From: an uncultured Mycoplasmatales bacterium
GTDB lineage: Bacteria > Bacillota_I > Bacilli_A > Mycoplasmatales > Mycoplasmataceae
DNA length: 64,000 bases
Direction: 5' to 3'
Assembly: GCA_964485375.1 (NCBI GenBank)
Contig: CAZAJD010000001.1
Span: 25,271-89,270 of the forward strand
In this document: positions 1 to 64,000 of the stretch, in pieces
Layout: every line of letters begins with the position of its first letter
Position numbering within the stretch: the stretch's first letter is position 1
Program-made: the position numbers and the translations under genes
The notes under the pieces: generated by a model
Seen by the model: only the letters and a program-made list of their open reading frames with translations
Databases searched by the model: none
Told to the model about the DNA's origin: nothing

Positions 1-1192
1 AGATGAAATTTGAAAAGCTAGTGCTTCTATTTTAAATAATTTATTGAGTATTATTAATGAAAAAATATATCGTAATTCAACAAATGATATAAAAGTTCCT
101 TTATGATTATTAATTTCTGCATCTAATGAATTGCCAGAGGAAAACAAAGGACTAGATGCTTTATATGATCGTTTTATTATTCGTTATATTGCTCAACCAC
201 TTTCCAAAGTTGATAATTTTTATAGTATGCTTAAATCGAATGCAGAATTAGATGTCGCTATAAATCCTGATGTTTTATTAACTAAAGAAGAATATGATAA
301 GTGATTAAAAGAAATAAAATTTATTAAAGTTTCACGTTATACACTAGAATTTATTAATATTTTTAGAAGATCGATAAATGAAGTTACAAATGGTTCTGCA
401 TATATTTCAGATCGTCGTTGATCTAAAATAGTTAATTTAATGAAAGCTTCTGCATTTTATAATAATCGTAAAATAATTGATAAAATGGATTGATTAATAA
501 TTCCGTATTGTGTATGAGATAATATTGATCAAGAGAAGCAATATAGGAAAATTTTTGATAAGATTTTTAAAGATAATATTATGCTAGATTATAATATAAC
601 TAAGAAAGAAATATATAATAAATCTTCAAATATTATTCAAAAGATTCACAGTATTGAGAAAGGGCGTTCATGATTTGATACATATAAAAATATTTTAAAT
701 TCAAATGAAGATTATACTTTTTATCGTTTGCTAGGCATTACTCAATATTATGATTATGCATTTATTAAAGATAAAGACTTCTATAAATTAACTGAGCAAA
801 GTAATTTATCATTTTTAGTAAATGTATATTTCACTGATAATCCAAATGTAGTAGAAAACAAAATGATTTTAAAAATGCAGTATGCATCTAAAAATCAAAT
901 CAAAATTTTTAGTGATCAAAACAAAAAATCTATTGCTTTTATTGAAAAAAAATCTTATGAGCAAACTAAACAAGGTATAAAAGAATTACGCTCTGATTTA
1001 TTAAATATGGAAAAAAGATTAGAAAAAATAAAAATGTTAGAAAAAAATGAGTATGGTAGATTGAAAAAATCATCTAATATTTTTTTTGACGAAGATTTAA
1101 ATAAAATTTTATATAATTATATTGATAATGATCGTAAGAATAAATCCATAAAATCAAAAGATAAAAAAATTTCTAAACAAGAAAGTGCATAG
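1..1192 (+). CDS. ravA: RavA-like MoxR-family AAA+ ATPase, C-terminal 396 codons (5' end lies upstream of the window)
   Basis: Frame 2 is open from base 2 to TAG 1190-1192 once seven in-frame TGA are read as Trp. The translation ..LLISASNELPEENKGLDALYDRFIIRYI.. and ..YISDRRWSKIVNLMKASAFYNN.. matches, from memory, E. coli RavA ([39 protein letters not shown]). Confidence 0.75.
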
Positions 1193-1195
1193 TTT

Positions 1196-2692
1196 ATGAA
1201 TAGTATTTTTGAAAGAACTGAAAAAAAATTTAATACTGCTTTAAGTACCTCTAAAAATCTTGATTTAAAATCAATTAGTAAAAATTTAAATAATGATAAA
1301 GTTATTGAAAAATTTTCTGAAAAAATTGATCATTTTTACGAAACGTTAATTCCTTATACTAAATTAATTTATTTGTCTAAAAATTTACAAGAAGAAATTA
1401 AATTATATGATGATATTAATTCTAGAGAACAATTTTTTATTTTAAATAATTTAGTTGAAATTAAAAATAAGTTAGTTAAATTAAAATCAGACTTTATATA
1501 TGAAATTAATTTTTATCAATATAAAATTATTGAAGAAAATTTTGATAAAGCATATTGAATTAATGTAATAATGGAAAAATGAGAATTCATATTAGTTAAT
1601 AAAATAATCAATCAGCGTCTAAAACTTTTAGAACAATTGCGTTCTAAAAATAAAAAACCTTTTTTTAGTAAAATAGAATTAATAAAACACAAATTAAAAA
1701 TTTTAAATACTTTTCCTGATTTTTTTAATGCATTTTGAAATGAAGAAAATAAAAAAAATAAAATTAATATAAAATATATTAGGAAATATGCTTCCTTTTT
1801 AGCTAAGAATCCTATTATCAAAAGAATTGCTTATCAATTAGGAAAGTTATTAAATAAAAGTGAAAAATTAAAACAAAAAACAAAATTTCTTACTGGTCAA
1901 GATATAAAAACTAAAAAAATAATTTTATCAAAATTTGGATCGGATTTTAAATTTGATAAGGTAATTGAGAGTGATAATTTAGCTATGTTATTAGCTTCAG
2001 AGATGCTTTATTTATCTGAAAAAGAATATGAGATAATTTTTTATAAAAAGTTTGCTGAAAAAAAACTATTAACTTATAATTTTATGGGTGAGAAAAATAT
2101 TGAAAAAAACTCAAAACTCAAATTAAAAGATGAAATTCGTATTCCTAAAAACATGGGGGATGTTATTATATGTATAGACACATCTAATTCGATGTCTGGA
2201 CCTTCTGAAATTATTTCAAAAATATTATTAGTATCTTTACTTGAAAATATTTTAAATTTTCATAACCGTAAGTGCATTATTGTAAATTTCTCAAGTGAAT
2301 TATCTAGTGTAGCTCTTTTTGATGCTGTAGATAATCTAAAATTATTAGATCATTTTTTATCTGAATCATATTGTGGTTCTACCTATATAGATTTAGTTTT
2401 AGAAAGGGCAATTAATTATATGCTAAAGAAATATAACGAGGAATCGTTATATGATGTGCTTATAATTTCAGATTTTATTGTTCCTAATATGTCTAATTCT
2501 TTGATAAAAGCAATTGAAAAAATGAAAAAGAATTTTAATTCTTTTTTTGCAATTCAAATAGGTAATGAAGGGAATAATGAGTTTACTAAATTTTTTAATA
2601 ATTGTTGATTATATAACCCAGATGAACCATTCACTGCTGAAAGGTTTTTAAATAGTATTATAGAATATAATACTATAATTGAAAGGGAATAA
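1196..2692 (+). CDS. viaA: ViaA-like protein with C-terminal von Willebrand factor A (VWA) domain
   Basis: ATG 1196 lies 3 nt after the ravA-like stop. Track ORFs 1196-1558 and 1985-2608 are in the same frame and join through in-frame TGA (checked codon by codon); stop is TAA 2690-2692. A MIDAS-type DxSxS motif is present (VIICIDTSNSMSG). Size (~498 aa) and position downstream of ravA match ViaA. Confidence 0.7.
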
Positions 2693-2694
2693 AT

Positions 2695-3204
2695 ATGAAT
2701 AATAAATTAATTATTGCTTTATTAGTTAATCTTGCTAAAAAGCAACTTATGATGGATGAATTTATCCATAAAAATAAAAATACTAAATTTTCAGATACAT
2801 TCTCTAAAAGAATTATTGCATTATTCACTGAAATAGCAGAGTTTATAAATGAAGAGCGTAGTTTTAAGTATTGATCTAATAAACCTTCTAGTTCAAAAAA
2901 AATAATTTTAGAAGAATATATTGATTGTTTGCATTTTATTTTAAGTCTTGGGAATGATATTAATTTTAAATGATCTGCATATAATTTTAATGTTTTAAAA
3001 TCTGATAATATCAATGAGTTAATTTTAACTACATATATTAATTTAAGTTCTTTTAGTCAGGAATCAAGTATTTCTAATTTTACTAAATTTTTAGATTCTT
3101 TTTTATCTATGGCTATTGTTCAAAAGTTTAATTGTAATGATCTTTTAATATCATATCAAATCAAAAATAAAATTAATTATAAAAGACAAAATGAAAATTA
3201 TTAA
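2695..3204 (+). CDS. Dimeric (all-alpha, dUTPase_2/MazG-like) dUTP pyrophosphatase
   Basis: ATG 2695, TAA 3202-3204, three in-frame TGA. Translation ..IIALFTEIAEFINEERSFKYWSNKP..ILEEYIDCLHFILSLG.. shows the E..E...FK.W / EE..D.LHF pattern of dimeric dUTPases. The track shows only an antisense shadow ORF here (2673-3014). Confidence 0.6.
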
Positions 3205-3321
3205 AATGATTAATTCTAAATTTATATTGAATTAATTTTTATTTAATATTATAGAAATAAGTAAATTTAATAAAAATAGATTTTTTAATTATGTTAAGTT
3301 ATATAGAAAGTATTCAACAAA

Positions 3322-4050
3322 ATGATAAAAAAAATAATATCCATAAGTAATCAATATATTAAAAAACTCAAAAAAATAAATGCTAATGATGAATATTTTA
3401 TAGTAGAAGGAATTAATTTAATAAATTTAGCATTGGAAAAAAAATGTGTAAAAGATATTATTTTGACACAAAAATATCTTGATAAATATTCTTATTTTGA
3501 ATCATTAGTTTTAACTAATGAAAATATAATAAAATCAATTTCAAGTTTAGAAAATCCTCCAAATATTATTGCTGTTTGTTATAAGAAAAAATTTCATATT
3601 TCAAAAAATCAAAAGATATTAATTTTAGATGATATTCAAGACCCAGGTAATTTAGGAACATTAATTAGAAGTGCTGTCTCTTTTGGAATAGATAAAGTTA
3701 TCCTTTCTTTAAATTCTGTATCTTGTTTTAATCCAAAAGTTATTCGTGCTAGTCAAGGTGCAATATTCTATTGTGAAATAATTAAAGAAGATATTGAAAA
3801 AGTTATTATAAAACTTAAGCAAGAAAAATATATTATTTATACCACTTTTTTAAATATTGAAAATAAAATAAACTTACTTAGTGTAAAAAAAACTAAAAAG
3901 TTTGTTTTAGTATTAGGGAATGAACCTAAAGGTATTAATGATAAATATAAAAAATATTCTGAAAATAATATAAAAATAAATACAAATAATTTTAATTCTT
4001 TAAATGTTGCCATTGCTGGTGCAATTATTATGTATTTTTTATCACTATAA
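3322..4050 (+). CDS. TrmH/SpoU-family RNA 2'-O-ribose methyltransferase (RlmB-like)
   Basis: Intact 242-aa ORF. SpoU motifs: LILDDIQDPGNLGTLIRSA, LVLGNEPKGI, SLNVAIAGAIIMY. Confidence 0.8.
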   Translation: MIKKIISISNQYIKKLKKINANDEYFIVEGINLINLALEKKCVKDIILTQKYLDKYSYFESLVLTNENIIKSISSLENPPNIIAVCYKKKFHISKNQKILILDDIQDPGNLGTLIRSAVSFGIDKVILSLNSVSCFNPKVIRASQGAIFYCEIIKEDIEKVIIKLKQEKYIIYTTFLNIENKINLLSVKKTKKFVLVLGNEPKGINDKYKKYSENNIKINTNNFNSLNVAIAGAIIMYFLSL

Positions 4051-4139
4051 AAATACTTATTATTTAAAAATTATTATAAAATTAAAATATATATATTTTT
4101 TATCATATGTAGTAAAAATTTTGAAAGGGTTATGAATTT

Positions 4140-5327
4140 ATGAATTTCAAATTTAAATTCTTATTAATTTTTACTTTAATAGTAAATGCAATTATTTTTC
4201 CTATTATTGTTGTGTTAAACACAAAAATTACTTCAATAAATTTATGAACTGGAATAATTTCACCATTTAATTTAATATCATCATGAACATGAAATTGATG
4301 ACAAATTTTAATTTTATTTATTATTTTCATTATAATTAATATTATTTTTTTAATTCCAATTCTATTAAGTAAGAAAAATTTTCAAAACATTTTTACATCT
4401 ATCGAAATATTATTATTATTATTCTTAGATGGATATTTTATTTATTTATTTTATTTTAGTTTACTTAAATGAACAAATAGCAATTTAAAATATATTATGT
4501 TAACTATTTTTATTCCAAGTTTAATAACTATTGGAATGCTTATTTGATTATTTTTTAATAATAAAAAAGTGAAAATTCATAAATCAAACAATAAAAAAAA
4601 TAATAATCAAAATAATCCAATACCTAATAAAAATAAAGATAATGATTCTTTGAATAGTAAAAAAAATATGGATGAATTAAAAGTACGCGCAATGCGTTTG
4701 AATAGGGAATCACGATCTGAAACAAAATTTTTAGCAAGTAATGATTATATTTTTAAAGCTACTAAAAATAATGATAATGCTAAATTAGATAATAATAAAA
4801 TACTTCCAACTAAAATTAAAGAACAAGAAAAATTAGATGATTTTCGTATTTCTCAAAAAACAAGTAAAATAAAAAAAATAAAAAGTATTAATCCTACTGA
4901 TGATAATTTTCAAGAAAAAATTATTTTAACTGCTATGCCTAAAATAAATTCTAAAAAATCTGATATTTTGACTATTGAAAATAATTTTCCTAAAAATGAA
5001 CCAGGGTATTTACAAGAGGCAATGAATGTCGATGATGATCTACCAATTTATATACCTAGGTCTAGTAGATATAAAAATATAGATATAGATAAATTAAAAG
5101 AAAAAATTTATTATAAAAATTCAGATACTGATAAAGAAATTTCTAAAGCTAGTCCTTTTTTGAATTTAGCTGATAATGAATTAATTTGACAAGCGGCAAA
5201 AGCACAAAAAAAAGATTTAATTAAAGTAAAAAATAAATATTTTGATAATAATGAGATTTCTAATATGCCGTATAATGCTGACTTAGATGAGTATCTCCGT
5301 AAATTAGAAGAGAATAAAAAACAATAA
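4140..5327 (+). CDS. Hypothetical membrane protein (N-terminal multi-TM region, long Lys/Asn-rich C-terminal tail)
   Basis: ATG 4140 is in frame with track ORF 4569-5189; it reads through TGA codons and ends at TAA 5325-5327. The N-terminus is hydrophobic and contains a Trp cluster SSWTWNWWQ encoded by four TGA within six codons (4267-4290). No family recognised. Confidence 0.55.
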
Positions 5328-5328
5328 T

Positions 5329-6012
5329 ATGGTTATTAACTACAAAAATAAAGATGAAAAAATATTATTTTCTTATAATGTATATTTCAGAACTCAAAAT
5401 AATTTAATTTTAAAAATCAAAAATAATATGATTAATATTAGTTGCCCTAAAAATACTAAATTAAAGATTATCAATAATTTTATTACTGAGAATCTTACTC
5501 ATATAAATTCGTTAATAAATAATTACAATAAAAATAAAGTAGTATCTTTTGTTGATGATAATGCTTTTGTATTTATATTAGGCAAAAAAATAAAAATTAT
5601 TTTAGTAAATAAAAATATTAATACAAAATTAGTGAATAATATTTTATTTATGAAAAAAATATCAAATTATAAGAAACAAATTAGTTTATTATATTCATTT
5701 TTAAAAGTACACTATAGTAATTTATTTTTTCCTCTTGTTGCTAAATGAATAAAAATTAGTAATAAAGAAATTAATGAATTAAAATTACGCAATATGGTAT
5801 CTAAATGAGGTATTTGCTATAACCAAAAAAAAATCATTACTTTAAATATTAAATTAATTCATTTCAATACTAACATTATTGAATATGTGATTTTGCATGA
5901 AATAGGACATTTAGAATTTCCTAATCATAGTAAAGATTTTTGAAATTATATAAAAATAAATATGCCAGATTATAAAGAAAAGGAATTAAATTTAAAAGAA
6001 TATTGTATTTAA
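5329..6012 (+). CDS. YgjP-like (DUF45/M48-type) zinc metallohydrolase
   Basis: Track ORF 5329-5748 extends through three TGA to TAA 6010-6012. The C-terminal part reads ..VSKWGICYNQKKIITLNIKLIHF..IEYVILHEIGHLEFPNHSKDFWNYIKINMPDYK.., showing the WG.C and HExxH..NHs..FW motifs typical of DUF45. Confidence 0.75.
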
Positions 6013-6088
6013 TTTTATTTTTTTCATTTATGTTTTAAATATTTATATATAATATTTAAATAAGATATTAAGAGGAACTAAAAAAACT

Positions 6089-7126
6089 ATGATAGATTTA
6101 AAAAAAATTGAAAAAGATTTTGCAAGTGATTTAGATAGAATAAAAAATTTAAATGATTATAATAATATTCAGTCTAAATACTTGGGCAAAAATTCTTTAT
6201 TAAACAATTCGATAAAAAATATCAAAAATCTTTCTAATGAAGATAAAAAAACTTGAGGAAAATCTCTTCATCAGTTAAGATTATATTTTTTAAATCAATT
6301 AAAAATAAAATATCAAAATTTAAATAATACATTGATTCAAGAAAATTTATCTAAAAATAAAATAGATATAACGCTTCCTGGAGTAAATATTAATGTTGGG
6401 AATTTCCATCCTATTTCAATTGTACTTAAAGAAATTCAACATATATTTACTGAATTAGGATATAATATTTTTAATGGTCGAGAAGTTGATACTGATTTAT
6501 ATAATTTTGAGTTATTAGATATCTCAAAAAATCATCCAGCTAGAAATATGCATGATACTTTTTATTTAAAAAATAATAAATTATTAAGAACACATTCAAC
6601 TAATACATCTTCAAGAATATTGTCTGAATTAAATTTTGATAAAGAGATAAAATCATATGGAATTTTATCAATGGGGAATGTCTATCGAAGAGATACTGAT
6701 GATGCTACGCATAGTCATCAATTTACACAAGTAGATGCAGTTTTTATTTCTCCTAATATTTCCTTTGCAAATTTGAAGTGAACTTTAGAATATTTTTGTA
6801 AGCGTATGTTTGGTGATAATACTAAAACACGTTTACGACCAAGTTGTTTTCCTTTTACTAAGTTATCAGCTGAAGTAGATATAAGTTGTCCATATTGTGA
6901 TCAAAAAGGATGCAATGTTTGCAAAGAAACTGGATGAATAGAAATTTTGGGTTCAGGACTTTTTAGTCAAAAAGTTCATCAACTTTGCAATATACCTAAG
7001 AACTTTACTAGTTTGGCATTTGGAATTGGAATTGAAAGAATAGCAATGATTAAATATCGTATAAAGGATATAAGAGAATTTTATATAAACAATTTAAATT
7101 TTCTAAAAGAATTTAAATTATTTTAA
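6089..7126 (+). CDS. pheS: Phenylalanine--tRNA ligase alpha subunit
   Basis: ATG 6089 (AGAGGA upstream) is in frame with ORF 6332-6781; it continues through TGA to TAA 7124-7126. Class II aaRS motifs seen: [37 protein letters not shown]. Confidence 0.9.
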
Positions 7127-7157
7127 CTAATATTGATAATATATAAAGGAAATAAAA

Positions 7158-9560
7158 ATGTTAATTACAAGAAATTTTATACAAAAATATATTAATATAA
7201 ATAAAATATCTGATTTAGAAATTACTGATGCTTTAAATAGTTTAGGATTTGAAGTTGAGAAATATCAAAATTTAGAAAATCTAAATTCTAATATTGTTTT
7301 AGGTAAAGTTGTAAAGTTAGAAAAGATATCTGAAAGTGATAAACTATCTAAAGTTGAAGTTCAAATATCTTCTTCTAAAATTATGCATATAGTGTGTGGC
7401 GCTAATAATTTAATTAAAAATATGTATGTAATTTTAGCTTTACCAGATGCGATATTAGCAAATGGTATGAAAATCAAAAAACGTAAAATTTTAAATCATA
7501 TATCAGAAGGAATGATTTGTTCATATTCTGAAATAGGGTATTCTCATTTGGAAAATAAAAAATTAGAAAAAGGAATCATTCATGTTAGAAGTAACATTAT
7601 TAATGATAATTTTTTGGGTTCTAAAGAAATTTTAAAAATATTAAAAATAGAAGATACTATATTTGAATATGATATAACATTTAATCGTAATTATGGCTTT
7701 TCTACTTTGGAAATTGTAAAAGAACTTGCATATTATTTTAAATTAACTATGAATGATGAGAAAAAAATAGCTTTAAAATCTAGTGGTATAAATAAAGTCA
7801 TTATTAAAAATGAAGTTCCAAAAATTATAAAAAATATTGCATATATAAAAATTTCAATAAATAATAATGATACTGATGGATATAAACTCGATGATATATT
7901 TTCACATGAAGTAAAATATTTAAATATTATCGAATCTGGAATTAATGCATTAAAAGAATTGGCAAGTTTAAAATATGCTCAACCAATTATTTTACTAGAT
8001 GCTAAAAAAATCACATCAAATTTAACTATTAGCAATAGTTTAATATATAAAGATTATCAAGTTACTAAAAAAGATTTAGTTATTACATGTGATAAAAATT
8101 TTATTGAATTAATAGGTATTTTTAAAAATGAACATTATAAAATAAATAATAAAACTAAAGAAATAATAGCTATTGCTTTAAATATTGATCCTGATTATAT
8201 AAGAAATAATTATTTAAAACATAATCAAGATAATTTTGATTGTCAAAGATATACAAGAGTACCATCTACAGCAAATATAGAAAATGCTTTAGCAGACTTT
8301 GTAAAATTACTAGAGCAATCTAAATTGCTTAAGTCATATTGTGATATTAAATCACAGCATCCTACTCAATTAATGACTAGAAAAATAATTACTATTACTT
8401 CTGAGAAAGCAAGTCAATTAATAGGTGTTGAAATAGATGATAAATTAATTAAAAATTTATTAACACCTTTAGGATTTATAGTTATAAAGAATAAAAATAT
8501 TTTATCAGTTACTATTCCTTTATTTAGAACTTCTTTATTGGAACCAGATGATTTATATGAAGAAATTTTAAGATTATTTGGGTATGATAAAATTCCTTCA
8601 AAACCTTTACTATTACATATGAATTACAAAACTAAAAATCCTGAAAACGAATTTTCGAATATTTTAGAAAATTTATTTGTTAATAATGGTTTTTCTGAAG
8701 TAAAAACATTTTCTTTGGTAAGTGAACAAGAATTAAAATTAGCAAATTATTTTAATTATAAAAATCCTCATTTTTTAATAAAACCTCTTTCAGATGATCG
8801 TAGTGTTATGCGCCTAAGTTTATTACCTAGTTTAATTGAAACAGTAGGATATAATCATTCCCGTAATATATATGATACAAAAATATATACAAAAGAAAAA
8901 ATTTATCATAATGATGATCTTTCAAACAATCATTTCGCAGCTATCAGTGGAGATAAAATTTTAGAACATAAAATTAGTGATTCACAAATAACAAATTCAT
9001 TTTATTATTTTAAAGGATTATTAAATAGTTTTATTGAAAAGTTAAATTTAAATATTGATAAACTAAATTTTAAAACTAATTTTAATGATCAGTTCTTTAA
9101 TAAATATAAATCTGCAAGTGTATATTATGATAATAAACATATAGGTTTTATAGGAGCAATTCATCCTAGTATTTTACTTCCATTTAATATAAAAACAGAT
9201 GTATATGGATTAGAAATAGTTTTAGAACCTATATATCAAATTGCTAAAAATAATAATAATACTATTTTTGTAAAAGAAAAACCAAAATTTAATTTTATAA
9301 AAAGAGATATTTCAATAATTATAAAAGATCAATCATATAGTGATATTTTAAATGCAATAAAAACAGATATAAAATATCTTTATAAAGTAAAGGTAATAGA
9401 TTATTATATTGGCGCAGAGATTCCTAAGAATTCATATTCTTTGACGATTTCATGTATTTTTTATGATAAAAATAAACAATTAACGGATGATATAATTAAA
9501 TTAGAATTTAATAAATTAATAAGCAAAATTAAAAATTTAAGATTGCAGATAAGAACCTAG
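7158..9560 (+). CDS. pheT: Phenylalanine--tRNA ligase beta subunit
   Basis: Uninterrupted 800-aa ORF directly after pheS with AAGGA upstream. N-terminal tRNA-binding-domain pattern (VVKLEKISESDKLSKVEVQ..HIVCGANN) and position after pheS. Confidence 0.9.
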   Translation: MLITRNFIQKYININKISDLEITDALNSLGFEVEKYQNLENLNSNIVLGKVVKLEKISESDKLSKVEVQISSSKIMHIVCGANNLIKNMYVILALPDAILANGMKIKKRKILNHISEGMICSYSEIGYSHLENKKLEKGIIHVRSNIINDNFLGSKEILKILKIEDTIFEYDITFNRNYGFSTLEIVKELAYYFKLTMNDEKKIALKSSGINKVIIKNEVPKIIKNIAYIKISINNNDTDGYKLDDIFSHEVKYLNIIESGINALKELASLKYAQPIILLDAKKITSNLTISNSLIYKDYQVTKKDLVITCDKNFIELIGIFKNEHYKINNKTKEIIAIALNIDPDYIRNNYLKHNQDNFDCQRYTRVPSTANIENALADFVKLLEQSKLLKSYCDIKSQHPTQLMTRKIITITSEKASQLIGVEIDDKLIKNLLTPLGFIVIKNKNILSVTIPLFRTSLLEPDDLYEEILRLFGYDKIPSKPLLLHMNYKTKNPENEFSNILENLFVNNGFSEVKTFSLVSEQELKLANYFNYKNPHFLIKPLSDDRSVMRLSLLPSLIETVGYNHSRNIYDTKIYTKEKIYHNDDLSNNHFAAISGDKILEHKISDSQITNSFYYFKGLLNSFIEKLNLNIDKLNFKTNFNDQFFNKYKSASVYYDNKHIGFIGAIHPSILLPFNIKTDVYGLEIVLEPIYQIAKNNNNTIFVKEKPKFNFIKRDISIIIKDQSYSDILNAIKTDIKYLYKVKVIDYYIGAEIPKNSYSLTISCIFYDKNKQLTDDIIKLEFNKLISKIKNLRLQIRT

Positions 9561-9622
9561 CTTTTTAAGGGTTAAATATTTTGGTTAAATTAAATTATAA
9601 AATTAAAACAGATAAAAAAGAA

Positions 9623-11278
9623 ATGATTATGCGATATTCTAGTCCATTTAAATCATTGGTTTTTTTCTGTGTACCTACAATTATCATTATGCTTGCATTC
9701 TCAATTTATAATTTATGCGACAAGATCGTTATTCAAGAATTTGGACCACAAAGTTTACTAGAAAATGCTACCTTTATTCAACTATGAAAAAATCTGCATG
9801 GCGGAATTGCTCCAACATTTAATGATATCCCAGATATTAAACAATATATTAATTTAGCAACACAATATTCATATGTAATTTTTTATTTAGGATCTTCTTT
9901 TTGTTTATTGATTGGTGTAGGTATAGGTGTATTATATTCAATATCTTATGGTAAAAGAGATTTTAATGAAATGGGCCAAGTTTATGCAAATGGTATTATT
10001 TATACCTTTATATTTTCAATTTTAATTGGATTTTGTTTGTTCTTTTTATCATCACCAAATTATGGTTCTATACTTATTAAAATTCAACAAGGATCTGAGA
10101 GTAATGAGATAACTACTTATTTATCTTGAAGATATGTAGAAATTTTTATTTTCTTTCTTCCTGTAATGTTTGTTAATTATTTAATTTCTTCAGTTTTACG
10201 TAGCCAAGGTAAAACTTTATTTTTAATAATATTAACTTTCAGTTCTTTGGTATTAAATTTAGCACTTGATTTTTTATTAATTGTAGCATTAAAACAAGAT
10301 ATGAATGGAGCAATTTTAGCAACAAGTTTATCATGAATTTTTAATATAATAGTTAGTTTAATTATTATTTATACTGATAAAAATATAAATTTAAAAATTA
10401 AATGAGAACATTTTCGTTTAAGATGGTTTATTTTAAAAGATGCATTTTTATTAGGTTTAACAGCTTTTTTTATTAAATCTTCAGATGCAATATTTTCTTT
10501 ATTGAATTCTTTTTTTATTGCAAAGTTACATGGATCTCCTTATGATGCTACTAATCATATATATATATTACAAGAATTATACTCATCATTAATGCCTTGG
10601 TTAGTTATTATTACTAATGTAATGGCAGGAATATCTCAAGGTGCACGGATTGTAATGGCTTATTCATTTGGTGCTAAAAAATTCCGTCGCATTCATAAAA
10701 TATTAATTTTAGTTTTTTATGCATTATTAATTTGATTAATAACTTGCTGAATTATTTTAGCAGCAGCAGGACCGCAATTAGCAATGATCTTTGCATTCCC
10801 ACGAGAGCAAGCATTTAACTCAGATTATCCATCCCGATTCTATATTATTGCAAATATATTCTCTTACCCATTGTTTGCCTTTACATTCTCAGTCATTACA
10901 TTATTTACCTCAATCAAATTAGCTATTAAATCAGCGTTTTTATCTTTATTCCGTTCATTTATAAGTATTTTTATTTTAGCAGTAATAGGATTTTATTTAT
11001 CTAATTGATTTTATGATACAATATCACAAAAATATCCAGGATTAATTTATTTTTTCTTTTGCGGAATGAGAGACTTTGTTACAGTATTTTTTGCACTTGC
11101 GATGGGTATTATTTTTTGAAAAAAAAACAAAAAAAATATGACCGATCCAAATGAAAATATTGAATATGACAAAATGATTATTGAAAAAAATGAATTAAAA
11201 ACTGATATTTTAAATAAAGAAAAAGATTTAAATATTAAGAAAAAAGTTAATAAGAATAAAGAAAACATAAAAAAATAA
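9623..11278 (+). CDS. MATE/MOP-superfamily polytopic membrane transporter
   Basis: Track ORFs 9581-, 9908-, 10502- and 10784- are all in frame 2 and join via TGA; stop is TAA 11276-11278. About 12 hydrophobic segments. Start is ATG 9623 (TTG 9581 is an alternative). The family call rests on architecture and weak motif resemblance only. Confidence 0.6.
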
Positions 11279-11279
11279 T

Positions 11280-11307
11280 TTGTAAAAGTTTTTATAAATG
11301 ATATAAT
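11280..11307 (+). promoter_or_regulatory. Putative sigma-70 promoter for rpmF (TTGTAA-N16-TGaTATAAT, extended -10)
   Basis: ttgtaa at 11280-11285, a 16-nt spacer ending in tg-a, tataat at 11302-11307, about 55 nt upstream of rpmF. Confidence 0.45.
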
Positions 11308-11362
11308 ACATTGAAGTAAAAAAACTTGAATAATTATCAGATTAAAGTTAGGAGTGAGTAAT

Positions 11363-11539
11363 ATGGCTGTACCTTTTAGAAAAACTTCAAAAGCTGCAAA
11401 AAGAAAAAGACGTTCGCATTTCAAAATAGCATTAGGAATTTTAACGGATTGTAAAAATTGTGGTTCTTTTATTAAACCACATCATATTTGTAAAGAATGT
11501 GGATTTTATAAAAAACAAGAAATAATTAAAGCAAAATAA
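11363..11539 (+). CDS. rpmF: 50S ribosomal protein L32
   Basis: AGGAG at 11350-11354, then ATG 11363. MAVPFRKTSKAAKRKRRSHF is the L32 signature; a CxxC..CxxC zinc ribbon follows (CKNCGSF..CKECGFY). Confidence 0.9.
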   Translation: MAVPFRKTSKAAKRKRRSHFKIALGILTDCKNCGSFIKPHHICKECGFYKKQEIIKAK

Positions 11540-11540
11540 A

Positions 11541-11570
11541 AAATCATATTTTAAAATATGATTTTTTTAT
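11541..11570 (+). terminator. Rho-independent terminator after rpmF
   Basis: Perfect inverted repeat aaatcatatt / aatatgattt (11541-11550 / 11555-11564) followed by a T run. Confidence 0.6.
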
Positions 11571-11672
11571 TTTAAAAATGAACTATACGAATGATAAAAT
11601 ATAAGTATTAAATAAAATAATATTATTTTTTAAAAAACTAGTAATAATAAAATTAAATGAAAGTTTATTTGC

Positions 11673-12623
11673 ATGCATAAAAATAATGTACATAAATCAG
11701 TTTTATTAAAAGAATCAATTGATTTATTAAATATTAAGAAAAAAGGCGCGTATGTTGATTGTACATTAGGTTATGCAGGGCATAGTTTACAATTATTGAA
11801 TCAATTAACTAATGAAGGTAAACTTTTTTGCTTTGAACAAGATAATCTAGCAATTGAATATTCTCAAAAAATCTTATCTAAGACTAAGAAAAAAAATTTT
11901 CAAATTATTCATTCTAATTTTAAAAATTTAAAATCTGAATTAGCGCTATTAAAAATTAATAAAGTAGATGGTATATTATATGATTTAGGTGTATCTTCTC
12001 CTCAAATAGATAATCCAAGAAGGGGATTTAGTTATCATAAAGAAGGTAATTTAGATATGCGAATGGATAGTGAAAGGGAATTAACAGCACATATAATTGT
12101 AAATACATATTCTTTACAAGAACTTTCAGAAATATTTAGTAAATACGGTGAAGAAAAATATGCATATTTAATAGCGAAAAAAATTATTAAATGTCGAAGT
12201 ATTAAAGAAATTAATACTACTTTAGAACTTGTAGATATTATTAAACAAGCTTTACCAAGTAAAATATTACGTAAAAATAAGCATCCTGCTAGAAAAACTT
12301 TTCAAGCTTTGAGAATAGCAGTTAATAACGAATTGAATAATTTAAAAATTTCACTATCTCAATCACTATCTTTATTAAATAATGGTGGAAGAATAGTAGT
12401 TATAAGTTTTCATTCATTAGAAGATAAAATTGTAAAAAAAACCTTTAAAAATGCAATTCAAGATCCTAACTGAAAGATAAACTCAAAATTACCAATACAA
12501 AGTAACTGAAAACCATCGTTTAGAATTATTAGCAAGAAAGTATTAAAACCTTCAGAAGAGGAAATACTTGATAATAAACGCTCAAGAAGTGCTGTATTAA
12601 GATGTATTGAAAAAATAGCCTAG
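11673..12623 (+). CDS. rsmH: 16S rRNA (cytosine1402-N4)-methyltransferase
   Basis: ORF 11673-12473 extends through two TGA to TAG 12621-12623. RsmH/MraW motifs: HKSVLLKESIDLL, YVDCTLGYAGHS, DLGVSSPQIDNPRRGFSY, LDMRMD, SFHSLEDKIVK. Confidence 0.9.
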
Positions 12624-12654
12624 TTTTTAATTAAACGAAAGGATAAAAGTTATT

Positions 12655-13809
12655 ATGAAAGATAATATTTATGCAACATTAGAAATCAAAGAAGATTATT
12701 TAATTTTTTTAATTGTTCATTATATCGATAATTGTTTGAATGTTATTTATCGTCAAATTAAATCTGATACTTTTACCAAAAATGGAATAATTTTAAATAC
12801 TCATAAAGTAATAAAATTGATTTCAAGGTTTCAAGATGATGCTAAATCAAAATTACATATGGAAGTAAAAGATTTAAAAGTTGGTATTATAATGCCTTCT
12901 AATAATCTTAGCATTCAACAAACACTTAATAGTAAACAGTTTCCTAAAAATTATAAAATTAATTTTAAAGATATAAAAGAGTTAAGGAAGACTGCTAAAG
13001 AATCATTTTTACTCCCAAATGAAAAAATATTATTTTTAAAAGAATATGAATTTGTTATTAATAATGATAAAAATACTGTCCAATATAAACCTCCTATTGG
13101 GAAAACTGCCACTCATTTACTGGTAAGATATTTAATTTATATTATTGATATTGAAATTTATAATTCTTATAAAAAAGTTTTAGATGCAACAAATATAAAA
13201 GTACGTAATTTCTTTCCAAGAGGGTATGCAATCGGATTAAGAACAATAATGAATAATCCTAAATCTGGTTCGGTTGTAATTGATTGAAACTTTGAATCAG
13301 TAACTGTTAATTTATTTATAAAACAAGTATTATGCAAAATTCAAAGTTATGATAATTTGGGTATAAATACACTTTTAAATAAATTAAAATCAGTGACTTT
13401 AGAAAATGATAATGTAATTAAAACTTATTTATTTAAATTATTAAGTTTTCATAATTTAGATGATATTGATGAAGAAAAATATATCAATAATAATGAATTT
13501 GCAAAAATATCTTTTAAAAAATTGAAAGAAGAATGCATATCCTATTGCAAAAATGTATTTTTTAGTTTAAATAATACTATAGAATCTTTAGTAGAAAAAG
13601 ATGCTTTTCTTAAAAGTAATATAATTATTTCAGGATCAATATTAAAAATATCTAATTTTAAAGAAATTATTGCTAAATATTCTAAATATGATTTACTTTT
13701 ATATAATTCTAGTGTTATTGGATTACAAAATTCTTGAAGCATTGCTTTGCTAGGAAATATATATTATCAAGTAATAATGGATAAAAATAAAAATAGTGAA
13801 ATTATGTAA
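12655..13809 (+). CDS. Divergent FtsA-like cell-division protein
   Basis: ORFs 12655-13287 and 13357-13737 are in the same frame and join via TGA; TAA at 13807-13809. The call rests on position between rsmH and ftsZ, its size (~384 aa) and weak actin-fold-like patterns. Sequence is highly diverged. Confidence 0.5.
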
Positions 13810-13921
13810 TTTCTTAAAAGAATAATATAATATATTTAATATATAATAATATATAATAAGTAAAAAATGTATAATTAATTTTTATATGTTAAAAATAATA
13901 GAGATCTTCAAGGTGGAAAAT

Positions 13922-15094
13922 ATGACTAATATTTATAAACATCAAATAGCCTCAATAAAGGTTATAGGTGTTGGTGGAGCAGGTAACAATGCTATAAATC
14001 GTATGATGGATGCTGGTGTTGACGGTGTAGAATTTGTTGTTATGAATACAGATGCACAAGTAATTAATATGTCTAAAGCTCAAACTAAATTAGTTTTAGG
14101 AAAACAATTATCTAAAGGTTTAGGAGCAGGAGCAAATCCTGAAATTGGACGGGAAGCTGCTTTAGAATCGTTAAAAGATATTAAAGATATCTTAATTGGC
14201 ACAGATATGCTTTTCATTGCTGCTGGTATGGGTGGTGGAACTGGAACAGGTGCTGCCCCAGTTATTGCAAAAGTAGCAAATGATTTAGGAATCTTAACAG
14301 TTGCAATTGTAACTAAGCCATTTCAATTTGAAGGGCGTATGCGTAATATACATGCAATTACTGGTGTCCAGGATTTACAAAAAAATGTAGATTCATTAAT
14401 TACTATTTCTAATGATCGATTACTAGAAGTTATTGGTGGTGTCCCTTTAAAAGATTCTTTTAAAGAAGCTGATAATATTTTACGTCAAGGTGTTCAAACT
14501 ATAACAGATTTAATCGCAGTACCTGCTTTAATTAATTTAGATTTTGCAGATATAAGAACAGTACTATTAAATAAAGGAAGCGCTCTTTTTGGAATTGGTA
14601 TTGGTTCTGGTGAAAATAAATCTATTGAAGCAGCAAATAAAGCGATTAATTCCCCTTTATTGGAAGCTTCATTCAAAGGTGCAAAAAATGCTATTGTAAA
14701 TGTTAGTGGTGGTAATACTATGACTTTATATGATGCTAATGATGCTGTAGATATTATTAGACAAGCAGCAGATTGTGAAATAAATATTATTTTTGGTGTT
14801 GCTGTTAATGAACACTTAAATGATCAAATGATTGTAACAGTTATCGCAACTGGATTTGATAATGCTGAATTTAAACCTGATGGTGATAAGGATATTATTG
14901 CTTCCAATAATAAAATAAATCTTTCTTCAAATATTCCAAATAATGGGAATCTTGAATTTGCGAAATATTCAAAATTAGAATCATGAACTAAAAATATTAA
15001 TAATAATTTTGTGCAAAATGAAAATAGAAATAATCAAAATAATACTTCAGATAATAAACCAAAACAAAAATCTCCTTATTTTAGAAAATGATAA
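13922..15094 (+). CDS. ftsZ: Cell division GTPase FtsZ
   Basis: AAGGTGGA precedes ATG 13922 (in frame with the track start at 13886). Motifs: IKVIGVGGAGNNAINRM, the tubulin signature GGGTGTGAAPV and NTDAQ. It reads through TGA 14984-14986 and a penultimate TGA to TAA 15092-15094. Confidence 0.95.
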
Positions 15095-15103
15095 TTGCTA
15101 AGT

Positions 15104-15496
15104 ATGGTAGATGAATATAAAATAAATTTGATTAATCAATTGAATAGCACATTAAAAAAAATGCATGATGAAAATTTAAATTTAAAAACAGAAATATCAA
15201 AAATAAGACAAGATAAATTATACAAAAAAACTATTAAAAATAAAGTTCAAAATCCCAATGATAGTACAGCAATTAACATTGTAATGGAAGCAATAGATTT
15301 TGCTTATAATTTCAAAGACAGTGTTTCTGATTTATTAAAAAATATGGAAAATTTTAAAACAGACCCTCGTAAATTATTAGACTTGATTGAAGAGTTTTTA
15401 ATTCAAAATAATAAAATATACTCTTTTAAAAATCCAGATAGTAGAGATAATTTAAAAGAAGAAGTGAAATCAAAAATTTTACAAAAAATAAATTAA
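15104..15496 (+). CDS. Hypothetical coiled-coil protein downstream of ftsZ
   Basis: ATG 15104 within track ORF 15095-15496. Heptad-rich, no TM segment; no SepF/ZapA motif recognised. Confidence 0.45.
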   Translation: MVDEYKINLINQLNSTLKKMHDENLNLKTEISKIRQDKLYKKTIKNKVQNPNDSTAINIVMEAIDFAYNFKDSVSDLLKNMENFKTDPRKLLDLIEEFLIQNNKIYSFKNPDSRDNLKEEVKSKILQKIN

Positions 15497-15524
15497 TGGC
15501 AGTAAAGAATAAAAAATTAATTTT

Positions 15525-15549
15525 AAATGCTTATTATAAGCATTTTTTT
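15525..15549 (+). terminator. Rho-independent terminator ending the rsmH-ftsZ cluster
   Basis: aaatgctta (15525-15533) / taagcattt (15537-15545) with a 3-nt loop, followed by tttt. Confidence 0.55.
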
Positions 15550-15606
15550 ATTATAATTTTTTAAAAATATTAATTAAAATAAAAAGCAAGGAGCAATATA
15601 TATAAA

Positions 15607-18333
15607 ATGGATTATAAAAATACACTATTAATACCAAAAACTGATTTTAATATGAAAGCAAAACTAAATATTAAGGAACCTCAAGTTTATAAAACTTGAC
15701 AACAAAACGATATTTATAATAAAATGCTGAATCTTAATAAAAATAATAAAAAATTTATTTTACATGATGGGCCACCATATGCTAATGGCAATATCCATGT
15801 TGGGCATGCATTAAATAAAATTTTAAAAGATTTTATTATTAGGTATCATTTATATTCTGGATTTTATTCACCATTTATTTGCGGATGAGATACTCATGGA
15901 CTACCGATTGAAAATGCAGTCTTGAAGCATAAACATAATCGTAATAAGAAATTGTCTAGAACAGAAATTTGAGATTTATGTTCTGAATATGCATTAAAAC
16001 AAGTAGATAATCAAATAGAACAATTTTCTAGATTAGGATTATTTACTGATTTTAATAAAAAGTACTTAACTTTAAATCATGATTTTGAAATGCAACAATT
16101 AAATCTATTTTTGAAAATGGTAAAGAAAAATTTAGTTTATCGTGATATGAAACCAATTTATTGATCTCCTTCGCTTGCAAGTGCATTAGCAGAAGCAGAA
16201 ATAGAATATAAAGAATTAAAAAGTCCTTCTATATATGTAACTTTTACAGTAAAAGATGGCAAAAACATTATGCCGAAAAATAGTAAAATTATAATTTGAA
16301 CTACGACTCCTTGAACGATTCCTGCAAATCGACTTTTAGCTATTGGAATTAATATTGAATATTCATTGTGTAAAATTAACAAAGAAACTTATTTAGTTGC
16401 TACTGATTTAATAAAAAAAATTGCCGATAAATTGGATTGAAAAGATTATAAAGTGATTAAAAAAATTATAGGTCAAAAATTAGTTAATATTACTACTTAT
16501 CATCCAATTTATAATTATATTTCTAAAGTAGTAGTTGGACATCATGTAACTACTGAAGCTGGAACTGGTATTGTCCATATTGCACCAGGATTTGGTGAAG
16601 ATGATTATATTATTGCTAAAAATAATAATATACCTATTTTTGTACCTATTGATGATAATGGTAAATATACTAAAGAAATAAAAGATGATGATTTAGAAGG
16701 TATTTATTATGATAATGCAAATAAAATTATCAGTGATAAATTACTAAAAAATAATAGTTTATTAAAATTAGAATTTTTTAATCACTCATATCCTGTAGAT
16801 TGAAGAACAAAAAAACCAGTCATTTTTCGTGCTACTAAGCAATGGTTTGTATCTATCAAAAAAATTAAAAAAGATTTATTAAGCGAAATTGATAATGTTG
16901 TTTGAAATCAAACTTGATCTAAAAATAATATGCAAAATATGATTAAAGAGCGTAATGATTGATGTATTTCTAGGCAAAGATATTGAGGAATTCCAATAAT
17001 TTCATTTTATGATCAAAATATGGAACCACAATTTTCACCAGAAATTATAAGTTATGTTATTTCTAAAATTGCAAAAGAAGGTATCTCAATTTGATTTACT
17101 AAATCTAGTGATGAATTATTACCATTAAAATTTCGAAATAAAGGCTGAACAAAAGAAACTGATATTATGGATGTATGATTTGATAGTGGTTCTTCAAATA
17201 GGTATATATCCGAAGAATTTAAATTATCTTTACCCTTTGATTTATATTTAGAAGGAAATGATCAATTCAGAGGTTGATTTAACTCTTCATTAATTATAGG
17301 TGTTATAAATAATAATAAATCACCATATAAATCTTTATTAACACACGGATTTGTTACAGATAATAAAGGTTATAAGATGTCTAAATCATTAGGTAATGTA
17401 GTAGACCCTATTAAAATTTGTAATCAATATGGGGCTGATATATTACGTTTATGAGTTCTTTCTACAAATTATAATGATGATGTTCGTATTGGTGAAAATA
17501 TTTTAAAACAAATATCTGAATCTTATCGTAAAATTAGAAATACATTTAAATTTTTACTTGGAAATTTAAATGATTTTAAATATGAAAAAAATATTTTACC
17601 AATTACTAAATTATCTGAAGTAGATAAATATATTTTATTAAAGACTAATGACTTTTTATTAAAAGCACGTTCTTTATTTGAAAATTATAAATTTAATAAT
17701 TTTTATTTATTATTAATGAATTTTTTAACAAATACACTTTCAGCATTTTATTTAGATTTTATAAAAGATATTTTATATATTGAAACTATAGATAGTTTAA
17801 GAAGAAGACAAGTGCAAACTACACTTTTTTGAATTTTAGATAGTCTATTACAAATATTAAAACCTATTTTAGTGACTACTTGTGAGGAAGCTTATTCATA
17901 TTTTCCAAAGTTTAATAAAAAGGAATCAATTCATTTAGAAAAATTTAATTTTTATAAAATTGCAAATAATATTGAACTTATTGCGAAATGAGATAAAGTT
18001 ATAGAATTACGAGAAGTTGTTAATAGAGAATTAGAATTAGCAAGATCAGAAAAAATTATTGGGAAATCTTTAGAAGCGAAATTAACAATTTGTTTAAATG
18101 ATGAATATAAATTTTTAATGGAAATTAAGGATTTATCTCAAGTATTGATTGTTAGTGAAATAGAATTTATTGATAGTTCTTTAAATTTAAAAAGTACTAA
18201 AATTGGACATATATCAGTTGAATCTAAACAAGGTATTAAGTGTGCAAGATGCTGAATGATTGTTGATGTAGTAAAAAATGATGATATTTGCAAAAAATGT
18301 TATAATAATATTTTAATATTACAAAAAAAGTAA
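15607..18333 (+). CDS. ileS: Isoleucine--tRNA ligase
   Basis: AAGGAG upstream of ATG 15607. I read the whole frame by hand: roughly twenty in-frame TGA and no TAA/TAG until 18331-18333. HIGH ([11 protein letters not shown]) and KMSKS motifs are present, plus a C-terminal CxxC..CxxC. Confidence 0.95.
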
Positions 18334-18378
18334 TTATCTTAAATAAATAATGAGTATAATTATTCAAGAAGGTAATTA

Positions 18379-18936
18379 ATGAACATGGAAAATTTAAAAA
18401 AAAGAAATTTTAAAATTGTAAAATATTTTAAAACACATTATTATAATTGAAAATTTACTATATATATTATGTTTATTTTAGTATTTTCACTATTAATTAT
18501 TGATAATGCGACAAAAATTTATGCAATAAATCATTTGCCTAGTGATGGTACACCAATTAATTTTATACCAGGGTTTATTGATTGAGAATTAGTTAATAAT
18601 GCCGGAAGTGCTTATGGACATAATTCAAATCATTTAGGATTAGCTATTAGTCTTGCAATACTAGTGACTATTATCGTAGTTTGTTTCTTTATCTTTATGA
18701 ATGAACCGATGTACATTATTTCTCTTGGAGTAATACTAGGAGGAGATTTTGGTAATTTAATAAATCGAATTTGAAATAATGGAATGGTAACAGATTTCAT
18801 TTCTTGAAATGGGCATTTTATTTTTAACTTTGCAGATGCGTGTGTCAGTATTGGATTAGCTATGTTATTTATCTCAATTATAACAGTAGAGTTTATTTTA
18901 GAACCTAAGTATAAAAAGAGAGAATCGCATGATTAA
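18379..18936 (+). CDS. lspA: Lipoprotein signal peptidase II
   Basis: ATG 18379 to TAA 18934-18936 with five in-frame TGA. LspA motifs: VNNAGSAYG, VTDFISW, FNFADA. Four hydrophobic segments. Confidence 0.85.
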
Positions 18937-19846
18937 TTTTACAGCAACTAAAAGAGGACGAATAGATAAAATATTAGCGATTGAATTAAAAGATTATAAT
19001 ATGTCACGTACTTATATTCAAAATCTTATTCAAAATGGTAATATAAAAGTAAATAATAAAATTATTTCAAGCAACTATAATCTAAAAATTAATGATAAAT
19101 TAAGTATAATAATCCCAAAAAAAACAAATTTAGATTTAAAAGCTAAAGATATTAAATTTGATATTATTTATGAAGATAGCGATTTTGCAATTATTGATAA
19201 ACCTAACAATTTAGTAGTGCACCCTTCAAATGGGCATATGTCAATTTCATTAGTACATGGATTATTATATAGAATTAAAGATTTATCTGATATTAATGGT
19301 ATTATAAGACCAGGTATTGTTCATCGCATTGATAAAAAAACTACAGGTCTTTTAATTGTAGCTAAAAACAATAAATCACATGTATTTTTATCAAAGCAAA
19401 TTCAAGAAAAAAAAATTAAAAGATTTTATTATGCTTTAGTTCATGGGACATTTACTAATAAAACTGGGACAATAGATGCTCCAATTGGTAGAAATCCAAG
19501 TGACCGTAAAAAAATGACTGTGATAAATAAAAATTCTAAATCAGCAATTACAAAATTTATTGTTATAAAAACATTTACTAATTCTAGTTTGGTAGAATGT
19601 GAATTATTAACAGGGCGCACTCATCAAATTCGTGTACATTTTAAATATATAAATCATCCCTTGATAGGGGATAATGATTATGGATGACTATCTGATCAAA
19701 ATAATATATATGGACAATATTTACATGCTCATATGTTAAGATTAATCCACCCAAATACTAATAAAAAAATGGAGTTTAAAGCAAAATTACCAAAAGAATT
19801 TTTACAAAAAATTGATGAATTAGAAAAGGAGAAGTCAAAGATTTAA
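18929..19846 (+). CDS. rluD: RluA-family 23S rRNA pseudouridine synthase (RluD-like, S4 domain)
   Basis: ORF 18929-19687 extends through TGA to TAA 19844-19846 and overlaps the lspA stop by 8 nt. Motifs: HRIDKKTTGLLIVAKN, GRTHQIRVH. Confidence 0.85.
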
Positions 19847-21187
19847 ATGGAAAATAAAAATCCCAATTTTAAAGATATTATTAAAAAGATGGATATTGCT
19901 CTTTCTAAAAATGATGTTTATATTAAATATAATAAATATTATTGAAAAAAAGAAAACACAGTTTATTACTACAACACTAGTACAAAACATCATTTTCATA
20001 TTATTTGTATTACCGAATCACAAGATAATAAATTTAAATTTGATAATGAAATTATTAATAAAATTAAAAACAAAATTAATAAAGTTTATCAAAAATCTGA
20101 ATTTAAAATTTTAAAATTAGTTGTATCATCAGCTGATCCTCAAGTTAATGATTCTGATCCTTTAAATGTTATTGCATCTCTTTCATATTCAAAATGAGTT
20201 AATGATATTAGCGCAGTTTTACCTAATTTAGATTTTGAAATGGACTTTGATATTATGTCTGCTATATCTGCACAAAGAAATAAGTCAGGGGGTAAAAATA
20301 ATTTAAATGCAGATGAAGTAAAAACTTTTAAAAAACTAAAATCTTTTCAATACAAAACGCAGATTTCTAAATTACCAATCTTTACTACTTTATTTATTTT
20401 GACAATATTTTTACCATTGATAATTAGTTTTGTTTGATTTATTATTTCAAAAAATTTATCTTTTTCATTAAGTACAGGAAGTTTTTTACTTCTTTTTGGG
20501 GGATTAAATCACGATTTATTATTAGGTGCAAACCAATGATGAAGAATTATGGTTTATCCTTTTATAGAAAATGGATTTCTTTCAATTATTTTAAATGGGA
20601 TTTTATTTTTTATTTCACTTAGATATACTGAAGTTATTATTGGTAAATTAAATACTTTATTACTTTTATTATTTTATCCGATTTTAGGGATAATTTTTAC
20701 AATGGTTGATGCTAATTTAATTTTAGTAGGTCCATGAGTAATTTTTTCATTATTTTTAGGTGCAAATTTAATAGCAATATATAAGAAACATGATTATTCT
20801 TCATTATTAATTAAACCATTTTTAACAATTATGCTATTTTGAATAATTTTGTCTGGAATATTTTCTAATGGATTATTTTTTCTATTTTATATGATCCTAT
20901 CAATTTTAGTAGGTGCTTCATTTGGTTTATTAATTAATCATAATTATAAACAGATTTCCTATTTATTTTTTATTCCTATAGTTATATTGATTAGTATTGT
21001 TATTTCGATGATTGTTTTAGTGGTTTTAGAAGAAACTTCAAATCTTGTTCCTTCTATAAATAATGATGTTCTAGCAACAATATACCAATATGAAAATTGA
21101 CATTTAATGAAATCCGGCAGTTTTAATAATTTTGTAAATAATTATTATAAAAGTCCAGGTTATCCGCCGCCGCCATATTTTTATTAA
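19847..21187 (+). CDS. Rhomboid-like polytopic membrane protein with ~170-aa cytoplasmic N-domain; catalytic residues apparently not conserved
   Basis: ATG 19847 abuts the rluD stop. Frame-2 ORFs 20240-, 20549- and 20849- join via TGA; TAA at 21185-21187. GANQWWRIMVYPFIENGFLSIILNGILFFISLRYTEVIIG resembles the rhomboid TM2 block (WWR..T..F.H....H...N......G...E...G). Confidence 0.5.
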
Positions 21188-21219
21188 TTTAATTTTACTT
21201 CTATTAGAAAGGGAATAAT

Positions 21220-21708
21220 ATGCTAGAAGATAAAAATGTATTAACATGACATGAATATTTTTTATCTATTGCTTATGTATGTTCTAAAAGAAGCAAAGAT
21301 CCTAATACTAAAGTAGGAGTTTGTATTGTTGATGAAAATAATCGTATTGTTTCGACTGGGTATAATGGACTTGCTAAAGGTATTTTGGATAGTAGCATTT
21401 TTTGAAAACGAGAAGGTTTAATGAAAAATACTAAATATCCTTATATTATTCATGCTGAAATGAATGCACTAATTTTTGCTCAAAAAAATTTAAATAATAA
21501 TAAATTATATACTACACTTTTTCCTTGCTCAATATGTTCTAAATTAATAATTCAATCAGGTATTAAAAAAATTTATTATTTATCTGATAAATATAAAAAC
21601 AGTGAAGACATTAAGATTGCTAAATCAATGTTTGAAAGTGCTAAAGTGGATTTTAATTTTTATGATATTAAAATTAATTTTAAATTATCTAATCAAAATG
21701 ACAAATAA
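21220..21708 (+). CDS. comEB: dCMP deaminase (ComEB/Dcd-type zinc deaminase)
   Basis: ATG 21220 is in frame with ORF 21421-21708 via two TGA. Cytidine/dCMP deaminase zinc motifs: HAEMNAL and PCSICSKLIIQSGIKKIYY. Confidence 0.85.
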
Positions 21709-22054
21709 TATAAAAAATATTGGTATTGATATTGTAGAGAATCAGCGTATTTATAAAATATTTAAAAAGCATAAAAATCAATTTTTGAATAGAGTACTCC
21801 ATTTAGATGAAATTATTTTATTTAATTCCAAACCAAATTTATCTAAAAAAATTCAATTTTTATCTGGCCGTTGAGCAATTAAAGAAACTCTTTTTAAAAC
21901 TAATAATCATTTATATTCATACAAATTAATAAATATAAAATATGATAATACACATAAACTGATAGTTTATTTTTGTGACAAACTATTAGATAATTATCAT
22001 TCAAGTATCAGTCATGAAAATAAATATAGTGTAGCGGTAACAATAATTTATTAA
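21698..22054 (+). CDS. acpS: Holo-[acyl-carrier-protein] synthase
   Basis: ATG 21698 overlaps the deaminase end by 11 nt. Sequence: MTNNIKNIGIDIVENQRI..LSGRWAIKETLFK..SISHENKYSVAVTI; TAA at 22052-22054. Confidence 0.75.
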
Positions 22055-22128
22055 ATACATAATACGCATTTTTTTATCTTTTATTTTTGTTTACAGTAAA
22101 TAATATTACTAGAACAGGAGTGAATAAA

Positions 22129-22446
22129 ATGAATTATGTATTTTTAGTAGGCTCAGTTGATCAAAATCCTGAAATAATCCTACATAATAATAATCGTAAA
22201 AGTAAATTAATCAAATTTAGAATGAAAGTAGAGAAACCATATAAAGCGAAAAACGGTGAAATATTAGAGGACTTTGTTACTGTAAAAATTTGAAATAATA
22301 AAGTAGATGATATAGATACTATTTTAGAAGTAGAGAATATTATAGGTGTAAAAGGACATATAAGTTCTTATAAAGCAAAAGATTTAGAAAATACAGATAC
22401 CTTTTATAATGAAATTCTTGCAGATAAAATATTCTATATTTCCTAA
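22129..22446 (+). CDS. Short single-stranded DNA-binding (OB-fold) protein paralogue lacking the acidic C-terminal tail
   Basis: AGGAG at 22116-22120, ATG 22129, one TGA, TAA 22444-22446. MNYVFLVGSVDQNPEI..GEILEDFVTVKIWNNKV..GVKGHISSY follows the SSB pattern MN.V.L.GRL..DPE..DF..V..W....E......KG. It ends ..KIFYIS with no DDDLPF-type tip. Confidence 0.6.
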
Positions 22447-22541
22447 GATATTATTCTGCTATAAAGTTTTGGATTTCATAGATTATTAGTTATAATAATA
22501 AAAATATTTATTATTATTGATATTTAGAATGGAAAATTAAT

Positions 22542-23411
22542 ATGAAGCAATATCTAGAAATGGCAGAAACTGTGCTAAAAAAAGGTAGTTATAAATATGA
22601 TCGTACTAAAGTTGGTACGATTTCATATTTTGGGTATCAAATGAGATTCAATTTAAATGATGGCTTTCCACTTTTAACGACAAAGAAAGTTTTTTTTAAA
22701 GCAATAGTGCATGAATTAATTTGATTTATTTCAGGCAGTACTAATATTAAATATTTAGTTGATAATAATATTAATATTTGAAATGACTGACCATATAAAA
22801 ATTTTAAAAATAGTAAATATTATAAAAATGAAACTATGAGTGAATTTATTGAAAAAATTAAAAACAATCCTATTTTTGCTGAAAAATTTGGCGATTTAGG
22901 ACCAGTATATGGTAAACAATGAAGAAACTTTAATGGTGTAGATCAATTAAAAGAATTAATTTCTAATATCAAAACTAATCCTAATTCTCGTCGTTTAATT
23001 TTAAATGCATGAAATGTTGGAGAAATTAAAAAAATGGCATTACCTCCTTGTCATTTATTATGTCAATTTTATGTTAATAGTAATAATGAATTATCTTGTC
23101 AACTTTATCAAAGGAGTGCTGATATATTTTTAGGGGTACCTTTTAATATTGCATCTTATGCTCTTTTGACAATGATGATTGCAAAAGAATGTAATTTAAA
23201 ATTAGGAGAGTTCATTCATACATTAGGAGATTGTCATATTTATACAAATCATATTGATCAAATAAAATCTCAATTAAAAAGGGAACCTAAATCTTTATCA
23301 TCTATAATTTTAAATCCAAATATAAAATCTATTTTTGATTATAAGTTTAATGATATTAAATTGTTTAATTATGAGTCACATCCTCGTATTCAAGCTAGTA
23401 TAGCAGTTTAG
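22542..23411 (+). CDS. thyA: Thymidylate synthase (ThyA type)
   Basis: ORFs 22542-22724 and 23034-23411 are joined by in-frame TGA at conserved Trp positions (HELIW-FISG, NIW-NDW-PY, GKQW-RNF, LNAW-NV). The active site is [13 protein letters not shown]. Confidence 0.95.
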
Positions 23412-23412
23412 T

Positions 23413-23910
23413 ATGATAAAACTTATTTGAGCAATGGATAAAAATGGTATTATTGGGAAAAATAATAAACTTCCATGACGTATTAAAGAAGAATTACAAC
23501 ATTTTTATCGTGAAACTAAATTTAAGACAATTTTGATGGGCCGTAAAACTTATGAATCTTTACCAAATAAAAATTTAATAAATCGTAAAATAATATTAAT
23601 ATCTAGAAGTGATAAAAATTCAAAAGCATTAAATTCTATATTAGATAATCAAAATAGTAATGTAGTAGTAGTAAATAACTTAATTGATTTTTTGAAAAAA
23701 TATTATAATACAAAAGAAGATTTATATATATGTGGAGGAGCTAGTATTTATCAACAATCAATTCCTTTTGCAAATGAGTTAATAATTAGTGAGATAAAAA
23801 ATTCTTATGATGGGGATAGTGTATTTCCTAAGTTTGATATTACTAAATTTGAATTGTATAAAAAAATTGATTATAATGATTTTATTGTAAAATATTATAA
23901 AAAAATTTAG
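23413..23910 (+). CDS. folA: Dihydrofolate reductase
   Basis: ATG 23413 lies 1 nt after the thyA stop. [31 protein letters not shown]...ILMGRKTYESLP is the canonical DHFR N-terminus. Confidence 0.85.
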
Positions 23911-23924
23911 ATTCGGAACAAATA

Positions 23925-24767
23925 ATGAATATTTTTAAATTAATGTTAACTTGACTATATTTTATTTCAAGTTATTTTAAAGCAAAACGTTGATCAAAAA
24001 AAACTATAAGAGATAATAGCATAATATCAGAAGAAAAGCGTTATAAATGATGTAAAAAAACAGCAAAATATCTTCTTTGATTATATAATGTTAAAATTAA
24101 TATAGTTAATTATAATAATTGATTAGATGGCAGTATTATTTTATGTCCTAATCATCAGTCAAACATGGATGGTATTATTATGTTAGCGCTTAATGATTTT
24201 TCTAGAAATGCACCTTGTGCATTTCTAGCTAAAAGTGAACTAAAAAATAATAAAACTAGTTTTAGTTTTTTATCTTTGATTGATACAGTTTTTGTTGAGA
24301 GAAATAATTTACGTCAAGGTATGCAAGCTATTAGACAAATAAAAGATTTAATTAAAATTCCTCGTTCAGGTGTTATTTTTCCAGAAGGGACTAGAAATCC
24401 TCATAATGATACATTACTAGATTTTAAAGATGGTGCTTTTAAAATTGCTCAAAAAGCTTATTGCCCTATTGTTCCTGTTACAATTCATAATTCTTATAAA
24501 ATTTATAAAGGTAAATTCTTTTCTAAAAAAAGAATTACAATTATTTTTCATAAACCTCTATTACCTAGTAAATTTATCCATACTAATATTAGTATTTTGA
24601 GTAATAGAGTTAAGAATATTGTTGAAAAAGGATTAAAAGATATTAACGAATCTAAAGTTACTGGACTTTCAATGAAAAAGATAAAAAAGAAATTAAAACA
24701 AAAAGATGATAATCAATCATTAAAAAATTCAAATTTAAAATTATTGAAAAAAACAAATAAAAAATAA
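23925..24767 (+). CDS. plsC: 1-acyl-sn-glycerol-3-phosphate acyltransferase
   Basis: ATG 23925 is in frame with ORF 24165-24767 via five TGA. The acyltransferase HxxxxD block (PNHQSNMDG) and FPEGTR block are present, with a Lys-rich C-terminal tail. Confidence 0.85.
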
Positions 24768-24797
24768 ATAAATGTAATATTAGATTGGAATTTATTT

Positions 24798-25550
24798 ATG
24801 AAGGAAAAATTGATAGTAAATTTTCATAATTTCACTGGACCTTTAGATCTGCTTTTAAATTTAATCCAAAAAAAAAATTTAGATATTAAGACATTAGATA
24901 TTTTAGATTTAACTAATCAATATTTATTTTTTTTTGAAAACCAACAAAAGATAAATATTGATTTAAGTAGTGAATATCTTTATTTTGCTTCATATTTAGC
25001 TGAAATTAAATCTAGAATTTTAATTCCAAAAGAAATAATTGAAATAGATCAAAGTGTCGAATTAGAGTTAGAAAATACAAAGTTACGTAATCAAATTTTA
25101 GAATATAAAAAGTATAAAGAAGTTAGTCAAACTTTGGGCACTTATAAAAATAATGCTGATAGATTAATCTCTAAATTATATTCTGATATTGAATTAAAAA
25201 ATCAAAAAAAACCCAAAATAGATTTAACAAAAAAAATAAATATTAATTTATTATCATCGGTTTTCAGTAATATATTAAAAAATTTTAATAATAATTCATT
25301 ACAATCTATCGAAATGAATAATAAAATTTTAGTACCTCAACAATTTGAAAAAATAATAATAGATAATTTAATTAATAATAATTCTGAAATTTTATTTTTA
25401 GAATTAATCCAAAAAATAAATTTAAAATTAAATACTCAAATAATAATAGTAATTTTTTTATCTATTTTAAATTTAGCAAAAAATAATCAAATTATAGTAT
25501 CACAAATAAATAATGATATTTTAATTAAAAAAACAAGATTAGAAAGTTAA
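24798..25550 (+). CDS. scpA: Segregation and condensation protein A
   Basis: Intact ORF; the N-terminus FTGPLDLLLNLIQKKNLDIKTLDILDLTNQYL is the ScpA signature. Confidence 0.8.
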   Translation: MKEKLIVNFHNFTGPLDLLLNLIQKKNLDIKTLDILDLTNQYLFFFENQQKINIDLSSEYLYFASYLAEIKSRILIPKEIIEIDQSVELELENTKLRNQILEYKKYKEVSQTLGTYKNNADRLISKLYSDIELKNQKKPKIDLTKKININLLSSVFSNILKNFNNNSLQSIEMNNKILVPQQFEKIIIDNLINNNSEILFLELIQKINLKLNTQIIIVIFLSILNLAKNNQIIVSQINNDILIKKTRLES

Positions 25551-25551
25551 A

Positions 25552-26106
25552 ATGATGAATGAAATTGAACAATTAAAAATTCTAGAAGGTATTTTATTTT
25601 TAAATGGCGATGATGGTATTGAAATCACGCAAATAAATAAAATATTAAATATTTCAAAGAAAAATACTCTTGATTTAATTCAAAAACTTACTAATAAGTA
25701 CGATAGTAATAATCATGGATTAAAAATAATATGTTTTTCTGAAAGTAAATATCGTATTACTACATTAAAAGAACATTATGAATATTATCAAATATTCAGA
25801 ACGCAAGTAAATAAACCTCGATTATCCACAGCATCTTTAGAGGTTTTATCTATTATTGCATATAACAAATTGGCTACAAAAGTAATGGTAGAAAATATTC
25901 GTGGAATTTGTTCAGATTCTATTTTCAATAGATTAGTCAGACTAAATTTAATAAAACAAGTTGGAAGAAGTAAAGAATTAGGAAGATCCTTTTTTTATGA
26001 AGTTACAGATGATTTTATGAAAATTTTTAATATTAAATCATTAAAAGAACTTCCTAGTATTGACATTTTAAAAGTTGATAAGCAACAAGAATTGTTTGAT
26101 AATTAA
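25552..26106 (+). CDS. scpB: Segregation and condensation protein B
   Basis: Intact ORF immediately after scpA. Sequence: LEGILFLNGDDGIEI..LSTASLEVLSIIAYNK..ENIRG. Confidence 0.85.
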   Translation: MMNEIEQLKILEGILFLNGDDGIEITQINKILNISKKNTLDLIQKLTNKYDSNNHGLKIICFSESKYRITTLKEHYEYYQIFRTQVNKPRLSTASLEVLSIIAYNKLATKVMVENIRGICSDSIFNRLVRLNLIKQVGRSKELGRSFFYEVTDDFMKIFNIKSLKELPSIDILKVDKQQELFDN

Positions 26107-26819
26107 TGTTAGTAAGATTACAAAAGCAAATTGCAAATAATGGATATTGTTCTCGAAGACAAGCTGAAATTTTAATTGTGAATAGAAAAGTTAAAGTAAA
26201 TAATCTTATTATTGATAAATTAGGTTATAAAGTTAGTGAAAATGATATTATTACAATTAATGGTAAAATTATATCTAAGGTTAATAAAAAAATTTATATT
26301 TTATTTAATAAACCTAGATATGTTGTAACTACTTTAAAAGATCCTCAAAATCGCACGATTATTTTAGATTATTTTAAAGATATTCAAGAAAAAATTTATC
26401 CAATCGGAAGATTAGATTATGATACATCTGGAATCATTTTATTAACAAATGATGGCGATTTTGCACAAAAAGTATCACATCCTAGTAATAATATAAATAA
26501 AACATATTTAGTAATAATAAAGGGGAGGTTAAGTCAAGAAAATATTTATGATTTAGAAAATGGTATTCAAATTACTGAGGATTTCATTACTTCAAATGCT
26601 GAAGTTAATAATTTAAGATATAGAAATAATAAGACTTATATTCATTTAACTATTCATGAAGGGAAAAACCATCAAATTAAAAAAATGTTTTCTTGTTTAG
26701 GGTATCCAGTATTAAAATTAAAGCGAATTAAAATATCCAATATTTCAATTGGGAATTTAAAATCTGGAGAATATAGATTTTTAACTAGTAATGAAGTTTC
26801 TAATATTATGAAAAAATAA
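26106..26819 (+). CDS. rluB: RsuA/RluB-family pseudouridine synthase with S4 domain
   Basis: ATG overlaps the scpB TAA by 1 nt. Motifs: RLQKQIANNGYCSRRQAE, GRLDYDTSGIILLTNDG, EGKNHQIKKM. Confidence 0.85.
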   Translation: MLVRLQKQIANNGYCSRRQAEILIVNRKVKVNNLIIDKLGYKVSENDIITINGKIISKVNKKIYILFNKPRYVVTTLKDPQNRTIILDYFKDIQEKIYPIGRLDYDTSGIILLTNDGDFAQKVSHPSNNINKTYLVIIKGRLSQENIYDLENGIQITEDFITSNAEVNNLRYRNNKTYIHLTIHEGKNHQIKKMFSCLGYPVLKLKRIKISNISIGNLKSGEYRFLTSNEVSNIMKK

Positions 26820-26821
26820 TA

Positions 26822-27424
26822 TTAGAATTTTTTTGCTATTTTAGCTATTTTAGAATCATACTTATCAATTAATTCTTTTGGCATTAATTTAGCATTTTCT
26901 TTTATTTTTGTACCTGAAATTAAAAAAGGTTTATTTACTTTTGCTCCTGCAAATTTTCAAGTATTTTTTAAGTATTTACCAACATTTCCTCATTTGTATC
27001 ATCCCTCAGGTGCTCCTTGGGTAGTTAAAATTTGTACTTGTAAATTAGTTAATAAACCTATTGCTTCTCCTTTTTTGCTATATTTATATGAAAATGTTTT
27101 GTTAGGTACTAAAATATGATCCATATAATTTTTTGCTAGTGTAGTTACATTAAAATTTGTCATTGGTGTTGAAAATATTAATTTATCTATTTTTTTAAGT
27201 TGATTAATGTAATTATCACTATCTTCTTTATTAAAAAATGTATTCATAACTTTTTTGTTTAATGTTTTATTTGCCATATTTACATTAGTTAGATCTAGGT
27301 ATTGAATTTTATCTTTTGAGTTATATTTTTTATAATGTTTTATAAAGCGATTAGTTAATTCAGTTGAATACGATTTTTCATTATTTATCATAGTTGAATA
27401 AATTACTAATATATTTTTTTGCAT
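26822..27424 (-). CDS. azoR: FMN-dependent NADH-azoreductase (flavodoxin-like fold)
   Basis: Track ORF 26999-27424(-) continues through three TGA (..GAPEGWYKWGNVGKYLKNTWKFAG..) to TAA (complement of 26822-26824), 603 nt in total. The N-terminus ILVIYST...SYS and ..FSTPMTNFNV.. are typical AzoR/AcpD. Confidence 0.8.
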
Positions 27425-27464
27425 ATAATAATTTTTACCTTTCTCTTTAAAATATTTATTGTTA

Positions 27465-27493
27465 TAATAATATCATTATTAATAATATCATTA
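27465..27493. repeat. 14-nt direct repeat (taataatatcatta x2, period 15) in the azoR / riboswitch divergent intergenic region
   Basis: Copies at 27465-27478 and 27480-27493 are identical. A perfect 14-nt palindrome actttttaaaaagt follows at 27520-27533. Confidence 0.7.
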
Positions 27494-27535
27494 CTAATCA
27501 TATATGAGTATTTAAATGTACTTTTTAAAAAGTTT

Positions 27536-27672
27536 AAAAAGGAATTAAGTGAAAATCTTAAGCTATCCTAGTAACTGTAATGTGGATGAAAACTTCAATA
27601 ACCATTGAAATGAAAATTTTGAGAAGGGAAGTTAGTAATGTGATACAAGCCAGTAGACTTGCATTTAAATAT
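27536..27672 (+). promoter_or_regulatory. Cobalamin (B12) riboswitch aptamer, AT-rich variant
   Basis: GGAAUUAAGUGAAAAUCUUAAGCUAUCCUAGUAACUGUAA (27541-27580) parallels the conserved core GGGAA-nnnGGUGAAAAUCCnnnGC..CCCGCCACUGUAA, with a perfect UUAAG/CUUAA stem around the GUGAAAAUC loop. GAGAAGGGAAGUUAG (27621-27635) matches the GGGAAG element. AAGCCAGUAGACUUGCA (27647-27663) matches the B12 box rAGYCMGgAgaCCkGCc at 13 of 16 positions by eye. This stretch is locally much more G+C-rich than its surroundings. Confidence 0.7.
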
Positions 27673-27717
27673 ATTTTTTTGTTATTTCTAGGGAAAATAA
27701 TATATTTTTTGTTTTTT
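27667..27717 (+). terminator. Candidate expression-platform hairpin plus T tract downstream of the B12 box
   Basis: aaatatatt (27667-27675) pairs with aatatattt (27699-27707), and t27677-t27680 pair with a27694-a27697. The hairpin is followed by tttgtttttt. The stem is all A-U, so it is weak. Confidence 0.35.
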
Positions 27718-27800
27718 ATATAAACAATAATTTTCGAATTTCCTTTTTTAATAATAATTATATTTATAATGATTATAGTAATTTGGAAAAGGAAAAGAAT

Positions 27801-28244
27801 ATGAAATCATTAATTACTATTTTATTTACATTTATTTTAGGTAGTGGCACTACAAATATTAATTATATACCCAAAAATTTACCAACTAGTTTTTTAACAA
27901 TCGATATATTAAAACATAATTTGGAAATTGAACAAATAGATTATTATAATATTGATTGATCTCAATCTAAAAGACTAGGTAATTTTATATCTAATAATAA
28001 ATGTTCTAATCCAATTTTTGTAGATAAACAACCTTTTGTTTTTCAAACATCTAATCTAGGAAGATTTTTAAATGATATTAAAGATGAAAAAGGGAATAAT
28101 ATAGTTAAAAGTCATAAACAGTATTGAGAAATATTTTACTTAGATCCTTTTACATCAAGATTAACTCCTTCTTTATCAGGTATCGATTCAATTTTAATCG
28201 ATAATAACCATAATTCATTTGCATTTATTTTAGAAAATTTTTAG
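27801..28244 (+). CDS. Hypothetical small exported/signal-anchored protein (first gene behind the B12 riboswitch)
   Basis: ATG 27801 preceded by ggaaaaggaaaag; two in-frame TGA; TAG 28242-28244. The N-terminus MKSLITILFTFILGSGTT is hydrophobic and the rest is hydrophilic. It is absent from the track because TGA splits it. No family recognised. Confidence 0.5.
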
Positions 28245-28248
28245 TATT

Positions 28249-28722
28249 ATGATTGTTAAAAAAATTTTTTTAATCCCATTAACTTTTATTAGTTTTATTT
28301 TATTTTTATTTATACTCCCTTTACTTCAATCTTATTTTTCTAAAGATATATTAACTGCGCCAGAAGAAGTAACTATTCCTATTTGATGAGATAAAAAAAC
28401 TCTTGCTGATAAAGGGGAAGGACCTAATTATGAAAGACATTTTTATAATATTAAAAATGGATATTCTAATTTATTTTCTTTATTAGAAAAAGATAAAAAT
28501 TTTAAAATTAATTATGATAATTTCACACTTTTAAGTATTTTTGCACCTAAACATCCAGGATGTAAACCAGAATGGATAAAATCTAATTCTAATTTAGTTT
28601 GAAAGTGATATAATGCATCAAAACCTACTACTATTATAAGTGGTAATTTAAAAAAAATTCCAATTACACATGGAAGAAATCTTTTTTATTTAGAATTAAA
28701 ATGTAAAAATGGATCAATATAA
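28249..28722 (+). CDS. Hypothetical small signal-anchored protein (second gene of the riboswitch operon)
   Basis: ATG 28249 lies 4 nt after the previous stop; four TGA plus one TGG; TAA 28720-28722. N-terminal TM segment IFLIPLTFISFILFLFILPLL followed by a ~125-aa soluble domain with 2 Cys. No family recognised. Confidence 0.5.
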
Positions 28723-29266
28723 TTCGATTTTTAAATATATTTTTAAAATTACAATTATTTCAATGTTTGTATCACTTTGTATTGTCTTAAGATATATTTT
28801 AATTTTTTTACCTAATGTTGAATTAATTACATTTTTATTAATGATGTCTGTGATAGTTTTCCAATGGAAAACCTCGATTTTAATAATTAATTGCTTCTGT
28901 TTTTCTCAAGTAGTTTTATTTAGTTTTATTGATTTACCATACTTTTATATATTCAATTTATATTGATTAATTACCTTTATTTTCAGAAAAATGATTTTAA
29001 AATTTTGATATATTTTGCCAATATTATTATTTTTTTATGGACTTGCTTTCGGATTACTATATTCATTAGAAATGTGATTATTATATAGTTTGCCATTCGC
29101 TATATCATATTGAATTACTGGTTTAATTTTTGATATAACACATGCAATTTCTAGTATGATCTTTGGATTTCTGTTTTATATTCCTGTTATAAAAACAATG
29201 AAAATGTTATCTATAAATAAAACTTTTTTATTTGATGACTATTTTTTAGATAAATATTCATTTTAA
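28709..29266 (+). CDS. Six-TM membrane protein, ECF S-component-like (candidate corrinoid-specific S component)
   Basis: Track ORF 28709-28966 extends through four TGA to TAA 29264-29266 and overlaps the previous gene by 14 nt. About 185 aa with six hydrophobic segments, the size and topology typical of ECF S components. The functional idea comes from riboswitch context only. Confidence 0.45.
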
Positions 29267-29322
29267 TTGCATTAATTATAAATAGAATCTATAATTAATA
29301 TAAAATAATTGAGGTAATAAGA

Positions 29323-29991
29323 TTGCAGAGCGCTAATGAACAATATATTAACATTAATACTCATCATCATCATAATTCTTATAATCCAAACCAAAAAATA
29401 TTTAAAATAGTTCTAACTGGATTATTTTTGACTTTATCTACTATTTTATCTCTTATTGAAATAAAATTTTATTTACCTTGAGGTGTCGAGATGGACTTAC
29501 GCCTTTTTGATATGGTTTTTTTATTTTTATCTGTTACTGTACTTGGTGTTTATTATGCCTCTATTGCAGGGCTATTACAGCCATGATTTCATCTTGCTGT
29601 TGATGGAGATCATTCTGCAATTTCCATACTTTTTTATAGTATAAGCAATGTTTTGATTATTATAATTTTCTGATTTTTATATTTAAAAGTATTTTCATTT
29701 GCTAAATATTCTAAATTAAAAAATAGTTATAAAAAAGAATTATTATATTTTTTGTTTTTTGTTATTTTTATATTTTTAGCAGCTTCAATAGATTCTTTTT
29801 TTATAATTATCGTTTCTAAAATTACATTAGTTTCTAGTGATAATATTATTAATTTTAGTAAATTTAAGAATCTCTTTATTTTATATTTAATTTTTTTAGG
29901 AATATTTATTGTTAAGTATTTAGTTGCGCTGCTTATTTTTATATCTATTAATAGGAAAAGCACTTTTTTACAAGAACATTATAATAATTAA
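29323..29991 (+). CDS. Polytopic membrane protein, ECF S-component-like, with N-terminal His4 tract
   Basis: GAGGT at 29311-29315, then TTG 29323, in frame with track ORF 29752-29991 via three TGA. The nearby ATG 29336 is out of frame and terminates quickly. The N-terminus ..NINTHHHHNSYNPNQK precedes the first TM segment. Confidence 0.45.
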
Positions 29992-30023
29992 AAAAAATAA
30001 TTCAATTTAGAATTATTTTTTTT
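29992..30023. terminator. Bidirectional terminator between the riboswitch operon (+) and ppa (-)
   Basis: aaaaaataattc (29992-30003) / gaattatttttt (30010-30021), a perfect 12-bp inverted repeat with a 6-nt loop. An A tract lies on one side and a T tract on the other. Confidence 0.55.
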
Positions 30024-30028
30024 AATTA

Positions 30029-30601
30029 TTATATTAATTTTTTATTTTTTCAAATTTTCTTGACTTCTTTAACGCCGCTATTTATTAATATATCTTTATA
30101 TTCATTAAATCTTTCTCGACATTCTTGAATTTCTTTTTTAGCTTGTTTTATATCGCTTCAACCTTTAATTACAACTTTTTTATTTTGAAGAGTTTTATAT
30201 TGTAATAAAAAATTTTCAAATTCATTTTTTATATGAACTGGTACATCATTTAATGTTTGAATATGATTAAAACGTGGATCATTTGAAATCACACCAAATA
30301 TTTTGGTATCAATTTCACCATCATCAATCATGTTTATTGATCCTAATACTTTAGCTTTTACTCTACAACCTGGGAATGTAGGATATGTAGATAATATTAA
30401 AATATCTAAAGGATCGCCATCTCAATCTAATGTATTTGGGATACAACCATATTCTCCAGGATAAAAATTAGCACCATATAATACTCTATCTAGTGCAATA
30501 GAATTATCACGAAAATTTCATTCATATTTGTTACTGCTATACTTAGGTATTTCTACAATAAAGTCAATATTATATTCACTTTCAATTTTATTTTCTTTCA
30601 T
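30029..30601 (-). CDS. ppa: Inorganic pyrophosphatase (family I)
   Basis: Reverse-strand ATG (complement of 30599-30601) to TAA (complement of 30029-30031), 573 nt with five in-frame TGA. Translation ..[56 protein letters not shown].. is the canonical family I PPase core. It is not in the track. Confidence 0.9.
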
Positions 30602-30751
30602 AAATTATCTTTACTTTCTATTTAATATTTCAATTATTTTTATTTATAATATTTAAAAATTATACAATATTTTTTTAAAAAATATTGATTATGATAAAAT
30701 AATATCATAATAAATACTTTATATGTTATAAATAAACTAGATGGTGGTTTT

Positions 30752-31408
30752 ATGCAAGACTTTAATTTAGATAAAGGGAAACAAATATTAAATCCAAAAT
30801 TATTGAATAAAAACAATAATAGTTCTTTAAATACTAAAAATTATTATTTAAATCATATTTTAAAATTAGAACCAGAATTTAAAGCATTTGTTAAAAAATT
30901 TAATTCAAGTTTTAATTCAGAAAATTCCAATACTTTGATGTCGAAGACTATGAATGATTTTTTTGAAGAAAAATTGCAATATTTCCAAAAAGACTTTGAT
31001 TATATTCAAAATTTATTAATTGAATATGAGTTAAAACCATTTAATATAAAAAAGATTGATAAAGACATATTATCTAAATTAGAATATCGTAATACTGAAT
31101 TAAAAGAAATGAATAAGCAACTTTTGATTTATGAAAATAAGTATAAAGTTCAAGAAAAACAATATATTAAAAAAATTGAAAATAATATTGATTTCATCAT
31201 AAGAAAATTTGATTTAGAAAAAATGCAACCTTTTTCTCATGAGGAATTCCAAAAACAAAAAAAAGATCTTTCAAATGATTTTTCAAATATTATGGACAAT
31301 GCTCCTAATAAATTAATTTTAAATTCTAAAAAGTATAAGTTTATATTTATTACTTTACTTATATTTTTTGGGATAATAATTATTTTCTCATTAGTATTAT
31401 TTATTTAA
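30752..31408 (+). CDS. Hypothetical coiled-coil protein with C-terminal transmembrane anchor
   Basis: Intact 218-aa ORF with GGTGG upstream. Long heptad-like region and a terminal hydrophobic segment FIFITLLIFFGIIIIFSLVLFI. Confidence 0.5.
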   Translation: MQDFNLDKGKQILNPKLLNKNNNSSLNTKNYYLNHILKLEPEFKAFVKKFNSSFNSENSNTLMSKTMNDFFEEKLQYFQKDFDYIQNLLIEYELKPFNIKKIDKDILSKLEYRNTELKEMNKQLLIYENKYKVQEKQYIKKIENNIDFIIRKFDLEKMQPFSHEEFQKQKKDLSNDFSNIMDNAPNKLILNSKKYKFIFITLLIFFGIIIIFSLVLFI

Positions 31409-31426
31409 GTATGGAGTATAAGTTTG

Positions 31427-32110
31427 ATGATTAATAAAATAAATATCGCGATTGATGGTCCTGCAGCTAGCGGTAAAACATCATTAGCAAAAAAAATTGC
31501 AGAGCACTACAAATATTTATATATTGATACTGGTTTAATGTATCGTGCTTTTACTTTTTTTTGTTTGACAAATTTGAATACTAATAATATTAATAATGAT
31601 TTAAGTATAAAAAAAATTTCTCAATTATTAAATAAATTTAATATAGAAATTATTAATAATGATATATATATTAATAAAATTAATATTGAAATAAAAAAAT
31701 TATTTTCAATTTCAATTTCTTCTAATATTAATTTTTTAACTTCTAAGGAAGCAGTAAGAAATAAAATGGTAAATATTCAAAAAAAAATTGCTAAAACAAA
31801 CAACTGCGTAATGGTAGGCAGAGACATTGGCACAGTTGTGTTACCACATGCTAATTTTAAAATATATCTTACTGCTTCTTTAGAAGTGCGTGCAAATAGA
31901 AGATATAAACAATTAAAATCAAAAAAAGATTCTCAATTATCATTATTGAATGTACAAAATTCATTAAAGAAAAGGGATTATTCAGATACAAATCGCAAAA
32001 TAAGTCCTTTAAAACCCGCTAGAGATGCTATTATATTAGATAATACTTTTTTAACTTTTGCAGAAACATTAAAAGAAGCTATATTAATAATAAATACAAG
32101 GATAAAATAA
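31427..32110 (+). CDS. cmk: Cytidylate kinase
   Basis: ATG 31427 (TTG 31424 is an alternative). Motifs: [32 protein letters not shown]. Confidence 0.9.
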
Positions 32111-32111
32111 A

Positions 32112-33422
32112 ATGAATAATAATATTGTAGCAATTGTAGGAAGACCTAATGTTGGTAAATCTAGTTTATTTAATCGAATAATGAAAGAAAAAATTTCAAT
32201 AGTACATGATACTCCTGGAGTTACTAGAGATCGTATTTATGGGTGTAGCGAATGACTAATGCAAAAATTTTTTTTAATCGATACTGGTGGATTAACATAT
32301 AAAAAAATGAAACTTCAAGATGAGATTAAAATTCAAACTTCAATAGCTATTGAAGAAGCTGATGTAATTCTTTTTCTTATTTCTTATAAAGAATCTATTA
32401 CTAATGATGATATAAAAATTTCAAAATTATTAAAAAAAACCAAAAAGAGAGTTATTTTGGTAATAAATAAATATGATAAAATAGATAATCAATTTTTGGA
32501 ATATGAATATTTAAAATTAGGTTTAGGAAAACCTTTACTTATTTCATCATCACATGGTATTGGAATAGGCGATCTTTTAGATACAACTATAAAAAATCTT
32601 TCTAAAAATATAACTGTAAAAGATAATAAAAAAATTGATTTCAGTATAATTGGTAGACCTAATGTTGGTAAATCTAGTTTAGTTAATGCTATTTTAAAAG
32701 AAAAAAGAGTAATTGTATCTCCTATACCTGGGACAACCATAGATTGTATTGATACTAATTTTAAATATAAACAATTAGATTATTCTGTTATAGACACTGC
32801 TGGAATTAGAAAAAAAAGCAAAATTTTTGAAAGTATTGAAAAATATAGTTTAATAAGATCTATAAAAGTTATTGATCGAAGTGATATAGTTTTATTACTT
32901 TTAGATGGTTCTGAAGAAATCAGCGCATTAGATACTAATATCGGAGGGTTAGCTTATAATTTATCTATTCCTATAATATTAGTTGTTAATAAATTAGATT
33001 TAATAAAGAATGCTGATAAATTAAAAATTATAGATAATATAAGAAAAAAATTTAAATATTTAAATTACGCAAATATATATTTTGTTTCTGCATTAAATGA
33101 AACAAAAATTAATTTTTTATTAGATAAAATTTCGGAAATTTATCAATTATTACATACAAGAATAAAAACTAGTATTTTAAATGAAGTTTTTGTTAAAGCT
33201 CAATTATTAAATCCTTCATCTGTATTTAATGGCGGAAGATTAAAAATATATTACAGTACTCAGTTGAATTCAATACCACCTACATTTAATATATTTGTAA
33301 ATAATAAGGATTATATGCATTTTTCTTATTTGCGATATTTAGAAAATCAGATTAGACAAAATTTTGGATTTGAAGGGATCCCTATCCGACTAATCTTCAA
33401 AAATAAATCAAAGGATGATTAA
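32112..33422 (+). CDS. der: Ribosome-biogenesis GTPase Der (EngA), two GTPase domains
   Basis: ATG 32112 is in frame with ORF 32259-33422 via one TGA. Two P-loops are present ([12 protein letters not shown] and [12 protein letters not shown]), plus DTGG/DTAG and NKYD/NKLD motifs. Confidence 0.95.
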
Positions 33423-33425
33423 TAA

Positions 33426-34448
33426 ATGAAAAATATAACTATTATTGGCACAGGTGCATATGGCACTGCCTTAGCAAATGTATTATCAGAAAATGGTCAT
33501 AATATCAAAATGATCGGCGTAGAAAAAAACCAAGTTGATGATATAAATTTAAATCATAGAAATACTGCTTTTTTCCCAACACATAAAATAAATCCTAAAA
33601 TAAGAGCCTATACTGATTGAGTAATTGGTATGGAAAATTGTGAAATAATAGTAATATGTGTTCCTAGTCAATATTTGGTTAGTATTTGTGAAAATATAAA
33701 TAAATATTGTAAAAATAAAGTTGGAATAGTGAATGCAACAAAAGGGTTTGATGTTAAAACAGGCGATTTACCTAATGTTATTTTAAATGAAAAAATCTTT
33801 TCTAAAAATATTGCTTTTTTAGGAGGAATATATGGACCTAGTATAGCTTCTGAAGTATTAGATAAAAAAAATATTCATATAGCAGCAGCTGGCATTAATC
33901 TATATGCGGCTAAACAGATTAAGAAAATTTTTAATAACTCTTATTTTAAAGTTTTTGAATCAACTGATATAAATGTTATAGAGTATTCTTGTATTTTAAA
34001 AAATCCATTAGCTATAATGTCTGGAATGGTATATGCTGTATTCGGTTCTATGAGTACTACTGCCTCTTTAATTGCTATCGGAATAAATGAAATAAAAAAA
34101 ATTATTATGATTGCAACTAAAAAGTCATTTAAAGATATTAATATGAATATACCTAGTTTAGCAGATATTATATTAACAACTACAAGTGAAAAATCTCGAA
34201 ATTTTCAATTAGGTTTTAAAATTGGTAAAGCTAATAACGCCAGTAAAGTATTACGTGAGTCTAATGCTAATACTGTAGAAGGGCTAGTTACTTGTAAAAT
34301 TATTTATGAATTAATCGGAACAAATAATGATGATTTATTAGTTATAAATTCTTTATATGATATTATCTATAATAATAAAAAACCAAGTACTTATTTACAA
34401 TTTTTATTAGATAATGATCAAGATTTATTTAATAACTTAAAAAAATAA
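33426..34448 (+). CDS. gpsA: NAD(P)H-dependent glycerol-3-phosphate dehydrogenase
   Basis: ORFs 33426-33620 and 33630-34448 are in the same frame, joined by one TGA. Rossmann motif IIGTGAYGTALA; ..NATKGF.., ..LKNPLAI... Confidence 0.9.
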
Positions 34449-34494
34449 TGTAAAATTAAAAATGTGTAATAATATTTAGAATGGAGTATTTTTT

Positions 34495-34767
34495 ATGTCA
34501 AAGCAATTAATTATTGAGCAATTAACATCTCAATTAAATTTTAAAAAAAATGATATTGATGAAATAGTATCAAAAATATTTGAGTGTATAAAAGAACAAT
34601 TAGTAAGTGGGAATGAAGTTTCAATTCCTAAATTTGGTAAGTTTACTGTTCAACAAAGAAGTGAACGTACTGGTAGAAATCCAAAAACTGGGGAAACAAT
34701 TCAAATACCTTCTTCAAAAACTGTTAAATTCAAATCATCTAAAATTTTAAAAGAACATTTAAATTAA
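34495..34767 (+). CDS. hup: HU-family DNA-binding protein
   Basis: 90-aa ORF. GKFTVQQRSERTGRNPKTGETIQIPSSKTVKFK is the HU beta-arm signature. Confidence 0.9.
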   Translation: MSKQLIIEQLTSQLNFKKNDIDEIVSKIFECIKEQLVSGNEVSIPKFGKFTVQQRSERTGRNPKTGETIQIPSSKTVKFKSSKILKEHLN

Positions 34768-34792
34768 TTTAAATATCGAAAATTTAAAATTA

Positions 34793-35188
34793 ATGAATTT
34801 TGAATATTTTTTAAAACATCATATTATTAATAAAAATTATTTTTTATTAGATAATTATAAAATTTTAGATTTAAATATAGATGAATTAATTTTTATTTCA
34901 TTTATTATTTTCAGAACTAGTGGTAATAGCAAAATATTATCTTTGAAGGAATTGTCAAATGATATGAAGATTGATGAAGATAAAGTAGAAAAATTATATT
35001 CATCATTATTGACTAAACAATTAATTAATATTAAGTTATCAAAAGATGGTAATTTGGAATGTAATCTTGATAATTTATTTTTAATTATATTTAATAAAAT
35101 ATATAAAAATAAAGATAAAATTCCTTTTAAAAATAAAGATAAAAACTTAAATGAAAAAATTGTTTACAATTGATTGGATGAAAAATAG
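34793..35188 (+). CDS. Hypothetical protein (weak resemblance to the DnaD/DnaB-type N-terminal winged helix)
   Basis: Track ORF 34793-35173 plus 4 codons after a TGA; TAG 35186-35188. No confident motif. Confidence 0.35.
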
Positions 35189-35218
35189 TTTTTTAATATT
35201 TTTAAAAAATCTAATCTA

Positions 35219-35257
35219 AAAGGATCTGAAATACATATTTCAGATCCTTTTATTTTA
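35219..35257. terminator. Strong bidirectional terminator hairpin
   Basis: aaaggatctgaaat (35219-35232) / atttcagatccttt (35237-35250), a perfect 14-bp stem with a 4-nt loop. It is T-rich 3' on the + strand and A-rich 5'. It lies between convergent genes. Confidence 0.7.
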
Positions 35258-35281
35258 ACAAAATTTAAATCTATTTTAATT

Positions 35282-35671
35282 TTATGGTGATCCCTTTGTT
35301 TTTTGATTATTTCATAATTTACTAAATAAAATCTATTTATTTTTGTATAGTATAAAATAAAAAATCAATAACCTTTGTGCTTTGTAGTAAATTCTATTTC
35401 CTTTCATTGACTTTTCCTAATATTTTTTAAAAAAAATATTGGAAGTAATTTCTTTAGCTTCAATTGTTATATATTTACCATTTCAAATTCCGTAATAATC
35501 AACACCTGAAATATTAGATATAATATTATTTACTTTAAAGTCAAGAGTTTGAAGCATTACGTTACCTAGTCTTTTATAAAATAAAGCTTCAAAATTATTA
35601 TTATAGTATTCAATAGATAAATTGATTATGCCTTCTAAAAAAGACCCATTATTTACTAATATATTTTTCAT
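35282..35671 (-). pseudogene. recU: recU-like Holliday-junction resolvase gene interrupted by two in-frame TAG codons
   Basis: The reverse-strand ORF from ATG (complement of 35669-35671) reads MKNILVNNGSFLEGIINLSIEYY..SGVDYYGIWNGKYITIEAKE.., matching the RecU blocks NRG.SLE..IN..NEYY and DY.G...G..I.FEAKET. It hits TAG (complement of 35417-35419). The same frame continues ..KAQRLLIFYFILYKNK, hits a second TAG (complement of 35333-35335), then ..ILFSKLWNN.. runs to TAA (complement of 35282-35284). Confidence 0.6.
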
Positions 35672-35726
35672 TTATTTACTCCTTATAAATATTTTCAATT
35701 CTAAAAATCATTTCCCTTTAAAAAAT

Positions 35727-35755
35727 TTGATTTATTATTAATAATAATATATTAT
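35727..35755 (+). promoter_or_regulatory. Putative promoter of rnpB (TTGATT-N17-TATTAT)
   Basis: ttgatt at 35727-35732, a 17-nt spacer and tattat at 35750-35755. This places the transcription start about 7 nt downstream, at the predicted 5' end of RNase P RNA. Confidence 0.45.
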
Positions 35756-35762
35756 TAAATTT

Positions 35763-36149
35763 GAAAAGCAGATTTGCTAATCGCTGACTTATATAGTTAG
35801 AGGAAACTCCATGCTCATACTTTCTGTGATGAAAGTAGTGATTGTGTTAAAGGAAAAAATAACTTTAAACTTGTAAATTAAATTTACAAGATGGCTGAAT
35901 AAATTGACTAAGTATTTATTAAATTAAATATATGTTAATTTTTTCTGTAAAAGTGCCAAAGAGACGAGGCCTTAAAGAAATTTAAGGAAGTGGAACGTGG
36001 TAAACCCCGCAAATGAGAAACCTAAATTTTGGTAAGGGAATTAAAAATTTCGAAATGAAGAAATTTTTGAATTATAGTTATACTATGATAGATAAATGGT
36101 TAGCATCTTGAAATATAGATACAAAACATGGGTTATAAATCTGCTTTTT
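35763..36149 (+). ncRNA. rnpB: RNase P RNA (bacterial type B)
   Basis: The P4 5' strand AGAGGAAACUCCAUGCUC (consensus GAGGAAAGUCCAUGCUC) is at ~35800-35817, and the 3' strand ACAAAACAUGGGUUA is at ~36121-36135. The terminal P1 pairing is gaaaagcagattt (35763-35775) with aaatctgcttttt (36137-36149). The region is non-coding, and locally G+C-richer blocks sit around the AGUGCCAAAGAGACGAGGCC and GUGGAACGUGGUAAACCCCGCAAAUGAG stretches. Confidence 0.85.
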
Positions 36150-36213
36150 ATTTCAATTCTTAATCTTTTATAGGATTATTATATTTAATTAATTCTTAGA
36201 AAGAATATTTAAA

Positions 36214-36701
36214 ATGTTTTTTTTAAAAAAAAAATAAAAAATTTATTAATAAAAAACAATTTAAAAATATCTTCTTGTGAAAGTGTCACTGGAGGATATT
36301 TTGCTCATTATTTAACTTCTTTAAAAGGAGCTAGTATTTTTTTTATTGGTTCAATGGTATTATATTCTGATGAAGCAAAAATTAATTTATTAAGTATAGA
36401 TTCCAATTTAATTAACAAGTTTACTTCTATAAGTAAAGAAATTTCAATTGAAATGGTTAAAAAATGTTCAATTTTATTTAATAATAATTTATCAATATCT
36501 TTTACTGGTAATTCAGAATCTGATTCAGTTTCTAAAAATTCAAAGTATAAAACAGTTTTTGTTTCTCTTTTATTTAATAAAAAAATTCTATCAAAAGAAA
36601 TTAATTTTAGCAAAAAAGTTAAAAGAAATTGTTTAATAAAAAAAACAATAAAAATATCTATATTATGAATAATAGAAGTTTTAAAAAAGGATATTTCCTA
36701 A
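36214..36701 (+). CDS. cinA: CinA C-terminal-domain / PncC-like nicotinamide-nucleotide amidohydrolase (start unresolved: the ATG is out of frame across a T8-A10 tract)
   Basis: Frame 0 reads ..IKNLLIKNNLKISSCESVTGGYFAHYLTSLKGASIFFIGSMVLYSDEAKINLL.. (the ESCTGG-type motif), passes one TGA and ends at TAA 36699-36701. It sits directly upstream of recA, as in Bacillota. The only ATG (36214) is in frame 1 and stops at 36235-36237; frame 0 has no ATG before the motif. ATA 36234 and TTA 36243 are possible table-4 starts. Confidence 0.65.
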
Positions 36702-36734
36702 TTCAATATTAAGATATTAATAAGGTGAATTAAA

Positions 36735-37787
36735 ATGGAAAAAAATAATATTAAAACTTTAAATAGTAACAATATAAAACATAAAGATAATTCAGATAAA
36801 AATATTGATATATTAAAAGATGTTGTAAAAGAAATTGTTAAAACTTATGGAAAAGGATCTGCAATTTTATTAGGTACTGATGCAAATATTACGATAGAGT
36901 CAATATCTTCAGGGAGTATTTTATTAGATAATGCAATAGGTATTGGTGGATATCCGAAAGGTAGAATAATAGAAATATTTGGTCCTGAATCATCTGGAAA
37001 AACTACTTTTTGTTTACATGCTATAGCAGAAGTTCAAAAACATAATGGGAAAGCTGCCTTTATTGATATTGAACATGCTCTTAACCCTATTCATGCACAA
37101 AATATTGGTGTTAATATTAATGAACTTATAATATCTCAACCTGATTATGGTGAGCAAGCATTAGATATTTTAGAAACGTTAATTAAAACTAATGAAATAG
37201 ATTTGATTATTATCGATTCAGTATCAGCTATTATTCCTAAAAAAGAATTAGACGGTGAAATTGGTGACCAAACTATTGGATATCAAGCAAGATTAATGTC
37301 AAAAGCATTACGAAAAATTAATGGTATTATTTCAAAAACTAATTGTGTTGTTATTTTTATTAATCAAATACGTGAAAAAATAGGAGTTATGTTTGGGAAT
37401 CCTGAAACTACTTCTGGTGGTCGAGCATTACGATTTTATAGCTCTGTAAGAATAGATTTAAGAAGAATAGAAACTATAAAATCTCATAATGGAGAACCAA
37501 TAGGTATAAATGTAAAAGCTAAAATAGTAAAAAATAAGGTTTCTTCACCTTTTAGAAGTGCTGTTATTAACTTAGATTTTACAAATGGAATTAATAAATA
37601 CAGCGAAGTAATAAGTTTAGGATTAATATATGAAGTTATTACTAAAAAAGGAATTTGATATTTTTTTGATAATCAAAAAATCGGACAAGGTAAAAATAAA
37701 ACTATTGAATTTTTAAAGTCTGATGTTGAAATTTACAAAAAAATAAAATCAATTATAATGAAAAAAATGAACATAAGGAGAACATAG
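36735..37787 (+). CDS. recA: Recombinase A
   Basis: ORF 36735-37658 extends through one TGA to TAG 37785-37787. Walker [10 protein letters not shown]; motifs [56 protein letters not shown]. Confidence 0.95.
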
Positions 37788-37791
37788 TACT

Positions 37792-39306
37792 TTGAGTAAT
37801 GGAATAATTATTATGATATGTGTTTTACTTTCTTTAATATGTTTTATTTTAGGTCTTTTTATTTCTTGAATATATTTTTTTAAATTAAGTAAAGTACATA
37901 AAGATAAAATAACTAAAATTAAATTAGAATCAGAAAAAATCGCAAATAGTATAAAAACTGAGGCTGAAGCAGAAAGTATAAAAATAATTCAAAATGCAAC
38001 TCAGTATGCTTGAAATAAGAAACACGAACATATTAAAAATGAAAAAATATTAAATTTAAGAACAAAGAATCTTTTGGAAAGAAAAAAAATCTTAAATAAT
38101 TTAGAACAAAATATATTGATTAATGAAAAAAAAATTAAAGAGAAACTTAATTTAGTAACTAGTGAATTTTACAAAATTGCTGATACTACACCTCAAGAAG
38201 CCAAAGAAAAAATTTTTAAAGATTTGAGATTTTCTTTACGAAAAGAGATGAATGAAGAAGTTAAGAAAAATAATATAAAAATTCAATCTTCATATAGAAA
38301 AAGGGCTCTTGATATTATTTCAAATGCAATTGAAAAATATTCACCTATAATTGTAGCAGATAAGACTATATCGATTATTAAATTAGAAAATAATGATATA
38401 AAAGGTAAGATTATAGGAAAAGATGGGCGTAATATTAGAGTATTTGAAAAATGTAGTGGTGTGGATCTAGTTATTAATGATACACCAGGAATTATACGAT
38501 TATCATCTTTTAATTCATATCGTAGAGAAATAGCTAAAACAGCATTATTAAAATTAATTGATGATGGGCGTATTCAACCTAATAGAATAGAAGAATATTT
38601 AGCAATAGCAAAAGAAGAACATGAAACGAAAATTGCAGAAGCTGGTCATGATATTATGGATTTATTGAATTTCGATAATATGAATCCTCAATTTGCTAAA
38701 TATTTTGGGTTATTAAAATTTAGAACTAGTTATGGTCAAAATGCTTTAGAACATTGTATTGAAGTAGGAAAGCTTGCTGCTTCTATGGCATCTGAATTAA
38801 ATTTAAATCCTAATATTGCACTTAGAGCAGGTTTTTTACATGATATAGGTAAATCTGTAGATGAAGAAAATGAAGGATCGCATGTATTATTAGGAGCAAA
38901 ATTAGCTAGAAAATTTAATGAATCAGAAATTGTTATTAATGCTATAGAATCTCATCATGGCGATGTTCCGGTAAATAACATTTATTCGGTTTTAGTATCT
39001 GCTGCAGATACACTCTCAGCAGCTAGACCTGGTGCAAGAAATAATAATTTAGAATTTTTCATTCAAAGAATGACTAAAATTGAAGGAATATGTAAAAGTA
39101 TACCTGGGATAAAACAATGTTATGCGTTGCAATCAGGAAGGCAAATACGAATTGTTGTAAATTCAAATAAAATAAAAGATATTGATATGCATACAATATC
39201 TTTAAAAATTAAAACAGCTATTAAAAATTCTGATATTATAATACCTGGAGATATTAATATTGATATTATTAGAGAAGTAAGAATTTCAGATAAAATTAAA
39301 AAATAA
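37792..39306 (+). CDS. rny: Ribonuclease Y (N-terminal TM anchor, KH and HD domains)
   Basis: AAGGAG at 37775-37780, then TTG 37792 (ATG 37813 is also in frame), in frame with ORF 38074-39306 via TGA. TM segment IIIMICVLLSLICFILGLFISW; KH motif GKIIGKDGRNIRVFE; HD motif HCIEVGKLA..GFLHDIGK. Confidence 0.9.
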
Positions 39307-39327
39307 ATTTTATATAAGGAGAAAAAT

Positions 39328-40671
39328 ATGATAGGAGATTTTTTATCAAATAGATTAAAAAAATCAATTCAAAAAAACATGAAGAAATCTATTTTAACAA
39401 AAGAAGGTATAGAACCTTCTTTACGTGAAATTAAAATAAATTTATTAGAAGCAGATGTTAATATTGAAGTTGTAAATGATTTAATAAAAAAAATAAAATC
39501 AAAATCGCTTAACAAAGGTATTTTGAATAATGCTAATCCAAGTCAAATGATGATTAAAATTGTTCATACAGAAATCAAAGATATTTTAGGAAAATCTACA
39601 TCATTTTTGAATTTGAGTAGTAAACCTAATATATTTTTAGTTGCTGGGTTGCAAGGTTCTGGAAAAACTACAACTGTTGCAAAATTAGCTACTTATGTTA
39701 AAAGAAAAAAACATTATAACAAAATTTTATTAGTTGCATGTGACGTATACCGTCCTGCAGCAATTGAGCAATTAAAACAATTATCTCAAAATGCTGGAGT
39801 TGATATTTTTGAAAAAGGGCTTCAAAGTCCTATAAAAACTATTACTGAATCATTGATATATGCAAATAAATATAAATATGATTTAGTAATAATTGATACA
39901 GCTGGTCGTACGCAAGTAGATCAAAAATTAATGGATGAAATTAAGCAAATTAAGAAAATATCGAAACCTAATGAAACCTTATTGGTAGTAGATGGGATGA
40001 TAGGACAAGAAATAATTCCGATAATTAGTTCTTTTAATAATGCTATTAATTTATCAGGAGTAATTGTTACAAAACTTGATGGTAGTAGTAGAGGTGGATC
40101 TGTTCTATCTATAACACATATGACTAATATTCCAATAAAATTTATAGGTACTGGAGAAAATCTCAATAATTTAGAATTATTTCATCCTAAAAGAATGGCA
40201 GATCGTATTTTGGGTATGGGAGATATAGATACATTATTTGAGAAGTTTAGAGATAATATAGATGACAGAACAATCAAAGTAAGTATGCGTAGAATGATGT
40301 CTGGTCAATTTGATTTACAAGATTATTTAAATCAATTAAAGCAAATGAAAAAAATGGGCAAAATGTCTAGCATTATGAAATTAATTCCTAATTCACCAAA
40401 AATTAGTGCTGAAAAATTAGATTCTATTCAAAGAAAATTGAATATAACTGAAATTATTTTAAATAGTACAACTATAAAAGAACGACGTGAACCTAAACTT
40501 TTAAAATATTTAACAAGAAAACAACGTGTTATAAAAGGATCTGGGCGCACAGAAAAAGAATTTAATGAACTAATGAATCAGTATGAAAAAATTAAGAAAA
40601 AGATTGATGAAGTTAAAAAACAGATGATTTCTGGTAATATGCCTAAATTCAATGGCGCAGGAATGTTTTAG
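39328..40671 (+). CDS. ffh: Signal recognition particle protein Ffh
   Basis: Intact 447-aa ORF with AAGGAG upstream. Motifs: GLQGSGKTTTVAKLA, DTAGR, TKLDGSSRGG; Met-rich M domain. Confidence 0.95.
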   Translation: MIGDFLSNRLKKSIQKNMKKSILTKEGIEPSLREIKINLLEADVNIEVVNDLIKKIKSKSLNKGILNNANPSQMMIKIVHTEIKDILGKSTSFLNLSSKPNIFLVAGLQGSGKTTTVAKLATYVKRKKHYNKILLVACDVYRPAAIEQLKQLSQNAGVDIFEKGLQSPIKTITESLIYANKYKYDLVIIDTAGRTQVDQKLMDEIKQIKKISKPNETLLVVDGMIGQEIIPIISSFNNAINLSGVIVTKLDGSSRGGSVLSITHMTNIPIKFIGTGENLNNLELFHPKRMADRILGMGDIDTLFEKFRDNIDDRTIKVSMRRMMSGQFDLQDYLNQLKQMKKMGKMSSIMKLIPNSPKISAEKLDSIQRKLNITEIILNSTTIKERREPKLLKYLTRKQRVIKGSGRTEKEFNELMNQYEKIKKKIDEVKKQMISGNMPKFNGAGMF

Positions 40672-40702
40672 TGTTAAGTGTTTAGACTTGACACTTTTTT
40701 TT
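40671..40702 (+). terminator. Rho-independent terminator after ffh
   Basis: gtgttaag (40671-40678) pairs with cttgacac (40687-40694), 8 bp including one G-U pair, followed by T8. Confidence 0.6.
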
Positions 40703-40755
40703 ATTTTTGTATTATTAAAGTATATTGATTTATTTAAAAGGAGAAAATATAAAAT

Positions 40756-41133
40756 ATGGTAAAATTAAGATTAAAAAGAATGGGTAAAAAAAAGAGTGCT
40801 TTCTATAGAATTGTAGTTGCAGATTCAAGAGTACAAAGAGATGGTAAGTATATAGAATTATTAGGTACTTATGATCCTTTGAAAAAACATACAATTTTAA
40901 ATAAAGAATTATCTTTAAAATGAATGTTTAATGGTGCACAACCAACAGATACTGTTAAAAGTATTTTATCTAAAGAAGGCGTTTTAAAAATGTATCATGA
41001 TGAAAGAACTAAACTAAGATCACAAAAAGCAAAACTTAATCCAAAAAAACAAAAATTAGAAAAAAAGATAATTAAGAATATTTCTAATACTTCAAATTTA
41101 AAAAAAGTTATAGAAGATGCAAAAGTTAGTTAA
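40756..41133 (+). CDS. rpsP: 30S ribosomal protein S16 (with Lys-rich C-terminal extension)
   Basis: AAAGGAGA upstream of ATG 40756. Starts [41 protein letters not shown]; one TGA joins it to track ORF 40924-41133. Confidence 0.9.
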
Positions 41134-41623
41134 AATAGGTTTTATTAAAACTTCTCATGGTTTAAAAGGAGAATTAGAATTAAAACTTTTATATTCTGAT
41201 TTAAATTTCTATGATTATATAAATGAAACAATATTTTTATATAATGTTCATTCTGATATTTATGAAGATTTTTTTGTTGAAAAAGTATTTATGAAAAAAC
41301 ATAATTATGTTATTAAAATAAAAAATTTAAATAATATAAATGAATCAAGCAAGTATAAAATGTGAGATTTGTATATTCCTAAAATTTGATTAAATGATTT
41401 AAAATGATTCCAAAATATAGATATTTTAGGATTCAAAGTTAAAGATTCAAACTCTAATGCAATATTAGGTATTGTATCGTCTGTTGATACACAAACAAGT
41501 AATTATATAATTTGTATTAAAAATAATGATAAAGAAATATTAATACCTTATGTTGATAAATTTGTTAAAAAAATTCAATATGATGCAAAAACTATTTATT
41601 TAGATATGATAGAAGGTTTATAA
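41117..41623 (+). CDS. rimM: 16S rRNA processing protein RimM
   Basis: ORF 41117-41365 extends through three TGA to TAA 41621-41623 and overlaps rpsP by 17 nt. The N-terminus [19 protein letters not shown] is the RimM pattern; position is rpsP-rimM-trmD. Confidence 0.75.
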
Positions 41624-42355
41624 ATGCAAAAATTTTATATCCTAACTTTATTTCCTAATTTATTCGAAAGTTTTAAAGAATATTCTATAATTCGACAAGC
41701 TATTAAAAAAGAACATATTAATATAAACATTATTGATATTAGAAAATTTTCTAATTTTAAAAATAAACAAGTAGATGATACTCCTTATGGTGGCGGACCA
41801 GGAATGGTTCTTATGATAGAACCTATAGTAAATGCTTTAAAAAGTATTAAAACTAAATCTAAAAAAATAATTTTGCTTTCTCCTCAAGGTGAAGTATTTA
41901 ATCAAAATAAAGCAAATAAAATATTAAATTATAATACTGATTTAATTTTTATATGTGGTCATTATGAAGGTATTGATGAAAGAATTTATAATTATATTGA
42001 TGAGGAATTATCTATAGGAGATTATATTCTTACTGGTGGAGAAATACCAGCTATGTCTGTTGTTGATACAATAGTTAGATTAGTCCCAGGAGTTATAAGA
42101 AAAGAATCCGTTACAAATGATTCTTTTAGTAATAAAAGTAAGATTTTAGATTATCCTGTTTATACAAAACCTGCAGCTTTTAAAGAATTATTAGTACCTA
42201 ATGTTTTGCTAGAAGGCAATCATAAATTAATTAATGAATGAAGAGAATATCATTCATTAAAAAAAACTTTAATTAAAAGACCTGATCTTCTAAATGATAA
42301 TTTAACAAATGAACAAAAAAAAATAATAAAAACAATAAAATTACAAAAAAAATAA
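41624..42355 (+). CDS. trmD: tRNA (guanine37-N1)-methyltransferase
   Basis: ATG abuts the rimM stop. Motifs: DDTPYGGGPGMVLMIEP, ICGHYEGIDERI, SIGDYILTGGEIPAM. One TGA; TAA 42353-42355. Confidence 0.9.
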
Positions 42356-42366
42356 GGAGCATAATT

Positions 42367-42717
42367 ATGTCAAATGTAAGAATAATTAATAATATTGAAA
42401 AAATGCAAATGCGCAATGATCTACCAAGATTATTAACTGGGGATACTATAGTGGTAAGTTATAAGATTAAAGATGGTAATAAATTTCGTATTCAAAAATT
42501 TGAAGGTGTATTAATAAAATCTCAAGGAAGTAATATTTCACAAAATATTACGGTACGTAAAACTTTTACTGGAGTTTCAGTAGAAAAAGTTTTTCCTATT
42601 CACTCGCCCAATGTAGAAAGTATAGAAGTATTAAAGCATGGGAAAGTTAGAAGAGCTAGAATTTATTATTTACGTAAATTAACTGGTAAAGCAGCAAAAA
42701 TAAAAACAAAATTATAA
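42367..42717 (+). CDS. rplS: 50S ribosomal protein L19
   Basis: AAGGAG upstream; intact 116-aa ORF. Motifs: GDTIVVSYKIKDGNKFRIQKFEGVLI, KHGKVRRARIYYLR. Confidence 0.95.
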   Translation: MSNVRIINNIEKMQMRNDLPRLLTGDTIVVSYKIKDGNKFRIQKFEGVLIKSQGSNISQNITVRKTFTGVSVEKVFPIHSPNVESIEVLKHGKVRRARIYYLRKLTGKAAKIKTKL

Positions 42718-42720
42718 TTA

Positions 42721-42752
42721 AAAAATCTGTTATTTGAATAACAGATTTTTAT
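42721..42752 (+). terminator. Rho-independent terminator after rplS
   Basis: aaaaatctgttatt (42721-42734) / aataacagattttt (42737-42750), a perfect inverted repeat followed by T residues. Confidence 0.7.
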
Positions 42753-42793
42753 TTATAACAAATTTGAATTAAAATTAAATAGGGTGTGAAGTA

Positions 42794-43675
42794 TTGAATA
42801 ATAATAAAATAAACTGGTTTCCTGGTCATATGAAAAAAGCAATTGATGAACTGAAGAAGAAAAATAAAATCATTGATTTATTTTTAGAAGTTATTGATGC
42901 TAGAATACCACTTTCTTCTATGGATTCATTCACTAAAGAAGTAATAAACAATAAACCTAGAATTATTATTATAAACAAATCTGATTTAGCAGATTCTAAT
43001 GTTACTAAACGATGAAGTATTTTTTTTGAAAAAAATAATTTAGAATTTATTATTACTACTACTAAATCCAATAATATAAAAAAAATTATTATTGATAAAA
43101 TATATCAAATCTTAGAAGAGAAAATTAAAATAAAAAAATCAAAAGGAATTATTAATTATGCGATAAATATTGCTGTATTAGGAATTCCAAATGTTGGAAA
43201 ATCGACAATTATAAATAAATTAGTAGGTAAAAACAAAACCAAAATGGCAAACATTCCTGGAGTTACAAAATCTCAACAATTAATAAAAGTATCAAAAGAT
43301 ATATTTTTATTAGATACTCCAGGAATTTTAATTCCTAATTTGACGAATCAAGATATTGCGATGAAATTAGCACTTACTAATAATATAAAAATTAACAGTA
43401 TTGATAGAGAAGAAATTGTTTATAAAGGTTTATTTTATTTATTAAATAATTATTCTGGTATGCTAGAAAAAAAATATAACATTCTAATCAATAAAAGCGA
43501 TTTTAAAGTTTATGATCCTAATATTATTTTTAATAATATAATTTTAAAAATAAAAACAAATAATATTGATAATGTAATTAACAAATTTTTTTATGATATG
43601 ATTTTATCTAAAATAGGAAAGATTAGTTGAGAAATTCCAAGTGATGAAATGCAATCTAGATTTAAAATATTATAA
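42794..43675 (+). CDS. rbgA: Ribosome biogenesis GTPase A (YlqF/RbgA, circularly permuted GTPase)
   Basis: TTG 42794 (AGGGTG upstream); ORFs 42794- and 43244- are in the same frame via TGA; TAA 43673-43675. Motifs: INWFPGHMKKA, NKSDL, GIPNVGKSTIINKL, PGVTK, LLDTPGIL. Confidence 0.85.
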
Positions 43676-44243
43676 TAATAAAAATCAATACATATGTGGG
43701 GTAGATGAAGTTGGTAGAGGCCCCCTTGCTGGCCCATTAGTTATATGTGCAATAGTATTGCCAAAGGATTTTTATTTATCTCAAATTGATGATTCAAAAA
43801 AAATATCTTCAAAATTAAGGAATATCTTATATCCATTAATAATTAAATCTGCTATTTCTTATTCTTTAATTATTAAATCTAATATTTATGTAGATAAATT
43901 TAATCCCAAAAAAGCAACAATCTTATCTATGCAATTAGCAATTGATAATCTATCTATAAAACCAGATTTTATTCTTACTGATGCTGAGAATATTGGTAAG
44001 AATTATAATCATATAGCAGTTATAAAAGGGGATACTAAATCTCAGTCAATAGCTGCTGCATCAATTGTCGCAAAGGTTTACCGCGATAAAATAATGGTAA
44101 TTTATGATAAGTATTACCCTAAATATCATTTTTCTGAAAATAAAGGGTATGGAACTTTTAAACATCTTGTAGCATTAAATTCTTATGGGGTAACCCCTAT
44201 TCATCGTATTAGTTATAAACCTGTTCAAAAATTATTAAAATAG
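43644..44243 (+). CDS. rnhB: Ribonuclease HII
   Basis: ATG 43644 (GTG 43641 is an alternative); overlaps the end of rbgA. Motifs: GVDEVGRGPLAGPLV, DDSKK, AAASIVAKVYRD, KGYGT..H. Confidence 0.9.
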   Translation: MKCNLDLKYYNNKNQYICGVDEVGRGPLAGPLVICAIVLPKDFYLSQIDDSKKISSKLRNILYPLIIKSAISYSLIIKSNIYVDKFNPKKATILSMQLAIDNLSIKPDFILTDAENIGKNYNHIAVIKGDTKSQSIAAASIVAKVYRDKIMVIYDKYYPKYHFSENKGYGTFKHLVALNSYGVTPIHRISYKPVQKLLK

Positions 44244-44259
44244 TATTGAAGGAGCCGAT

Positions 44260-46275
44260 ATGAAAAAAAAGAAATCCAAGATTTTAGTAATAATGGAATC
44301 ACCTACTAAAACAAAAACAGTTCAATCTTACTTGGGAGATAATTATAAAGTTGTATCTTCTGAGGGGCATATTTCAAATTTATCTGCTTCTGGAGATTTT
44401 TTCTTGGGTGTAGACTTAAAAACTTTTGTACCTAAGTATAGAATTGAAACTAAAAAAAAACCATTAGTTAAAGAGTTAGTTTCTTATTCTAAAAAATCAG
44501 ATCAAGTTATTTTAGCAACTGACCCTGATCGTGAAGGCGAAGCTATAGCATATCATTTAATGAAATTTTTGAATATTGAAAAAAAATATTCTAGAATTAG
44601 ATTCAATGAAATTACAAAAGATGCTATTTTATTAGCTTTTGATAATCCAACAACTATTGATTTTGATTTATTTAAAAGTCAAGAAACTAGAAGAATATTA
44701 GATCGTTTTATAGGATTTCGCTTAAGCAAACTTTTATATTCTAAGATTAAATCTAAATCAGCAGGAAGAGTACAGTCTGTAGTTTTAAAAATTTTAGTTG
44801 AAAGAAGTAAAGAGAGACAAAAATTTGTATCTGATGAATATTGAACAATAGAAGGAAAATATCAAAATCATATTGTTAAGTTAGATAAATATAATAATAA
44901 AATCATTAATATAAAAAATTTAAAAGAGTTAATGGAAATTAATAGTAAAATAGCGAAAAATGAATATCTTATTAAAGATATTATTGAAAAATTACGTAAT
45001 AAAAAACCTCCAACACCATTCACTACTTCACTACTTCTTCAACAAGCATCTAATAAAATTAATTTCTCACCATCTAAAACATCCTTTATTGCACAACAAT
45101 TATATGAAGGTATTAATATTGGTAGTGAAAGAAAAGGATTAATCACTTATCCTCGTACTGATTCTAAGCGTTATAGCAAAGTTTTTACTGACCTAGTATT
45201 TAAATATATTGAAGATAAATATGGTAAAGAATATATAGGAAACTATGTTTTTAAAGTAGCAAAAAATTCTCAAAATGCTCATGAAGCTATTAGGCCTACT
45301 GACATAAAAATAACTCCATTAATTGCAAAAAAATATCTAAAAAATGACCAACTAAAATTATATACAATTATTTATAATAATGCTCTTGCTTCATTAATGA
45401 GCTCTGCGGTATTTTTAGGTAAAAAAATTATTTTAAAAAATAATAATTATGAATTTAGTATAAAATGAAGTACAATAAAATTTGAAGGATTTTTAAAAAT
45501 TTTGTGTGCAAAACATGATGATTTAAAAGTGTTATCAGATTTAAAAATAAATTCGAAAATAAAATTAGATTCTTTGAATGCAATACAACATTTTACACAG
45601 CCTCCAAGTTATTATAATGTAGCAAGTATTATTAAAAAAATGGAAGAGTTAGGTATTGGAAGACCATCTACTTACTCAACTACTATATATAACCTTCAAA
45701 ATCGTGGATATATTGTCATTACTAATAAAGCAATTGATACTACTAAAAAAGGTATCTTAACTAATGATATGCTCCAAGAATATTTTCAAGATATTATTCA
45801 TGAAACTTACACTTCAGAAATTGAATTAAAACTTGATAAAATTGCAAAGGGAGAAATTGATAATATTCCTTTATTAGAAAAATTTTGATCTCAATTCGAA
45901 AAAAAAGTTGAAACAGCTTTTGAAAAAATGCCTATTGTTCCAGTAGAAAAAACAGGAACTAAATGTCCTAAATGTGGAGAAGACCTAGTCTATAGGTATG
46001 GAAAATTTGGTGAATTTATAGGATGTGGTGCTTTCCCTAAATGCCATTATATATATCAAAATGAAGAAAAAAATTATGGCAAATGTACTAAATGTAAAAA
46101 TGGTAGTATTGTTTTAAAAAATAATAAGCGTAATCAAAAATTTTTAGCTTGCTCTAATTATCCAAAATGTGATTTTACAGATTTTTATAAAGAAGATAAA
46201 AAAACACCAGTTAAAGATGAAAACATTGAAAATGAAAAAAACCAATTAAATACAATAGATTTATTTAAAATTTAA
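44260..46275 (+). CDS. topA: DNA topoisomerase I
   Basis: Track ORFs 44260-, 44932-, 45502- and 45928- are all in frame 1, joined by single TGA codons (junctions checked). Toprim motifs ILVIMESPTKTK and LATDPDREGEAIAYH; active-site region ITYPRTDS; C-terminal CxxC zinc ribbons. Confidence 0.95.
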
Positions 46276-46297
46276 TGTAATTAGAAAGGTAAAATTT

Positions 46298-48304
46298 ATG
46301 AAAATAAAGTATTCAAAAATAAATAAAAAAAATAGTACTCAAAAAAAAGTAAAAGATAGTATGATTAGTAAATTAGAATTTGAATTAAAAGCAACAGAGC
46401 AAAATCTTTCAGAATATAAGAAAGGTACTTATTATGGTGATAAATCTCTTAAGGAATTAACTTCTACTTGCAAGAAACTTCATAATGAGATAAAAAATCT
46501 CAAAATATTACGTAGTGATAAAAATCTTACTTTTTTTAAACTTATCAAAATATATTATACAAAATATTATATAATGTCAGGATTAATGGTTTTTGTTACT
46601 ATTTTATCTTCAATATGTGCTGTAACAGTACCTAAATTAACGCAGTTAGTTTTAGATGCTGCTGCACCTGGTTCAGGACGCGATCTCAATTATATTTATT
46701 TAATGGCAGGAATTATATTTTCAATTTTTATTATTCGTGGTATTTTTATTTATATCAACTCTTATATAGGTGGATCTTTAGGTAAAAGAATAGAAATTAA
46801 TTTACGAAATAAACTTTTAACTAATCTAGTTGAATTAGATATGTCATTTTATTCTGATAAAAAAATTGGTGAAATTTTAACTAAATTAATTTCAGATACT
46901 GAAGTTATTGGTCTTCAATCCCAATCTATTCCACAAAGTATTCTTTCTGCACTTTTTGTAAGTATTGGATCAGTAGTAGTTATGTTCACAATAAATATAA
47001 AATTAACAATTTTAGCAATTGGATTAATTATATTTATGCTATTGTGCATGACAATTTTATTTACATTTTTAAGAAAAAGTATTTTTACAACTAGAGCAAC
47101 ATTAACAAAAATTAATGGAGATGTTACTGATCGAATTTCTAATATTAATTTAATTAAGTCTAATGGTACTGAAACATATGAAACTAAACGTTTTTATAAT
47201 TTACATACAAAATATTATAATGTTTCTAAAATTCAAGTTAGGTATCAAGCATTATTGATATCATTTTTAGTAGTATTTTTAACAAGTGTTAATATTATTA
47301 TATTACTTGTAGGTATTGTATTATGAAAAAATGGATCTTTAGGTGGATGAGGATCTGATCCAATAGCTGCAAATGATCCAACAGGTTATTCAGTTGTAGT
47401 AGCTGCTATGACTGGTGTTAGTACTTTAGTATTGCCTATTATGTCATTAAGTCGTATTTTCTCAATGGTGGCACAAGCTTCTGCTGCATCTACACGTGTT
47501 GCTAATTTAGTAAAAATAAAATCAAAAATCGATGCTCATCCAGAGTTTCCAAAATTAACTAGTGTTAGAAATGATATTGTATTTAAAAATGTAACATTTG
47601 AATATCCATCATCTCATACACCAGCATTTAAAAATTTTAATTTTACTTTTGAAAAAGGTAAAAAATATGCTATCGTAGGTGAAACAGGTTCTGGAAAATC
47701 TACAATTGCAAGATTATTATTACGTTATTATGATCCTAATTCAGGAGAAATTTTAATTAATAAAGATAAAAATTTAGCTACTATAAATCTTTCTAGTTAT
47801 TTAGCAAATGTTGGTTATGTTGATCAAGAACCTAGTATTCTTGTAGGTACAGTTATGGATAATATTAAATATTCTAATTTCGCAGCCTCAGATGAAGAAG
47901 TAATTGAAGCTACTAAAAAAGCATCATTACATAATTTTATAAAAACTTTAAAAAAAGGTTATAATACCCAAGTTGGAGAACGTGGATTTATATTATCTGG
48001 TGGTCAAAAACAACGTATGGTTATTGCTAGAACATTTTTAAAAGACCCCGATATATTAATTTTAGATGAAGCGACTTCAGCCTTAGATAATATTATCGAA
48101 AAAGAAATTCAGCAAAATCTTGATTCATTAATGCAAAATAGAACTACTTTTGTTATTGCGCATCGTTTATCTACTATTAAAAATGCGGATCAAATTTTAG
48201 TTATTGCACAAGATAAAGGTGTTGTTCAAGTTGGTACTTATGATGAATTGAAAAAAAGACCAGGTCATTTTCAAGATTTATACAAAGCTGGACTAATGAA
48301 ATAA
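46298..48304 (+). CDS. ABC transporter, fused permease/ATP-binding protein (MsbA/MdlB-type exporter) with ~90-aa N-terminal extension
   Basis: ORFs 46298-47326 and 47408-48304 are in the same frame, joined via three TGA. Walker A GETGSGKST, signature LSGGQKQR, Walker B ILILDEATSALD, H-loop AHRLST. Six TM segments precede the NBD. Confidence 0.85.
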
Positions 48305-48351
48305 TAACTTATTATTTATTAAAATATATTTTATAATGAAGGAGGGTTATT

Positions 48352-49494
48352 ATCAAATTACAAAAACATAAAAAAAGGATTTCAATAATATTGTGCTTAT
48401 TTGCAAGTATTCTATTTATTATTTCAGTTATGTTAACATTACCTGGACTAGGTCTTTTTACTGATAAATGTATAAATTCTTTTTCTGATGAAATAGATAA
48501 GTGAATACCACAAAATAAAATAGTGTTAAAAGGTCCAGAGTCATTAATAAATGCAACATTAAAAAACTCGTTAGAAAATGATGCAAAATTATCTGCACCT
48601 TCATTTGGTTCAAATGATCCTGTTTTAAAGAGTTTGAATAATCAATATATAACTTATGCAGATTTATATTTCACTAAGTATCAAAATGAATTTGAAAGTA
48701 AAAAAGTAAATTCCGATGGAGTAACTATTGTGACAGTAGATGTTAACACTTTTGCTCATACTTTGATTTCTTTTGATTTAGGTTTTGCTTATCATTTTAC
48801 TGATAATTCTTTGGTAAGAACTGGTATTGGATGAATTTTTAAATATGGTGGACTTAAAACAATTTTTAATACTGACTTATATAATTCATCAGATTATAAA
48901 ATGCTTATTTTGCAATCACAAGTTTTATCAAAAAAAGTTTATGATAGTGCGATTACTGCTGATTTTTCATTAGATACTTTATTAAAAGGTGGAACTAAAA
49001 TTCTTAAAACGAATTTTTCTATAATAAATCATGGAGCAACAAAAGAATATCTATCTGGTCATTTAGTAAATAATAAGATTTGATTATTTAATTCTCAATT
49101 GAATATGCTTGCAAATATCTACCATATATCACCAAGTTTATTTATAAATACTGAATATATTAGTAAACTATATCAAATGGTAAAAACTAATTCTTTGAAT
49201 AATCAAAATAAACTTAATGATAATTTTTCTAGTTCTATATCAGATTATCAATTTATTAAACCTAGAAATTTATATCAACCTAATTATTTATCTGCGTTTA
49301 TTTGGTTACAAATTGGAGCAGTGTTACTATTTATTATTTTTCCAATATTTCTATTAATTACTATGACGTTTATTTATTATTTATTTTATTATAATTCTTT
49401 TAAAATTAAAAAAATTAATATTAAATGATTTATCTTCAAAATTAAATTATTGATAGTAAAATTTAAAAAGAGATTACTTTTTTTAAAAAAGTAA
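48352..49494 (+). CDS. Hypothetical protein anchored by N- and C-terminal TM segments; non-ATG start
   Basis: Frame 1 is open from 48337. GAAGGAGGG (48338-48346) is followed by ATT 48349 / ATC 48352 / TTA 48358. Track ORFs 48523-, 48901- and 49099- are in the same frame, joined by TGA; the first true stop is TAA 49492-49494, inside the terminator stem. The TM segment ISIILCLFASILFIISVMLTL lies upstream of the first in-frame ATG. Confidence 0.45.
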
Positions 49495-49506
49495 TCTCTT
49501 TTTATT
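49465..49506 (+). terminator. Rho-independent terminator
   Basis: aaaaagagattactttttt (49465-49483) / aaaaaagtaatctcttttt (49485-49503), a perfect 19-nt inverted repeat ending in a T tract. Confidence 0.7.
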
Positions 49507-49591
49507 ATATTTTTTATATTTTAAATTATAAAATATTCTTAGTTTAAATTTACATTAAATTTAATTATTTATGAAATAGAGGTATATAAAA

Positions 49592-51025
49592 ATGAATTTT
49601 TATTCTGTAATTAATGGCAAAGAATATAAAACTGAAGAAATGATGGACATTATTTCTCCTTGAAATTTAAAAAGTTGCGGAAAAGTATCAAAATTAAATT
49701 CTAAAGATATTGATTTAGCATTTGATATAGCAAGTAAATCTCAAAAAGAATGAAAACAAATAATTTTATCAGAAAGAATTATAATTCTTCGAAGATGATC
49801 AAAATTAATTGTTGAAAATAGTGCTGAAATGGCAAAATTAATGATGGAAGAAATTGGTAAATCTTATAAAGATTCACTTAAAGAAATTCAAAGAAGTGTT
49901 GAATATTTTAATTATTCTTTAGAAGAAGCTAAACGTATTCATCCTCAAACTTATCGTGCTGATTCATGAGGTCATAAGACTAAGGTTGGTTTCTTTTCAT
50001 ATGTACCATTAGGGGTAATTTTAGCAATTTCACCATTTAATTATCCTATTAATTTATCAATTTCTAAAATTATTCCAGCATTAGTTATGGGGAATAGTGT
50101 AGTTTTAAAACCTGCAACTAATGGAAGCATGAGTGCTCTTTTCCTTGCTAAATTATCAATCAAAGCAAATTTACCTCCAGGAATTTTTAATGTTGTTACT
50201 GGATTAGGAAGAGATATTGGGAGTTATTTAATAAGTAATCGTAATATTTCATTAATTTCATTTACTGGCTCTGTAAAAGTTGGTAAGAATATTTTAGCAA
50301 AAGCTAATTGCAAAAATATAATTTTAGAATTAGGGGGTAAAGACCCAGCAATTATTCTTGATGATCAAAATTTAAATTCCATTGCAAAAGAAATAATTGA
50401 AGGGGCATTTGGTTATTCTGGTCAACGTTGTACTGCAATAAAAAGAGTAATTACTACAAATAAAATTGCTAAAAAATTAGTACCAATACTAAAAAAAGAA
50501 GTTTTAAAATTAACTATTAATAAAAAACATGATGGTTTTATATCTCCATTAATATCTTTAAAGGCTGCTAATTATGTTATGGAATTAATTCAAGATGCCT
50601 TAACTCAAAAAGCAGAATTAATTATAGGAAATAAAGCAAAATCCAATTTAGTATCTCCAACAATTATTGATCATGTTACTGAAGATATGAAATTAGCATG
50701 AGATGAACCATTCGGACCAGTATTACCAATTATTCGTATTGATAATATACCTGATATGATTGAATTAATAAATAAATCTAAATTTGGATTACAAGCATCT
50801 ATCTTTAGTCAAAATCTTGAACAAGCTTTTAATTTAGCTAGTTATTTAGAAGTAGGAACTGTTAATATTAATGGGAAAAGTCAAAGAGGACCCGATTCTT
50901 TTCCATTTTTAGGTGTTAAAGATTCTGGACTTGGAGTTCAAGGGATAAGAGAAACTTTATTATCATCAGTTAGAATAAAAGGCTTAGTTATAAATTATAA
51001 AGATATTAGTTATAAGAAATTATAA
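49592..51025 (+). CDS. gapN: NADP-dependent non-phosphorylating glyceraldehyde-3-phosphate dehydrogenase (aldehyde dehydrogenase family)
   Basis: ATG 49592 is in frame with ORFs 50087- and 50756- (hand-checked, TGA only). ALDH motifs: FNYPINL, KPATNGS, FTGSVKVG, ELGGKDP, GQRCTAIKR, EPFGPVLP. The GapN subfamily assignment is from overall resemblance. Confidence 0.8.
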
Positions 51026-51026
51026 T

Positions 51027-51054
51027 TTGTAATTTATTTCTATTTTGCTATACT
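51027..51054 (+). promoter_or_regulatory. Putative promoter of the rpsB-tsf operon (TTGTAA-N16-TGcTATACT, extended -10)
   Basis: ttgtaa at 51027-51032, tg at 51046-51047 and tatact at 51049-51054. This leaves a ~130-nt leader before rpsB. The architecture is the same as the rpmF promoter at 11280. Confidence 0.45.
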
Positions 51055-51191
51055 ATATTTACTGTTTTAAAGAAATTAAAGCAAACACTATCTTGAATTT
51101 TTTTATCTTGTGCTTATTAAAATATTATAAAATAAGTGGTAAAATTTTGAATTGATAGGAAGAAAGAACAAACAAAGGGGAAAATATAAAT

Positions 51192-52208
51192 ATGGTAAAA
51201 GAAATTACACGTGAAATGTTATGAGAAGTAGGAGCTCAATTTGGACATCAAACAAAAAGATGAAATCCAAAAATGAAAGAATATATTTATAACAAAAAAA
51301 ATAAAATTCACATAATTGATTTACAAAAAACTATTACATCTTTTCTAGAATTAAAAACTTTGACTGATGCTATTGCAGAAAAAAAAGGTAAAATTTTATT
51401 TGTAGGAACTAAAAAATCTGCAAAAGGAGCTGTTGAAGAAGCAGCTGAAAGAACAGATAATTTTTTTGTTAATCAACGATGATTAGGTGGAACCTTAACA
51501 AATTTAAAAACTATTCATTTATCAATTAAAAAATTATGAGATATCGAAAGAAAAGAAAAAAGTGGTTATTACCAAAATTTTTCAAAAAAAGAACTATCTC
51601 TTATTATGAAAAAAAAGGAAAAATTACAAACTTCATTAAATGGAATTAAGCATATGCGTGTGTTACCAGCCGCAATATTTGTTGTTGATCCAAATGAAGA
51701 AATCATTGCAGTAAAAGAAGCTAAAAAATTAAATATTCCTGTTATAGGTATTTGTGATACAAATTCTGATCCAGATTTAATTGATTATATTATTCCTGGT
51801 AATGATGATACATATCGTTCTGTTTCTTTTTTAACTAATCATTTTGCAGAAATATATGCTGAATCATTTAAAATGGAAATAGTTCCTGCAAAAATTATCG
51901 AAAGAAGACGTAAACCTAATTTTGAAAATCGTGGTAATGATAATTATCGTAATCGTAGTTTTTATAATAAATCTGGATATAATAATCAAGAAAATGGCAC
52001 AAAAACTTATAGAACCTTTACAAAAAGTAATGATTCATCTAAGTCAACAAATACTAGTAATACAACTAGATCAACTAATGTAAAACCTACTGTTGTAATC
52101 AAAGATACTGCATCAAAACCTATTGTTGCTGTTAAAAAAACTGTAGCAAAACCTATTAACTCAACTATTAATAAAAAAACTGATGATAATACTAATAAGG
52201 AGAAGTAG
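51192..52208 (+). CDS. rpsB: 30S ribosomal protein S2 with ~100-aa low-complexity C-terminal extension
   Basis: AAAGGGGA upstream of ATG 51192. Starts MVKEITREMLWEVGAQFGHQTKRWNPKM..; ORFs 51273- and 51606- are in frame via TGA; TAG 52206-52208. The tail is rich in N/S/T/K. Confidence 0.95.
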
Positions 52209-52214
52209 TAATTA

Positions 52215-53090
52215 ATGAAAATATCTGCACAATTAGTTAAGGAATTGCGTATAAAATCTGGTGCTGGAATTTTAGATTGTAAAAAAGCATTAGAAGCTAA
52301 TGAAGGTAAAATAGATAGTTCTATAAAATGACTTCGTGAAAAGGGAATCGCTAAAGCACAACGAAAAAATAATCGTATTGCTGCTGAAGGTATGGTCCAT
52401 ATTTTTAAAAAAGACAATCGCATAATAATTTTGGAAGTAAATAGTGAAACTGATTTTGTTGCGAAAAATAAAAAATTTCTTATTTTTGTTGACCAGATTA
52501 CTGAATTATTAATTTTACATAATCCTATATCAGTAGAATCTGCGTTAAAATTAATAATTAATAAATCTAATTTATCTGATTATATTGCTCATTTTTCTGC
52601 AACAATCGGTGAAAAAATTACTTTACGTCGTTTTTCAATTATTTATTTAAAAGATAATCAATCTGTTGGTTTTTATACTCATAATGCTAAAAGTGGAGCA
52701 ATATTAGTATTTGATGGAAAAATAGCAGATAAATATGCTAAACAATTATCTATGCATGTCACTGCTATGAATCCTAAGTTTATCGCAAGAGAAAATGTAC
52801 CTAGTGAATTTATTGCTAGTGAAGAAGCTATCTTGATGAAAAAAGCATTATTAGAAGGTAAACCTAAAAACATTGTAGAAAAAATTGTTAAAGGTAGACT
52901 TAATAAATTATTATCAGAAAATTGCTTTTTAGATCAAAAATTTATTGTTGAACCAACTATTAAAGTTAGTGATTTTATCAAAAAACAAAATTGTATATTA
53001 GTTAACATGCTTCGATATGAAGTAGGCGAAGGAATCATTAAAGAAAATAATGATTTTGCTACTGAAGTTATGAAGCAAATAAAAAAATAA
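52215..53090 (+). CDS. tsf: Elongation factor Ts
   Basis: ATG 52215. Starts [48 protein letters not shown] (UBA-like EF-Ts N-terminus), in frame with ORF 52392-53090. Confidence 0.95.
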
Positions 53091-53102
53091 AGAGGTGTAA
53101 AA

Positions 53103-53741
53103 ATGAAAAATAATCTTGTTATTTCTATTATTGAATTTTGCTTATACTTAGCAATTTCTGGAATATTTTTTGGGTATTTAATTGTTTATAAAAAAAGAAA
53201 CTATAATATTAAATATGCAAATAAAAAAATCATAAGTTTGATAATAGTATTATTAAATTTAAGTTTAGTACCAATTACTATTTCTATAATATTAACTTCT
53301 AATAAGACTACTAGTTTAATAATGCTAATTCTTGGATTTGTTATTTTAATTTCAGTATGTAGTATTATCTTTTTTGGATTACAATATATTATAATTGGAT
53401 TTTCAGAAAAAAATATTGAATTTTTAGGTGAACGTATTCCTTTTAATAAAATCGAACGTCTTACTATTAATGAAACTAAAAATAAATATTATATTGAATA
53501 TATTGAAGGGCGACGTGGACATAAAAAGTATTCATTTAAAATGAACACTAAAGCATTCGATTTTATAAAATCTAATCAAGATACTATTAAAAATCGTATG
53601 GATTTATCTGCAACTTCAGTTAAAACTGAAATTGATTCAAAAGGATCAAAACCAGCAGCTTCTAAATCAATTCATATTAATAAAGAAGTCAATAATTCTA
53701 AAAAAGATTCAAGTAAAAGTAAAGATAAAAAAATAAAATAA
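53103..53741 (+). CDS. Hypothetical membrane protein (3-4 TM segments plus Lys/Ser-rich tail)
   Basis: Intact 212-aa ORF between tsf and pyrH with GAGGTG upstream. No family recognised. Confidence 0.5.
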   Translation: MKNNLVISIIEFCLYLAISGIFFGYLIVYKKRNYNIKYANKKIISLIIVLLNLSLVPITISIILTSNKTTSLIMLILGFVILISVCSIIFFGLQYIIIGFSEKNIEFLGERIPFNKIERLTINETKNKYYIEYIEGRRGHKKYSFKMNTKAFDFIKSNQDTIKNRMDLSATSVKTEIDSKGSKPAASKSIHINKEVNNSKKDSSKSKDKKIK

Positions 53742-53834
53742 TTAAGACTAAAAGTTTTGATATAAAAAATAAGATTATTTAATTTTATTTTTTTTTATGT
53801 TATATTTAAAATATTGAATAAATAGGTGATCTTT

Positions 53835-54548
53835 TTGCAAAAAAAATATAAAAGATGTTTAATTAAGTTATCTGGTGAAGCATTTTCTAATTCAGATGCT
53901 TTATATAATCTTAAATTTATTAAATCTATTGCTAATCAAATTACTAAACTAAATAACGAAGATATTCAATGCGCTATTGTTATTGGTGGTGGTAATATTT
54001 GACGTGGTAAAGAAGCTCAAAAAATCGAGTTAGATACAGTAAATGCTGATTATATGGGAATGATAGCAACAATTATGAATTCAATTGTTCTTGATAATCA
54101 TATTAATAAAATTAAATCTAATACCAGTTGAATTTTATCTAAATTACCAATTTTTGAAATTACTAAACTTTATAATTTTAAAGATGCAATAGAATTATTA
54201 GAAAATAATAAAATAGTTATTTTAGCAGGAGGCACAGGCTCTCCATTATTTACTACAGATACAAGTGCTGTTTTACGAGCTATTGAGATTAATGCTGATA
54301 TAATTTTAATGGCAAAAAATGGGACAGAAGGTGTTTATGATAGCGATCCTAATAAAAACAAAAATGCAAAATTTTATGATAAAATAACATATAAAGATAT
54401 TGAAAACAAAAAATTAGGAGTTATGGATAATACAGCATGTACACTTGCTCAATCTCATAATATTAAAATGCTTGTTTTTGACATCAATCAAAATAGCGCT
54501 ATTTATAATGCTATTAAGGGTAATATAAAACATACATTAGTGTATTAG
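53835..54548 (+). CDS. pyrH: UMP kinase
   Basis: AGGTGA at 53824-53829, then TTG 53835 (GTG 53826 is an alternative); no in-frame ATG upstream of the conserved N-terminus. Motifs: KRCLIKLSGEAF, IVIGGGNIWRG, AGGTGSPLFTTDT, TEGVYDSDP. Joins ORF 54309-54548 via TGA. Confidence 0.9.
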
Positions 54549-54561
54549 TAAAAGGGAAAAA

Positions 54562-55107
54562 ATGGACATTATCTTAAAACAGTATGAAGAAGAAATGAAA
54601 CATACAATAAAAAAATTAAAAATAGAAATTAGTAAAATACAAACGAATTTAAATAATTCATCACTTTTAAAAACAATTAATATTGAATATTATGGTAATA
54701 GTACTCCGATATCGCAACTTTCTCAAATTCGTTTTGAAGAAGGTAAGCGAATTATTATTAAACCTTATGAACGTAAACTTATTAGTGAGATTATTAAGCA
54801 AATTTCAAAAGCTGATATTGGGTTAACACCTCAAAATAATGGTGATACTGTTTTTATTAATATTCCACCTCTTACAGAAGAAAGTAGAAAATTAAAAGTT
54901 AAACAATTAAACAGTATTATTGAACATTTTAAAGTAGCTATTAGGAATATACGTCGCTTAGCTAATACAGAAATAAAAAAAGATAAAAGTTTATCATTAA
55001 ATCAAGTTGATATTTTGCATAATGAAATTCAACAATTAACAAATAAACAAATGCAAGTAATTAATGAAATTTTATTAAAGAAAGAAAAAGAAATCATTAC
55101 CATTTAA
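54562..55107 (+). CDS. frr: Ribosome recycling factor
   Basis: Intact 181-aa ORF with AAGGGA upstream. Motifs: ..IEYYGNSTPISQLSQI.., ..IPPLTEESRKLKVKQ.., ..IRNIRR.. . Confidence 0.95.
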   Translation: MDIILKQYEEEMKHTIKKLKIEISKIQTNLNNSSLLKTINIEYYGNSTPISQLSQIRFEEGKRIIIKPYERKLISEIIKQISKADIGLTPQNNGDTVFINIPPLTEESRKLKVKQLNSIIEHFKVAIRNIRRLANTEIKKDKSLSLNQVDILHNEIQQLTNKQMQVINEILLKKEKEIITI

Positions 55108-55145
55108 TATTTAACTAAATATTTTAGGTTATGAAATAAATAATT

Positions 55146-56144
55146 ATGTCCAAAAAAGAAAATTTATTTAAAAATAAAACTTTTAGAGTAAGATTAATAA
55201 CTTCAATATTTATTTTACTTTTTTATTGTGTTTATTTTAGTATTATTGCAGTTCCAACTAGTTCTTTTGTACCCTTAAATGTACAAAATATATTTATTTA
55301 TATTTTTCATTTTATTAATATTATCTTATTAGTATTGATGAATTATGAAATTATTAAATTATTCCAATTAAATCATAAGCGTTTTTGAATGATTCAAACT
55401 ATTTCATATATTACTGTTATTTTATTATATTTAATACCCTTTACATGAGAATTAACTTATCCTTATGTACCATATACTAATTTTAAAATAAGTTGATTGC
55501 ATAGTTGAGTTTTAATTCTTGTATATTTATTTTTTTATTTTCTATATATTCTTATTAATGTTATTCATAATAAAATGACTACTATGAAAATTACACAATT
55601 ATTTTTATTTAATGCATTAATAGTAGTAGGCATAAAATCAATTAGTATTTTAATGTTATCTTCTAAATATGGTTGAACTAGCTTTTTATATGTTCTTTTA
55701 ATTGTAATTTTAACTGATGTATTTGCTTATTTAGGTGGATGAAAATTTGGTAAAAACAAAATTGCACCAACTATTTCTCCAAATAAAACTTGAGAAGGAG
55801 CAATAGTAGGAACTGTTATGGGAACACTTATTCCTTTGATAGTTGTAACTCCATTTATTTTTTCTAATAATTTATTATCATCTGATATCCCATTTGCTCA
55901 ATGTTTAGTTAGTCCTAATTCAATAGTAGTTTTTTTCATTTATTTCTTTTTCTCTTTAATTTTAAGCATTTTTGCACAATTAGGTGATTTGTTATTTTCT
56001 TATATTAAAAGAAAATTTGCTGTTAAAGATTTTTCTAATTTATTGCCAGGACACGGTGGTATTTTAGATCGTGTTGATAGTTTATTAATTGTTTCAATAA
56101 TAGCTTTTTTATTCACAAGATTAATTTATTTAATCACAACTTAA
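55146..56144 (+). CDS. cdsA: Phosphatidate cytidylyltransferase (CDP-diglyceride synthase)
   Basis: ORFs 55146-55388 and 55818-56144 are in the same frame; the gap was read by hand and contains TGA only. Motifs: [33 protein letters not shown] and [33 protein letters not shown]. Confidence 0.85.
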
Positions 56145-56175
56145 TAACATATATTATTAATATAGTAGGAGTTTT

Positions 56176-57366
56176 ATGGCAGTTCTTTCTTTCTTTATAG
56201 GAATATTAATTTTACTTTTTTTAATTACTTTACATGAATTTGGTCATTTTTTGGTAGCAAAATTATTTAAGGTTTATGTATATGAATTTTCAATTGGATT
56301 TGGTCCAAAACTTTTTTCTTGAAATGGAAAAGAAACTCAATATACTATTAGACTTATTCCTTTTGGCGGATATGTATATTTAGCATCTGATTTTATCGAT
56401 CCACCAAAAAATAAGGAGAATGTCGAAATTAATTCTAATCGATATTTAGAATCATTAAAAAGACCTAAACGTTTAATAATTGTTTTTGCTGGAATATTAA
56501 TGAATTTCACAATTGCAGTAGTTCTTTTTACTAGTATTTTTTCAATTATCGGATATGCGCCTAATCATATTTATGGATATGGAGCAAAATACGATACTGA
56601 TATTAATTCACCTAGTGCTTCTTTAGGATTAAGTAATATATCTGCATCTGATCCATATGTAATAACTAAATATTCATTTGTTCATTCTGATAGTAAGGCA
56701 ACTTTAGCTGACGCTGGCACTTTTACAACTATTAATACAAATCAAAATTTATTAAATTTTTATCAAACAGCTATTAAGTTTCAAGATGTTCTAGATATAA
56801 ATAAGGTAGATGCTCATGGTAGTAAATTAAATACTATCTATTTTAAATTTAAACAATATGATCATTTACATCAAAACTTAATGAGTTCTGAAATGACAAC
56901 ACCAGGGTATTTTTATTCATCTGATACAAAATACCAACAAAATGGACATTATCTAGTTGGTATGCATGCACCGGATTACTATTTTCCTTCTCATGCTTTT
57001 GGGTATAAATATGGTTGAAAGACTACTTTTACTGAATCGATTTCGATATTAAAAGGGTTAGGTAAATTATTGACTGGACAATGATCACAAATTTCAGGAC
57101 CTATTGGGTCAATCGAACAAACAAAAAATTATATTCAATCAGGTGCTCCATCATTCTTTTTATATGTGGCAACATTATCTGCTAATCTATTTGTTTTAAA
57201 CATTTTACCTATTCCACCTTTAGATGGATTTAAATTTAGTGAAATTTTTATTGAAATGTGTATTAGAAAAGAATTAAATAGCAGATTTAAACTATTTTTA
57301 TCCATTATGGGTGCTGTATTATTTTTAATTTTATTTATTGGATTAACTATTAAAGATTTATTATAA
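56176..57366 (+). CDS. rseP: Site-2 (M50) intramembrane zinc metalloprotease, RseP/RasP-like
   Basis: AGGAG upstream of ATG 56176; ORFs 56500- and 57166- are in frame via TGA. HEFGHF at the N-terminus; the C-terminal LNILPIPPLDG matches the NxxPxxxLDG motif. Confidence 0.8.
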
Positions 57367-57390
57367 CTTATATTAGAATTGAGATTAATT

Positions 57391-60300
57391 ATGAATCTAA
57401 AAACATTAACAGAACTTAATATTAAGACATTTAACAAAATCCAAAATTATACAATATTAAAATTTGAGGAAGTAAAATCTGAACATTTTATTTTACATAT
57501 TTTATTAGATGATTTTATGGATACTATTCTTTTACAAGAAATTTTAGAAGAAATGAAAAATTCAAATTTTAAAATAAATTTTAAAATAAGTATTAAAAAT
57601 CCAAAAATTAAATCACTAATTTTAAATAATTATATTAAATTTATTATTAGTCACTATCATAATTATTTTAAAAGTATTTATTTTACTAAAATCCTTGATT
57701 ATAAAAATATTTCATTTAAAAATAATATGCTTATTTTTTCTACTCAGATTAAAAATTCAGATATTGAAAGTGATTTTAAATTTTTATATAATCGTTTAAA
57801 AAATTTAGGAATAAATATTACTTTTAAAATAAAATATGAACCTATTGATTTAATTAGTAAAAATAATAATACTTCAGATTTTCAAGTTGTGAAGAAAAGC
57901 GATGAATTATCAGTAAAGACAATAAAAGAATTAAGAAAGAATCAAGTAGAATTTTTAAATAAAATCTGCCTTATAGAAGCAAAAGTTTTTGATATTAATA
58001 TTATTGTTTCTAAAAAAGCTAAAACATGACATATATATAGTGTTTATTTAACAGATTATACAGAATCAATTATTCTAAAATTACTTTCTCCTTTTCCAAT
58101 ATCACAAATCGAAAATCTTAAAGTTAATGATTGAATTAGAGTAAAAGCTAAATTTAAATTTGATAATTTTAGTCAAGATAATACTTTAAGCATTTTTGCC
58201 CAAAATATTAATCAGAATCTTAATTTAATAAAAAGTAAGGATGTCAAAAGATTCGACAATGCTAAAGAAAAAAGAATTGAATTGCATACACATACTAAGA
58301 TGTCAACAATGGATGGAATTGTATCAGCATCTCAATATATAAAAGAAGCATATGAATTTGGACATAGTGCAATTGCAATAACTGATTTAAATAATATTCA
58401 AGCATTCCCAGAGGCTCATAATTATTTATTAAAGAACCTCAAAGGAAAAGATTTTAAAATTATTTATGGATTAGAAGCAACTTTAATTGATAAATCTAGC
58501 AATATTGTCTATAATTCTAAAAATAAAGTGTTGCTAAATCAAAAATATGTTGTTTTTGATTTAGAAACCACTGGTTTGAGTCCTGAATATAATGAAATTA
58601 TTGAATTTGGTGCAGTTATTATTGATAGTAGCAATAATTTATTAGATAAAATAGATTTATTTATTAAACCTAGTAAACCAATTACAGATTTTACTACAAC
58701 TCTTACTGGTATAACTAATGAAATGTTAAATTCGAAAGGTATAGAAATAAGAATTGCCTTAGAAAAAATAAAAGCATTCATATCTGATTATACTCTTGTT
58801 GCTCATAACGGTATTTTTGATTTGTCATTCTTAAATTCTTGAATGAATAAAGTTGGACTTTCTAATCTTCAAAATACTTGCATTGATACTTTACCAATCT
58901 CAAGAATATTATGACCAAATTATAAAAATCATCGATTAGGATCATTAGCTAAAAAACAAGATATTCGGTATGATGAAATAATAGCCCATCGTGCAGACTA
59001 TGATGCTGATGTATTATCAAAATTATTTATTATTATTTTAAATAAATTGAAAGATATATCTACAGATACAGAACTTTCTCATTTGACTAATAAAATCATT
59101 TATGAAAAAAAATTCGGTAATCATGCAATAATTTTAGCTAAAAATAACACAGGATTAATAAATCTATTTAAATTAGTTTCAATCTCACATACTGAAAGTT
59201 TTTATTTATCACCAAAATTATTTAAGGAGCACTTAGAAAAAAATCGAGAAGGTCTTTTAATCGGCGCATCAGGATGCTATCAAGGTGAAATTTTTGAAAA
59301 TGCTATGTATCGTAGTGACGATGTTTTTCAAAAATCATTTTCTTTTTATGACTATATTGAAATCCATCCATTAGCAAATTATAGTCATTTAGTTTTGAAG
59401 GGAATAATTACTGAAGCAAATTTAATTTTAACAATTAATAGAATTATAAAAACAGCTAAAAAATTAAATATTTTATTAATTGCAAGTAGTGATTGTCGCT
59501 ATTTAGACAAAAATGATTATTCATCTCATGAGGTATTTATTTATTCTAAAAGAAAAGGTGGAAAAAGACACCCATTATTTGATTATAAAAATCGCATAGA
59601 TAAATATCCTGTATATAATTTTCGAAATACTACAGAAATGTTAGAGGAGTTTTCCTTTTTAAATAATCCAAATTTAGCAAATGCTTTAGTGATAAATAAT
59701 CCTAAGATACTTATAAAAAATATCCCTCAGTTATATCCTTTAAAAAATAAGTTATATACTCCTGTTATTGAAGATTCTTCTTCTAATTTAAAATCACTTT
59801 GTTATAAAAATGCAAGAGAAATATATGGTAAGGATCTACCTGAAATTGTAAAAAAGCGTCTTAATAAGGAATTGAATTCAATTATTAAATACGGTTTTTC
59901 TGTAGTTTATTGAATATCACATTTACTTGTTAAAAAATCTCGTGATGATGGTTATTTAGTTGGTTCTCGTGGTTCAGTAGGATCATCTCTAGTTGCAACA
60001 TTAGCAAATATTACTGAAGTAAATCCACTTCCACCACATTATATTTGTACTCAATGCAAGTTTTATCGATTTATCAATGATAAAAATATAAGATCTGGTT
60101 TTGATTTGCCAAATACTGAATGTTTAAATTGTGGAAGTATGCTTAAAGGAGAAGGGCATAATATTCCTTTCGAAACTTTCTTAGGATTTGAAGGCAATAA
60201 AGTTCCTGATATTGATTTAAATTTTTCTGGTGATTATCAAGCTATTGCACATAATTTTACAAAATCTATTTTTGGAGATATGCATGTTTTTCGTGCTGGA

Positions 60301-61671
60301 ACTATTTCAACAGTTGCATCTAAAACTGCTTTTGGTTATGTTAAGGCATATATAGAAGCAAAATATAATGATTTAGCATTATCATATGCAGAAATAAACA
60401 GACTTTCTAAAAAATGTGAAGGAGTAAAAAGAACTACAGGTCAACATCCCGGCGGAATAGTTGTAATTCCTAAGGAATATGATGTTAATTTTTTCACTCC
60501 TATAAATTATCCTGCTGATGACTTAAATTCTTCATGAAAAACAACACATTTTGATTTTCATGCTATACATGATAATGTTTTAAAATTAGATATTTTGGGT
60601 CATGATGATCCGACAGCATTAAAATTGTTAGAAAAATTCACAAATATTGATCCGATTACTATTCCAATGTACGATGAGAAAGTTATGAGTTTATTTACTT
60701 CAGTAAAGGAATTAAAATTTCTAGATTTAGATATTAGTAATGAAAAAAATGGTGCTGTTGGCTTACCAGAATTTGGAACAAAATTTGTGCGACAAATGTT
60801 AGAAGATACTAAACCTCAATCTTTTGCTGACTTAGTTCAAATTTCTGGACTTTCACATGGAACAAATGTTTGATTAGGTAATGCTAAAGAACTAATTAAT
60901 AATTCAGAAATTAAATTATCAGATCTGATCGGATGTCGAGATGATATTATGCTAAATTTAATATCTGAAGGATTAAATATAGAAGATGCTTTTGTAATAA
61001 TGGAGAGTGTTAGAAAAGGTAAAGGGTTAACTCAAGAACAAGAACTTCTAATGCATAATCATAAAATAAAAGACTGATATATTGAATCTTGTAAGAAGAT
61101 AAAATATATGTTTCCTAAAGCTCATGCAGTTGCATATGTAATTATGGCTTGAAGAATAGCTTGATATAAACTTTATTATCCATATGAATATTATGCAACC
61201 TTTTTTTCTACTAGAGCTAGTGTTTTTGATATTATAAATATAGTACAAGGATCTAAACATTTAAAAAAAACAATTAAAGAATTAGAAAAATCAATTGCTA
61301 ATAAAGAGAAAATTACTCAACGTGAAAAAGATCTTTTGCCTATTTATGAAGTAGCTTGTGAAATGTGAAATCGAGGAATAGAAATAACAAACGTTTCTTT
61401 AGAAAAATCTGATAGTAAATTATTTATAGTAACAACTATAGATAATAAAAAAGTTATAATTCCACCGTTTACTACTATTGATGGACTAGGTGAATCTGTT
61501 GCTGAAAATATTATTTTAGAAAGATCAAAATGTCCTAATAATCAATTTAATAGTATTGCTGATTTACAACAAAAAACTAAAATGAATAAAAATCATATTA
61601 ATTTTTTAAGAAAATATAATATTATTGATTCACTTCCTGAACAAAATCAAATGGACATATTTAACATTTAA
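57391..61671 (+). CDS. polC: DNA polymerase III alpha subunit, PolC type
   Basis: ATG 57391 (TTG 57379 is an alternative). Five track ORFs in frame 1 are joined by TGA; all junctions were read by hand with no TAA/TAG until 61669-61671. PHP domain [13 protein letters not shown], exonuclease [12 protein letters not shown], zinc module CTQC..CLNCG, and [14 protein letters not shown]. Confidence 0.95.
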
Positions 61672-61721
61672 ATTTTATTCAATTTTCTTTTAATGTAAAA
61701 TTATATTATAGGAGTGTTTTT

Positions 61722-62348
61722 ATGAAAAAATTTAATGTATATATATCTAGTTCACAAAAGGATCAAAAATTTAGAAAAAAAATTATTGATTTTAATAATG
61801 AAAATAAGATTTTTAATTTAATACAAAGATCAACTCAATTAGAACAAATTAATCCAAATATTAAGGATGTAGACATCATCCATACTCTTAATAAATTATC
61901 ATTTGAAATGTGTGATATTTTATTAGTACTTTCAACTAAAGAAAAACCTTATAAATATGATCGATATGATTGAGAGATTGCTGCTGGTTTAGAAAATAAA
62001 AAATTAAATGGTAAAAATATCGGTGTTTTAATTATTATTGATGATTATGATTCAGGGGATAGTCGCTCTGCTACTGATGATTCTGAAAAAATTTTATTCA
62101 AAGATTTTAATATTGTAGAAAAAGTTAATAATCATTGAAATCATATTTCACATAAGTATCCTACAGTACCTTCAAGACTAATAGATAATTTAGCAAGTTC
62201 AACTACTTTTATTAATGTAGCAATTTGAAAAGATATAAAGTCTGATTCTAAAAAATTAAAAGAATTATTACAGAAGGCACATGAAAATGCTAAAAACAAT
62301 AAATATATAAATAGTAAAGCCTTAAGACATACTAGAATTTTAAAATAA
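61722..62348 (+). CDS. TIR-like domain protein (DUF1863 / ThsB-like)
   Basis: AGGAG upstream of ATG 61722; three in-frame TGA; TAA 62346-62348. MKKFNVYISSSQKDQKF.. starts like TIR-like proteins (FISYS..D). ..CDILLVLSTKEKPYKYDRYDWEIAAGLENK..NIGVLIII.. resembles the DUF1863 block (S.V..VLIG..T..R.WV.YEI......IIGI.I), including the conserved Glu. Confidence 0.5.
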
Positions 62349-62362
62349 TTTTCTTATATTAT

Positions 62363-62391
62363 TTGACTTTTACACATAATAATAGTATTAT
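62363..62391 (+). promoter_or_regulatory. Near-consensus promoter upstream of nusA (TTGACT-N17-TATTAT)
   Basis: ttgact at 62363-62368, an exactly 17-nt spacer and tattat at 62386-62391. Confidence 0.5.
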
Positions 62392-62415
62392 TTAAATATT
62401 AAAAGAGATATTTTT

Positions 62416-62445
62416 AAAGAGCGCTTAATACCGCTCTTTATTTTA
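62416..62445 (+). terminator. GC-containing hairpin plus U tract between the promoter and the nusA start (terminator of the TIR-like gene and/or nusA leader attenuator)
   Basis: aaagagcg (62416-62423) / cgctcttt (62432-62439) with an 8-nt loop, followed by attttat. It is one of the few G+C-rich stems in the window. Confidence 0.55.
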
Positions 62446-62474
62446 TGGAAATTTTTTAAAAAAGTGAGGCAAAA

Positions 62475-64000
62475 ATGGAAAAATTAATGATATTGAACAT
62501 TATTAATTCAATTTGTAATGATAAAGGCATTGCAAAAAAACAAGTTATACAAATAATTAAGGATGCATTTGAAAAAGCATATTATAAAGTACATCCTGAT
62601 GCTAATGCTAAAGTACAAATTAATGAAGATACAGGAGAATTAAAATTTTACCGTATTTACAATATTGTAGAAAATATTGAAGATCCCGAAATTGAGATAA
62701 CGTTTTTAGAAGCTTCTGAAAATAAAACTTCATCAATAATTAATGATGAATTTTTAAAAGAAATCGATGCACAAAAATTTAGTAGATTTGCAGTTGCTCA
62801 AATTGGTCAAATTTTAAAACAACAAATTAAAGAAGCAGAGAAATCTTCTATTTATGAAGAATATAAGCATAATATTGATCAGCTTATGAGCGGAAAAATT
62901 ATTGTTAAAGAAGAAAACTATTATTTACTAGAAGTAGGTCGTACTTTTGCTTTTCTTTCAACTAAAAATATGATGCATAATGACAACTTTAAAATTGGGG
63001 ACGTAATCAATTTTTATGTTGAAAATATAATTGAAAAAACGCGTAATTCTGGTCAAATTCTTGCATCTCGTATCCATAAGAATTTTTTAGTTAAATTACT
63101 TGAACGAGAAGTACCTGAAATATTTCAAAAAATAGTTGAAGTTGTTGCTGTTTCACGTGATCCTGGAATTCGTTCTAAAGTCGCTGTTAAAAGTTTAGAT
63201 GAAAATATCGATCCAATAGGAGCATGTGTTGGGACTAAAGGTTCTAGAATTAAAAGAATTTCAGCTGAATTAAATAATGAAAAAATTGATATTTGTAGAT
63301 GATCTGAAGATTTTCAACAATATCTAAAAAATATCTTTTTACCTGTTGATGTAAAAAGAGTTGAAGTTGTTAAAACTGATGACATTAGTAATGAAGTGAA
63401 TATTTATGTACCTAATGATCAATTTTCATTAGCTATTGGAAAAAAAGGTAGTGTTATTAGACTATGTGCAACATTAATAAATTACAAAATTAATGTTATT
63501 AGTATAGATAAATCTACAGAATTTATTGAATTTCAAGATAAAGATTTAGATTTCTTAAATACTAAAGTAGAAAATAATTCTAATAAAATTCCTTTAAAAC
63601 CTTCTATCGATCTTAATATTAAAGAAAACATTAATTCTGAATCTAAAAATACTATTAATTTAGAACCAGAAGTTAAGAAAGATGTATCTAAAACTGAAGA
63701 AATTTCTAAACCAAAAAATATTCAAAAAGAAAAATTAGTTGAAAAAGAAATTGAAAAAGTAGTGGTAAAAGAAGAATTTATTCCTCTTAATTCAAATGAA
63801 AAACAAATTTATAAAAAATATAAAATTGAATTTTTTATTTTAAGTTCTAAAATAAAATTATTAAACAATAAAAAATATAATGATAATAAACGTGCTCAAA
63901 GAATTAAAAGTAACTATATAGATTTATATTATTGTTTAAATGATAAAAATATTAATGAAGTATCTAAAAAAATGTTAGTAGATATTATGAATACTATAAC
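62475..64000 (+). CDS. nusA: Transcription termination/antitermination factor NusA (3' end beyond the window)
   Basis: GTGAGG upstream of ATG 62475; the ORF continues through TGA 63300-63302 and stays open to base 64000 (read by hand). S1 domain (SGKIIVKEENYYLLEVG) and KH domains (DPIGACVGTKGSRIKRI, LAIGKKGSVIRL), followed by a long Lys/Glu-rich extension. Confidence 0.9.

What the first reader, a model, noticed from the sequence alone, without database searches (positions are those of the whole stretch)
27536..27717. Cobalamin (B12) riboswitch in a Mollicutes-type minimal genome
A ~140-nt island in the azoR/operon intergenic region is much less AT-rich than its surroundings. It carries, in the correct order, the hallmark elements of the cobalamin riboswitch. 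First, GGAAUUAAGUGAAAAUCUUAAGC has a perfectly complementary UUAAG/CUUAA stem closing the GUGAAAAUC loop. Next come ..CCUAGUAACUGUAA (the equivalent of CCCGCCACUGUAA) and GAGAAGGGAAGU. Last is a B12 box, AAGCCAGUAGACUUGCA. G/C positions of the consensus are often replaced by A/U, as expected in this genome, while the pairing is kept. Mollicutes carry few riboswitches and are not generally regarded as corrinoid users, so a functional B12 sensor would imply an unrecognised corrinoid-dependent physiology. The expression platform is unclear; only a weak all-A-U hairpin plus T tract lies at 27667-27717.
Basis: partly seen in the sequence, partly recalled or inferred. Interest (0 to 1): 0.8.

Follow-up and report, generated by a model that had tools for sequence, protein, structure and literature searches.

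The report
B12 riboswitch controlling a Mollicute vitamin importer
A genuine vitamin-B12-sensing RNA switch sits in front of a B12-uptake gene (a CbrT-type ECF transporter subunit) in an unnamed, extremely AT-rich Mollicute and is conserved in its relatives, so these minimal bacteria almost certainly import and use corrinoids, although the mechanism itself is of a well-known kind.

Summary
Rfam RF00174 (cobalamin riboswitch) matches window 27499-27680 (+) over the full model at 86.8 bits (gathering score 31.5). The genome uses code 4, has 22.6% G+C, and is syntenic with a Mycoplasmatales MAG.

The switch heads a four-gene block. Gene 3 (28709-29266) is a CbrT homologue: its family profile hits only PDB 6FNP_A, the L. 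delbrueckii ECF-CbrT B12 transporter, at E=3.5e-25. Gene 4 has an ECF S-component fold with unknown substrate. Genes 1 and 2 are small orphan exported proteins.

Orthologous riboswitch-cbrT pairs occur at the same site in two related species, and another occurs in a Spiroplasma endosymbiont. Across these four, 94% of pair cells are standard pairs and 23 of 57 pairs change on both sides. This includes a P13 hairpin (27681-27701) whose loop co-varies with loop L5 (CCUAG:CUAGG versus CCCAG:CUGGG), the class-defining kissing loop.

The read-out step is only inferred; the most likely form is B12-dependent burial of the Shine-Dalgarno sequence. No B12-dependent enzyme was found in the sequence available.

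Verdict: a new member of a known kind in an unusual lineage, of modest interest.

The parts
27459..27486 (+). promoter-like site, TTGTTA-16 nt-AATAAT, about 12 nt before the aptamer
   Evidence: 9 of 12 matches. Such sites occur at chance frequency in this AT-rich DNA (29 found, 30.9 expected), so this is only suggestive.
27499..27680 (+). cobalamin riboswitch aptamer (RF00174), with the P6 peripheral extension
   Evidence: 86.8 bits against a gathering score of 31.5, full-length model. Covariation.
27507..27519 (+). P1 5' strand, pairing with 27661-27673
   Evidence: cmscan alignment. Helix 1: 92.7% of cells paired; 5 of 11 pairs change on both sides.
27566..27571 (+). loop L5 (UCCUAG), kissing-loop partner
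   Evidence: CCUAG is complementary to CUAGG in L13. Orthologues have CCCAG:CUGGG or CCAG:CUGG.
27647..27663 (+). B12 box, AAGCCAGUAGACUUGCA
   Evidence: Invariant in the three syntenic orthologues.
27681..27701 (+). P13 hairpin, GUUAUUU[CUAGGGA]AAAUAAU; loop L13 is 27688-27694
   Evidence: Helix 15: 96.4% of cells paired; 4 of 7 pairs change on both sides. The L5 complement occurs only once downstream (shuffle P about 0.01).
27705..27717 (+). U-rich tract (UUUUUUGUUUUUU) after P13; possible weak terminator tail
   Evidence: Not conserved in position in L006 or L008.
27739..27751 (+). anti-Shine-Dalgarno arm (UUUCCUUUUUUAA), pairing with 27783-27795
   Evidence: MFE folds. Its UUUCCUU (27739-27745) is also complementary to AGGGAAA in L13 (27690-27696).
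27783..27797 (+). Shine-Dalgarno region (GGAAAAGGAAAAG) of gene 1, buried in the helix
   Evidence: mean probability unpaired 0.12 against 0.40 overall. Analogous helices in L006 (z=-5.5) and L008 (z=-3.2).
27801..28244 (+). gene 1: 147 aa, hydrophobic N-terminus, no family match; a recurrent neighbour of cbrT
   Evidence: Weak homologue after cbrT in L006 (E=5e-5). The partial ORF before cbrT in L011 has a matching C-terminus.
28249..28722 (+). gene 2: 157 aa, N-terminal membrane anchor, orphan
   Evidence: No homologue was found anywhere.
28709..29266 (+). gene 3: CbrT-type ECF S component (predicted cobalamin/cobinamide binding subunit), 185 aa
   Evidence: 6FNP_A, E=1.1e-14. (family profile hits only 6FNP_A, E=3.5e-25). 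(30% identity). (AF2 pLDDT 94.4).
29323..29991 (+). gene 4: MPN160/MPN527-type ECF S component, unknown substrate, 222 aa, TTG start after a GAGG Shine-Dalgarno; possibly with its own -10 box (TATAAT at about 29290-29295)
   Evidence: NF045740, 1.4e-24. (the database copy is 222 aa). (pLDDT 88.8; the top 13 PDB matches are all S components). (sequence).

Best explanation
This is a functional class-I-type cobalamin riboswitch in the 5' leader of an operon (genes 1-3, perhaps also gene 4). The key product of that operon is a CbrT-type S component of an ECF transporter, the subunit that binds vitamin B12 or cobinamide for import.

When intracellular corrinoid (probably adenosylcobalamin) binds the aptamer (27499-27680), loop L5 (27566-27571) kisses loop L13 of the P13 hairpin (27681-27701). 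That locks P13. Its G-rich loop can then no longer pair with the pyrimidine-rich anti-SD segment (27739-27745). The anti-SD segment is free to bury the Shine-Dalgarno sequence of gene 1 (27783-27797), and expression of the uptake genes drops. This is feedback repression of B12 import.

Shown here: aptamer identity, conservation with compensatory changes, the co-varying kissing loop, and CbrT homology of gene 3. Inferred: the identity of the ligand form, the OFF direction, and translational rather than transcriptional read-out.
For: - Aptamer identity: RF00174 at 86.8 bits over the full model.
- Conservation: orthologous riboswitches lie at the syntenic azoR-cbrT intergenic site in L006/L007 (78.3 bits) and L008 (77.8 bits). 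A shorter one (60.2 bits) lies in front of a cbrT paralogue in a Spiroplasma endosymbiont, L010.
- Structure: on the model-guided alignment of the four sequences, 94.0% of cells are standard pairs against 82.3% in shuffles (0 of 500 shuffles as high). 23 of 57 pairs change on both sides against 10.0 in shuffles. Slid-partner controls give 32-52% paired and 1-5 such pairs. An independent count on the Rfam alignment gives 85% and 18 of 51.
- P13 and kissing loop: P13 is 96.4% paired with 4 of 7 pairs compensatory. Kissing-loop pair U69:A90 in the window corresponds to C:G in the orthologues. The complement occurs exactly once downstream in each sequence (shuffle P = 0.01, 0.013, 0.05, 0.03).
- Gene 3: phmmer against all PDB sequences hits only ECF-CbrT chain 6FNP_A (E=1.1e-14). 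The 40-sequence profile again hits only it (E=3.5e-25, residues 2-175 of 182). Identity is 30%, within the 25-60% range that PMC5997447 quotes for CbrT homologues.
- Platform: SD-burying helices are present in all three syntenic leaders. In the window's nascent transcript, the L13 G's pair with the anti-SD. In L010 the kissing-loop partner CUGG lies 8 nt before the AUG.
- Framework: the logic 'kissing loop stabilises P13; otherwise P13/L13 takes part in an alternative helix' was shown experimentally for the P. megaterium metE switch (PMC10327014).
Against: - The full-length leaders fold into the SD-sequestering helix whether or not P13 is forced. It is 5.6, 13.9 and 8.2 kcal/mol better than the SD-open state in the window, L006 and L008.
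- The anti-sequestor pairing is reproduced by MFE only in the window, not in L006 or L008. Any switching must therefore be kinetic, or the read-out is something else.
- The window's sequestor helix is not significantly more stable than shuffles (z=-1.4).
- L13-target complementarity has only modest support (shuffle fractions 0.10, 0.014, 0.038), and its target position differs between orthologues.
- Foldseek of the gene 3 model did not return 6FNP. It gave only weak S-component matches (best TmRibU, E=1.0, TM 0.50/0.54).
- No EcfAA'T module, corrinoid adenosyltransferase or B12-dependent enzyme is present in the window or the fetched flanks.
- No ligand-binding data exist.
Confidence: 0.8

Rival explanations
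1. The aptamer and target operon are the same, but the read-out is transcription termination. The kissing-loop-stabilised P13, or the longer all-A-U hairpin around it, followed by the U tract at 27705-27717 acts as a weak intrinsic terminator when B12 is bound. The SD-burying helix would then be a constitutive feature.
For: P13 is followed within 3 nt by UUUUUUGUUUUUU. Firmicute corrinoid riboswitches commonly act through terminators coupled to P13 (PMC10327014). The SD helix forms regardless of P13 state in thermodynamic folds, which fits a constitutive element.
Against: P13 alone is very weak (-0.2 to -2.3 kcal/mol). The terminator scan found no terminator in the leader. L006 and L008 have no U tract directly after P13, so the feature is not conserved, whereas the SD-burying helix is.
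Confidence: 0.25
2. It is an activating (ON) corrinoid switch. Without ligand, the 3' strand of P1 (27667-27673) joins the extended all-A-U hairpin 27667-27707, which with its U tract terminates transcription. Ligand-stabilised P1 and P13 prevent this, so B12 would induce the importer.
For: The extended hairpin overlaps the P1 3' strand and consumes the L13 bases. L006 has an analogous long hairpin built on its P1 3' strand, followed by a U-rich tract. One natural activating corrinoid riboswitch is known (A. halodurans cobT, PMC10327014).
Against: Inducing an importer with its own intracellular substrate is physiologically odd. L008 shows no such pairing. AU-rich sequence gives many spurious A-U helices: the whole leader folds no better than shuffles (z=-0.28). 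Nearly all characterised corrinoid riboswitches repress.
Confidence: 0.05
3. The aptamer is an inactive relic, or a chance match in a decaying symbiont genome, with no regulatory role.
For: Reduced genomes generally lose cobalamin riboswitches (PMC4779614). A cbrT-like gene in another Spiroplasma endosymbiont (L009) has no riboswitch and sits among many short ORFs. The Mycoplasmatales MAG L002 lacks the whole cassette.
Against: The score is 55 bits above the gathering score. The element is conserved in at least 3 species whose CbrT proteins are only 47-53% identical. Compensatory changes occur in every helix and in the kissing loop. Downstream ORFs are intact in all of them.
Confidence: 0.03

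Closest known systems
Cobalamin riboswitch RF00174, class I type (for example E. coli btuB, P. megaterium metE, T. tengcongensis AdoCbl riboswitch)
   Same: Full-length match to the model. It has the B12 box, the four-way-junction core, the P6 peripheral extension, and a 5-bp L5-L13 kissing loop to a P13 hairpin placed directly 3' of P1. The inferred repression logic follows the experimentally dissected metE scheme and the translational btuB type (PMC10327014).
   Different: Almost every G-C pair of the consensus helices is replaced by A-U or G-U (aptamer 25% G+C). L5 reads UCCUAG rather than the UCCCG consensus, with a matching change in L13. P13 is only marginally stable on its own (-0.2 kcal/mol). 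The 'off' helix about 40-100 nt downstream appears to be an SD sequestor rather than a G+C-rich terminator. The host is a Mollicute.
ECF-CbrT vitamin B12 transporter of Lactobacillus delbrueckii (PDB 6FNP; Santos et al. 2018, PMC5997447), predicted from B12-riboswitch linkage by Rodionov et al. 2009
   Same: Gene 3 is the only window protein matching it. It matches specifically (no other S-component family in the PDB is hit), over nearly the full length, with similar size (185 against 182 aa). Like many cbrT genes, it lies behind a B12 riboswitch.
   Different: Identity is only 30%. No Pfam or NCBIfam model recognises gene 3. In the window clade it is accompanied by small exported orphan proteins (gene 1 family, gene 2) and often by a second, unrelated S component (gene 4). 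The energising module was not seen. Function is untested.
M. pneumoniae MPN160 / MPN527 family membrane proteins (NCBIfam NF045740, NF046054: 'putative ECF transporter permease subunit')
   Same: Gene 4 matches the C-terminal half of the MPN160 model (E=1.4e-24), and its AF2 model has the S-component fold.
   Different: It is shorter (222 against 386 aa) and carries a His-rich N-terminal tail. Its link to B12 is only positional: the homologue in L002 sits at the same site without a riboswitch or cbrT.

Membership tests
Cobalamin riboswitch (Rfam RF00174) | Covariance-model score at or above the curated gathering threshold over the full model | tested here: met
   86.8 bits against 31.5, model positions 1-189 of 189, E=4.9e-20. 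Same hit in the local scan.
Cobalamin riboswitch (Rfam RF00174) | Conserved B12 box and core junction sequences (GGAA..GUGAAAAUC.., ACUGUAA, GAAGG, AGCCAG.AGAC.UGC) | tested here: met
   All are present in order and invariant among the three syntenic orthologues.
Cobalamin riboswitch (Rfam RF00174) | Consensus helices maintained by compensatory substitutions in orthologues | tested here: met
   94% of cells paired; 23 of 57 pairs change on both sides; 0 of 500 shuffles reach this; slid controls give 1-5 pairs. Caveats: only 4 sequences, and the alignment is fitted to the structure.
Cobalamin riboswitch (Rfam RF00174) | L5-L13 kissing loop linking the aptamer to a P13 hairpin in the expression platform | tested here: met
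   CCUAG:CUAGG in the window, CCCAG:CUGGG in L006, CCAG:CUGG in L008 and L010. The complement occurs once downstream in each. The P13 stem co-varies.
Cobalamin riboswitch (Rfam RF00174) | Selective binding of a corrinoid (class I: adenosylcobalamin) with a structural response | not testable with these tools
CbrT (cobalamin-specific ECF S component) | Specific sequence homology to experimentally characterised CbrT | tested here: met
   Single sequence: only 6FNP_A, E=1.1e-14. 40-sequence profile: only 6FNP_A, E=3.5e-25, nearly full length. 30% identity.
CbrT (cobalamin-specific ECF S component) | Six-helix S-component fold | tested here: inconclusive
   The AF2 model is confident (pLDDT 94.4, all-helical). 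Foldseek against the PDB gave only weak S-component matches (TmRibU TM 0.50/0.54, E=1.0) and did not list 6FNP.
CbrT (cobalamin-specific ECF S component) | Genomic linkage to a B12 riboswitch or B12 genes (the basis of the original prediction) | tested here: met
   A riboswitch lies upstream in the window, L006/L007, L008 and L010. It is absent in L009.
CbrT (cobalamin-specific ECF S component) | Presence of an EcfA/EcfA'/EcfT energising module in the genome | not testable with these tools
   The module is not in the 64 kb window. The rest of the genome could not be retrieved.
CbrT (cobalamin-specific ECF S component) | Binding and ATP-dependent import of cobalamin or cobinamide | not testable with these tools
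   This needs the biochemical and growth assays of PMC5997447.
ECF S component, generic (gene 4) | S-component fold | tested here: met
   pLDDT 88.8. The 13 best PDB matches are all S components (RibU, BioY, ThiT, PanT, FolT), with target-normalised TM up to 0.72.

The most novel reading that the evidence does not exclude
The small exported proteins encoded between the riboswitch and cbrT are extracytoplasmic corrinoid-capture or hand-over partners of the ECF-CbrT transporter. Gene 1 belongs to a family that recurs next to cbrT in three lineages, and gene 2 is an orphan. ECF transporters are defined by working without a separate substrate-binding protein, so this would be a new accessory layer. 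It would let wall-less, host-bound Mollicutes scavenge scarce B12 for a still unidentified B12-dependent enzyme.
Probability: 0.15. Interest if true: 0.65.

Novelty: new member of a known kind. Interest (0 to 1): 0.4.

Why it matters
Comparative surveys describe the cobalamin riboswitch as lost from reduced genomes, including mycoplasmas, ureaplasmas and phytoplasmas (PMC4779614). I found no paper linking a B12 riboswitch or CbrT to Mollicutes or Spiroplasma.

A sensor-plus-importer module is maintained by selection in at least three very AT-rich (about 20% G+C) unnamed Mollicutes and in a Spiroplasma endosymbiont. That implies these minimal cells depend on externally supplied corrinoids, and it predicts an adenosyltransferase and at least one B12-dependent enzyme in genomes of roughly 0.6-0.7 Mb.

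It also gives a natural example of a cobalamin aptamer rebuilt almost entirely from A-U and G-U pairs, which is useful for studying the minimal stability needs of the fold.

The mechanism and parts are otherwise standard, and a routine Rfam-based annotation pass would flag the element.

Tried and rejected
- Word-index homology searches with genes 4 and 3 found only the proteins themselves. Exhaustive HMMER and a two-sequence profile were needed.
- The genome-contig scan gave a single locus, which lacks the cassette.
- Both metagenome scans (a CbrT peptide pattern and a clade-specific riboswitch DNA pattern) found nothing.
- The organism could not be named. Conserved proteins are unnamed singletons at 90% identity, the look-ups returned only Logan contigs, and the SRR accession is in no paper.
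- Foldseek of the gene 3 model did not recover 6FNP.
- The MAFFT alignment A4 mis-registers P13 and P2, so it was not used for pair counts. A covariance model was built instead.
- The anti-sequestor idea was tested and is only partly supported.
- No G+C-rich terminator was found in the leader.
- Genes 1 and 2 are not paralogues.
- Ten unidentified window ORFs were scanned and none is B12-related.
- Regulation of azoR by the riboswitch was rejected because azoR is on the opposite strand and diverges from the riboswitch.

Full report
**Observation.** Every motif listed is in the sequence. A scan of the whole window against Rfam 15 gives a full-length match to RF00174 (cobalamin riboswitch aptamer) at 27499-27680 on the + strand: 86.8 bits against a gathering score of 31.5, E=4.9e-20. 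A local scan with permissive filters finds the same hit and no competing family. The G+C island is genuine, at 0.23-0.30 against 0.12-0.13 on both flanks. Their 3' part contains more than 'a weak AU hairpin'.

**Organism.**
- The window is 22.6% G+C and yields long ORFs (PolC, IleS, PheT and others) only when TGA is read as Trp.
- Its gene order (thyA-folA-plsC-scpA-scpB-rluB ... ppa-cmk-der-gpsA-hup) is shared with a chromosome titled 'MAG: Mycoplasmatales bacterium' (L002).
- It is also shared with two about 20% G+C contigs embedded in large assemblies (L006 from GCA_040777225.1, L008 from GCA_040777105.1).
- Even RplS, HU and RecA are unnamed singletons at 90% identity, so this is an unnamed Mollicute lineage.
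- The upstream divergent gene is an FMN-dependent NADH-azoreductase.

**What is regulated.** Four + strand genes follow the riboswitch.

| Gene | Coordinates | Product | Evidence |
|---|---|---|---|
| 1 | 27801-28244 | 147 aa, hydrophobic N-terminus, no family match | |
| 2 | 28249-28722 | 157 aa, N-terminal membrane anchor, orphan | |
| 3 | 28709-29266 | 185 aa polytopic membrane protein, CbrT homologue | |
| 4 | 29323-29991 | 222 aa, ECF S-component fold, substrate unknown | |

Genes 1 to 3 are separated by 4 nt or overlap by 14 nt.

- *Gene 3.* Pfam and NCBIfam do not recognise it. Against all PDB sequences it hits exactly one chain, 6FNP_A, at E=1.1e-14. A 40-member family profile again hits only that chain, at E=3.5e-25 over residues 2-175 of 182. 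6FNP is the ECF-CbrT vitamin B12 transporter of L. delbrueckii, shown to import cobalamin and cobinamide (PMC5997447). The 182-residue 'membrane protein' chain is, by size and by elimination, CbrT. Identity is 30%, inside the 25-60% range those authors give for CbrT homologues. The AF2 model is confident (pLDDT 94.4). However, Foldseek returned only weak S-component matches and not 6FNP, so membership rests on sequence.
- *Gene 4.* It has a TTG start after a GAGG Shine-Dalgarno sequence, and the database copy has the same 222 aa. It matches the MPN160 and MPN527 'putative ECF permease' families. It belongs to a small family of 34 clusters among 1.84 billion representatives. Its model (pLDDT 88.8) matches only ECF S components at the top of the PDB search. 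Its link to B12 is positional only. In L002 the homologue sits between rluB and ppa with no azoR, no cbrT and no riboswitch, and a good -10 box precedes it in the window.

**Conservation.**
- A profile of gene 3 and its closest relative retrieves CbrT-like proteins from several unnamed AT-rich contigs, from Spiroplasma syrphidicola and from two Spiroplasma endosymbionts. After those come Firmicute 'ECF S components'.
- In L006/L007 and L008, an RF00174 match (78.3 and 77.8 bits) lies in the same azoR-cbrT gap.
- In the Spiroplasma endosymbiont of Amphibalanus improvisus (L010), a shorter aptamer (60.2 bits) precedes a cbrT paralogue.
- L009 has a cbrT-like gene without a riboswitch.
- The gene 1 family recurs next to cbrT: after it in L006 and before it in L011. 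Gene 2 has no relatives.

**Structure and covariation.**
- On the Rfam-guided alignment of the four aptamers, 85% of cells are standard pairs and 18 of 51 pairs show two-sided changes.
- I built a covariance model from the window sequence, including the hairpin just 3' of P1, and realigned the four.
- The pair counter on that alignment gives 94.0% paired against 82.3 ± 1.7 in shuffles, and 23 of 57 pairs with changes on both sides against 10.0 ± 2.1. No shuffle out of 500 reaches either value. Sliding the partners by 1 to 3 columns gives 32-52% paired and 1-5 such pairs.
- Caveats: there are only four sequences, and the alignment was fitted to the structure.
- The hairpin 27681-27701 (GUUAUUU[CUAGGGA]AAAUAAU) is P13. 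Its stem co-varies (4 of 7 pairs).
- Its loop is complementary to L5 (27566-27571): CCUAG:CUAGG here, CCCAG:CUGGG in L006, and CCAG:CUGG in L008 and L010. The window's unusual U in L5 is matched by an A in L13.
- The complement occurs exactly once downstream in each sequence (shuffle P 0.01-0.05 each).
- This is the kissing loop required in characterised corrinoid riboswitches (PMC10327014).

**Read-out.** This step is inferred.
- All three syntenic leaders fold a long helix that buries the Shine-Dalgarno region. In the window this is 27739-27751 pairing with 27783-27795. The z-scores are -1.4 (window), -5.5 (L006) and -3.2 (L008).
- The G-rich L13 is also complementary to part of that helix. 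In the window AGGGAAA pairs with UUUCCUU, using the same G's as the kissing loop. Shuffle fractions are 0.10, 0.014 and 0.038.
- In the window's nascent transcript the MFE indeed forms this anti-sequestor.
- That suggests the metE-like logic with an SD sequestor in place of a terminator. Bound B12 leads to the kissing loop, P13 is locked, the anti-SD is free, and translation is off.
- In L010 the kissing-loop partner lies 8 nt before the AUG, which is direct RBS occlusion.
- Against this model, the anti-sequestor is not the MFE in L006 or L008, and the sequestor dominates the full-length folds regardless of P13 state.
- A weak terminator (P13 or the extended AU hairpin plus the U tract at 27705-27717) remains a rival, but it is not conserved.
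- An ON switch is conceivable, since the AU hairpin competes with P1, but unlikely.

**What is missing.** No ECF energising module, adenosyltransferase or B12-dependent enzyme is present in the window or in the roughly 12 kb around the related loci. The rest of the genome could not be fetched. The literature held here describes cobalamin riboswitches as lost from reduced genomes (PMC4779614). It treats human mycoplasmas simply as auxotrophs for all vitamins (PMC6593275). I found no report of B12 riboswitches or CbrT in Mollicutes.

**Verdict.** This is a bona fide cobalamin riboswitch, conserved under selection, that controls a CbrT-type B12 uptake operon in an unnamed Mollicute clade. The kind is well known. 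The host lineage, the nearly all-A-U architecture and the orphan exported partner proteins are the only unusual aspects. Interest is modest.

Noticed in passing
window 35769-36140 (+): Bacterial RNase P RNA class B, 217.9 bits, full length. It was the only other Rfam hit at gathering score in the 64 kb. The orthologous gene is also at the end of L008.
   Followed up: no
window 29323-29991; family P0001-P0034: Gene 4 belongs to a very small, apparently Mollicutes-restricted S-component family (34 clusters among 1.84 billion representatives). H90 is invariant and H97 nearly invariant (motif PW-x-H...IDG-x-H), and many members carry His-rich N-terminal tails (HHHH, DHYHxxHH). This pattern suggests a metal or metal-cofactor substrate.
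   Followed up: partly
L010 3171-3915 and 6001-6603 (Spiroplasma endosymbiont of Amphibalanus improvisus): There are two cbrT paralogues, one on each side of rny. Only the first has a riboswitch. That riboswitch lacks P2, has a short P1, and places the kissing-loop partner CUGG 8 nt before the start codon.
   Followed up: partly
L002 5847-5932 against window 26819-29323: Presence/absence polymorphism: the Mycoplasmatales MAG goes directly from rluB to the gene 4 homologue. The azoR + riboswitch + cbrT cassette was therefore gained or lost as a block at this site. L008 has the cassette but lacks genes 1, 2 and 4.
   Followed up: partly
L009 5300-6519 (Spiroplasma endosymbiont of Phyllotreta cruciferae): A cbrT-like gene without any detectable riboswitch, surrounded by many very short called ORFs. 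This looks like a degrading region.
   Followed up: partly
window 28856-28872 (+): The only terminator-like hairpin found between 27300 and 30200 lies inside the cbrT coding sequence (GTTTTCCAATGGAAAAC followed by a T-rich tail). It is probably chance.
   Followed up: no
window 29267-29295 (+): TTGCAT-17 nt-TATAAT lies in the 56-nt gap before gene 4. Gene 4 may have its own promoter and be only partly under riboswitch control.
   Followed up: no
window 1-64000: ARAGORN finds no tRNA gene in 64 kb. No T-box or other leader is detected upstream of ileS or pheST at Rfam gathering score.
   Followed up: no
window about 11363-11539 and about 53830-54548: An ATG-only ORF call misses a 58-aa L32 (rpmF) gene before rsmH and truncates pyrH. 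pyrH evidently uses a non-ATG start, so it is not a pseudogene.
   Followed up: partly

What the first reader, a model, noticed from the sequence alone, without database searches (positions are those of the whole stretch)
27801..29991. Uncharacterised four-gene operon under B12-riboswitch control: candidate novel corrinoid acquisition system
Four tightly packed or overlapping genes follow the riboswitch, with a 4-nt gap, a 14-nt overlap and a 56-nt gap between them. They are bounded by a terminator at 29992. Two encode small proteins (147 and 157 aa), each with a single N-terminal hydrophobic anchor or signal and a soluble domain I cannot assign to any family. The other two encode ~185- and ~222-aa proteins with about six TM segments, the size and topology of ECF-transporter S components. 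The last protein starts at TTG and carries a His4 tract just before TM1, which could act as a metal or corrin ligand. In other Bacillota, B12 riboswitches sit upstream of the S component CbrT or of btuFCD. A pair of S-component-like proteins plus two small surface-exposed proteins is not an arrangement I recognise. The small proteins could be cell-surface corrinoid capture factors for a wall-less cell. None of the four genes is represented properly in the supplied ORF track because of in-frame TGA.
Basis: inference. Interest (0 to 1): 0.85.

Follow-up and report, generated by a model that had tools for sequence, protein, structure and literature searches.

The report
B12-riboswitch cbrT operon in a Mollicute
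A vitamin-B12-sensing RNA switch in a tiny wall-less bacterium controls a recognisable relative of the known B12 importer subunit CbrT, so the core is a known system; the two small proteins and a second transporter subunit beside it remain uncharacterised.

Summary
Under genetic code 4, four ORFs (147, 157, 185 and 222 aa) follow a strong cobalamin riboswitch (86.8 bits) and end at a 23-bp hairpin.

The claim of novelty is only partly right.
- **Gene 3** is a specific homolog of CbrT, the solved vitamin-B12 S component of the Lactobacillus delbrueckii ECF transporter (PDB 6FNP; E 1e-14, 2.6e-18 with a profile; the only PDB hit).
- **Known layout:** riboswitch, then a small anchored protein (CbrS, DUF4430, transcobalamin-like), then an overlapping cbrT already exists in Firmicutes.
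- **Genes 1 and 2** occupy the CbrS position with the same architecture. Their homology to DUF4430 is only suggestive (shuffle p about 0.004–0.016; the AF2 model failed).
- **Gene 4** is a second S component by fold (pLDDT 88.8; the top 13 Foldseek hits are all S components). It belongs to the uncharacterised MPN160 family. Relatives sit at the same backbone slot without riboswitch or cbrT, and one sits in an EcfA-EcfA'-CbiQ-MPN160-Hrl cluster, pointing to a metal substrate. It is therefore probably a resident neighbour.

Verdict: new member of a known kind, with unresolved accessories.

The parts
27499..27680 (+). Cobalamin (B12) riboswitch aptamer
   Evidence: RF00174, 86.8 bits against a gathering score of 31.5, E 4.9e-20, model positions 1-189. 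Orthologous aptamers precede the cbrT-like genes in L011 (72.2 bits) and L013 (72.7 bits).
27667..27799 (+). Expression platform. An A/U hairpin (27667-27707) is followed by a U-rich run. A second hairpin pairs UUUCCUUUUUU (about 27739-27751) with the gene 1 ribosome-binding site GGAAAAGGAAAAG (about 27783-27797).
   Evidence: MFE fold. The z-score is only -1.4 to -1.6, so the structures are plausible but not statistically distinctive. Hairpins followed by U-runs also follow the aptamers in L011 and L013 (z -3.6). The OFF-switch logic is inferred from general knowledge of B12 riboswitches.
27801..28244 (+). Gene 1: 147-aa protein with an N-terminal hydrophobic anchor or signal and a soluble domain. 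Candidate divergent CbrS-like (DUF4430-like) accessory protein.
   Evidence: Table-4 ORF with 2 in-frame TGA. Its only relative among 5.8 billion proteins is P0039, the single small protein that overlaps the cbrT-like gene in syntenic L011 (34% identity in the pairwise alignment, 33% in the three-way one). No Pfam or NCBIfam hit. It carries the DUF4430 hallmark 'SNLGRFLNDI...KQYWEI'. Against a 4-sequence DUF4430 HMM, 12 of 3000 shuffles score as well. hhalign is not significant. The AF2 model failed (pLDDT 36).
28249..28722 (+). Gene 2: 157-aa protein with an N-terminal transmembrane anchor and a soluble domain. It overlaps the start of cbrT by 14 nt, which is the CbrS position. Possibly a second, more divergent CbrS-like protein.
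   Evidence: Table-4 ORF with 4 in-frame TGA. Strong N-terminal hydrophobic segment at residues 8-26. A singleton in the databases. No family or PDB hit. Weak similarity to CbrS: 4 of 1000 and 49 of 3000 shuffles score as well, and hhalign gives a 62-column alignment but E 0.13.
28709..29266 (+). Gene 3: cbrT, the vitamin-B12-specific S component of an ECF-type ABC importer.
   Evidence: phmmer against the PDB returns a single hit, 6FNP chain A (the 182-aa chain unique to the ECF-CbrT entry), at E 1.1e-14, residues 12-162 against 10-167, 30% identity. A profile of three Mollicute orthologs gives 2.6e-18, still the only PDB hit. Orthologs follow B12 riboswitches in L011 and L013. CbrT function is established in PMC5997447.
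29271..29299 (.). Gene 3-gene 4 spacer element: a perfect 10-bp inverted repeat ATTAATTATA-N9-TATAATTAAT whose 3' arm contains TATAAT (29290-29295), 28 nt before the TTG start. Possible weak hairpin, operator or internal promoter.
   Evidence: Read directly from the sequence. The fold is only about -7 kcal/mol with no U-tract, so it is not a convincing terminator. Promoter-like matches in the region are at chance level (29 found, 30.9 expected). It does not match the M. genitalium Fur box.
29323..29991 (+). Gene 4: 222-aa short-form MPN160-family protein with the ECF S-component fold, an N-terminal HHHH tract and conserved R60, D63, P87, H90 and H97. Substrate unknown, with a transition metal favoured.
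   Evidence: NCBIfam MPN160 at 1.2e-24, covering only profile positions 160-384 of 386 and far below the curated cut-off. Only 34 family representatives among 1.84 billion proteins. Conserved residues from alignment A2. AF2 model pLDDT 88.8, pTM 0.85. Foldseek top 13 hits are all S components: RibU, BioY, ThiT, PanT, FolT. 8 of 31 members hit PF12822. The long-form member in L016 lies between EcfA-EcfA'-CbiQ and an MPN162/Hrl-like lipoprotein.
29981..30032 (.). Bidirectional A/T-only terminator hairpin (23 bp, 6-nt loop) between the convergent gene 4 and ppa.
   Evidence: RNA fold of -20.2 and -20.3 kcal/mol on the two strands.

Best explanation
This is a Mollicute version of the known B12-riboswitch-controlled cbrS-cbrT uptake module. 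It sits immediately upstream of a resident, unrelated S-component gene.

Proposed mechanism:
1. When intracellular adenosylcobalamin is low, the riboswitch (27499-27680) lets the leader be read. When B12 is bound, a terminator-like hairpin and/or a hairpin sequestering the ribosome-binding site shuts the unit off. This step is inferred.
2. Gene 3 encodes CbrT, the membrane-embedded substrate-binding S component. It captures cobalamin or cobinamide at the outer face and topples in complex with a shared EcfA-EcfA'-EcfT module encoded elsewhere in the genome. The homology is shown. The transport and the presence of the module are inferred.
3. Genes 1 and 2 are translationally coupled to cbrT. They are small membrane-anchored extracellular proteins in the place of CbrS, and they most likely pre-concentrate or hand over corrinoid at the wall-less cell surface. 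This is inferred. Homology to the DUF4430/transcobalamin beta-domain is suggestive only.
4. Gene 4 is a second S component, of the MPN160 family. It occupied this chromosomal slot before the B12 module arrived. It most likely imports a transition metal (Ni/Co/Zn type) through an ECF module. It may be read through from the riboswitch-controlled promoter as well as from a promoter of its own.
For: Riboswitch:
- RF00174 at 86.8 bits.

Gene 3 = CbrT:
- It is the only PDB sequence hit, at E 1.1e-14 over almost the full length, rising to 2.6e-18 with an ortholog profile.
- 6FNP is ECF-CbrT, shown experimentally to import cobalamin and cobinamide (PMC5997447).

The arrangement is already known:
- L. 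delbrueckii has nrdJ-cbrS-cbrT-pduO, with CbrS a 159-aa anchored DUF4430 protein (7.5e-20).
- An Acutalibacteraceae MAG has riboswitch, then a 147-aa anchored DUF4430 protein (3e-16), then an overlapping cbrT.
- The CbrS profile hits transcobalamin-1 and intrinsic factor C-terminal domains and the DUF4430 structure 3U7Z.

Covariation in relatives:
- Riboswitch and a cbrT-like gene occur together in the window, L011 and L013.
- Neither occurs in L012, L015, L016, L018 or L019, although all of these carry a gene 4-like gene.

Small proteins:
- Same size, N-terminal anchor and position as CbrS, overlapping cbrT.
- Gene 1 has an ortholog in that exact position in L011.
- Weak but repeated similarity to DUF4430, centred on its hallmark motif.

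Gene 4:
- S-component fold.
- 30 of 31 relatives match NCBIfam MPN160, and a few match Mollicute S-component models.
- 8 of 31 reach PF12822.
- A family member sits in an EcfA-EcfA'-CbiQ-MPN160-Hrl cluster.
- His-rich N-termini and loops and invariant His residues occur across the family.
- There is no strong terminator between genes 3 and 4.
Against: - No EcfA/EcfA'/EcfT genes lie in the 64-kb window, and the rest of the genome could not be read. The energising module is assumed from general knowledge that Mollicutes carry one (PMC8566771).
- No B12-dependent enzyme or adenosyltransferase is in the window, so the need for B12 is inferred only from the riboswitch and cbrT.
- Genes 1 and 2 fail every standard test for DUF4430: Pfam gives nothing at E up to 10, hhalign probability is below 1%, there is no PDB hit and the AF2 model is unusable.
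- L013 has no small protein at all.
- The metal assignment for gene 4 rests on His-rich features and on one gene cluster in a distant relative.
- In all four cbrT-bearing loci the gene 4-like gene lies directly downstream on the same strand. A functional link cannot be excluded.
Confidence: 0.65

Rival explanations
1. One reading: all four proteins form one new, integrated corrinoid acquisition system. Gene 4 would be a second corrinoid-type S component, for example for cobinamide or another corrinoid form, using H90/H97 or the His4 tract as a cobalt ligand. Genes 1 and 2 would be new-fold capture factors.
For: - Gene 4-like genes lie directly downstream of cbrT on the same strand in all four cbrT-bearing loci: the window, L011, L013 and L009.
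- There is no convincing terminator in the spacer.
- The conserved His, Asp and Arg residues lie at the predicted outer-face ends of helices 2 and 3 and in loop 3.
- From background knowledge rather than a test here, BtuM shows that a His can ligate the corrin cobalt.
- Genes 1 and 2 have no detectable family.
Against: - Gene 4-like genes with the same conserved residues sit at the same backbone slot, or elsewhere, with no riboswitch and no cbrT in L012, L015, L018 and L019.
- The family includes M. pneumoniae MPN160. From my own knowledge that organism is not known to use B12.
- A member clusters with CbiQ-type ECF genes and an Hrl-like lipoprotein that the literature ties to Ni/Co (PMC6968530).
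- The spacing differs: 48-99 nt gaps before the gene 4-like genes, against overlaps between the small protein and cbrT.
- The adjacency is explained by a single insertion of the B12 module into an ancestral slot.
Confidence: 0.15
2. Genes 1 and 2 are not CbrS/DUF4430 relatives. They would be lineage-specific surface proteins of a different fold, either a convergent B12-handling accessory or hitch-hikers unrelated to B12.
For: - No significant sequence match to DUF4430 by Pfam, hhalign or PDB search.
- The structure prediction was uninformative.
- Copy number varies from 0 to 2 among close relatives.
- Genes 1 and 2 are not detectably similar to each other.
Against: - They lie between the riboswitch and cbrT with a 4-nt gap and a 14-nt overlap, exactly where CbrS sits in Firmicutes.
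- They have the same size and N-terminal anchor.
- Gene 1 and P0039 carry the two-part DUF4430 hallmark (GxF[IL]xxI ... YW) in the right order and spacing.
- All three proteins beat 98.4-99.6% of their own shuffles against a DUF4430 profile.
Confidence: 0.3
3. Gene 3 is an S component for some other substrate, and the riboswitch linkage reflects regulation of a B12-independent function.
For: - Identity to CbrT is only 30%.
- Gene 3 itself reaches no Pfam or NCBIfam model.
- No B12-dependent enzyme is visible in the window.
Against: - CbrT is the only solved protein hit, and the hit strengthens with a profile, while no other solved S component appears.
- The match spans almost the whole protein, including the PNV(E/Q)xxT and YW(I/V)(T/S)GL(I/T)FD motifs.
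- The same riboswitch-cbrT linkage is seen in a Firmicute and in two other Mollicute loci.
Confidence: 0.07

Closest known systems
ECF-CbrT vitamin B12 importer of Lactobacillus delbrueckii (PDB 6FNP; Santos et al. 2018, PMC5997447) with its neighbouring gene cbrS
   Same: - Gene 3 aligns with CbrT over about 150 residues at 30% identity and is its only PDB match.
- A small N-terminally anchored protein gene lies immediately upstream and overlaps or abuts cbrT.
- The system is expected to depend on a shared EcfAA'T module (group II).
   Different: - In L. delbrueckii the cluster is nrdJ-cbrS-cbrT-pduO, and no riboswitch was detected within the 12-kb locus. Here a riboswitch leads the unit and no nrdJ or pduO is nearby.
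- There are two small proteins instead of one, and neither is recognisable as DUF4430 by standard tools.
- A second S-component gene follows cbrT.
- The genetic code is 4 and the GC content is 21%.
Riboswitch-cbrS-cbrT unit of Clostridia (Acutalibacteraceae MAG, locus L008)
   Same: The order and spacing match: RF00174, then a 147-aa anchored small protein, then an overlapping cbrT.
   Different: The small protein there is a clear DUF4430 (3e-16). There is a single copy, and no MPN160-family gene lies downstream.
DUF4430 (PF14478), the transcobalamin / intrinsic factor C-terminal domain (PDB 4KKI, 2PMV, 3U7Z)
   Same: CbrS belongs to it. Gene 1 and its ortholog share the GxF(I/L)xxI ... YW hallmark, and gene 2 aligns across the domain.
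   Different: No statistically significant match for gene 1 or gene 2. The fold is unverified.
MPN160 family (NCBIfam NF045740) and the Fur-regulated CbiO-CbiO-CbiQ / Hrl metal system of M. genitalium and M. pneumoniae (PMC6968530, PMC8566771)
   Same: - Gene 4 is homologous to the C-terminal six-helix part of MPN160 proteins.
- A long-form member lies between EcfA-EcfA'-CbiQ and an MPN162/Hrl-like lipoprotein.
- His-rich segments occur across the family.
   Different: - Gene 4 lacks the roughly 160-aa N-terminal extension and scores far below the curated cut-off (87 against 550 bits).
- It sits after cbrT rather than after an ECF module.
- No function has been shown for any member.
Other B12 uptake systems: BtuFCD and BtuM
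   Same: They have the same physiological role and are often controlled by a B12 riboswitch (background knowledge).
   Different: None of the four proteins gave any sequence hit to a PDB entry other than CbrT (gene 3) or to a Btu-type NCBIfam or Pfam model. The 50 listed Foldseek hits of the gene 4 model contain none described as BtuM or BtuC.

Membership tests
Cobalamin riboswitch (Rfam RF00174) | Covariance-model score at or above the curated gathering threshold over the full aptamer | tested here: met
   86.8 bits against 31.5, model positions 1-189 of 189, E 4.9e-20. Orthologous hits in L011 and L013.
Cobalamin riboswitch (Rfam RF00174) | Ligand-dependent control of the downstream genes | not testable with these tools
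   Only predicted terminator-like and RBS-sequestering hairpins are available. In-line probing or a reporter assay is needed.
CbrT (B12-specific ECF S component) | Significant, near full-length sequence similarity to the experimentally characterised CbrT, better than to any other S component | tested here: met
   6FNP chain A is the only PDB hit: E 1.1e-14 for the single sequence and 2.6e-18 for the ortholog profile, residues 12-162 against 10-167.
CbrT (B12-specific ECF S component) | Small polytopic membrane protein of about 180-190 aa with about six helices | tested here: met
   185 aa, with hydrophobic segments throughout. It is collinear with the six-helix CbrT chain.
CbrT (B12-specific ECF S component) | B12-related genomic or regulatory context | tested here: met
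   Directly downstream of RF00174 in the window, L011 and L013. The same linkage is seen in Firmicute L008.
CbrT (B12-specific ECF S component) | Small-xxx-small (AxxxA-type) motif in helix 1 for docking on EcfT | tested here: inconclusive
   In alignment A1, CbrT's 'ALLTA' aligns with gene 3's 'SMFVS' (an SxxxS variant). PMC8566771 describes AxxxA and its variants for group II S components. No functional test was possible.
CbrT (B12-specific ECF S component) | An EcfA-EcfA'-EcfT energising module in the same genome | not testable with these tools
   None lies in the 64-kb window; the only Walker-A proteins are Ffh and an ABC exporter.
CbrT (B12-specific ECF S component) | Binds and transports cobalamin or cobinamide | not testable with these tools
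   Requires an experiment, such as the assays of PMC5997447.
CbrS / DUF4430 (PF14478) | Match to the Pfam DUF4430 model | tested here: not met
   No hit for gene 1, gene 2 or P0039 at E up to 10. The positive controls CbrS (L. delbrueckii) and CbrS (L008) score 7.5e-20 and 3e-16.
CbrS / DUF4430 (PF14478) | Remote similarity to the domain, including the GxF(I/V)xxI ... YW hallmark | tested here: inconclusive
   Shuffle tests: gene 1, 12 of 3000; P0039, 42 of 3000; gene 2, 49 of 3000. hhalign aligns the hallmark, but with probability below 1%.
CbrS / DUF4430 (PF14478) | DUF4430 fold as in 3U7Z or the transcobalamin C-terminal domain | tested here: inconclusive
   The AF2 model of gene 1 with its one ortholog has pLDDT 36.3 and pTM 0.30, which is unusable.
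CbrS / DUF4430 (PF14478) | About 150-aa protein with an N-terminal anchor, encoded immediately upstream of and coupled to cbrT | tested here: met
   Gene 2 overlaps cbrT by 14 nt, and gene 1 is 4 nt upstream of gene 2. P0039 overlaps the cbrT-like gene in L011. Compare L004 and L008.
MPN160 family (NCBIfam NF045740, equivalog) | Full-length match above the curated cut-off (550 bits, 386-position profile) | tested here: not met
   87.3 bits, covering only profile positions 160-384. Gene 4 is a short form that lacks the N-terminal extension seen in P0016 and P0029.
MPN160 family (NCBIfam NF045740, equivalog) | Homology to the C-terminal membrane domain, with the conserved R, D, PWxH and DGxH positions | tested here: met
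   E 1.2e-24. 30 of 31 relatives hit the model. Conserved columns are listed in A2.
ECF transporter S component (Pfam PF12822 / structural class) | Sequence match to PF12822 | tested here: not met
   Neither gene 4 nor gene 3 hits it. However, 8 of 31 gene 4 relatives do (best 5.4e-10), and L. delbrueckii CbrT does (8.1e-14).
ECF transporter S component (Pfam PF12822 / structural class) | Six-helix S-component fold | tested here: met
   Gene 4 model pLDDT 88.8. Foldseek top 13 hits are RibU, BioY, ThiT, PanT, FolT and other ECF S chains, with target TM-scores 0.51-0.72 and probability 0.82-1.00. The E-values are modest, 6.5e-3 at best.
ECF transporter S component (Pfam PF12822 / structural class) | Genomic association with EcfA/EcfA'/EcfT in at least some genomes | tested here: met
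   The long-form relative P0016 lies directly after ABC_tran-ABC_tran-CbiQ in L016 and L017.
CbiM/NikM metal S components | Extra N-terminal helix and a conserved Met-His N-terminus that inserts into the metal site | tested here: not met
   Gene 4 starts MQSANEQ..., has six helices in the model, and has no conserved N-terminal MH motif across the family. The features are as described in PMC8566771.

The most novel reading that the evidence does not exclude
The MPN160-family protein (gene 4) could be functionally tied to the B12 module rather than a bystander. It might be a His-lined S component that imports a corrinoid form or cobalt under B12-riboswitch control. Genes 1 and 2 might be a previously unrecognised class of membrane-anchored B12-capture proteins in wall-less bacteria. 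That would give the first function for the MPN160 family and a two-S-component B12 acquisition system. A weaker variant that also remains open is that the MPN160 family is the long-sought EcfS of the Fur-regulated CbiO-CbiO-CbiQ/Hrl metal transporter of mycoplasmas.
Probability: 0.2. Interest if true: 0.7.

Novelty: new member of a known kind. Interest (0 to 1): 0.42.

Why it matters
- B12 riboswitches are generally lost from host-dependent, genome-reduced bacteria (PMC4779614). A retained riboswitch-cbrT unit therefore marks a Mollicute lineage that still depends on host- or microbiota-derived cobalamin.
- It extends the experimentally characterised ECF-CbrT system to code-4 organisms, where standard annotation breaks every gene at TGA.
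- The useful leads are at the edges:
  - extremely diverged CbrS-like proteins, which test how far the transcobalamin-type B12-binding domain can drift;
  - the MPN160 family, shown here to have the S-component fold and to sit in one genome between an ECF module and an Hrl-like lipoprotein. That makes it a testable candidate for the missing substrate-binding subunit of the mycoplasma Fur-regulated metal transporter.

Tried and rejected
**Searches that led nowhere**
1. Word-indexed homology searches for gene 4, gene 3 and the small proteins returned only the proteins themselves plus P0039.
2. The genome-collection scan with the gene 3 + CbrT alignment found only L. delbrueckii-type loci and one Clostridia MAG, not the source genome. 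The likely reason is that the W in the 'YW' pattern is encoded by TGA here.
3. The metagenome scan with the Mollicute CbrT-like alignment found nothing.
4. The source assembly accession and the rest of its 95-kb contig could not be retrieved, because the look-ups returned only the Logan contigs.
5. Rodionov et al. 2009, which named cbrS and cbrT, is not in the held library.

**Tests that gave a negative or unusable result**
6. No paralogy between genes 1 and 2 or between genes 3 and 4.
7. The gene 4 family profile does not match the PDB by sequence, and hhalign against the CbrT-like profile gives 9% probability, so there is no detectable sequence relationship between the two S components.
8. 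An internal promoter before gene 4 cannot be called: consensus matches are at chance level. My hand-read TTGCAT-N17-TATAAT fails the scan's -35 criterion.
9. The spacer palindrome does not match the M. genitalium Fur-box consensus, and no such site lies before gene 4.
10. AF2 on gene 1 with its single ortholog gave pLDDT 36, so no fold search was run on it.

**Alternatives considered and set aside**
11. BtuM, BtuFCD and CbiM/NikM assignments were considered and not supported (see the membership tests).

Full report
**1. Observation**

The window is about 21% GC throughout. Long ORFs appear only when TGA is read as Trp, so this is a code-4 Mollicute-type genome.

Rfam finds a full-length cobalamin riboswitch aptamer at 27499-27680 (+) with 86.8 bits against a gathering score of 31.5.

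Downstream, with table 4, lie four same-strand ORFs:

| Gene | Coordinates | Length | Start |
|---|---|---|---|
| 1 | 27801-28244 | 147 aa | ATG |
| 2 | 28249-28722 | 157 aa | ATG |
| 3 | 28709-29266 | 185 aa | ATG |
| 4 | 29323-29991 | 222 aa | TTG, after GAGG |

- The spacing is a 4-nt gap, a 14-nt overlap and a 56-nt gap.
- The genes carry 2, 4, 4 and 3 in-frame TGA codons.
- A perfect 23-bp A/T hairpin (29981-30032, -20 kcal/mol) separates gene 4 from the convergent pyrophosphatase gene.
- The proteins are called identically in an NCBI assembly and in two Logan read sets.

**2. Gene 3 is CbrT**

Pfam and NCBIfam give nothing for gene 3. A phmmer search of all PDB sequences returns exactly one hit: chain A of 6FNP, at E 1.1e-14, covering residues 12-162 of gene 3 against 10-167 of the 182-aa chain.

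[quoted passage not shown] The 182-aa chain occurs only in that entry, and it is identical to the aligned part of the cbrT ORF that I recovered from L. delbrueckii genomes.

Identity is 30%, with shared PNV(E/Q)xxT and YW(I/V)(T/S)GL(I/T)FDxxHA motifs. A profile of gene 3 and two Mollicute orthologs raises the hit to 2.6e-18. It remains the only PDB match, although many other S components are in the PDB. Gene 3 is therefore specifically CbrT-like.

**3. The arrangement is already known in Firmicutes**

The genome scan returned the L. delbrueckii locus. It reads nrdJ, then a 159-aa ORF, then cbrT, then pduO, which is the 'nrdJ-cbrS-cbrT-pduO' cluster named in PMC5997447.

- CbrS has an N-terminal hydrophobic anchor, a Lys/Thr-rich linker and a Pfam DUF4430 domain (7.5e-20).
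- Its profile matches the C-terminal domains of human transcobalamin-1 (1.8e-4) and intrinsic factor (2.5e-4), and the bacterial DUF4430 structure 3U7Z. This fits the description of DUF4430 as the C-terminal domain of TCN-type B12 binders (PMC4350170).
- In an Acutalibacteraceae MAG (L008), an RF00174 riboswitch (71.1 bits) is followed by a 147-aa anchored DUF4430 protein (3e-16) and an overlapping cbrT.

So riboswitch, then a small anchored B12-binder-like protein, then cbrT is a pre-existing kind of system.

**4. Genes 1 and 2**

Both are near-orphans. The only relative among 5.8 billion proteins is P0039. P0039 is the single small protein that overlaps the cbrT-like gene in the syntenic locus L011, and it aligns end to end with gene 1 (34% identity pairwise, 33% in the three-way alignment).

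| Test | Result |
|---|---|
| Pfam, NCBIfam | no assignment |
| PDB sequence search | no assignment |
| hhalign vs CbrS | probability below 1%, though the alignments fall on the DUF4430 hallmark (LGRFLNDI/YGVFITKI and YWEI/YWTY); for gene 2, a 62-column span of the domain |
| 4-sequence DUF4430 HMM (CbrS ×2, transcobalamin-1, intrinsic factor), anchors removed | shuffles scoring as well: gene 1, 12 of 3000; P0039, 42 of 3000; gene 2, 49 of 3000 |
| AF2 on gene 1 + P0039 | failed (pLDDT 36) |

I conclude that genes 1 and 2 are positional and architectural equivalents of CbrS. Homology to DUF4430 is plausible but unproven.

They are accessory. The three syntenic relatives carry 2 (window), 1 (L011) and 0 (L013) such genes.

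**5. Gene 4**

Gene 4 matches the C-terminal two-thirds of NCBIfam 'MPN160 family protein' (1.2e-24, far below the curated cut-off) and weakly matches a Mollicute putative S-component model.

The exhaustive HMMER search found only 34 representatives among 1.84 billion proteins. Thirty of 31 aligned members match MPN160, and 8 of 31 reach Pfam ECF_trnsprt (best 5.4e-10).

The alignment shows:
- an invariant His (H90, in PW[LI]H);
- nearly invariant G54, R60, D63, G75, P87 and H97;
- in many members, His-rich N-termini (DHYHxxHHF) and His-rich loops between the last two helices.

AF2 with this alignment gives a confident model (pLDDT 88.8, pTM 0.85). Its top 13 Foldseek hits in the PDB are all ECF S components (RibU, BioY, ThiT, PanT, FolT; target TM-scores 0.51-0.72), with noise below them. 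Gene 4 is therefore a second S component, unrelated in sequence to CbrT (hhalign 9%).

**6. Comparative context separates gene 4 from the B12 module**

The backbone thyA-folA-plsC-scpA-scpB-(rluB)-...-ppa-cmk-der-gpsA is conserved.

| Locus | Riboswitch | Small anchored proteins | cbrT-like | Gene 4-like |
|---|---|---|---|---|
| Window | yes | 2 | yes | yes |
| L011 | yes | 1 | yes | yes |
| L013 | yes | 0 | yes | yes |
| L009 (1.5-kb fragment) | upstream not covered | upstream not covered | yes | yes |
| L015 | no | 0 | no | yes, alone beside ppa |
| L019 | no | 0 | no | yes, directly after rluB |
| L018 | no | 0 | no | yes, after a different S component (MMSYN1_0877 family, 4.9e-78), between ppa and cmk |
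| L012 | no | 0 | no | yes, after enolase |

The riboswitch and cbrT therefore covary with each other, not with the gene 4-like gene. The gene 4-like gene is the older resident of the slot.

Spacers before gene 4-like genes are 48-99 nt, in contrast to the overlaps between the small protein and cbrT. In the window the spacer has only a weak A/T hairpin (about -7 kcal/mol, no U-tract) and a TATAAT box inside a perfect 10-bp inverted repeat (29271-29299). Promoter-like matches in this AT-rich region are at chance level. Read-through from the riboswitch-controlled promoter is plausible, and an additional internal promoter cannot be shown or excluded.

**7. What gene 4 may carry**

In L016 and L017 the long MPN160 form lies in a tight cluster: EcfA-EcfA'-CbiQ(EcfT; TIGR02454 6e-22)-MPN160-lipoprotein. 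The lipoprotein matches the MPN162 family (1.2e-10).

MPN162/MG_149 is Hrl, the histidine-rich lipoprotein. Together with the CbiO-CbiO-CbiQ operon MG_302-304 it forms the Fur regulon of M. genitalium and is linked to Ni/Co accumulation. The authors state that no ecfS had been identified for that transporter (PMC6968530; PMC8566771).

The S fold, the His-rich outer loops, the conserved His/Asp positions at the predicted outer ends of helices 2 and 3, and this cluster together favour a transition-metal substrate for the family. This is an inference. No member has been characterised, and a corrinoid or other metal-containing cofactor is not excluded.

**8. Mechanism and regulation**

After the aptamer, the leader can form an A/U hairpin followed by U-runs (27667-27717). 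It can also form a hairpin that pairs UUUCCUUUUUU with the gene 1 ribosome-binding site. The aptamer is clearly orthologous in L011 and L013, and each is followed by hairpins with U-tracts. The folding z-scores for the window are unremarkable (-1.4 to -1.6), so the OFF-switch mechanism is inferred from how B12 riboswitches generally work.

No EcfA-like ATPase or EcfT gene lies in the window. The energising module is assumed to be elsewhere, as in group II ECF systems and in other Mollicutes (PMC8566771).

**9. Verdict**

- The core of the finding is a Mollicute member of the known riboswitch-cbrS-cbrT B12 uptake system, not a new kind of system.
- Three things are new or unresolved: two extremely diverged small accessory proteins, the tandem MPN160-family S component and whether it is co-regulated, and the occurrence of a B12 regulon in such a reduced genome.
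- Interest is moderate (0.42).
- About 20% probability remains that gene 4 and/or genes 1 and 2 have a truly new B12-related role.

Noticed in passing
L016 1984-6892 (also L017): A tight cluster: EcfA-EcfA'-CbiQ/EcfT, then a long-form MPN160 protein (S-component family), then an MPN162/Hrl-family lipoprotein. The literature says no EcfS is known for the Fur-regulated MG_302-304 metal ECF transporter and speculates that Hrl is the binder. The MPN160 family is a candidate for that missing S component.
   Followed up: partly
window 26822-27424 (-); L011 3790-4383 (-); L013 4442-5044 (-): A flavodoxin-like/FMN-reductase gene (Pfam Flavodoxin_2, 1.5e-28) lies divergently just upstream of the riboswitch in all three riboswitch-bearing loci. 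It is absent from the equivalent position in L019, L015, L018 and L012. It may have arrived with the B12 module, for example as a cobalamin reductase, but this was not tested.
   Followed up: partly
L018 4225-5813 (CP027019.1): An MMSYN1_0877-family ECF S-component gene (4.9e-78) lies directly upstream of the MPN160-like gene, between ppa and cmk. Tandem S-component genes at this backbone slot are therefore a general Mollicute feature, with cbrT filling the upstream place in the window's lineage.
   Followed up: partly
window 29271-29299: A perfect 10-bp inverted repeat, ATTAATTATA-N9-TATAATTAAT, in the gene 3-gene 4 spacer. Its 3' arm contains a TATAAT box 28 nt before the gene 4 start. It could be an operator or promoter element or a chance A/T palindrome. 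It does not match the M. genitalium Fur box.
   Followed up: partly
window 30640-30662: A one-mismatch match to the M. genitalium Fur-box pattern (TTATTTNNAA-N3-TTNNAAATAA) in the intergenic region upstream of ppa. The pattern is about two-fold over-represented in the window (15 matches against 7.1 expected; 1 of 100 shuffles reaches 15).
   Followed up: no
window 27801-28722 vs L011 4773-5312 vs L013 5280-5380: The number of small anchored proteins between riboswitch and cbrT is 2, 1 and 0 in three syntenic relatives. The accessory genes are gained or lost quickly.
   Followed up: yes
window 35769-36140 (+): Bacterial RNase P RNA class B (217.9 bits), consistent with a Bacillota/Mollicutes origin. 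L013 carries the same gene at the equivalent syntenic position.
   Followed up: no
L004 3175-5395: In this L. delbrueckii strain the nrdJ reading frame upstream of cbrS appears split into two overlapping ORFs (189 aa and 573 aa). This suggests a frameshift or a sequencing error.
   Followed up: no
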